Shown piece after piece: positions 1 through 64,000 of a stretch of 64,000 nucleotides of DNA. The stretch lies in NCBI GenBank assembly GCA_965202585.1, contig OZ241830.1, positions 32,860,001 through 32,924,000 on the forward strand, in the 5' to 3' direction. The first letter of the stretch is position 1. Each line of letters starts with the position of its first letter. The stretch is from Thalia democratica (Eukaryota). Under the pieces are notes generated by a model, which was given only the letters and a program-made list of their open reading frames with translations, was not told the DNA's origin and ran no database searches. The position numbers and the translations under genes were made by a program.

Positions 1-1050
1 GTTGTCATATAATGTTTCGAGAAACTTATAAAAAAGTACAATAGTTGTATGTTAATTAACACATACAAAACTTTTATAAAAACCAACTATGTTTCTAAAA
101 GTTTGAAAAAGTTTCTATCACCCTATATTAAATTAACATTTTATAAAGATAGGTTATTAGCAAAAATTTCAACAACTAACTAAAACACTAAAGAAGTGTG
201 TTCAAAGTTTTTGATAGTTTACTAATTTCAATTTTAATCGTGCTTTTATTAAAAGTAGTAAAAATATTTCAAAATTTTTAAGTTTTAAAGCCATACAGTA
301 AAACAACGCATCAACTATGGTGTTTTGGTTACAACACTTAAACTCTTTATTGTACACTTTTAAGTTATTCACAACTTTTCTATTTTACTTATTTATCTAA
401 ATATTTAACAACTTAATTTAAAATTTTACAAATAAGCGTGTCAAAAGCATAAAGCCACTAACTACGAAAAACCTGAAGCTTGTCCACAAAATGTTAAATT
501 AAGGTTAAAACTTACACCTGAGAGTATGGTTTATTCAAACTGCTACTACCACAAGCCTTAAAACTGTTTATAAGCTCTTGAATTTTCACTTTTCAGGCTA
601 AATAGCGTTTAACTTTCGGGTAAACATCAAAAGTTTTGAAAAATATACCCGAAAAAGTTCAAAAAAAAAGCGTTTAAATTAAAAATTTTAATTTCAAGTC
701 GTTTAAAGTTGGTTTCTTAAAACGCAACATAAAACGATATTCTCGATAAATAATACTTTAAACGTTTTAAGTGGTGTATACAAATGCTAGATTAAAACTA
801 AAAAAAAGCCTAGACTGAAAAAGAGTTATCAAAAGTTGTACAATTTTTTTTTCGTTTTTAAATTTACTTTAATTAACAACTAAGTTAGGAGCTAACTATA
901 TTTAACTTGCAATGGAAGTTTTAAAATAATAAAGAAAATTGTGAAACATTGTGTTAGTTTTTTCTATCAACATTAGCTTCGATAAATTTTTATTCTAAAA
1001 TAAATTACAATAGTAAATTACAATTACAAATAAATTACAACTATTTAAAG

Positions 1051-2540
1051 GATCGCGACTGGCTAATGCAATCGATCACGTGATTGATAACTGCACTTTG
1101 ACGTCATACGGAAACCGCGAGTCTGTTGATGACGTCATAATAGTGATGACGGATGGAAGAGCCAACGATCAGAAGGAAGTGATAAAAAGATCGAGAAAAC
1201 TGAGGAAAAAACACGATGCTAATGTAAGAAGTTTATCATAAAAAATATTACAAAATTAGAAAAAAAAAACAATACTGGCATATCCTCAGTTATATTAACA
1301 TATATAAGATTGTTTTGTAAGTTTAGTAAGATCAAAGGTTTTAAGTAAAGTAAAAAAAAAATCAAAAACATTTTGAGCATTCCAATTTAAAACAGTCAGT
1401 CATAGTAAAAACCAAATAAAAACGCCTTTCAAGAGATTTATATGTTTAATAGCTATTTTTAAATTTATACTATTTGAACTTTAGTTTGTTATTTTTTAAT
1501 TTAGTCAAACTTTTCTTAATTTTTAGCTTATTTCTGGAAAACACTACAATTGTTTTAAAGTTTCAGAACGTAAAAGTTCAAACTTAAACATTTAAATAAC
1601 TTAAGAGTTTTAAATAACAAGTAAGTGATGTTGAAACTTACAACTTTATATATCAGACTTAAAAGCTTTTAAACCAACAAAACCTAAGTTGTAATGTATA
1701 GACAAACAAAACATCTATTTATTCAATTAGTTATTTTAACCTCTAATTTGTTTTCTTATCACATATATTTTAAACGATTTTATTGTTTTTAAATATAGTT
1801 TAATCTAAAAAACTTAAGCTTAGTTTTAACCAAGAAAAAAGTATGGAGCTTTTTATCGTTAGCAAGCTTGTGCTATAACATTATCAAGAAAAGTAAAGCA
1901 TGTTAAGTGTACAATTTTTAAAAGATTAGCTGTACTACAGAAAAACTGATGTTTGTTTAAAGTGGCTTACCAAGAACAAGTGCTTACATTATTAAATAGT
2001 TTGATTTTACTGCAACATTATTTCAATATTTGATTACTGTAAAATATGTTTATGCCATTAACTAAAGAAGTTTTAAAAACTTTTTATGTTATGCTTTTAT
2101 AAAAATGTTTTGAGCTACTTTTAAGTTTTTTTCAAAGAATAAAAAAAGAAAACTAGTATAACGTAAACTAATATATTAAACCTATTTTGCTTCAGAATAT
2201 TACTTTAAAACTTATTGACGGTAGACTTATTGTTACAACACACCTTAATGCTAAAATTTAAAAGTATTTATAAAATACACTTTAAGCGTATAAAAGATGA
2301 TTATATAATAAAAAACTGTAAACGTAACAACTCATCAAGTATATAAAAAATTTTGTTCAGATGTATGCAGTTGGTGTTCGTTATTCCGTCGGTCAAGTCA
2401 ATAAATTATCCAGAATGACGGGTAATCGAGATAACGTGATCTATGCACAGGATTTCGATACTCTGGAAAGGAAATTCCTGCGAGAACTTGCAAGAAAGTA
2501 TTGCAAAGATCCGTGCTTGTTGGATAATGATATAGAGTAA
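1051..2540 (+). CDS. von Willebrand factor A (VWA) domain protein, last two coding exons (1051-1223, 2361-2540); 5' part lies upstream of the window
   Basis: The AG/GT-bounded exons join in frame: GSRLANAIDHVIDNCTLTSYGNRESVDDVIIVMTDGRANDQKEVIKRSRKLRKKHDAN|MYAVGVRYSVGQVNKLSRMTGNRDNVIYAQDFDTLERKFLRELARKYCKDPCLLDNDIE*. GNR..V.DVIIVMTDG and YAVGV are typical VWA beta-strand/MIDAS-region motifs. Confidence 0.85.
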
Positions 2541-4214
2541 AACGTTGTTTAACTTTTGATTTTTTTCATAAGCCTCAAGTTTTGCAAAGTTTCGTTTTTA
2601 CGTCGTTTTTCGTAGAACGAGTTATTTTTCAATGAAAGTGTCGATATTTTTTTACAATTCTTTTTTTATGTGCTTATATTTGCAGTTTTATGCAATACCT
2701 TCACACATACGTAGTTAAAACTTTTATGCAAGCGTTTTTCAATACTTTTGTATTAAAAGATTCACATTTCTAGCTGAAACTACAAATTCCATTGAACACA
2801 ATATATATGTATGTATAAGTGTTTACAATGTTAAATCTACTTTTCATGACATCCAATGTAATTTTAAACAAATACTTCTAAATATGTAACATTCAATTGT
2901 CTTGTAATGTAGTTTTACAAAAAGAAAAGGTTTTTCTGTATCCTGAAAAAAAAAGCTTTTATTTTAAGTGAAAAAGCAAAAGTACTAATAACTCTAAAAA
3001 AGTTATCTTAAAATTTACTCAATTCTGCACAACTTGTACTCCAATATGTATTTTGTTTACGTATTAATTTGTGGTACTCATTTGAAATTTTGTTTAACAT
3101 GATATATTTATTGCACAGCGTTCGTACAAAGTTATATAAAAATTTTACTAATTTTATTGATTATATTTTTATGCTTGGTGCTTAGTTCTATTATTTACTA
3201 AGTAGTTTTATATTTACTTAAACAGCTTGAGATCTAAAATAAGTACATAAATATGTTTTTTGTTAATGTCATTCTAGTATAAACGTACATTAAATACAAG
3301 TTACTTTTGTTTTCTGCTTTATAAACGTAAAATCAAAATGTTCTTTCTTATTATAAATAACCATAACTTCTTTCATTATGTACAAGGAAAAAAATTCAAT
3401 TAAATATTGACTCCTTAGGATCTTTAAAACTAAAAAGAAAGAAAAGCATGCTTTATTTACATATCGACAACACAAGATAATAACAAGTATGTATGTACAC
3501 CTATTGTACATTTTGGTCTCTAACAGCGAATAGTAAATGCTCGAAATAATTATTTTTGTACAAATATGAAACAAATACTGTAATTTAGTAGAGAAAGAAG
3601 ACTTAAAGTGTATCACAATTTTTATTTCTTTAAATTTTTACAATATTTTTAAGTTATTTGAGTGATAAATAAATATAGGTTGCTCTCTAAATAGTGTGTA
3701 AAGTTGTATTCAACACAAAAGTAGGAATTCCAAGCTTAAAATTAAATGAATAAAATAACTTTATTTTTTTATAAGTGTTATAATTAAATAGTAAATATAT
3801 AAAGAAAAAGTGAAAGTTTATATGCATTATGAAAAAACGCTACAAAAATAATAAGTATATAGTTATGTTAGCATAGCAAAATATCTAAAAACAAAATACA
3901 ACAAAGACAGATTACGAGTAAGTAGTGATTTTTTATTCTTTTTTTAATGCTGTATATAAAATAATAAAAAGGCAGCATGCGTAATGTAAAGTTCAGTTCC
4001 AATAAAAAATCGGTATCAGTAAAGTTTTTGAAAAACAGCTATTGCTTATCAATAGTAATATTTCCCAATTTTTGCTTGCTGAAGTTTAAAGAGTTACTTT
4101 TTATAGGTGTATTAAATTTATAAATTCATCCTAACTTGTAATTTATGATTAATAGAAATACAGCTAGATATTTTAAAATAAAAAGTGATTCATCAAACTT
4201 CAGCTAGCTTATCA

Positions 4215-4302
4215 TGACATCATAATGTTATGACATCACAACATTAAGACGTCACAACGTTATGACATCAAAAAATTATGAAATAACAACAGTATGACGT
4301 CA
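4215..4302. repeat. 16-bp minisatellite (about 5.5 units, consensus TGAC[A/G]TCACAACGTTA) directly abutting the myosin stop codon
   Basis: Units: tgacatcataatgtta / tgacatcacaacatta / agacgtcacaacgtta / tgacatcaaaaaatta / tgaaataacaacagta / tgacgtca. Confidence 0.85.
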
Positions 4303-23918
<19,616 letters not shown>

Positions 23919-24329
23919 GTTGTGAATGAAAAAGTAAAAAGGTTCTATAAAAAAAATTGAAGATACTTTTCTTGAATTAAGTTTAAAGTATAATATGTGG
24001 TTTATTTTGAACAACTTTAAATGTGAAAAAAATGTTTTCAAAATACCATTTGGAAAATTATTGTGTTTGATTAGCATGCTTAAGTTGTAATGAAAGGTCT
24101 AGTTGATTTAACAATATTTTTATTATTTTATATTATATATAGTAGATAAGTAATAAATACTCCAATCGTATATTGATACCTATTTAACTTGATTTTTGAT
24201 TTATTACTATATCAATTAAAAATAAAAAAATTTGTGGTTTTCCGAGTTATAAACTCTACTTGCTTCTTCAATAGCAAATATTTTAATATTTTATTTACAA
24301 CAAATATTCTTTTGTTAAACAAATATTTA

Positions 24330-24860
24330 GGCTTATCTACGTTTTCACTTTAAACTTCTGGGTTTGCGTATTTTTCGGTAGCGCAACAGAACGCTATTTT
24401 GAAAACATTTTTCCAGCTGCCAACTTCTTCTGTTAATCCCATTTGCAAACAGCCAAACTGTGTGTAAAGTGTCCCGTAACAAAGTTTATTTGATATACAA
24501 GCGCTTTGTTAACAGCTTTCGACGAAAACACCGAACAAAGAAGCCAAACAATCGTCGAAAGCATTTAAATTTGCTGCTAATTTATTTTGGGCCACTTGAA
24601 AAATAATTCTTTTGCACCTGAATAGTTGGATTTAAATTCGCCTGCGAACAGCGACTCTTTGTTGCGATGGGGGCAAGGCACTTCAAAGGAGAGACGGAAA
24701 AGTGAAAATTGAAACTTCCCCTATTGATTAAAAATAGAACTTTTTTTCAACTTGAAGTTGTTTTCTTGTTTGCTCAGGTGGGAAATTACTGTTTGGTTTT
24801 TCTTCGCACTTGAAACTGAATTGACACGGATTATCACTGTTGTTAAGAAAACAGCGAATT
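24330..24860. promoter_or_regulatory. Candidate myosin upstream regulatory/promoter island
   Basis: GC-richer non-coding block 0.4-0.9 kb upstream of the MYH ATG, with a CAGCTG E-box (about 24414) and a MEF2-consensus TTAAAAATAG (24728-24737). Function is inferred. Confidence 0.4.
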
Positions 24861-27800
24861 TTTTTTGCTTTGAGTAGCTTAAAGTTTTTATGGCGTTTTG
24901 AAAAATATTTTATTTAAAAACATGTTTTAAGTTAAGCTCTATACTTGAAGGCAAAAGTACAGTTTACAGGTGTGCAGGAAAATTGTTTTTATTTACTTTA
25001 CATAAATGAAAATTTGGTTAAAGTTTCAACTAGCTTTAATTGATTGGCCTAACTACTAAATTGTATTAAATTTAGTCGAAAAGAAACGTTTTTGAATAGT
25101 TTCACAGATTCTGTCTTAGATATAGCATATAGACAAAAGCTGTTCTTTCTCATAGATAGTTTTTTGTTTAAAATAAAAACTATAAATGTGACAAAAAGTA
25201 GCTTTTCCATAATCTATCTAAACTAGTTACAAGTATATAGCTTTATTTGATCTAAACGTCACTTAAAAGTTTGTAGTAAAAAAAAAACTCAACATTCATT
25301 TTATTTAGTAAATAGTTTTAATCCGTTACGACTTAAGGTTTAACACATCTTAAAACGTTTATAATCAATACAGCTACATAACCTAACAGCACCAAATTGA
25401 AAATGATTTCAATAACAACAAGACAAACATTTAAACAACTGCAATCTTTTTGTTATCTGTCTTACTGCAATTTCAACAACCATCTTTGGAAGTTGTCAGC
25501 TACTCATACATTAACCAGATACAATTTGCTGATAGCAAGTCGTATCAATAAGCGGCCGCATACGTAATTAGTCATGATTACATTTAAAATACTTCAACTG
25601 TTTTACATTTTACTGAACTTTTAGGTGAAATATGACATAGTTGGTTTTAACACTTTAGCTAGAAAAAAAAATAGAAGAAAAAAATACAATTACCGCTGTA
25701 TAATAAAATGTACTTGTATTAAACGACCGAAATATTTAAGTATCAAATTTTTTTAACATATACATATTTACCTGTTTTAAAACTAAAATTAACTCATTTA
25801 ATTTTTAAGGTATTTGCAAAAAAAAATAATGTTAGCATTACGTTGCAGAATACTTAAACTTTAACTTTTATTAAAACTAACAGCGTAAATATTAAAAAAA
25901 ATTAAACTAAAAATCTTTTTATTTTGACGAAAAAGTTTTGTAGTTTGAGATTCAACGAATTAGAAATATTTTTTTAAGTAAACTATTAAGGTACTTAAAG
26001 TATGTAATAATTCTACAAACTCACTAATAGTTATTAAAAACCTTAAAAAGCTAAAAACTAAATTGGTTGTTGTAAAAACATAAACAAAATTAAATTTATG
26101 AAATATATAAAACTTTGAATCGTTTTAAAACACTATTCTTTTAGTTTTCAGAACGCTATTAACATATTTATTGTAAATAAATTGTTTGTATAGAAGTAAG
26201 TTGTGATTTAAATTTGTGTACAAAGCATTAATTTTGACATTATCATAGTTGATGGTTCAAACTTCAACCTTGTTATGATAATTTGTTTACAGTTCATAAC
26301 TAAATTTACTTTGATAAATTAAAGGTGGTTATCGTTTAAAAGTATTACACTGTAATTAAGTTGTAAATCATAAAATTCAAATTGAAAAATATTTTAAGAA
26401 AATGGTTAAGATTTTTTTTCAATGCTTACTAGAAAGCTAGTCAAAAAGTATTTTCTTTTGAGACTTTTTTTTATCACAAAAAGAAGAATCTCAAAAGTAG
26501 GCAAAGTTTGTTTAACCATTGCAATAAAATAAAAATGCATTTTATGAGAACATGTTTTACAATTTTCTCACCGTAATAAACTTTATGGTCGTTTTTAAAG
26601 TGAGAACATTTTCTTAGAAACACATTCTAGTTTTACAATGTCATTTAACATTGAAAATAAAATTTTACTTCCATGAATGTGCGAAAGTCATACTCACAAT
26701 TACTTAAGATAATTTTTCATCAAAAAAGTTATTTACCAGAAACCATTAAAACCTCTAAATCTTTATTAGACGCTTTATTAGTAACAAAATCTAAGCACAA
26801 GTACTTATAAGAAATAAAGCTATTTTTTCGAAAGTTCTAATAACTTGAATAAACTTAAATAAACAACATAAGTAATTTATACACTACTTTTTAAAACAGT
26901 TTTTAAGTAATGTAGTACCAATTTTTATCAATATAAGCAATATTATTTTCAAGCATATTATACCTGTACACTTAATTGGCTAAATTGATAAGTTTAGATC
27001 TATGCAATATTAAATTTTAATTGCAGACAAACACTAAAGTAAACAAATGATAGGCAAAAGTTTTTAGGTAAAAACTAGAATAAAAGTCAAAACGTTTTGT
27101 TTAAATTATACAAACTAATAATTAGCTCAAAATTGTCTTACTAGTTATAAGTAACTTACAATTCATTAGAAAACAAAGTAATAGGATATTTTATGAAGAT
27201 ACTTGACAAAAGTTTTTAAATATGTAAGAACACCAAAAATCATTTTGTGTTTATTGCAAAACAAAAAGTCTAAAAAAAATAATTTAATAACATATGAAAT
27301 GATAACTGTAACATTCACGCTCTAGCAACATCAGATGAATATAATTTCTACTGAAAGCCACATAAGAAGCAGATGACAGTTAGACTAACGATTAATCAGC
27401 TTGTTAAATTTGATGGATTAATATGGCTTGAAACGGGTCCAGCATTTATATTTTTTGAGTGCCTTTTTGGTAGTGTTTTAATTTTCACCGATTTCAGTTT
27501 ATCATGATTAAGAACGTTTTAACTACTGATTAATAACTTTGCTTTGAATATTTTGTTCAATTTATAAGTTTGCCATTGGTATGGGACACAAAATGAATAT
27601 TTAAAATTTCTGGTGTTAAATGCATTGATAATTTGAAAAGTAGTTTATGAAAAAATATTCGAAGTAATTTAGTCATTTTACAGTTTTTAAAGTAAATAAA
27701 AAGTTAATAATGTTATAAATGTTCCTAAAAATTTATTATTTCAATAATTGAGCTGTTTATAATTCAATTTACATAAATTTTACCTTTTATTTGCTCTATG

Positions 27801-29829
27801 CAAGTTTTCTTGAAAAGTTAAAGCGTTTGGTTTATAATTTTTCATAAAGTTTCATTAACCAAAACATGAAAGCTAGAAGTATTTGTGTGATTTAAAAGAA
27901 TATGGTTGTTGCGTTTAAAAATAAACAAGCAATTTAAAGCAAAATCTTAGGAAATGTGTTATCATAATGTTGTTTTAAGAAGACGATCAAAGTTTTGTTT
28001 GTTTAGTGTTTTTTTTTTTCAACGCGTATTGAACTGGAGTAACTTCTGATGAAAATTAAATTGTTATTTTAGAGTTTATTTTTAATCCTGTAAACATTTC
28101 AAATACATTGTTACATTTGACACTCCTTTATGGACAAATTTAAGGTAAATAGCGTGTTAATGAGAGAAATTTGACAATATATACTTTTTTGTACTTGTAA
28201 TGCGTAATAAAACCACGTAACATTACTATCAAAAATAAAAACTAAAAAAATTAACATTTTTTTGAAAGCTTTTATTTTGTTTATATAATTTGATTAGTAT
28301 TTATAATTTGTTGACAATAGTTTTGTTCATTAGTTAACATAAACCATAATAATATAAAAGTTTACCTTACTTGTTATCTTACTTTATTAGTAATTCTAGG
28401 TTAACAATATGTTTGTGCTTATGTTTATAAACTTTATAAACTAGTTTGTTTGAATACATTTTTCAAAAATTCATTTGTGTTTGTTATAAGTACTAAATAC
28501 AATGTTACATTCTAAATACGCTGCTATCTTTATACATGTAAGTGAAAGGGCATATAAAACACAAAGAAGCAAAATTTAAAATAACTTTTCAAATTTGCGA
28601 AGAACAACACAAGCTTTTCTCGTAATTTTTAACGCTTTTGAACACTTTTTATTGTAATCACTTTGAGCATTAAGCTAATTTTCCATCATCACAACTTTTT
28701 TTTCCTTCTAAACACCGTGTTTCGGTGGCGGAAGAGAATTTTGAAAAAAAAAGAGAGAGAACTTTTCCGACAAAAGAAGCATTTTTGGGCTTGATAAGAT
28801 CAAACGTTAATTGTGTTTATATTGGATTTGTTAGAATTAATTCGGTGCAGATTAGCAGAATATGAAAAAGTGCGCTGAATTCGGTTGTGTATCAAAGTAA
28901 ATTTTTGACAGTAAGTTTGTTTGTTAAACAAAATCAGTTTTTTTGAAGCTCAATGATAAAGTTTGCAAGACATATTATAAAACATTTGCAATTAAGTAAG
29001 CAAGATATGCCGAAATATTTTGTATACAAAGTTTTATTTCTTACAATAACTTCAATTTGATAATTTTTGACGACATAGCTTTGTTGAAATTGTTTGAATA
29101 AATTTCTATATTATTGGATTACTTACTTTAGCCTTCTCTAAAAGTAGCTTATGTTGATGATTTTTAGAAAGTAAGGAAGTAGTTAAATGTTAGAAAAACT
29201 AAATTAATTAAAAATGTATGTTTATTCAGCTAGTACTCTTACAGTGTTACAAAAAAAAATGTAAGTAAATTTCTTTTAATGCGATTTTTAGAGTAACAGT
29301 TTTCATTCAGTAGTATTTATTGACACTTTGATGTTTTTAAACATTTTTTAAAGGAAGAAATCTATGTATAACAAACAACAAATTTAAAAACGTTTTTTTT
29401 TACGGTATCACGATATTTTCATATTATTCACGGTAGTACTAACTGCTCATTTTGTCACATTTTCTCAATGTAATTATAAGGGTATTTTCTAAAAACTTTA
29501 AACTAAGTTTATTTTTTGAAAAGGTCAAATAACTGTTATATAAAGTTACAAGACAGAGCAAATAAAACATTTTTTTCATGTTTTGAATCCGACTTTATTA
29601 AAGACTAACACCTTGAGTTCAATTACTAAAACCAACACGTGCTCTTAATTTATATTAATTTATCAAAAACTTTTCCTAGACGTAGCAGCTAAAAAAACAA
29701 TAAAAACTCCTAAGTTCGTTGAGTTTTAAGCACTGTTTTTTTTATCATGTTTACAGATTACTCAGAGCCTGAATCTTAAAGTTTTTTACCTAGACAGATT
29801 TATTCGAAATTATTCACATAAAAAGCAGT

Positions 29830-30230
29830 AAAATTACAGCGGCCACTTCTAATCCTACTTTTAATGCCTCTATAAATAGCTGTTTCTGTTGCTTTCAGTT
29901 GGATTCACCTTCCTGAAACGTCCAAATTTGTCGGTAATCCGCGGCAATTACCTCCGTGTTGTTTGTAAACAGCCACTTCCGCCTAATCTCCACGGCAACC
30001 GTCGCTTGGCGTCGTGCTTCACCGCGTTTCCACGGCAACAACCTACGTCGAGGCGACCCCGTTGATCCAATGCAGGGTTTGGGGTCGGATTACGAGTGAT
30101 TTGATTGGTTGCCACCCAAATAGAGTTTCTAAGATTTCACCCAATGTGATTCGAAGCTAGTTTATTTAAATTAAGTAATAAATAAACAACGAGATGCAAA
30201 TAAGATTGTAATCGCAACTGGTGAGGTTTG
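29830..30230 (+). promoter_or_regulatory. Promoter-like island (RFX, FOX, CCAAT, TAATCC motifs) ending in a 5' splice-site-like sequence
   Basis: CTATAAATAG 29870-29879; TGTTTGTAAACA about 29960; X-box-like ATCTCCACGGCAAC 29986-29999 and GTTTCCACGGCAAC 30026-30039; three CCAAT/ATTGG boxes at 30067-30146; CTG|GTGAGG at 30220/30221. Confidence 0.5.
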
Positions 30231-33200
30231 TTTAAGATTATAAAGGATTAAAGGTATTAAATGTTAATTATTTAACTACAAAACTTATGTTATTTTTACT
30301 TGGATTTAATTTACATTAAGATCGTTTTGCGGTCTGGCAGATGCTGAGTTTGTTTTCAAGCTTGAGGTTTAATGCTTATTAGTTCGTAATACACTGTAAC
30401 TTCTTATAAATTTGAGATTTCTATATAGCGTATAATTGAAGTTAATTTTTCTAAAACGGTTAATTACAATTTTTTATTTCATAGCTTTTATAAGTTCTTT
30501 TTATACTATTGTGATTTGATTAAAGCTAATTAAACGTTATATAATTGTAACTTGGCTTTAATCTGCGTTTTGTTTTTGTTTTGCATGTATTACAGAATTA
30601 ACTAAATCATATTGATGCTAAAAATCTTACTTAAAATCTGAATCCAATATAAAAGCAAGGCTTTGCCAATTATACATGTGTTTAAATAATTTGATTGAAA
30701 TAAGTACTTTTGCAATTTTGCAGCTTCAACTGTGAAAAACATTATCAAAACCTAAGTAGTAACAGAAAATAAAAGTTTTTTTTCGAACATAAGTCCCGAA
30801 CAAACAGAAAACAAATGGCAAAAAATACAAAGTTTGTTGGTTTTGTCTCACATGTGTGTAACAGGACACTGGTGCAACTTCCAAGCGAAATTATCTCATC
30901 GTTGTTTGTACAACCCCGTTTAATTTGGGCGCACATGCCTTTTAATTTCCACATGACGAGTCAGCATTTCTTGCCCATTTTCCAAGGTCAAAAGTTCAAC
31001 GTGCTAATTTGGGGTTTCGAGTTAGATAAGAGTTTGAGTTTTGTCCAAGGCGTCGGATGTGAGGAGTAAATTTGTTTTGTAAACATAAGTTTTAATAATA
31101 GAATACATTTTAGTTTCAACTTCTGTTTGCTCATATTTTTTTGTATCTGTTAAAAGGCTAATATATATAAAGTTAGCTGACTAAGTTACAAATGCTGCAA
31201 CTTAGTTGTTGGTGTGGTTCACTTAAATAAAAAAGTTAAGACAAACAAAATTTGTTTTAGGTGGTTACAAGCCTTCTGTTTCGGTTTTAAAACAAACTAA
31301 TAAAAAACAAATATGTGCTTCTGACATATCAGCATAAAAGCAGCATCGCTTGGTAAACAAATGTTTTGCATTTTTGCAACTCAACTTTGGTGCGAGAAAA
31401 ATCCGAACTTGTCCAGCTGCTAACGATTGCAAACAATGGACTGCTTCACAAACGGTCTTGAACGTTTCAACACCAAAATTAATCACTCATCATTAAGCTT
31501 TTCCAAACACATATCTCACATGAGAACCATCCAATTTAGCGCAATGAATGATTTGTAGATAACAGTTTTGGATTGCAATTCCCGTGAAGCTTCTCGTAAG
31601 CGATTTGTTTAACAGTTGCAGAAAATTAATTGTAAACAAATTAGTTTGGTGCTTCAGCATTGTAAGGGTCTTGTTGTTGGGCGTTTATAAGATTTTAAGT
31701 TAACTTCTACAAAGTTTAAACACAAAATTAATAAACTTCTTTATAAAATTAAAGTTGTACTTGGTAACTTTAATAGTCAACAAGCTTGAATAAACATTAA
31801 CAATGTATTTAATCTAGATAAAAATGTTTTTAACGAGGTCACAATAAATGCTTTTAAAATGGTCTTAAAACACAATGTTTAAAATTAAATAAATTCAAAC
31901 AAAGAGAAAAGCTAAACAAATATATTTACATTTAGTCTGTTTTAACGACACTTAACCAAACGAAGTTTTTACATAATTTTAATTGTTTATAAACAAATAA
32001 GTAACACAAAAATGCTTTTTAGTACATAAAAAATTATTTTACACCAGCATAGCTTATGTACAAACAAAAAATACTTAACTATCAACTTGTTTAGTTTTCT
32101 TTTTTTTTTAACTTAAATTTTTACTTGAATACAATTTTTTAACACAACAAAAAAAAAAGCTGAATGTCACCAGCTTTGATGATGCTTAAAAGATTTAAAA
32201 ATTCCACGGTCACCTATTCAAAGCACAGTGTGTAGTTGAAACTACATAGCGGAGACGGAATACTTATTCATCATTCATTTACAAGCAAACAAAAAAGTCT
32301 GGACAGCAACAATGGTGATTAGCTCACACTATGTTGGTTCAACAGACGTAATTTAGAAAGTAATTATTTTACAAGTATTTCAAGAAATTCATTTCACTGA
32401 ATCATAAGGTAGGTCAAAGTAATATATAAAGTTTTTAATTAAGTACACACTTTAATATTTTGTTGTAAGTTGAATGATTGTTATGTTTTTTATTACACTT
32501 TAGTTTGTACTTTTAACTTTTCAGATTTTAAATTGCTTCGACAAACTAAAACAGAAATTGTTGCAATAGCGTAAATCAGAATGCTAAAATAATAAGCTTT
32601 ATACCTAGAAACTGTTTATTTTTTACTTGGCCAAAATCATTTAATTCAAATTAAAGTAATTTATAAGCAGCTTTACTTGACGAGTTTCGTTTTGATAGCA
32701 TGACGTGTTTTATTGTAATGACAGCTTTGCCGACAGTAAACAAATAATTGAGTGTTTTAAATTTACAAGGTAGTTTGGTAAAAATTTACAAAAACTCCGG
32801 GCTTTAGTTAACTTTTTTGTTTGGGTAAAACTTTAATTCGGTATGTTAGCAAAGTTCAATAGGTTACTAGTAAGTTTTACAAAGTGTAAAAAATTATTAA
32901 TTTAAACTTTTAATAACTAAAATAACATGTAAACTCAATAAATTTAATAAAATATTTCGTAAAAAGGTTTATTTTTTACGAAAGTTTTTATCTAAATATT
33001 ATATCCTGTATTAAGTAATTTAATTAAAAGTCAAAATTTATGAATTTTTCAAGTAATTAAAGTAATCGTTTGAAGTATACTTTAAATGCCTGCCTTTATC
33101 ATTAAAGCAGTCTACGTCATAAACGTTAAATGTTTAACAAACTTTTAAGTTTGACACACAAATAATTTTTAAACAATTTTTCTACTTTTGCACTATTATA

Positions 33201-33989
33201 AATTTTTCAGCACGCAATTTAAACATACTTTCGGTTAAATTGTCATTAAAATTTAAAACGACTTTATTCAAGTTAGCTTTGTTTTAGCAAAGAATAGTTT
33301 TACAAATACTTTTAGACAACCTAAAGACTTTTTATTTATACCAGATGTAAAGTATTTTTGTATATTAAGTTTTAAACATATTTACTATCAAAGAAAACTG
33401 ACATCAAGTTTTTCAGTTAAGCAGCTTTATACTTGTATCCTTTTATCACGCAAAATTTTTCTGTTCTCTTAGTTAAAAGCTAAGTAAGTTTCAGATTAAA
33501 AATTTAACACATTGAAAAACCGCTTTTAAAGCTGTTTTTTATTTATGCAAACTTTATAAAGTTTTATTTTTCCTACATCAATTAAAATCGTATTAAGTTT
33601 CAGGTAACATATTTAACAATGAGGCATATTAGTTAGTAAGCAATGTTTATTTTTTACTATAAACGCTTGCATTATACCTAAAAGGACTGTTTTATTTTAT
33701 TTTATTTTACAATTTTTTACATAATTTTTTATCAGCATAAACTTTTTTTCATTGAGTAAAAGTAAACTTCCTGCTGATGCTTTAACAAACAGAATAAATC
33801 TGTTTGAAAGCGTTATCTTTTTTTTTACTTATCACAAAAACAACACAAAAAATTCTTCAAACCAGATAAATATCACAACAAAACAACAAGTCATCGGCAA
33901 ACGTTGTTATTCTAATTAAATAATAAAGATTCTCAGATTACAGATTTTAATTTCGATTACAACTTTTTCTTTACTCGCTGTTTTGTCAT

Positions 33990-34520
33990 CGTCAGTCGAG
34001 ATAAGCTCACGGCAACAATGATGAAATACACAATTGCCTCGCGTTGCCAAGCAATTTACTTCGAGTGCATCAGTTGTCATGAGAACGTAAACACCCATCA
34101 CGCCCCATTTGACGCCTCAATCACCCAACAGCGAGTCCGGGCGATTCGAAATATTTCGGCATTAAAGTTTATCTCAACATCCACTTGAGTTGCCGTAGCA
34201 ACCGAGCAATTACCGCTTCTCAGACGGGGCCGCCGCTCTCCAAGGCGCCCAGATTAGTTCCGGACACTTGAACCCGGCCTTTTATCGCCGAGATCAGCCC
34301 GCCCTGCGTCGCCAATAGCAACGCGAAGAAAAAAAAGCAAATATTTTGTTGCTAGGGAGCTGCTACTGCTTCTGGTGAACGTTCGTGTTTGCTTTCGTAA
34401 TTATAACGAACGATCGTTAAAGAGCTGCTCGCCAGTTTCCCATGACAACCGAGCAAGTTGGCATGGTTACAATGATGCGCCACTGTTGCCATGGCAACCA
34501 CCACTGCAGGTAGCAGCGGC
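33990..34520. promoter_or_regulatory. Homotypic cluster of RFX X-box motifs
   Basis: Exact GTNRCC-N(0-3)-RGYAAC matches at 34189-34202, 34308-34322 and 34485-34498 (perfect palindrome GTTGCCATGGCAAC). Near matches at 34043, 34348, 34435 and 34457. Confidence 0.75.
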
Positions 34521-35309
34521 GTCGGCAGGTTGGGCAATAAAAGCTGATGATGTTAATTACACGGCAGACTGGCATCATATGTATTATGATGATTAATTGC
34601 CGGTTGAAACGTTCGAATTTGGAAAAAACTGAGGTTAATTTGAATATATTTCAGCAAAAACAAATTATTGTTCATTTCTTTTTTAATGTTAACTTTATTG
34701 ATATTGTTTAATTTTATTGCTTTTTAATGACTGAAGTGTGTATTAAAATTGTTGTTCTAGCTATGCAATTTTAACTAAGCCTTGTTGGCTTTAGGCTTTT
34801 AAACAATTAAATTTATGTTATACGCAATTTAAATAACTTAATTTTCAAAATTTCACACATTTGCCTGACAAATCAAAATATTTAAACACCTTTTAACACT
34901 TTCTTAAGCAAATTAGACTTAACATTAGCAGCCGTTTCAAAGGCGTCACGTACAATAGAAAGAACCCGAGAGAGCAAATACCTTTCACACACATGGACAA
35001 CAATTGAAAATCAAACACTTTTGTCTGTTTTGCACAAAATTGTTGTGGGAGAAAGCTTCAATGGAGGGCTGGGCCCTGTAAGCACTGTGCAAACTTTGCA
35101 AAGTCGTGGGCATAAAAGGGCTATTAAACGTGCTTTTTCGTACTTTTTTTACTTTTGTGTGTGGAGAGTTTTCGTTTCTGTATGTTTTAAACTTGGATTA
35201 GCGGCCGATTTGTTGTTTGTTGACCTTTTCATACGGGGACGTTGGTTCTTGGGCCCGTTGTTATGGTGACGTTTTAATGGACGCGGGACGTCAGCGGTGG
35301 GCCCTTTGA

Positions 35310-35950
35310 TTGTTTTGTTGCCATGGTGGCAGCGAACGATGGGGCTTATATTGTGTCGCTTCACAAAAGCATTTGATTTATAATGTAAAAAAAATGTTTT
35401 ATGAAGCTCTATTTTTTCTAGAGAAAATTAATAATGGTTTTTATAGAAACAATTGTTGCGTTTTGACTCTAAAGAAAAGTTTATTCAAAGTTCAAAGCTT
35501 CTGGGAAATTTTCGAAGCCAATTTTTTTTTAGGTTCAAAGCAAACATCAGTACTCGTATTACTTTTTATTTTATAAAAGCTTAAAGTTGTTTACCTTTTT
35601 TACATTAAAAAGTCAAACTTTTAAACTTTAAAGCAAAATGACTTACTTCCATTCGGTACGTTTTGATACTTTAAATTATCAAAGACTCTAACAACGCATC
35701 AATAAGAGTTCAAAACTTTTAGCTTTAAAAAGGAAACATTTTATATTCATAAAAGCTTTTCAAGCGTGGGAAACAGTTCAACGCAGGAGGTATGAATTTT
35801 TCGCAAAAAATAAATGGAGACAAAAAGCGAAAATAGTTTTGTGTCGCCATGACAGCGGTTTTGGCGTCGTGATTGACAGCTGCTAGTTGCTAGGGAGTTC
35901 GGATGTCGGGAGTCTCTGACGCCCATGTGAGTTGCCAAGGCGAGAGAATT
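35310..35950. promoter_or_regulatory. Second group of X-box-like motifs in GC-richer islands
   Basis: GTTGCCATGGTGGC 35317, GTCGCCATGACAGC 35843, GTTGCTAGGGAG 35886, GTTGCCAAGGCG 35931. Confidence 0.5.
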
Positions 35951-38759
35951 CGTTGTTAGGTGATAAAAAACACCTTAAAAAAAAGTGTACATATTTAAGA
36001 ATTACATGACAATTTAGTTGACTAAAAATGCACGCCTAGTAGTTATTGGTGTTTATTGACTTAATCTATTGAATTGTATTTATTACTTTGATTATATTTC
36101 TTAGTGTGTGGTACTGAATCAAAATTACAGATTTATACATTTAGTTTTACAGCTGTTAATTATATCTATATACATATATCTTATTGAAAGTTGTGCGCAG
36201 ATTTTAAAAGGTAAATGTTTGTTTTTTTAGTGATTTATTTATTTGTCAGCCAGTAAAATACTATAAATAAGTTTAGGTTTTAATTCTCAATAGTGACTAT
36301 CGTGAGTTAAGTAGAATTACATTTCAGCAAAACAAACTTTTATTGCTTAGGAGAAAATGACTTTATTACGATGAAAGTGTTTACCTTTGAAATTAGCTTT
36401 AGAAAGTTTGATGAACTGCTAATTCATTTACAACGTCATAAACGATTTTTTTGTTTTATTTTAAGAAATTTTTTAAAGATTTTTTGTTGTTTGTTTGTAT
36501 ATAAAATTTAGCCGGCTTATTGAATTCGCTCAAAACCTTTGGTTTGTCTATCAAATTAAACTCAGAAGCAATCCAAGAAAACTATGAGAAAAGTAAAATG
36601 TGCATAACAAATTACCTTTAATTACCTTGATTATTTTATTTTTACGTAATCCTTTTTAAAACGAAAAAAAAGGCGTACACAGTACATTACCTAAAATAAA
36701 ATTTCTTATCAGCTAGTTTCCATTACCAACATACATCGCAAAAATAATGGCCAGCAGAAACTACAATATCATGTCGTTGTAGTAACTCGGTTGATATTTC
36801 AAAACACTTTTTATCGGCAAGTGTTTTCACAAACTTTGTTTGCCGTTGAATTTGTTTTCTTCAAGTGTTGCATTGTTGTTATTGCGTTGAACATTTTCTT
36901 TTGAACCTCAGCACTCGATCATGTTTAGCTTTCTTTGACCCTGTCCGGTTTAAATACATAAAAGTCACTTTCAACGACAAAGTTTTTTAAAACGGATATT
37001 TTTTGTGAAAGATTACAGTATAGCAGTTTAGTTAGGCATGACTTGGCTTATAAAGATAAAGATTTACTTACAGCAAAGGTTAAATCTAGTCGTAGTACTT
37101 TTTTGAAATTTTTTTTAATATAGGAAAGTAAGCAGAAAATGAGTGTTTTACGTATAATTTAGATTAAAAAAGATAATATTTTAAGTAAAAAAAGTTAAGT
37201 ATTTTTACGAAACTATTGTACAAAATTTAAAATAAAATAAAAAAATAGTTTTAATATTCATCATGTTAAAATTAATTAATTTAGTAGTCTACATATTAAA
37301 CTGAAAATATTACATGACTATAGATAACAAAATATAAAATATATTCATGAAGTCCTTCGTTTATTGATTTAAAATATACCAAAATTTACTTGAAGGCACA
37401 GCATTAAAATAACACAATTTTCAAAAACCGAAAGTCTAGGTCGTAACTACATTCAAAAAATTAAACAACGTTTTATTAACTTTCTCCAAGTATTCAGTGT
37501 CTTAAACGAAAAAGACTCGAATTTGTTTGAATAAAGCTTCGACGCTTTGTCGGTAAACATAAAAGTCGCACAAAGCTCACACGAAAAACTCGCTCGAGAT
37601 TTGCAATCAAAACAAAGCGGGCAGCATAACACAATCCCCCCCCACAACATCACAGCAGAAAGACGGATAGAAGTTATGGGGCATGCGACGGGTTAGTTGG
37701 TCGATCAGTCTGCATTTGCGATGATTTATGTCCGCCGGTGTCAGCACTAATGGACTTTATGCTACCGTAGATAAAAACTAGTTTCTGTTACGTCATTGTT
37801 TGTTTTCGCTGTTTTTTTCTTTGTACCAGGGTGAATATTTTTACAGTTTTTTTTTCATTTGGATTCGACGTGTGAGGTTTCGATTTATTAAGAACAGTTT
37901 AAAATGGTAGGTATTAAACTGTTTTTTGTAAAAACACGACAATAGTTTTTAGTTTTTTTATTATTTTATAATTAAATATTTATTATTAAAAAACAAAGTA
38001 TAAAGATTAAACTAAAAAAAGGTTTAAATAAAACTGTTTTATTAAACCATGTATTTGGGTTCAGCAAAGTTCATAAAAGCGTTTTATGTGTTTAGCTCAG
38101 TTTTCGTTAATAGTGTGTTTCAAGTTTATAAATATATTTTACGGCACAATGCAGTAAGTACAAAAAGGTTGCTTTAATGTTTTTATACGTTTGATAACAA
38201 CAATAGAGGTTATACATAGTATTTAAATTAGCAATGCAGAAAGTTTATTAATGGTTTTAAATCAATTAGATTTTAACTAGATTTGGTTGGCTTAACATTA
38301 GTTATTTTCAAAAGTTATACAATTATTTTCTCATAAGTTATATTTCTTAATACATCAGTTACTTGTAAATAAATTGGAATGGTTAAAAAATATAAAAAGA
38401 TATGAATTTTAATTAGCTAAATTTAAACATTTGTACAGTCAAACACGCAACTAATTGCGAAAACATTTTGTTTAGCCGACCTTATTAGTTTACTAAAACA
38501 AATTTAAATGTTTCAAATTATACAAGCTAAGTTTTAGATAAACTTATTAAAGCATATACCGTTGAGTTTTTGCCAGTTTTTAATCTATCCTGAAAATAAG
38601 TTATGATCAAACATATTTGATCCATTTTTACATTGTGAAAAAATATATTCATGTTCTAAATTTTAGGAATAAATCTATACTTGTTCTAAATATAGACAAT
38701 TTTTGTTCTTAAAAACTCTTAAAACAAAATAGCATACTAAGTGTTTAATAAATATTTAG

Positions 38760-39370
38760 CAGGTAGAGCTATCGAAGCTCTTTTTTATTATTTCAAACGA
38801 GCCCCGGTTTGTCTACCGAATGCTCGTCTTTTTCAAGTCGAAAGTGTAAACAAAAGCGCAGACACAAGAGAAGGCACGCACCTACAAAGAAAACATCACA
38901 AAAAGAAAACATCAAGAAGGCAATTAAACGTGTTGCGTTCAAAAGTCGGCGTACGTTTCAACGCTCGTCAGCACGTGATTGAGTGATTAGCACGTATCGC
39001 ATCAAGACCAAACACTCACACACGAGCAGGAAGCTTTTCCATACGTTTTCGGTCAGTCGCTCGTGTTTGCTGCGAGCAAATAAACCAAAAGCGGCACCCC
39101 AAAAATAAAGCAGTCTTATCTTGTATGTTGAAGAGGCTGCTAAAGTTAATGATCAATTTCAAATTAGCTCGTAAAAACTTGTGTGGCGATGCTCGAACTT
39201 TGTTTAACTCAACGTGCGATGGACGAGCGCAGTGTTATGATAGTAGTAGCCCAACATGTTTGTTCTCGGATTTTCTTATTTGTTTTGCTTGTCTTTGAAC
39301 ACAATGTGCCTCGCTCGTCGCAGCTTCATTTTATTTTGGTTTTGAAACTGTTTTAAGTTGGTTTGTTTTT
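38760..39370 (+). promoter_or_regulatory. Candidate proximal promoter / non-coding first exon of the BMP gene
   Basis: GC-richer island about 1 kb upstream of the BMP ATG with a CACGTG E-box. The ATG exon starts at an acceptor (caacag| at 40252/40253), which requires an upstream exon or trans-splicing. Inference. Confidence 0.35.
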
Positions 39371-40266
39371 TGTAAGGTTGCGTTTAGTCGAGTATAAAAT
39401 TATAATTTTTTTTTACTTAAATTCATACTTTGTAACTAGATTATTAATACGCTTGCTTTACATTTGACTATTTGTGTTGTTAGTTTTGAGAAAATTTGCA
39501 AAACTTGGTTAAGTTTGTTTATGACAAAAAAGCTGTTTATGTATTGTTGCTTTTCTTAAGACTATAATAGGTTCTTTTTGTATTAAAATTTCACTAAAAA
39601 GACTACTTACATAGAATAGTAATATATTTATGAAGAATACGATGTTTGCTTATTTAATGAATTAAACTTTTAATCGTAAACTTCAGTACAAGAAAAAATG
39701 TCAAACAGACTTCTACAACTTTATAGTCTTGTAAATCATTAATCAAAAATATAGTTGTAACAATTGTTGTAAGTAAAATACGTCAAGCACAATAAAAAAA
39801 TGATGTTTTTAAAAAAATATAAAGTATCACAACTTTTAAATAATTTATTTTATATTATATTTATCTGTCAAATAAAATTACTTCAAAAACATAAAGAATT
39901 AGATTTTTAAGTGTGTAAAACCTATGTTTAACACTTTTTTTTTCGAAAATTCAAAGCAAAAAATTAAATACTCCTGTATAAAAACAATTTAAAATACATA
40001 GAAAATTTATTATCAAAAGCATTTTAAATTTAATGTTTTATTTAATTGCACAATTAAAGTATTTTAAACTTTAATGCGACAAAACTTGTTTTTGAAAAAT
40101 ATTATTGTTATGTAAATTTCAAGAACAAAAATGTTTCTTTTTATTATTAATTTTTAACCAAACTGTTAATTAAAAGTGTAATAAATACTGTTTAATTTTA
40201 ACAAAGTACTTTTTACCAACTTTCATTTAAACTTAAAACATTTATACAACAGAACTTTTTATAAAA

Positions 40267-43200
40267 ATGTTAATAAGCGCACTCCTCCTTCTGACAACCC
40301 TCCAACTCACCTCCTCACTCAGCTCGCGGAGGGTCTCATCATCGCACGAGGGTTGCGACAGCGCGCGTCCCAGGGAGTGCACGGTGACGGGGGTGAAGCA
40401 CGAGATACTGGCCATGCTCGGGAGGGAGGACCGACCGCGACCCATATGGCACCACGGGAGGACGAACAGCAGCAGGATGGAATCAGGTTTCAGCAGGAAG
40501 GTGGGATGAGATTTTTGTATAGCATTTATTTTATTTTTAATTTTATTGTAAGTACTTTAATTTACTTTTAGGAACTAATTCTTTGCATTTGTTTTTTTAT
40601 CTCTTTTTTATTTTTTGTTAATTACTCTAGAATAACTTTTTTTATAGTTGCATTAGGTAGAGGGGTTAAAAATTATTGTTGATTGTAACTTTTTTGGTAT
40701 ATAAATGCTTTTGTGAAAAGTTTAAATCTTTTTTTTATATATAAATAGACTCATATTTTAATAAAAAGTATTCAGTTCTTTTAAAATAAAAGGTACATGT
40801 TTTAAGGCTTCAAGTTTCCAGTACATGAAGGGGGTGTACGAGCTCAAAGACACTCTGAAGCGTCACGACCAAACAAATTCCCCCAACCAGCAACCCTCCC
40901 CCCTCCAACCCACCACCCAGCCCTCCACGCAACCCCCGACCACGGGAATTCCCCCGTACCGAGGCAGGTTCGGCAAGGTGTTCGACGTGGGCGAGGACGA
41001 GCTGCGGTTGGTGGAGAGCAGCAACGAGATCATCAGCTTCCAATCACTAAAGAAGAAGATCCATCAGAGTCAGTTTGCTTTCATGTAGCTAATTTGTACT
41101 TTTACATATTTATACGGATTACTAACGGTTTAAACGTTTAGGCTTGGTGTAAACTAAGTTTTGGATTAAAAATTGGCAAAACTTACTAAAAGTGTAGAAA
41201 CTTATAATCTATAGATGAATTTAAAACTTATTCAAAATTACAATTTATTAAAAAACAGTTAAACAGCCTTTTAGTATAAGAATGATTTTATATTTTGACA
41301 TTCATAAGTTTGAGAGTTCGAAATTCTTATTTTTTGCAAAACTTCAAAGAAATTTAATTTTTAATACAAAACAACTTATATTTCGTTATACATTTAAACA
41401 AACAAAATTTATATACTAAGTAGAAATCATGCAAGGCTTCATTTATCGAAAGTGTATCTCGTCATATTTGCATGTTTACAAAAAAGGTTTAACCATACGG
41501 TTTTATAAAATCTTTGAAAGATTGATTGATGAAAAATTATATTTTATTTTTCTTGTTAAAACAACTGATACGACATTTTTAACATAAGATTAGGTTGTTT
41601 TAACTGTTGTAAACACGTTAGTTACTAGCATAAGTTTTTTTTCAAGAATATTACGTACTAATGTAACAACTTTTTTAAACTTTAAACATAAAGTTTTAAA
41701 GACTTTACAACATCGCTACAAATATAACATTTTATACAATTTTGCAAAATGTTACACTAAAAAAAGCGTAATTTGAAACATTTAAGTGTGATTTTAAAAT
41801 TGGAAAATGTTTATTTTTGTAAACGTTTTTAATCTTATTAGTAGTAATATTCCTTAAACTATTCCAGCACAGAAACAGATTAGCTAAGTAAAATTACTTT
41901 TTGTTTTTTAACTTTTTTTGAACTTTTCCAACTTCTAGTATAATTATTTTTTCGATTATACATTTGAAAAAAATGATCGTTTATAAACTTTTTGGTTCAA
42001 TATGTACTATAAGTCAAGGTTAAACTTTTAGATCTGATTTACTAATCACATTAGTTTAAGAAAAAATGCTTATTTGCATTACATTTAACAATTAAGGTGT
42101 TTGTTTTCATGTTGCTATTTAAAAAATTAATAAATTAATTCAATTATATAAAACTTTAAACCGATATATGCAAATTATTAATTTTGAAACTATTTTCATG
42201 TTTAAGTTTTTTAAATGTTGTCGTAACTACATCTTTGAATAAATAACGACATGTTAACTCTGATTATGTTTTATTTTCACCAAAACATTATAATATCATA
42301 TCCATAACAAAATACTGTTTGTTGTGTAGCAATAAAAATACACGACTAAATACGATTTATAAACATAGTTGTTGTGGCTTTGAACAGGTTTTTCTTGTAA
42401 CGAGTGTATTTCGTCTTGCAAACTTTTGTTTACACAATTACTTTAAAGCTAATTTTAGTTTTTAAGTTTGACTTGAATTAATAACGGGTTTTGAAACTTG
42501 TTTTAAGTCACTGTAGAGTAAACATACTGTTTTATGGACGTCTGTTTTTTGCGTTGTTATGTAATGTATTTTAAGTATAAGTTATAATTTTTTTAATATT
42601 TACCAAAAAAAAAATAGTACGTGTTTAATGAGCTTTAATCCAAAAAGTTTTTGATTTAAAAAAAAAACAAATTCAATTATTACTTGCAATTAAACAAGTT
42701 GTAAATTATTAATACTTTATGTTTAAATAAGTAATTGCAACTTAGTTTGATTTACAATGATTCAATATACAGCTTTGTACTTTTGTAACTATGCCAAAAA
42801 TTTTATTAAGTTTATTTTTAAATATCATACAAAAAGTAAATTTAAAATAATGACTTTAAAAACTAAAAGATATTTTAACATTTTAAAATTACTGAAAAGT
42901 AGTATTGGTATTCGATTAAACAAAAATAAGGTCGGCTAATGCATTTTTACACAAAAACTATAAAGTTTACATTTTGAACTTTGTACTTTGTCTTATTTAC
43001 CAGTTTAAATTTAACATAAAGTATTAAAATACAATTATTAAAATACATTTAATAACAAAATAGTTGTAAATACATATAGTTAATATACATATTAATAACG
43101 GTTAAATAAGTTATTTCCTATATAGATTATAAAAATATCTATTTATGACATTAGACAACTATTGCTTACTTTTATACAAAAATAATTAAATGATAACTGC

Positions 43201-46200
43201 GTTTTTTCTTAGCTCACTTCAACAATTTACATCAAAAGTCTTATAAGCTCAAACTAAATATTTCATAATAGGTGTTTGACTTTTTGTTAAAAAACTATTT
43301 TTTGACTCGGAAATAAAATCAACACTATCTTATTACTATAAACAAAAACTCCTGTACCAATACTCTTACTCCTGAGCCCTCAAAACTTACTACCATAACA
43401 CTAACTTGACACTTATATTTCAACAGGAAACTTCCGCATCGACTACTCGTACTTCCAGGTTCACCACTTCATCCTGCAGAGGGTTCAACCTACTAAGGAG
43501 CTGGCAGCAGCAAGGTTCAGGATATACTGCAGGTTGAACAACGAGTTCATCCACAGGTTGAACGGGAGCTTGACTATAAAGGTGTACGACGCATCCATCG
43601 CAAGAATGAGCAAGTATGTTTAGTTGGAGTATCATACTTTTCTATATTTTTATTTATGTAGGATACCGTAATTACAAAATATTAAAACGTGTTGAACTGC
43701 TACTTTTTATTTTCTTATTTTTATTGTAAGGCGCCTCAGCAGCTGAAAAAAAACACTATTTTTAAAAAGTTAAAATGTTATAATATTAAATATTTTATGT
43801 ACTTTTTGAAAGAAGAATTTTTTATTATAGTATGAAAATTTAAAGTAAAGCATATTCATAAATTAATTTAACGTAAGTTCATAGGAAACAAACTCTTATT
43901 CTCATTATAAGTTTTTTTAATGCTTTAATTTAGTTTTAATTAAAAGTATTTTGATTAACTTTGAGATCTCAAGCGTATAATTAATCACTTTTAATTTTTG
44001 TCTATACACTTGAAAACCAAGATAAATTAATTTTTTGCTTTTACTACAATATAAATTACAAATCAGATTACAAAATATTTAAAAGAAAGTCATTTGCTAC
44101 TAAAACAACTTGTAAATATCTTGAAACCAGTGCACGAATGAAAAAAAAAACAAAAACTTGTAAAACATCAATGATCGCCCAAAGTCTGATTTAAAACAAT
44201 TAAGGCAATTGAAACAAAAACAACAAGCGCTCGTTTATGATCTGATCTGAACAGTTTGAACTTGAAACAGTAGCAGTGTTTAAAAGAAGGGGATTAATCG
44301 ATTAAGGAGGGTTAACATGCTTTCACGTAGTCGCATGTCTGCTACCATACATACGGGGGGAAACGCTAATTAGCAAGCAGAAATAAGTATTTTGATATCG
44401 AAACAGTGGCTCAGTTTTTCGGATGATAGAGGGACACATCTTCATTTCGGTTCCCACACCAATAAAAAGCCATTTTTGGCACCGGCACAAAGCAGCGGGC
44501 AGGTCCGGTCTTTTCTTGAAATTTACTGCAGCGAGTAATCGCCAATGTAAACAAGCGAAAGTAAATTGCGGCGGATTAATGAGGCAAATATAAACAGAAT
44601 CGCATTTTAATCCAATAAGACGCGCGGCTCTCATTGGCTGCCGGTTTTAATCCAATCAGGTGAGCCGATGTGTGTTTGTAAGCCGCGAGCTCAGCCGACT
44701 CTACTTGCGATTTTCCTCGTCAAAACTGTCATGCTGAATTTGAAATTAAATGTTAGCCTCATCTGTGTTAAGCTGATCTGGATTAATAAAAAATTACATA
44801 AAATTTCCTATCTCGTTGAAACTAAGCGTTTTACTCAAGAACAAAATAAACAATAAAAATTAATTAGTAACGTCGGTCTGAATATTTTTTTAATATTAGT
44901 AGTCGTACATTTTTAAATAAAACTCTATGTAAATATTGTTATCATAAAAAAGTTAAATTATAGAACTGTTTCAGTTCTTAAGTTAAACAAATTGAAACTT
45001 TAATTGTCTATTATAGCTTTTTATTTTATTTTAAAAAGTAGGAAAAATAATATATTAACAGTTTCTTTGAACTTTAACAGTTTAATATAACTATTTAACT
45101 GTTGCTACTATAGGCACTAATCTATTATTCTTTAACAAAAAAAAGGTTACTGTAACAAAATTAATTAAAATATTTTCTAAAAAACAACCAAATAAAAATA
45201 TTTAGCAGCTGTAAAACAACTGTAACTTGGGCATTTAAGCTAAATTACTATTTTATGTTTATAACTTAATTTTCACACAGGGAAGATAGGTCGAGGGCGC
45301 AACCACTGGACGCGAAGAAGCTGACCAACCACAAGAAAGGGTGGACAATGTTCGACGTATCAAGATCACTCAACCAGTGGATGGAAAAGAGGAGGGGGAG
45401 GCTGGCCAGGAGCCAGGTCGCCGGTCCAGCAGGAATATTCACCCTGTTCGTCTCAGTTGAAGACGATAAAGGTGAGAAGGTTTTAATAAGGAGTTTTCCT
45501 TTTTTTTATGAACTTGTTCAATGGTGTGTTAGTCAAAGTACTGTATGAGTTAATAACAGGTTAATTACTAAAATTAACTATATCATAAATTCGAAGATAT
45601 ATATTGTTGGTATATATTTTTTGTTTTGATATATATATATAAAGGTTTATTTAAAGATGCAAAACTCAAAGGACTCGAGTTTCGTGACTATTCACTCATC
45701 AGCTTCAAAACAAGTTTAAAATAAAGCACAAAACAAAATCACTAATGAAAGTTAAAAATTTTTTGCATAAATATATTATGACGTAATTTTGAAAGTATCG
45801 AAAATTCATTAGTGATTTTGTTTTGTGCTTTATTTTAAACTTGTTTTGAAGCTGATGAGTGAATAGTCACGAAACTCGAGTCCTTTGAGTTTTGCATCTT
45901 TAAATAAACCTTTTTAATAATAAAGCCCTCAAGGTGGACTCAGTGTGAAAAATTTAATTTATTAAGTTAAATAACTTAATTCTATATATATATATAAATA
46001 TATATTGTTGAATAAATATTGAAACTGTAATACTTTTATTACTTATAATACTAATGAAACTGTAGTTCTTTTTTCATAACTAAAAATGTTGTGTTTTTTT
46101 AAGTAGTTTAACTAAATGCAGCTTTTAGCAGTAAACTAAAACTTTTTAAACAGTTAAACAAATTTTTTACCTTTGTTTCTAAGTAAATGATGCCTTACTT

Positions 46201-49200
46201 TTTATTAAGCAAATAATTTATCAAATCACATTTTCAAATTACTTTTAAAAGATTTTTTTAATCACTGTTACCTTTATGAGTTTGTTTCAACGCTGTAGCA
46301 TATGAAGCAAACAAAAAAGTCCAAAAACAATAGCTTTCATAAAACTGTCTGCTTTTGAAAACATTCAAAAAAGTTCGAATTTGTGGCATAACTGCTTTCA
46401 TCTTTTCGTGTGAAAATTTATTAAATACCCGTGCACTTCACTGGCTAATTCCATTTTAATACAATGCCTCAGATACGAAAATTGTCCTTGAAAAGGGCCA
46501 ATTAGGTCCAGGTGACACCCGTCATTATCACCCATCAGCACCCACGTAATCCAATCAGCAGCGCCGAATCAAAGTTTTAATCCAATCAAATTCATATGAA
46601 CTGATATGTTGCGAAATTCCTCATAAAGGTTTTCGTGAGAAAGGCTTGTGTTGCACAAAGTTCAAACATTTTAAGTTTGATATGTATGTTTTTTAAACTT
46701 AAGGTCAACTTCGTCTAACCAATCCTAAAGTTTTAATATTAAATTTATTAATAAAACTAACATTTGACCACTTATTCATTTTATCTGTATAAAAAACCTT
46801 CAGTAGAAGCATGTTTTTTTTTTCTGTTGCAAGTTTGTAACACAGAAGCAAAAAATTCAAACTGTTAACTTATTTATTTTTAAACATTAAAGGATGACAC
46901 TTTTCTTCATTAAGTCTTTATTTCGGCTTACAAAACTATTACATGCTCCATTTACAATATGCGCCATTTTGTCTTACTTCTTTTGCAACGTATAAACTTT
47001 GAAATATTTACTCTCTAAAAGTTTAACGTGCGTTTTATACACAACTTAAAGTTGTAATTTTAGCTGGGTTTATTTAGTTCATATACATATTAAATGCTTA
47101 AAAGGCTAACATTATTTAACAATTTAAACTTTAAGTTTAGCTTTTTATTAAGTAAATGTCTAGATCGCAGAGTACTTTCTAAGTTTTGACATGTTTATAG
47201 TTCATTCTGATCATTTAATTTTACAACTGCCTTTGTCTTATACACATTTTTTTAGGCAAACGTTTAGATGTTTAAAAATTTAACGACATTTATAAATTAA
47301 AGCGATTCAAAAACATTTTATAAATAATAGATCTTTTTAGAATTATTATGTAAAAAAAGTTAACGACATTTTTCGATACGTTAAAGAAGTATTTGTCAAA
47401 AAAAATATTGTTTAGTTGTATAAAAATCAAATCAGCAATGTTTTAAAATGTATAAAGAAAAACTTTGTTCAGTATTTTTTCAAAACTTCAAACACATTAA
47501 ACAAAAAACAATGAGTGTTAAATTAAAATGGAATGCCTTTATAGTATAATAAAAAAAACAAAACAACCAACGTATAACACAGGCAGGAAGATCAGACCGG
47601 TGAAGTTGAAGGTGCTGGGCAGGAGGGCTCACGTCAGCCGCCAGTCCTTCCTGGCCGCCTTCTTCGCGGAGGAGGACGATCTCGCCACCAGGTCGCTGTA
47701 CCACAGCAGGAGGAAGCTGAAGAGGAAGAAGAGGGAGGCACCGCAGAAGAGGGAGGCCACTCTGAGGGACAGGGGCTGGAAGGCCGGTCAGTTTGTGATA
47801 AAAATTGTTTTAATACAAGCTTTTTTAAGCTTACAAAAGTGTATCCGAAAGTAGGAAGTACTTAGAAATAAGTTGATTAAACTTGTTTGTGAAGAAAAAA
47901 TAAACGAAAAATTATAAATTTTACAACACCTAAGAAGTACTTCTTAAAAACATGCTCTATAAAGTTTGTTGCAACATTAAGATTTATGTAATAATCAATT
48001 TCTATATACTGTCTCAATAAAGTTATTTTTTAGATGACGTCTACCCACCTGCATTTAAATTATATTTTAAAATTCTAAAATTATTCTAGACTTCTGTCAA
48101 ACTCAACCCAGCATAATTGGTCCAATAATCGCAATTAAGGCTTTAGTCGGGCACAAAACGCAACATTAATACATGATTACGTTATGTTGAAACTGAAACC
48201 TCATTATTCCAGACTTTTTAAATAAGCACCTGCTGTTTAGACACATTAAAATGGCATTGCGGTATGGACAGTTTAATCATGTGGTTTCGCTAATCCTCAA
48301 ACAACTGGTTGCATTTTAAAACATTCGTTGCGCTTGAACGGTTTTTGTTTGTTTTTTGTTGTCTAAGATTGCAGAAATTTACGGTTTATAAATCTTATAG
48401 TCGTTTAAACAGCTTTTTTTTAGAGTTAATAACAAACAAATGACCGTTTCTATAAATACTTTTAAAGAAAGCATGTTTATAACATTGGTTGTAAAAAGTA
48501 AACCTAATACTTAAACAGAAGCTATATACAAAAACTTAAGGAAATTGAAGCGATTAAATTAAGTTAGAAATTGTAAACATTGTTGTATTTAAACAACGAT
48601 AAAAACTAATATGTTATAACGATGAGAGGAACTAAGAAGTGAAAAAAAAAATATTTACACGAGACAACTTATGTTTGTCTTTCTTTATAATGTCCTACAA
48701 TGAAAACATACATTAAAGGTGCAGTTCTTATTGTTATTTTTTAACGTTAGCTTTTTAATGTATGAATAAAAATAAGATTGTTTGCTTTTTACAAGAGATA
48801 TGAATAAAATGTTTATGTAAACTTTATTTAAAACACACAAAATTTGCTATAAATACTATTTTCATTCACATACAGACTCTTCATCGCAAAAGTACTCGGG
48901 AAACTCGCTGGCCAACTCAATACTGCCGCAGAATATCGGTGGTCAGAACGTTGACAGCAAACACCTTCCGTATGGTGGCGCAAAAGAGCAACCGCAGAGA
49001 AGGCACAGCAGAACCAACAAGGCGAGGAAGAACCGCAAGCGAAAGAAGAGTCAGTTGGACCATTTTTTAATAAATTTTCTTTATATACTCCGAGATATAT
49101 TTTTTTGTTATTACGGTTTATTGAAATTTCTTGGAAAGTATTGTTATAACAAGTTTAGTATGTAAAATTTGTAGTTTGTTCGAAATGATTATTTTTATTT

Positions 49201-49963
49201 GTTTTTGTAGATCGCGGTCAGAAATATTCTCCACAGACGACAGCCCCACCCTCCGAAAATGAATTTTGTAGAAGGATGTCGCTGAAAGTCGACTTCAGAA
49301 AACTTAATTGGGAGGTTAATAACACCTTACCTATGTCCTAAGTCCTATAATTAAATAAAATTAGAAACTATATAAGGAACTTTTAACTTAGTCTTTTTCA
49401 AAACACAAGGTTTTAAAACTGTCCTTTTATCGGTTTTTGTTTTTTTTTAATAAAAATTTAGGATTTAAATTTATTAACTTATATAAAAAACTATATAGTT
49501 TTTTTAGCAAATTTTGTGTTCTGATAATTTTTAATCCACTTTCAACAGTTTTCCTAGGTTCTGATAATTAATTTTTTATTAATTAGTTACATTAGTTTTA
49601 CCTAAACCACTTTAAAAGCTTAAATTAATTTGTTTGAGTGAAAGTATTAAAACGAGCAACAACTTTCAGGACTGGATAGTGGCACCGACCCACTACACGG
49701 CTTTCCGGTGCGAGGGCTTGTGCGCCTTTCCCCTCCAAAACCACATGAACGCCACCAACCACGCCATCATGCAGTCCCTGGTCAGCCTCATCCAGCAAAA
49801 CTCCCCTCACCATGGCAACCGCCACCACCAGGAGCCGCTGTCGAACCCGTGCTGCTCGCCCATCGACCTCGACCCCATCACCGTCCTCTACTTCGACGAC
49901 TCGAGGACGGTGCTGTACAAGAAGTACAAGGACATGATCGTCAGGTCGTGCGGCTGCAACTGA
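40267..49963 (+). CDS. BMP5-8: TGF-beta family ligand of the BMP5/6/7/8 (60A/gbb) subgroup, divergent; 8 coding exons, 549 aa
   Basis: GT-AG exons 40267-40500, 40807-41068, 43427-43613, 45281-45471, 47583-47786, 48876-49049, 49211-49314, 49670-49963 (1650 nt, phases consistent). Signal peptide [17 protein letters not shown]. Prodomain motifs [13 protein letters not shown] and GWTMFDV. Furin site RKKR. Seven-cysteine knot FCRR...[19 protein letters not shown]...CC..LYFDDS....[12 protein letters not shown], closest to BMP5-8 ([26 protein letters not shown]). Subgroup assigned by motif recognition only. Confidence 0.9.
44270..44760. promoter_or_regulatory. Candidate intronic enhancer (BMP intron 3) with TAATCC/CCAAT composite sites
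   Basis: TAATCCAAT at 44608 and 44648, further GGATTA sites, GTAAACA, ATTGGCTG; GC-richer than the surrounding intron. Confidence 0.5.
45641..45913. repeat. Perfect 109-bp inverted repeat (arms 45641-45749 and 45805-45913, 55-nt spacer), MITE/foldback-like, in BMP intron 4
   Basis: The arms are exact reverse complements when checked base by base. (TA)n tracts lie nearby. No unambiguous TSD. Confidence 0.92.
46380..46660. promoter_or_regulatory. Candidate intronic enhancer (BMP intron 4) with two more TAATCCAATCA sites
   Basis: TAATCCAATCA at 46547-46557 and 46578-46588 in a GC-richer island. Confidence 0.5.
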
Positions 49964-51651
49964 TCGGGATTTTTGGCGGGAATTAAGTGACAGGTGAAAG
50001 AGTTTCGGCGGGTAAACAGTCAAGATGGTTGAGAACATAGCGAGAAGTTTTGTAATTCAAGACAGCTTTTTTTTTTGTGGGAGGTTTACTGAGTGTATGG
50101 CTGGTTTTCAAGAGTTAATGATGTCAGCTGAAGCGAACCAATGTTTTTTTTTTTAGTTTATCTTATAGAAAATTTCTTATTCCATTTTCTGTGTCTGTAG
50201 CCCTTTTCTTCAATACAAACTAAAAAATATTTTTTAATTTTCTTTTAACAATACCAATGATAAAAGTGTCAGTTTTGTTAAAGTAGGTTACAATAAAATT
50301 CACTGTGAGTACCTATTTATTGAATTAACTATTTTTCTTAATTCTTAGCTGTAGTTATATAGTTAAGTTTTTTAAAGCAAGAAATTACTTACTTATCTAG
50401 TTAATAATATTTTTGTATAACGTTAATTCTATTAGCAATTTAAAATATACAACCATGTATAAACTACTTTTTATCATATAAATGTAAATTTGTAGTAATA
50501 CAACTTGAAAACAGTTTTTCTTGTACAAAAATTACTTATACCTATTTACTTGATTTTTTTTTTTGTAAGCTTTTTTATACTAATAAACTTTTTTTATTAA
50601 CGTCATTGTTTAAATAACAAAAATATGCTACAGCTGTTTTAATTGTATCTATAAAAAAATGTTTGTAAAAGTTTATAAGGACTATTTACAAACAGAATGA
50701 TGTATTACAATAAGTAGGTTAAAATTATTTTCTCTTGACAAAAATTTACAAACTATATATGTTCACAATATTTGTCATCTAAGATTTTGTAACTATGGAT
50801 ACTTAAATCACGGTCCTTAATCTATAATTTAATTGATACACATAAATCAAAAACTTAAAAAAAGTTTCTTAACGACAGACATTTTTATTTTTTAAAGTTT
50901 TACATTATAAACATCAAAAAAAACTAGATTTTAGCTAATTTTTAACAAAAATATATGAGAAAAGCTGCTAAACAATAGAAAATAAAAGACATTGCTTTAT
51001 ATGAAAATATCCGAATAAGTAATAGTTATATTAGATGCATACATATCAATTTATTTAATGCATTAAATCAGGGCGTACATTAGAACTTGATTTCTTTGAT
51101 TTGATAAAATATCATTTAGGTAATAAAATGTTTTTTACGGAAAATATTTGTTTTGAATATTTGAATTTGACGAACCTTCTATTTTTATCATTAAAATTAT
51201 CTATGTACAGTGTAAAGTACATTTTACATTATGAAAACAAAACTAACAAAATTTGTTAATAGAAAGAACTATAAACTAAATATCGAAATAACAACATAGC
51301 TTAAAACACTTTTATTATACTAAAAGCACAATATCAGAAATTACAGACTCTTAATATTAACTAATCAGTTAAACAGCAGTAAATGTACTAAATAATTCCA
51401 ATGCAACAATTTTGTTGTTAAGACTATGAAACTAAAAAACAGCACAAGTATTAAAAAAAAACTGTCGCACCTTAAAAATTAAATTAAACTTTGCATCATT
51501 ACAAGGAACACGAAATTACCTGAACAGTTTTAAATAGTTAATGTAAATTAATAAAGACAGAACTTACATAAAGTCTACCTATGGGATGAATTTTTATACT
51601 GGAAAAGTTAAATAAATGTAAAATTTAAATACTTGTCTAACTGACCAACGA

Positions 51652-51927
51652 TCAACAAAGAGTGCATCTCCCTGGAAGAGTTGATTTTAGTCTGATCGCG
51701 CGATCGTAGCAGTGCAAATGAACAACACGTCCACAGCGTGAACAAGCTCTTCTGGGACAATCTACTTCGTTGATGCGGAGACACCTGTCGCACGGACCGG
51801 CAAGCGGTTTCAAGCATAAACAGCACGTTTCATCTTTCTTCCCCGGTTTTCCACTGGATCCAGATCCTTTGTTTCTCCTTGTTCTCATCGCACATTTGGA
51901 ACTTTTAGTAGGCATTTGGCTGTTCAT
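51652..51927 (-). CDS. Small intronless Cys/His zinc-finger protein (91 aa), Rbx1/APC11-like RING-H2-variant spacing, copy A
   Basis: C-x2-C-x7-C-x2-C-x7-C-x7-C-x4-H-x-H-C-x14-C-x2-C. The pattern is conserved in paralog B. A splice acceptor ttattttcag| lies 13 nt upstream of the ATG. The ORF is GC-richer than its flanks. Confidence 0.7.
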   Translation of the reverse strand: MNSQMPTKSSKCAMRTRRNKGSGSSGKPGKKDETCCLCLKPLAGPCDRCLRINEVDCPRRACSRCGRVVHLHCYDRAIRLKSTLPGRCTLC

Positions 51928-52872
51928 TTTTAATGTTATGCTGAAAATAAGCCAAAAAATAATGGTTTTAATATTTTTAAAGTTATGTTAAATTACTAGT
52001 TTTCTGAAAAAACCGCATTATTAGTCACAAAAAAAAATTATACCTCTGTATAAATGTTTAAAGTAAGATAATAAGTTAATTTAAGTAATTTGACAACTGT
52101 TTACTTCAAAAAATTGTGTTTTAATTTTGCTCTATGTTAGCATTATTAAGATAATACATACTTATACTTTAAACAATCGTTCATTTTCATTAAAGAAAAA
52201 GGTAATTTTTTAATATGATAATTAATAATCTACAATTTCATTTTAGCATTATGTTTAGCACAGTTTAATTTTATTAAAAAGGCAATACAAATGAAAACAA
52301 TGCTTATTTTTGTTTAACTTTAATCAAAACTTGATATCAAAAGTTATATTGATGATATTTTTGAATCATTATTTCCCTCAATATAATATCTGTATTTGTA
52401 CCTCTTTCAATATATTCAATTAAAATAATTTCGTAATTGGTTACCTTTAATTAGGTTACCTTAATAAGAAATAATAGTAATAAACAATAAATATCAAGGT
52501 ATTTCTTCACTTTTTATAAAGACTTATATTACTAATAGACTTATAGCTAGTGTTGCTTTGTTTACTAAACACTGAACACTTAATATATTTTCTATTATAA
52601 CCTCATATGCTCCTAAGTTTTGTGAATAATTGATATTCAAAATGGCAAGCCTAGTACAGAGTAACTGTTATATTTTTTTGTAGAAAATTAAACATTTAAG
52701 TTGCGCAACATTACTTACTTTTGAAATGTAAAATATCTTAATACCAATTAATTAGTTAAAAAATATTTTATACTAAAGCTTTAAATATTTTTTAATTACA
52801 TTCAATTGTTGAATTAGTTTAACTCAAAGCACAGGGACAGACAAAGTTGCTATAAGTGTTATTTTTATTCAG

Positions 52873-53602
52873 ACTTATCAAGGCAAAAGTACTCTGGAAA
52901 CTCGCTGGCAAACTCAATACTGCCGCAGAACATCGGTGGTCAAAACATTGAAAACAAACACCTACCTTATGATGGCGCCAAAGAGCAACCACAGAGAAGA
53001 CACAGCAAAACCAATTGGGCGAGGAAAAATCGCAAGCAAAAAAAGAATCGGTTTTGTTTTTATTTAAGTTGTACTATATAGCTCTAAAACTTATATTATA
53101 CATCATAAAACGATTTCTCAGTTATTTTTGGAATGTATAACTTTAAAAGTTTTAAAACTTAAATTTTAAGTTTTGTAGAATAAAGTTTTTTTGTTGAAAA
53201 TGGTCAGCAATATTCTCCGTAGACAACAGCCCCAACCTCTGAAAATGAATTTTGTAGAAGGATGTCGTTGAAAGTCGACTACAGAAAACTTAATTGGGAG
53301 GTTAATGACATTTTTAAAATAGTAACTAATCTTTTTAATTTAATTTTTAAAATAGTAACTACAATCATAAAGTTTTATAACAAATAAAAAATAGAAAATA
53401 GCTTAAGGAAATATTCCCCTAGATATTTTACAATTCATTTAAGATAGTCTATTTATAGCTGAGTTTATATTTTTGCTAAAATTTCTGTAAACAATTTAAT
53501 TCAGTTAATATTCAGTTTATTAATATGTATTAAAAATATAATAAACGTTTTTTCAGCAAACTTTGTGTCAGCATTATTTTTAGGTCGTACGGCTGCAACT
53601 GA
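52873..53602 (+). pseudogene. Decayed duplicate of BMP exons 6, 7 and the last 21 nt of exon 8
   Basis: Exon 6' 52873-53046: 25/174 differences, acceptor intact, donor GTCAGT changed to ATCGGT. Exon 7' 53197-53300: CAG changed to TAG at 53220-53222. Nearly all of the cystine-knot exon is deleted; only aggtcgtacggctgcaactga (53582-53602) remains, followed by a 3'UTR copy. Confidence 0.92.
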
Positions 53603-55226
53603 TAGGGATTTTTTGCGGGAATTAAATGACAGGCTTCTGCGAGTAAACAAATAGTTGAGAACATAGCGGAAAGTTTTGTAATTTCAAGAAAACTTTGTTT
53701 TTTCTGTGGAATGTTTCTGTGGAAGAACTGAGGTATATAGGGGATTTTTAAGAGTTAATGGTGTCAGCTGGAACATTTTAATGTTTTATTTTTGTTCATT
53801 TTTTGGAATTTTTTTTATTAATTTTCTGTGTCTGTAACTCTCTTCTTCAAGATGAATTGCTTTACAAATATTTTTTGGTATATTATAAGCAAAAACATTG
53901 AAAAAAGTTTTTATTTTGTTAAGGTAAATTACTTTGAAATTCACTATGAATAGTTGTTTATTATACTGACTGTTCTTTTTCCTCAAACGCAATTCTCTTA
54001 AGTTTCCACAGCATAAAATATTCTGGCTAATTCCTTTTGTTTTGAAACACTTTCAAACAATATTCAGCAATTACATTGTTGTAAAAGTTTAAACTCTACA
54101 ATCGTGTATAGTTGTTAGCTAAGATAGTTGTTTCTAAAAAAAAATCTTTAAAAATTAATTTTACGGACTGTTTAAAAAACTAAATATGTGATAAAGAAAC
54201 TTGTAACAATTCATTTTATTTTATAGAAATCTTTCTTTTTTTTAACTTAACAGCTAAAAACTAAAACTGCACTTCAGTGTAGGATAGGCAACATTTCTTG
54301 TCGGCGAGCCAGATTAAATTAAAACATTTCTAGCTAGCACCGTTATTATGAAAAGTTTTACTTACTAGTGAAAAACGTGTTCAAAGTAGTAACAAACTAT
54401 AATAACATTTTTATAAACAAAACTGTGCACTAAAAAGAAACTTAGAACAGCATCAATTTCTTACGGAAATCACTATACTTAATTAGCAAAATATTTTTTA
54501 GATTTTTCTGTAGAAGAAACTCTGGTCAAGTTCTTTAACACTATATTTTCAAAACATTTTGATTCAAAAATTTTTATTTCATTTTATTGTCTTATAATAT
54601 TAATCAAAAGTACTATTGTAAAAACATGACATTAGTTGTTATTTAGTAATATTTGTTAAATATTGAAAAAAACTGAAGTGTATTTATATTCAAATCTGTT
54701 TAAAATTATTTTTGTACATTTCGTTTTTACAATGATGTCTTTTAAGATTTTGTTAACATGTTTGACGAATTTTCTTATATTATTAAAGTAAATATCAATG
54801 TTCAGTACATTGTACAACATGACGACGAATTTATTATATATAACACTTGCAATGATAACTTAAACTAGATATGCTAAAAATTATGCAAAAAACTACACAG
54901 CTTAGAATTCAATTTTCATTTTTTGATAGAAACAATAGCAGAAGAAATAACAGGTTTATAAAAAAAGTAAGTCACTTAACTATAATACACTAAGTTGATT
55001 TATTTTATTAAGTGTATGAAACTAAAAGCAGTAGTTATAGGTGTTCAAAATTAATTTTTTAATCTTAGAAATTTTTTAATTAAATTCTGTAAAGTTGAAA
55101 TGAGCACGAATCTCACGAAGCTCTAACAAATCAATTTTTAAGACAGACAGTTTGCAATGCAGTCTACCCCTGTAGATAAACTATGCGATAAATGTTTTAA
55201 CAAAAGAGATTGTACAAATGTACAGT

Positions 55227-55433
55227 TTAAAACAATTCACAATCACGACACCTGCTTTTAAGACGAGGAACTGGTTGTAGTGCTTTTGCGTTCTCATTGC
55301 AGTGCAAATGATAAGCACGTTTACAGGCATTATAAGATTTTGTAGGACATTCAACGCTTTTGATATTTCTACATCTTGAACACGGAACTGCGACAGGATC
55401 GTTACAAAACCAGCATCGTACATCGTTCTTCAT
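55227..55433 (-). CDS. Zinc-finger micro-ORF copy B (68 aa from an internal ATG; ancestral frame 55227-55517 has a TAA at codon 20); possibly a pseudogene
   Basis: Codon-by-codon collinear with copy A without frameshift. It retains CWFC-x7-CSRC-x7-C-x7-C-x4-HLHC-x16-CRDC. Stop at 55458-55460; a new ATG replaces copy A Gly29. Same acceptor spacing (13 nt) before the ancestral ATG. Confidence 0.55.
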   Translation of the reverse strand: MKNDVRCWFCNDPVAVPCSRCRNIKSVECPTKSYNACKRAYHLHCNENAKALQPVPRLKSRCRDCELF

Positions 55434-58400
55434 TGGTTTCTCAGCAGATTCTGAACCTTAGTTTTTCTTAGCCTTCTTTTCAGAGCTGGAATTAGTGGTA
55501 AGTATTTGGCTTTTCATCATTTAAGTTATACTAGAATAAAAATAAACAAACATATGCTTAAAAACTTAGTAAAGATGTATTTAAACTAACTGTTTTTTAC
55601 TGTATCGTATTGAAAGTTTTGAAAAGACTTTTAAAACTCAATGTACTTGCACAACAAACTAAGTTTGTTCAGAAACACTTAACTAATCAAGCAATTGTTA
55701 GTCTACCTTAAAAAACTTTAACATTTATTTTGTTCTATGTTAGCGCTATAATGATTATAACTTAATACTGTAAATAGAGATGAAATTATGTTAAGAAATT
55801 AAGTGAAACTTTAAAATTATTAACTACAAGGTGCAAAAACTGTTTAGCGTAAGTTTAACTAAAGTCAAAATGGAGTTTTAACTAAAAAAGACATACTCTA
55901 AGGCTTAGTTTTGATTAGCATTAATCAAACTAAGACAAAAATGTTTATAGTAATGTTATAGGTAAATTAATACTTCTTGGTAAATAGTGTCTTTATTTAT
56001 ACATTAATTAACATAATTTATTCAAAAAAAAAAGTAATAAAATGCTTAAAACCTTGATTAGAAGTATTAGTTTTGAAAAACTCAAATCAAGGTGTTTTCT
56101 ACTTTTTTATATAGTCATATTTTAATTTAGCCAATAAAGTACAGTACAAAGTAGCTGCTATTTTAATATTTTTCTTCAGAAGTAAGTTAATTAATTTTAA
56201 TAAGGAAACTATCTAAGTTTTCTTGAAATAGTAGTCAGTTATTTTATTTAAATATTAATAAAAGTAAAACAATTCGTTTAAGGTTTGCTAAACTAAATTA
56301 ATTAAAAGCACAAGAGCACATAAATTAATTTAAGGTGAATTAAAAGAGGTTACAGAATTTAATACTTTTATTTCTAACCGATAAACTAGTTTTATCTTAT
56401 TATCTTATTACTACGGGTGTGTTAAAAGTAGTGTTCAAAACTAAATATAGTTAAGGATTAGCCGACAAGTTATACTATAATTAATAAAATAAGTTTTGTT
56501 TATAATTATTTTAGCTGTTTTCTTAAAGTAATGTATTTTATTAGGTCTTTTATTTCTAAAATGTATATTTGCTAGTTATCTACTGTTTTAATATTTTAGG
56601 ATATTGAAAATAAAGTACTTAGTAATAATAAGATTTATTATCAATCTTTCAACAAATTTATTGAGTTCTAAATATTTATATAGTAATAGTATTATGCATC
56701 TAATTTATGTTATATTTTTGAGACTTCGCAATTTTGTTTAGTACAAACAATAAAAGTCCGATGTAAAACTATCAAATTATTATCTTTTTATTTATAGCAC
56801 TTTTGAGCCCAAAGTTGAAGTATGTTATCAAATTGTTTTTGTGTTTTACTAATGTTTTAAATGTTGAACTTTTAAACTGACAAGAAGTAAGTTCTAGCTG
56901 AGATATAGCACAACAATTTTGTAAAATCTGAAAACATTTCTTACTTAAGCATCTTTCCCAACATGTGTTCGAATTTTTCATAAAAAAATGAGCTAACCAA
57001 CAAAAAAAAGTTATATACTTTCAATTAGAAATTATTAACAAGTGGGTGATATATCTTTTGGAGCCGAAAGTGGCATTTTAGTTAATAACTATTTAATTAT
57101 AATCTATTTCTAGACTATACACTACAACTTTACTTTAACAATTTTAAGTGCTTTTTTGAATATTTTGTTTACACTTATTTAGTTGTAAGTTATTTAGTTG
57201 CTATTTTTTAAAGTTTTTTTTTTTTGAAAGTTTGGTCATGTTAAATGTAGACGTCAAACAACGTTAAAGTCCATGTTTTATTTTTGTATCTCATAATTTC
57301 TTAAGTTTAGATTTATGAGATTACTATATCAAGTTAATTTACTTACTTAATCAAAACATAATTGAAGTGATAATTTAACTTTCTTTAAACTTTGCATCCA
57401 AATTTCTCTTTAGCTTTTATAATACTTTCATTTTATCAACTTTAAACTTACTAATTACAAAGTTTCAAATAGTTTACTTCAGGTATAGATGAAGCGAATT
57501 AGTTTTAAAATAAGTCAGGCTAAGTACTTAGCAGTTATAAGAGATTAAACTACCAATATAAGTGGCTAAACTCAGCTAGTTATTGTTTTTTAAGTACATT
57601 AAGTTATCAGGTCTGGTTGTTGTACATTTTTGGGGTAATTTTTGTTCAAAATCTGTAAATGCAAAAGGTATTTCTAGATTCATTTTAGAGCAGCTTAAGA
57701 CTGTGCTCAAATTTTTGATGGAGCAAACTTTATGGAAGGAAAGGAAAGATGAGTTCAGGCTAGAATAAAGAATGTCTAAAGAAGGGCCCACTACACAAAT
57801 TTTCATTGGCATCATATGTAATTAGTCATTAAGAAATCATATAAGTAAAATAAGTATAGCATTAAGTTTTTTGAAAATTTTAGGAAAATTATTAATTTTT
57901 TTGATAAACTAGTTGAAAGTACAATAGTTAAAAAGACAAGAGGAATGATCTTATACTAGGTGGAGCTTTTTTAGTAGAACTTTAAACAGGTTAGTTTACT
58001 ACTTCAGTGAGAACAAAACTTGTTCTCAGAAGGTATCTACCCAAAGCAAAGTAAGAAAAACTGTTTTAAAGGCCCTGAAGTTTAAGACTCTTTTTGTTAG
58101 GGATACCATTTTTTTTAATTTTATTTAACCTATTTTTCTTAGGTAAAATTGATTTTTCTGAGGTTAAAAAGTTTTAGGTTTGCAAAAAACCGTAAACAAC
58201 AGCTTCAGGGAGTCTATATAATATATTGAAGGCATTTAAGTTCGTGATTTTATTTTTGACATCAGGAAACAGCAAGTGAGGTTATTAGTAAAACTTTAGT
58301 AAAGTTAGAGAAAAGCATTGAAAATTTTGAGATAGGTCATTCGGTAGCACGTCAGATGTTTAGAAAATATTTTTATAAAAGTTGTTCTAAATTGCAGTTA

Positions 58401-59583
58401 GAAAAGATTGTTAGTAATATTCCTTAAATTTATTCTTCAATTAATATTTGTAAACTTAGGCCACAGTTTAAAATATGTTACTAAAGGGATAGTTTGTGTG
58501 AAGAATCATTAAAAAAATTATTGAATAAAATTCAGGAATAAGGTTTAGATCAGGGTTTCCCAAAATGGGCCAAGTTGTTGTTTTTATTCCTAATTTCAAA
58601 GGTTTTTCATTATCACTGTATTTTTCTCTGTATTAATAAGTTTCAAGGTGGTTATGGTTTACAAAATTTTAAATAAAATTAAGTTAGCATTTTTTTGTAA
58701 TTTTCAGTTAACTTAACCTCTTGAAAACTAGTTTTTGACTCTATTTTGTTTAATTACTGTAAACGTGGTATACTACGTGGTTTCTAAAAAAAATAGTTTT
58801 AAAGGTGAAAACGTTGAGAATATCACTTTAAATTAGAAATACTTATTCAGTACCTGTGATACTCAAAGTTATTAATAAATTCCGCCAATCCTGTATTTTG
58901 TGGAAACTCTTCAGTATTTGCAGGATCACGAGCATGGCCCTGCCACAGTTTTTCAGCTTCCTGCTTGTTGTACAGAAATATATCCTAGACAGTTTTTGTT
59001 GCTCTTTTATGCTGTTCACTTTAGTTTGTAATGAAAGAATTTTAGATGTGGCAAGATATCAAATCACACTTAATAACTGTTTAAGTTTTATGGAAAGTTT
59101 TTAGCTAAAGTCCTCGTTTATCCGAGCGTTTAAGAGAAATCTCGCAAGGTCAAGTGTTATACTGATGCAAGTTGAAATAAAAATAAAATAAAAATAAGAT
59201 AAGAAATTCCCGATATAATGTTGAATAAAGTTAAAAACATTGCTGTATAAACCAGCCACAGAAAGGGGTGGAAGAATTCTAGCCACAGCCTGCTGCAGTA
59301 AACATGTTAATCAAAAAAAAAAAAATTGTATTATTCGATTGTTTTGTGTAGAGTTTTTATTTGACAATGTTTTTTTTTCTCATAAACGTTTTTATAATTT
59401 TATTTTCAAGCAATTAATTCTCATTTTAATGTAAACATTCTCAAAGTATAATATTGAAATAAAAACTTAATTAATTTTTATCTTATTCCATTTTTATTTT
59501 TATTTATTTCACATGTATTTAAAAATGTAAAAGCTACTGTTACATTTAATTTATGTGTAAAAGTTTTGACCATATATAAAATA

Positions 59584-60023
59584 CAGGGTTGCTAATTTAC
59601 CTAGAAACCTTGAAAAACCTTGAAAAAACCTGGAATTCGACAATTTAGGCAAAAATAACCTGGAAAAACCTGGAATTTGAGAAATTTTGAAAAAACATGG
59701 AAAAACCTGGAAATTTGATTAAAAAACCTGGAAAAACCTTGAATTTTTAATAATTTTAACATTATCAGTAGTAAAATTTCGATTTGACACGAAAAATCTA
59801 TCATATAAATAAGATTTTTTTGTCATCATAAAAAAATTTTTTATTAAAAAACACAATTAAAGTAACTTCACAGTGTCTTTTCAATGTTTTTATACTATTT
59901 AATACAGTTTCTTATATAGAAATTAACCTAAAACTAAAAATAAACCCAGAAATGTGTACTTTTAAAAACTTGGAAGAAATTTAGAAAACCTAGAAAAAGA
60001 ATTGAAAAACAAGTGGCAACCCT
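59584..60023. mobile_element. Non-autonomous hAT-like MITE (about 440 bp) with internal AAAAACCTGGAA repeats
   Basis: TIR CAGGGTTGC ... GCAACCCT. Many tandem aaaaacctggaa/aaaaaccttgaa motifs at 59605-59745. The 8-bp TSD is only degenerate (ataaaata vs ttaaagta). Confidence 0.7.
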
Positions 60024-61079
60024 TTAAAGTATCTTATAAACTTTATGTTCTTTATAAATTTGTTAGTGTTATCAATTGTTCATTAATATAACATCTTCAT
60101 TCTTTGTCATGTCTAGTTTTATATAGAATTTATCTGAGTATTATTGAATATTAGCTTTTATTATAAGTAAGTTTACATTAAACTATAGTTTATAGTATTA
60201 TTGTACACTACATTAGAACCCTACACAGATAAAATGTTTTAGAAAAAGCTTAAATAGTGTGTTACAAAATAACTGCAAATAATGAGGTTTGTTTCAACTT
60301 GTTTAAAATAAAATTGCAATTTCTAGTTATTTTTACAAGCATTGTTGTTTAAAATATAAAGATTTTTTATATATTTTTTTTTTAAAGGATACATACTGTC
60401 TCTACTGTTTCAATTTCAATTTAAGGCAATTTAATGGTTTACAAAATTAATAAACTATTTCATAAATTTATTAAATAAACATTTTAATTTTTTGATAAAT
60501 GTTTGTTTCCAGGTTATGTTAAATGTTTTAAAATGGATTATTTTTATAATCAAAAAATAAAAACAAAAAAGCCAACACCTTTTTATTTTAAGAATTGTGT
60601 ATGTTTAGTATTTAATGATAACAAATGTTTCGAAAAGTTTTTTAGTAATTTCTATATTTTGCTATTTTATGAATTTACTTATAAATTTAAGATAAAAACT
60701 TATGTTTTTTTAACATATATGGCATACTTTGTGTCTAAAAAATGCAAATCGTTTTTTGTTAACTTACTTTTAATTTTAGCGTAATTTTTTGTTTATGGTT
60801 TTTTAAGTTTAACTTTTTATTTATAGGGCTTATACAAATCAGTTTCATTAAAAATCTGTTTGATTCTTTTTTACAGCTAACAATTTGGCTTAACAACTTA
60901 ACTGGGGGTCAAGAGCAACATAAATTGCCTTGCATACAGTTATTACTCATGCTTTAAAATTCCATTTATTTTAGAATTTTTAACATAACTGCACGCTTTC
61001 AAACAAAATTTAATAAAATTAGAGGTAATTTAAAATTTTCTGTTCCCGCTATGACGTCATTCTTGATGTGTTTTTTTTT

Positions 61080-63006
61080 GTCAGTGTTTTTATAGGTACT
61101 ATTTTATGAGCACTATTTTATGGGTAGAATTGCTGCAATCAATTCTGCCCATAGTTTGATGTGATGTCATTAAAATTATGGGTCGTATTGAGATGTTGCT
61201 GCAATTAAATAAAAATAGGACAGTGTCTAGGGGTTAAATAAATATTATAGATAATTTTTCTATTTAAGATTTATAAACAAAACAATAAAAAACAACTTAA
61301 ATACAAATAAACTAATATCTGAATTATATTTACATATATTAAAATTATATTTTGTAAACTAACAAAAGTAGTGGCTAGACTTATTAAAAGGTTATCGGAT
61401 TTTTATTTTTATTTTAGACTTAATAAAGAAAAATAAACAAAAACTTGAATACACTTAAACCAATTTTTTGATTAAAAGTATTTCTTTTTAATTTATATTT
61501 AGTAAACTTATAGAAGTAGTGGCATTGCTATATGTGTACTATTTTATAAGCACTATTTTATGCGTAGAATTACTTCAATCAATTATGTATATAGTTTGAT
61601 GGGATTTCATTTAAATTATGGGTAGTATTGAGATTTTGCTGCAATAAAATGAAAAATAAAACAGTGTCTAGGCCTTATATAAATATTATGGGTAGTTTTT
61701 GTAGTTAACATTTTATAAATTAAAAAATAAAAAACAATTTAAATACAAACAAACTAGTTGTTTGAATTATATGTACACTTGTTTAACTTATATTTTGTAA
61801 ACTAACAAAAGTAGTGGCTAAACTTATTAAAACATTATGACTAATTTTTTGTTTAAGATTTAATAAAGAAAAAAACAAAAACTTGTATACACTCAAACCA
61901 ATTTCTTGATCTATAAGTATTTTTTTTGTAATTTATATTTTGTAAACAACCAAAATTAATGGCTTGGCATGTTATAAATATTTTGGATAGTTTTTGTAGT
62001 TAAACAAAATTTAAAAGTTAAACTTGAACAAACATAAACTAATTGTTTGATTTATAATTGTATATATGTAGTTTATATTAAGTAATCTTATAGAAGTAGT
62101 GGCTTGGCATTATGTGTGCTATTTTATGGGCACTGTTTTATAATTTAAACAAAATTTTTAATTATTAAACTAAAAAAATAATTTTAATAAATTTACATAT
62201 AAATCAAACAACTAGTTTATTTGTATTTAAGTTGTTTTTTTGTTTTTTGTTTATAAAATTTTAACTAGAAAAACTATCCATAATATTTATATAAGGCCTA
62301 GACACTGTTTTATTTTATATTTAATTGCAGCAACGTCTCAATACTATTTATAATTTATATGAAATCACATCACATCAAATTATGGGCAAAATTGTCTGAA
62401 GCAATACTACACATAAAATAGTACATATAAGCCCAAGCTACTACTTCTATAAGTTTACTAAATCTAAACTTTAAAAAGCTTATAAATCAAAAAATTGGTT
62501 TAAGTGTATACAAGTTTTTGTTTATTTTTCTTTATGAAATAAGATAATTTTTGTAGCTAAGATTTTATGAACAAAAAAATAAAAAAACAACTTAAATATG
62601 AATAAACTAATAGTTTGATTTATATCTACATTTTTTTAAATTATATTTTGATAAAATTTAATAATTAAAATTTTGTTAAAATTATAAAATAGTGCCCATA
62701 AATTAGTACACTTGAGGCCAAGCCACCACTTTTATAAGATTACTTAATATAAACTACATATATACAATTATAAATCAAACAGTTGGTTTATGTGTGTTTA
62801 AGTTGTTTTTTATTTTTTAGTTTATAAAGTCTTAACTACAAAAACTATCCATTTAATTTATATAATACTTAGACACTGTTTTATTTTTCTTTTAGCTGCA
62901 GCAACATCTCAATACTACCCATAATCTTAATGACATCACATCAAATTATAGGCAGATTTCATTGCAGCAACTCTACCCATAAAATAGTGCCCATAAAAAG
63001 TCCAAC
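61080..63006. mobile_element. Foldback-like element (about 1.9 kb) made of long modular inverted arms
   Basis: A roughly 430-bp module occurs forward at about 61090 and 61535 and in reverse at about 62200-62470 and 62700-63000. 61090-61230 matches the reverse complement of 62870-63000. The element is flanked by the direct repeat TGTGTTTTTTTT (61067-61078; 63007-63018), a candidate TSD. Confidence 0.75.
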
Positions 63007-63439
63007 TGTGTTTTTTTTCACATTCGTAACTTTTTATAGCTAGCCACGTCCCTGGTATCAAGTTTAGAAACAAATCAAATTGTAGTTAGAGTCCTCAAAA
63101 TTTTAATAACAGTGAAAAAGTATATTACCTTTTCAATAGTAAACTTTTATATATTCCAGATTTTAATCTAAGTAAGTTTAGTTGAATTCAATTTCTTATA
63201 ATTCAATTTTTTATAACCATGTTTTTTGATAAAAACTTGAATTATAACAATATTTAAATCATCAATTCAAGACAACTCAATACAGTTTCATTGGCAAAAA
63301 GATTGGCAAGCCTGTAAAATAATAAGACTACTCATATAATTTTAATATAAATAGTTTCTAACAGCTACATAGTTTATTTCTCCTTAATTAAAAATTTCAA
63401 CTGCAAGGAAATTTATCAACATAAGTGAGAAAGACCCTT

Positions 63440-64000
63440 TTTTATGAAATTTGCAGTCTTTGCAATAAACTCACTAAAGGAGGTAATGCTAATACGTACA
63501 GCACTTCTTCTTTAATAAAGCATTTGCATTCAAAAAATCAAAGAGAAATTTTAGAGGCTTGAAAATCATCATCATCATCATCCATAAAGCAGTTAGTGAC
63601 AATTCGGCTCTAACTCCAAAACATAAAATGTAGTCTCAATGAATCAAGCTAATATTGAGAGTTATCGCCCTGTTTATCAACGGAAAATAAACGATAAAAA
63701 ACAATTAAAATGCATTAAAAAAATTATGAAAATGAATGCTATGTACAACCAACCATTTTCAATAACTAGTGATCAAGGTTCCATGTACCTGTTGGCTGCT
63801 TTAGTGGCAGATTACTTAATTCCAAGCACGAAGTACTTCAGTGATACAATGCTTCCTCAAAATTATGAAGGTTTGAAGATAAAAATACAAACTGAGTTTT
63901 CTAAAGCTTTATTTTTGTCATTTACAAGTGCCATATGGATAAATTTAAAAAAACAAAGACATCATATTTTTCTTTAACAGCACATTGGTTAAATGAAAGC
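63440..64000 (+). pseudogene. Decayed hAT (Ac/ZBED-type) transposase, continuing past the window end
   Basis: BED-finger remnant EICSLCNKLTKGGNANTYSTSSLIKHLHSK, followed after stops by QPFSITSDQG...YLIPSTKYFSDTMLPQNY...KIQTEFSKALFLSFTSAIW, a typical hAT N-terminal block. The first catalytic Asp of the TTDxW motif reads Ala. Confidence 0.85.

Follow-up and report, generated by a model that had tools for sequence, protein, structure and literature searches.

The zinc-finger gene pair beside the BMP exon

Two small related genes, copy A and copy B, lie on the minus strand of the window, the 64-kb stretch of the AT-rich Thalia democratica genome analyzed here, within a ~3.6-kb tandem segmental duplication beside the last exon of a TGF-beta/BMP ligand gene. 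This exon (49634..49963, plus strand) encodes the mature domain (Pfam TGF_beta, E 6.9e-25) and is convergent with copy A. The first duplication unit (49004..52531) takes in the end of the last BMP intron, the last BMP exon and the intergenic DNA, together with copy A and ~600 nt of its upstream sequence. The second unit (53001..56124), detected by blastn at an offset of ~3640 with 60-75% identity, consists of remnant BMP intron sequence and of copy B with the DNA upstream of it; no second TGF-beta exon was detected in this unit by tblastn. In another species (locus L009), a B-type gene again lies next after the last BMP exon, in convergent orientation.

Copy A is an intact coding exon of 91 aa (51652..51927, minus strand). 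Its product has a basic/Ser-rich tail (aa 1-31) and a zinc finger with 12 ligands (aa 35-91), and the C-terminal residue is the last Cys of this finger. When copy A was used as a tblastn query against the window, copy B (55227-55517, minus strand) was the sole match (E 5e-17, with 40% of residues identical over 93 aa). Both minus-strand ORFs, which have few residues in common, lie where the sequence-only reading placed them. The spacing given there, CxxC-x7-CxxC-x7-C-x7-C-x4-HxHC-x14/16-CxxC, is exact in both copies. Cys and His residues are kept between the copies at 11 of 13 positions versus 14 of 47 for the other finger residues; thus, the 11 common Cys/His exceed chance (Fisher p = 8e-4).

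The reading frame of copy B is disrupted. Its ancestral N-terminal tail (55434..55520, minus strand) starts with the ancestral ATG (55517-55515), preceded by an extra in-frame ATG (55520-55518), and is broken by a TAA at codon 20 (55460-55458). A 68-aa finger ORF (55227..55433, minus strand) opens at a derived ATG at codon 29 (55433-55431); both this start and the stop had been correctly placed by the first reading. The copy B finger has 11 ligands, with Tyr in a column occupied by Cys in the family. The copy B orthologs, P0002 and P0012, are intact and full-length and have no stop at the codon 20 site. The copy A ortholog (P0001/L001) is 89% identical at the protein level and retains every ligand.

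Both copies possess a putative splice acceptor with a pyrimidine tract. In copy A the acceptor and the 13-nt 5'UTR segment occupy 51928..51942 (minus strand; AG at 51942-51941, segment at 51940-51928), and in copy B the acceptor and the beginning of the leader occupy 55521..55532 (minus strand; AG at 55532-55531); the 13 nt of the copy B leader include an in-frame TAA. The AG had been noticed exactly 13 nt upstream of the ancestral ATG in both copies, and the same distance was found at 9 of 9 loci (copies A and B and seven distinct related loci); the AG is invariant in all eight aligned upstream regions. Since an in-frame TAA falls within the 13 nt at six of nine loci, the ATG is the true start. 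Each gene thus has one coding exon, beginning 13 nt past the conserved acceptor, which is most likely either a spliced-leader trans-splice site or a junction with a non-coding first exon. A conserved block including GCTAACATAGAGCAAAAT is located ~180-230 nt before the copy A ATG (52104..52156, minus strand). Its copy B counterpart (55707..55759, minus strand) is 74% identical, and the block is also kept in L002, L003 and L007; it is a candidate promoter or outron element.

Relatives and conservation of zinc ligands

When 1.84 billion proteins were searched with a profile, no fewer than eight additional small proteins emerged, each of them encoded on a short Tara Oceans metagenome contig. Seven of them (P0001-P0005, P0008, P0010) came from the profile search and P0012 was added afterwards, which together with copies A and B gives a set of ten members. 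The relatives are all 89-105 aa long and have the tail and finger in common. The tail has an NLS-like consensus, MKRxxPTxSSSSEKKVKKNKGSGSSGKPGKND. Since the relatives are metagenome gene calls, which comprise intact ORFs only, they overstate the count of intact members. Indels are in frame throughout the ten members, and conservation is 93.5% in the 12 ligand columns, 49% in the tail and 27% among non-ligand finger residues, in line with the fast evolution outside the ligands noted earlier.

The twelfth ligand, a Cys located three residues ahead of ligand 3, occurs in eight of ten members; it is ancestral and has been lost in copy B. The ligand-4 position of RING-H2 is occupied by Arg in copies A and B, as previously observed, as well as in P0001-P0004 and P0012, by Thr in P0005 and P0008, and by Ser in P0010. 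Thus, the RING-H2 C-x-H, with a His two residues past ligand 3, is absent from the members. Ligand conservation in orthologs, on which the sequence-only reading had made its proposal depend, is seen both in P0001/L001 and across the family columns. Likewise, the further paralogs and the lineage-specific family that it anticipated are represented by copy B in the window and by the relatives from marine plankton metagenomes; known members are confined to these metagenomes and the T. democratica genome. We conclude that copies A and B are tandem paralogs and that the host gene family to which they belong is real, lineage-restricted and previously undescribed. The wider family, the twelfth ligand and the segmental duplication are additions to the first description of the locus.

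Relationship of the finger to Rbx1, APC11 and PHD fingers

The resemblance to Rbx1/Rbx2/APC11 suggested by ligand spacing was borne out by profile and structure comparisons. A profile of nine members searched against 177,635 PDB sequences matched RBX1 (E 2.8e-6 to 3e-5), APC11 (8e-4) and RBX2 (0.04), whereas PHD fingers scored 0.05 or worse, and RBX1 and APC11 also outranked every other type of finger; scores of such Cys-rich profiles are inflated. The Pfam family zf-rbx1 is the top match in eight of nine members (best E-value 3.5e-4), and zf-ANAPC11 is matched by one of nine (8.9e-5). The Pfam/HMM comparison proposed earlier came out in favor of zf-rbx1 in rank, ahead of PHD, but not in score, as the gathering threshold of 31 bits is reached by neither copy A (12.8 bits) nor copy B (16.6 bits). 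Alignment to genuine Rbx1-type repeats by hhalign gave a probability of 96.3%, with an E-value that is pairwise only.

In the AF2 model, the finger (residues 31-80) has a pLDDT of 81-89. Structurally, the model is closest to APC11 (5jg6_D; Z 7.2, rmsd 2.1 Å, 57/66 residues, 25% identity), RBX1 is matched with Z 6.7 and rmsd 2.0 Å over 55 residues, and the first 39 matches are APC11, RBX1 or RBX2 without exception; both the model and the Foldseek result depend on the sequence pattern. Overall, the finger is homologous to the cross-brace, three-zinc RING-H2 of Rbx1/Rbx2/APC11 and is predicted to adopt a three-zinc fold with a CxxC-x7-CxxC insertion.

RBX1/ROC1 and RBX2/SAG (zf-rbx1, PF12678) are likewise small proteins of about 90-110 aa, and share with the family the order and near-identical spacing of 11 of 12 ligands, the CxxC-x7-CxxC third-zinc insertion and the HxHC motif. 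However, they possess a hydrophobic N-terminal beta-strand that docks to cullin, in place of which the family has a conserved, Lys/Ser/Gly-rich disordered tail. No hydrophobic strand was found in residues 1-31 (pLDDT 42-46), and no hydrophobic run occurs there, so both the missing cullin-binding strand and the basic/Ser-rich tail reported in its place hold. The ligand-4 His of RBX1/RBX2 is replaced in the family by Arg, Thr or Ser, with the Cys at -3 as its likely substitute; the last pair is CxxD in RBX1/RBX2 and CxxC in the family, and the last loop is x10 versus a longer x13-17. APC11 (zf-ANAPC11, PF12861) matches the family in the terminal CxxC and the last-loop length but has an APC2-binding N-terminal strand and the ligand-4 His, both of which the family lacks. 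The family motif NDE-x-C presumably resembles the segment preceding the first ligand in human APC11. The E2-binding surface of human RBX1, which includes I44, W87 and P95, is only partly kept in the family: the I44 position holds L, F or I in eight of ten members, the W87 position is A, T, M or L and never the Trp of RBX1 (0 of 10), and the C-P-x-C proline is found in three of ten members, excluding copies A and B.

This poor conservation of the expected E2-contact surface would also suit another class of protein, a small nuclear chromatin or peptide binder with a C4HC3 PHD core, an extra N-terminal zinc knuckle and no link to ubiquitin transfer, which would read histone tails or bind a different partner. 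PHD fingers and the family have in common a CxxC-x4-H-xx-C core and fall into the same class of cross-brace, treble-clef folds, and the NLS-like tail, predicted to be nuclear, is compatible with such a reader. The fit of copy A to CxxC...CxxC-x4-H-xx-C...CxxC, pointed out earlier, is formally correct and extends to seven other members; copy B and P0010 are without the first Cys of the second pair in this pattern. PHD clusters are among the Atlas feature neighbors (0.83-0.87), and MLL PHD3 is matched weakly (E 0.36; 0.06-0.09 with a profile). One member matches Pfam PHD (0.0012) and PHDvar_NSD (6e-4), but Pfam PHD scores probably all fall short of the gathering cut-off of 24 bits, and Pfam PHD gives E 1.9 for copy B and no match up to E 10 for copy A. 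Moreover, RBX1 and APC11 outrank all PHD fingers in the profile search. In Foldseek, double PHD fingers rank 17th at best, with lower TM, and the top 50 matches by Z do not include them. The PHD signature Trp, two residues before ligand 7, is present in 0 of 10 members, and the family has the extra zinc site as in Rbx1. We therefore consider a PHD-type reader unlikely, although by no means negligible.

Selection, decay and origin

Intact members are under moderate purifying selection. Copy A and L001 show an omega of 0.44, and the final 78 nt of their coding sequences are identical versus ~10% divergence in the flanks; L002 and L010 show an omega of 0.54; L003 and L004 differ by one synonymous and no nonsynonymous change, whereas their flanks have diverged. 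Copy B and its ortholog are 75.8% identical in the coding sequence and 76-79% in the flanks (omega 1.09-1.44). The excess of omega over 1 is restricted to the copy B lineage and is not significant.

These values bear on whether the ORFs are simply unexpressed, decaying duplicates of an old RING gene, in which the cysteines have been kept by limited time or chance. Copy B looks like such a relic, with its premature stop, its lost ligand and a divergence from its ortholog as fast as that of the flanks; when the B-branch dS is taken as the neutral rate, retention of 11 of 12 ligands is not significant (P = 0.075). The coding identity of copies A and B (61.5%) is also close to that of flanking non-coding DNA. 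However, decay does not account for the low omega of intact members or for the pair without nonsynonymous changes, nor for the restriction of indels to in-frame events among ten members. The acceptor, 5' leader and upstream block are kept across paralogs while other flanking DNA drops to about 60% identity, and ligand columns are far more conserved than neighboring residues. Decay thus suits copy B, but not copy A or the family, and as an account of both ORFs it is improbable. For copy B itself, the case for a working finger-only variant is no stronger than that for a decaying gene, because the orthologs are full-length and uninterrupted and copy B is one ligand short.

An origin of the finger genes in a transposon or virus, whether as cargo or as remnants, the alternative raised in the sequence-only reading, would suit small, single-coding-exon, multicopy, fast-evolving genes but is very improbable, given that neither copy is surrounded by inverted or long terminal repeats (inverted repeats in 50000-58500 have only AT-rich arms of 26-34 nt, 70-82% complementary), that the copies arose by tandem segmental duplication with BMP intron DNA copied along, that the place beside the BMP last exon is kept in another species, and that no transposase- or virus-linked relatives were found in the search of 1.84 billion representative proteins.

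Proposed product and significance

Taken as a whole, a host gene family encoding a tail and an Rbx1/APC11-type finger, cullin-free, with copy A working and copy B disabled, is a moderately probable explanation of the locus. The product would be a protein of about 90-105 residues with a disordered basic/Ser-rich tail and a three-zinc cross-brace finger, in which the ligand-4 His is probably replaced by the Cys three residues before ligand 3, giving a PHD-like CxxC-x4-H-x-HC core. Copy A would be the working gene of this genome. Copy B would be disabled by the stop in its tail and the loss of one ligand, and at best could yield a tail-less finger through re-initiation at codon 29. The proteins would work free of cullin, with the tail directing them either to the nucleus or to a partner that they have in common. 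Through the fast-changing surface of the finger, they would engage an E2~ubiquitin or E2~NEDD8 enzyme, or different partners, and might thereby serve as minimal E3s or, alternatively, as competitors (decoys).

Outside their scaffold-bound forms, three-zinc RINGs of the Rbx1/APC11 type are best known from the viral inhibitor PACR. In the poxvirus Orf virus and its relatives, PACR has an APC11-like RING-H2 whose altered RING residues block E2 binding, making it an inhibitor and not a ligase (PMC3185573), which provides a precedent for a non-ligase protein of this type. Unlike the cellular family described here, PACR is viral, retains the APC2-binding part and replaces APC11 in the complex. As this cellular family has lost the scaffold-binding part, a member acting as a decoy would have to do so towards the E2 or a partner.

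A more far-reaching proposal, which we regard as speculative and quite unlikely in its full form, is that salps turned the catalytic RING of CRL and APC/C into free-standing multi-copy microproteins. A conserved tail would bring these to one common place or partner, while recurrent positive selection would act on the finger surface, and the proteins would serve as cullin-independent E3s or as E2~ubiquitin or E2~NEDD8 decoys in a germline, immune or genetic-conflict setting.

If the genes are silent, what is left is an ordinary decaying gene duplicate. Otherwise, a cellular RING that was kept while its anchor was dropped, a ligand swapped and its surface diversified would amount to a natural experiment on what a bare catalytic RING can do, be it a minimal E3, E2 sequestration or something new. 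Genomes of thaliacean tunicates are barely annotated, and the family would also add to the lineage-specific genes of this group.

Copies A and B and their relatives

The window consists of AT-rich animal DNA (GC about 25-35%) with zero N runs. It contains a TGF-beta/BMP mature-domain exon on the plus strand (49634-49963) and two paralogous zinc-finger microprotein genes on the minus strand. Copy A (51652-51927) encodes 91 aa without interruption. Copy B starts at 55517 (a second ATG in the same frame lies at 55520) and is interrupted by a TAA stop at codon 20 (55460-55458); an ORF of 68 aa runs from the ATG at codon 29 (55227-55433). The copies share 40% identity (tblastn, E 5e-17) and both fit the proposed ligand spacing exactly, which bears out the two ORFs and the spacing of the sequence-only reading. 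The tblastn search for paralogs that it had suggested matched A and B alone, with no further copies in the window. Retention of the finger ligands is non-random: 11 of 13 Cys/His positions are kept between the copies vs 14 of 47 other residues (p = 8e-4).

A single-sequence word-index search identified only P0001, an ortholog of A with 89% identity that lies on a Tara contig of 634 nt, and the family surfaced only with a profile search of representative proteins. A three-sequence profile matched P0002-P0005, P0008 and P0010 among 1.84 billion representatives, and a second search with a nine-member profile added solely P0012. The members found by these searches are unnamed proteins of 89-105 aa without Pfam annotation, all encoded on short marine metagenome contigs. 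Three other profile matches (P0006, P0009, P0011) were discarded as spurious, being repeat proteins of low complexity. In an atlas feature search, unnamed bacterial clusters ranked highest at 0.90-0.91, with few shared features, which we treated as chance.

Copy B has intact orthologs of full length in P0002 and P0012. P0001, P0004 and P0008 are three paralogs from one sample, thus a close relative of this animal possesses a minimum of three or four members. Among ten sequences, mean pairwise identity is 49% in the N-terminal tail, 27% at non-ligand positions of the finger and 93.5% in the 12 ligand columns. The twelfth ligand, a Cys three residues before ligand 3, is present in eight of the ten members, being lost in copy B (replaced by Tyr) and P0010.

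Type of the finger

Single sequences gave sub-threshold matches to zf-rbx1 (E 0.14 and 0.0097) and to both MLL PHD3 and RBX1 (E about 0.4-0.7). With the nine-member profile, RBX1 chains ranked top (E 2.8e-6 to 3e-5), followed by APC11 (8e-4 to 4e-3) and RBX2 (0.04), and PHD, FYVE and other fingers scored 0.02 or worse. Assignment of the finger to the PHD type is thus less supported, since RBX1 and APC11 precede PHD in this ranking. The best Pfam family is zf-rbx1 in eight of nine members, with scores that never reach the gathering threshold. An hhalign comparison with two genuine Rbx1-type repeats of the reference protein P0007 (zf-rbx1, 154 bits) gave 96.3% probability over 48 columns. The AlphaFold2 model built with the family alignment has pLDDT 81-89 at residues 31-80 and below 50 in the tail. 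Its top structural match is the APC11 RING (5jg6_D, Z 7.2, rmsd 2.1 Å, 57 residues), RBX1 is next (Z 6.7, 2.0 Å, 55 residues), and APC11, RBX1 and RBX2 fill the first 39 rows, with the RNF165 and Deltex RINGs ranking below; Foldseek on an earlier three-sequence model agrees with this ranking. Taken together, profiles, hhalign and predicted structure favor the Rbx1/APC11 resemblance noticed from the sequence over the PHD reading, the lines of evidence being not fully independent because each of them sees the Cys pattern.

P0007 itself (192 aa; L012:1580-2158 and L013:1499-2077, from unrelated metagenomes) consists of Rbx1/APC11-type RING-H2 domains repeated three times in tandem, which is unusual for RINGs of this type.

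The family differs from Rbx1 and APC11 in several respects. The ligand-4 His of their RING-H2 is absent in every member, whereas the Cys at -3 creates a PHD-like CxxC-x4-H-x-HC core that Rbx1/APC11 do not have. In place of their hydrophobic cullin/APC2-binding strand, the family has a Lys/Ser/Gly-rich, NLS-like tail. Homology of this tail to the RBX1 N-terminus was rejected, as HMMER extended the alignment into it for 2lgv alone, a construct with a Ser-rich N-terminus, gaining about 3 bits. Residues I44, W87 and the CPxC proline contact E2 in established RBX1 structures, and these positions are partly kept: the I44 equivalent is hydrophobic in most members, the W87 equivalent is Trp in none, and the proline is found in three members only. 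Poxvirus PACR is a known inhibitory APC11-like RING (PMC3185573), which, unlike the family described here, keeps the scaffold-binding part.

Gene structure and the BMP neighborhood

The splice acceptor that the sequence-only reading had placed 13 nt before the ATG was found in all nine loci examined, A and B among them, as a pyrimidine tract with AG at exactly this distance (L003 has two adjacent ATGs, and the second is the one counted to). An in-frame TAA lies within these 13 nt in six of the nine loci, indicating that the ATG is the genuine start codon, with the ORF as the sole coding exon, and excluding the finger ORF as an exon of a larger protein. The predicted acceptor must be spliced to a 5' exon without coding sequence or to a spliced leader. 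Trans-splicing occurs in tunicates; in the literature library searched, no paper on spliced-leader trans-splicing was found for salps. Three sequencing runs are listed, none on record as RNA, and their contigs over the region are unspliced and DNA-like, with heterozygous variants. 'Joints' in these contigs were rejected as splice evidence, their sides being short (20-34 nt) and within AT-rich repeats.

About 180-230 nt before the ATG, both copies carry a block with GCTAACATAGAACAAAATAAAA (52104-52156 and 55707-55759, minus strand). This block is also present upstream of L002, L003 and L007, and is thus conserved among paralogs and species, though identity of other flanking DNA of the paralogs falls to about 60%. 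We consider it a candidate for a (core) promoter or an element of an outron; it contains no convincing splice donor. Some 70-100 nt beyond the stop codon, at 51560-51600 and 55140-55190 on the minus strand, lies a 3'UTR motif, ATCNCATAG ... GTAGAC, which recurs in the 3' flanks of L001, L002, L005 and L008, with no canonical AATAAA near it. Rfam gave no matches in 48-58 kb of the window.

The two copies belong to a tandem segmental duplication, in which 49004-52531 (unit 1) matches 53001-56124 (unit 2) at an offset of about 3640 with 60-75% identity. Duplicated in this way were the terminal part of the final BMP intron, intergenic DNA, and the finger gene together with some 600 nt of its upstream sequence. 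No counterpart of the BMP exon was found in unit 2, and no convincing inverted or terminal repeats bracket either finger gene. Relics of the BMP last intron are retained in unit 2 (52884-53582 vs 48307-49533), with about 400 nt (49533-49933) unmatched.

In a related species, the Tara Oceans contig L009 contains the orthologous BMP exon (94% aa identity). The contig ends about 1.5 kb downstream, within a convergent finger gene of B type, whose C-terminal part, REQAKAMNPVLRHSKRCRQCGLF*, is identical to the corresponding stretch of P0002. The BMP/finger arrangement is therefore kept between species, which argues for a resident host gene and against a mobile element. In L009:1-1048, some intron pieces match the unit 2 relic at 83.5% and 90.3% but unit 1 at 76%. 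Given this likeness and the exon beside a B-type gene, duplicated BMP exons may have been lost differentially between species.

Elsewhere in the window, coiled-coil, myosin-heavy-chain-like ORF fragments within 4600-15000 on the minus strand (e.g. 4669-4950, 5660-5950, 10243-10542) resemble exons from a muscle myosin gene, and a 112-aa ORF at the window edge (63639-63977, plus strand; MNQANIESYRPVYQRKINDKK...) may belong to a transposase-like gene.

Evolution and possible role of the family

Between A and its ortholog, dN/dS is 0.44, all ligands are kept, three of them with synonymous TGC/TGT changes, and the final 78 nt of the CDS are identical; the flanks are about 10% different. The intact B-type orthologs L002 and L010 give dN/dS 0.54, and L003 and L004 differ by one synonymous and zero nonsynonymous changes, their flanks having diverged. 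For copy B vs its orthologs, dN/dS is 1.09-1.44, CDS identity to an ortholog (75.8%) equals flank identity (76-79%), and omega on the branch to B, estimated from few changes, is about 1.8. Substitutions in copy B largely spared the ligands relative to its other residues (P = 0.005; 2e-4 for the pair), but measured against the synonymous rate this retention is not significant (P = 0.075). Public DNA runs from other individuals contain a second, highly divergent allele of the copy B C-terminus (55237-55290), homozygous in the run labelled organism B, with seven SNPs in 54 nt; by our count five are nonsynonymous, four residues are changed (N>K, Q>H, S>H, E>G), and every Cys is retained.

Identity, dN/dS and allele data thus point to fast evolution outside the ligands and tail. 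The fast evolution noticed in the sequence-only reading stands, and the diversifying selection that it proposed is possible. Copy B of this assembly is most simply read as a recently disabled gene, given its premature stop, lost ligand and intact orthologs; a tail-less variant starting at codon 29 is the less simple reading.

Sequence comparison and modeling show a conserved single-coding-exon family with a predicted splice acceptor, which encodes a putatively disordered basic tail and a predicted Rbx1/APC11-type three-zinc finger free of the scaffold anchor. We hold this structural and genetic description with good confidence, and the explanation as a whole is the best one and moderately probable. 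The proteins would work free of cullins, the conserved tail would give nuclear import or a common docking site, and the variable finger would engage E2~Ub or E2~UBL enzymes or other partners. Such an E2-directed function, which we regard as tentative, would make each protein a minimal E3 or a competitor.
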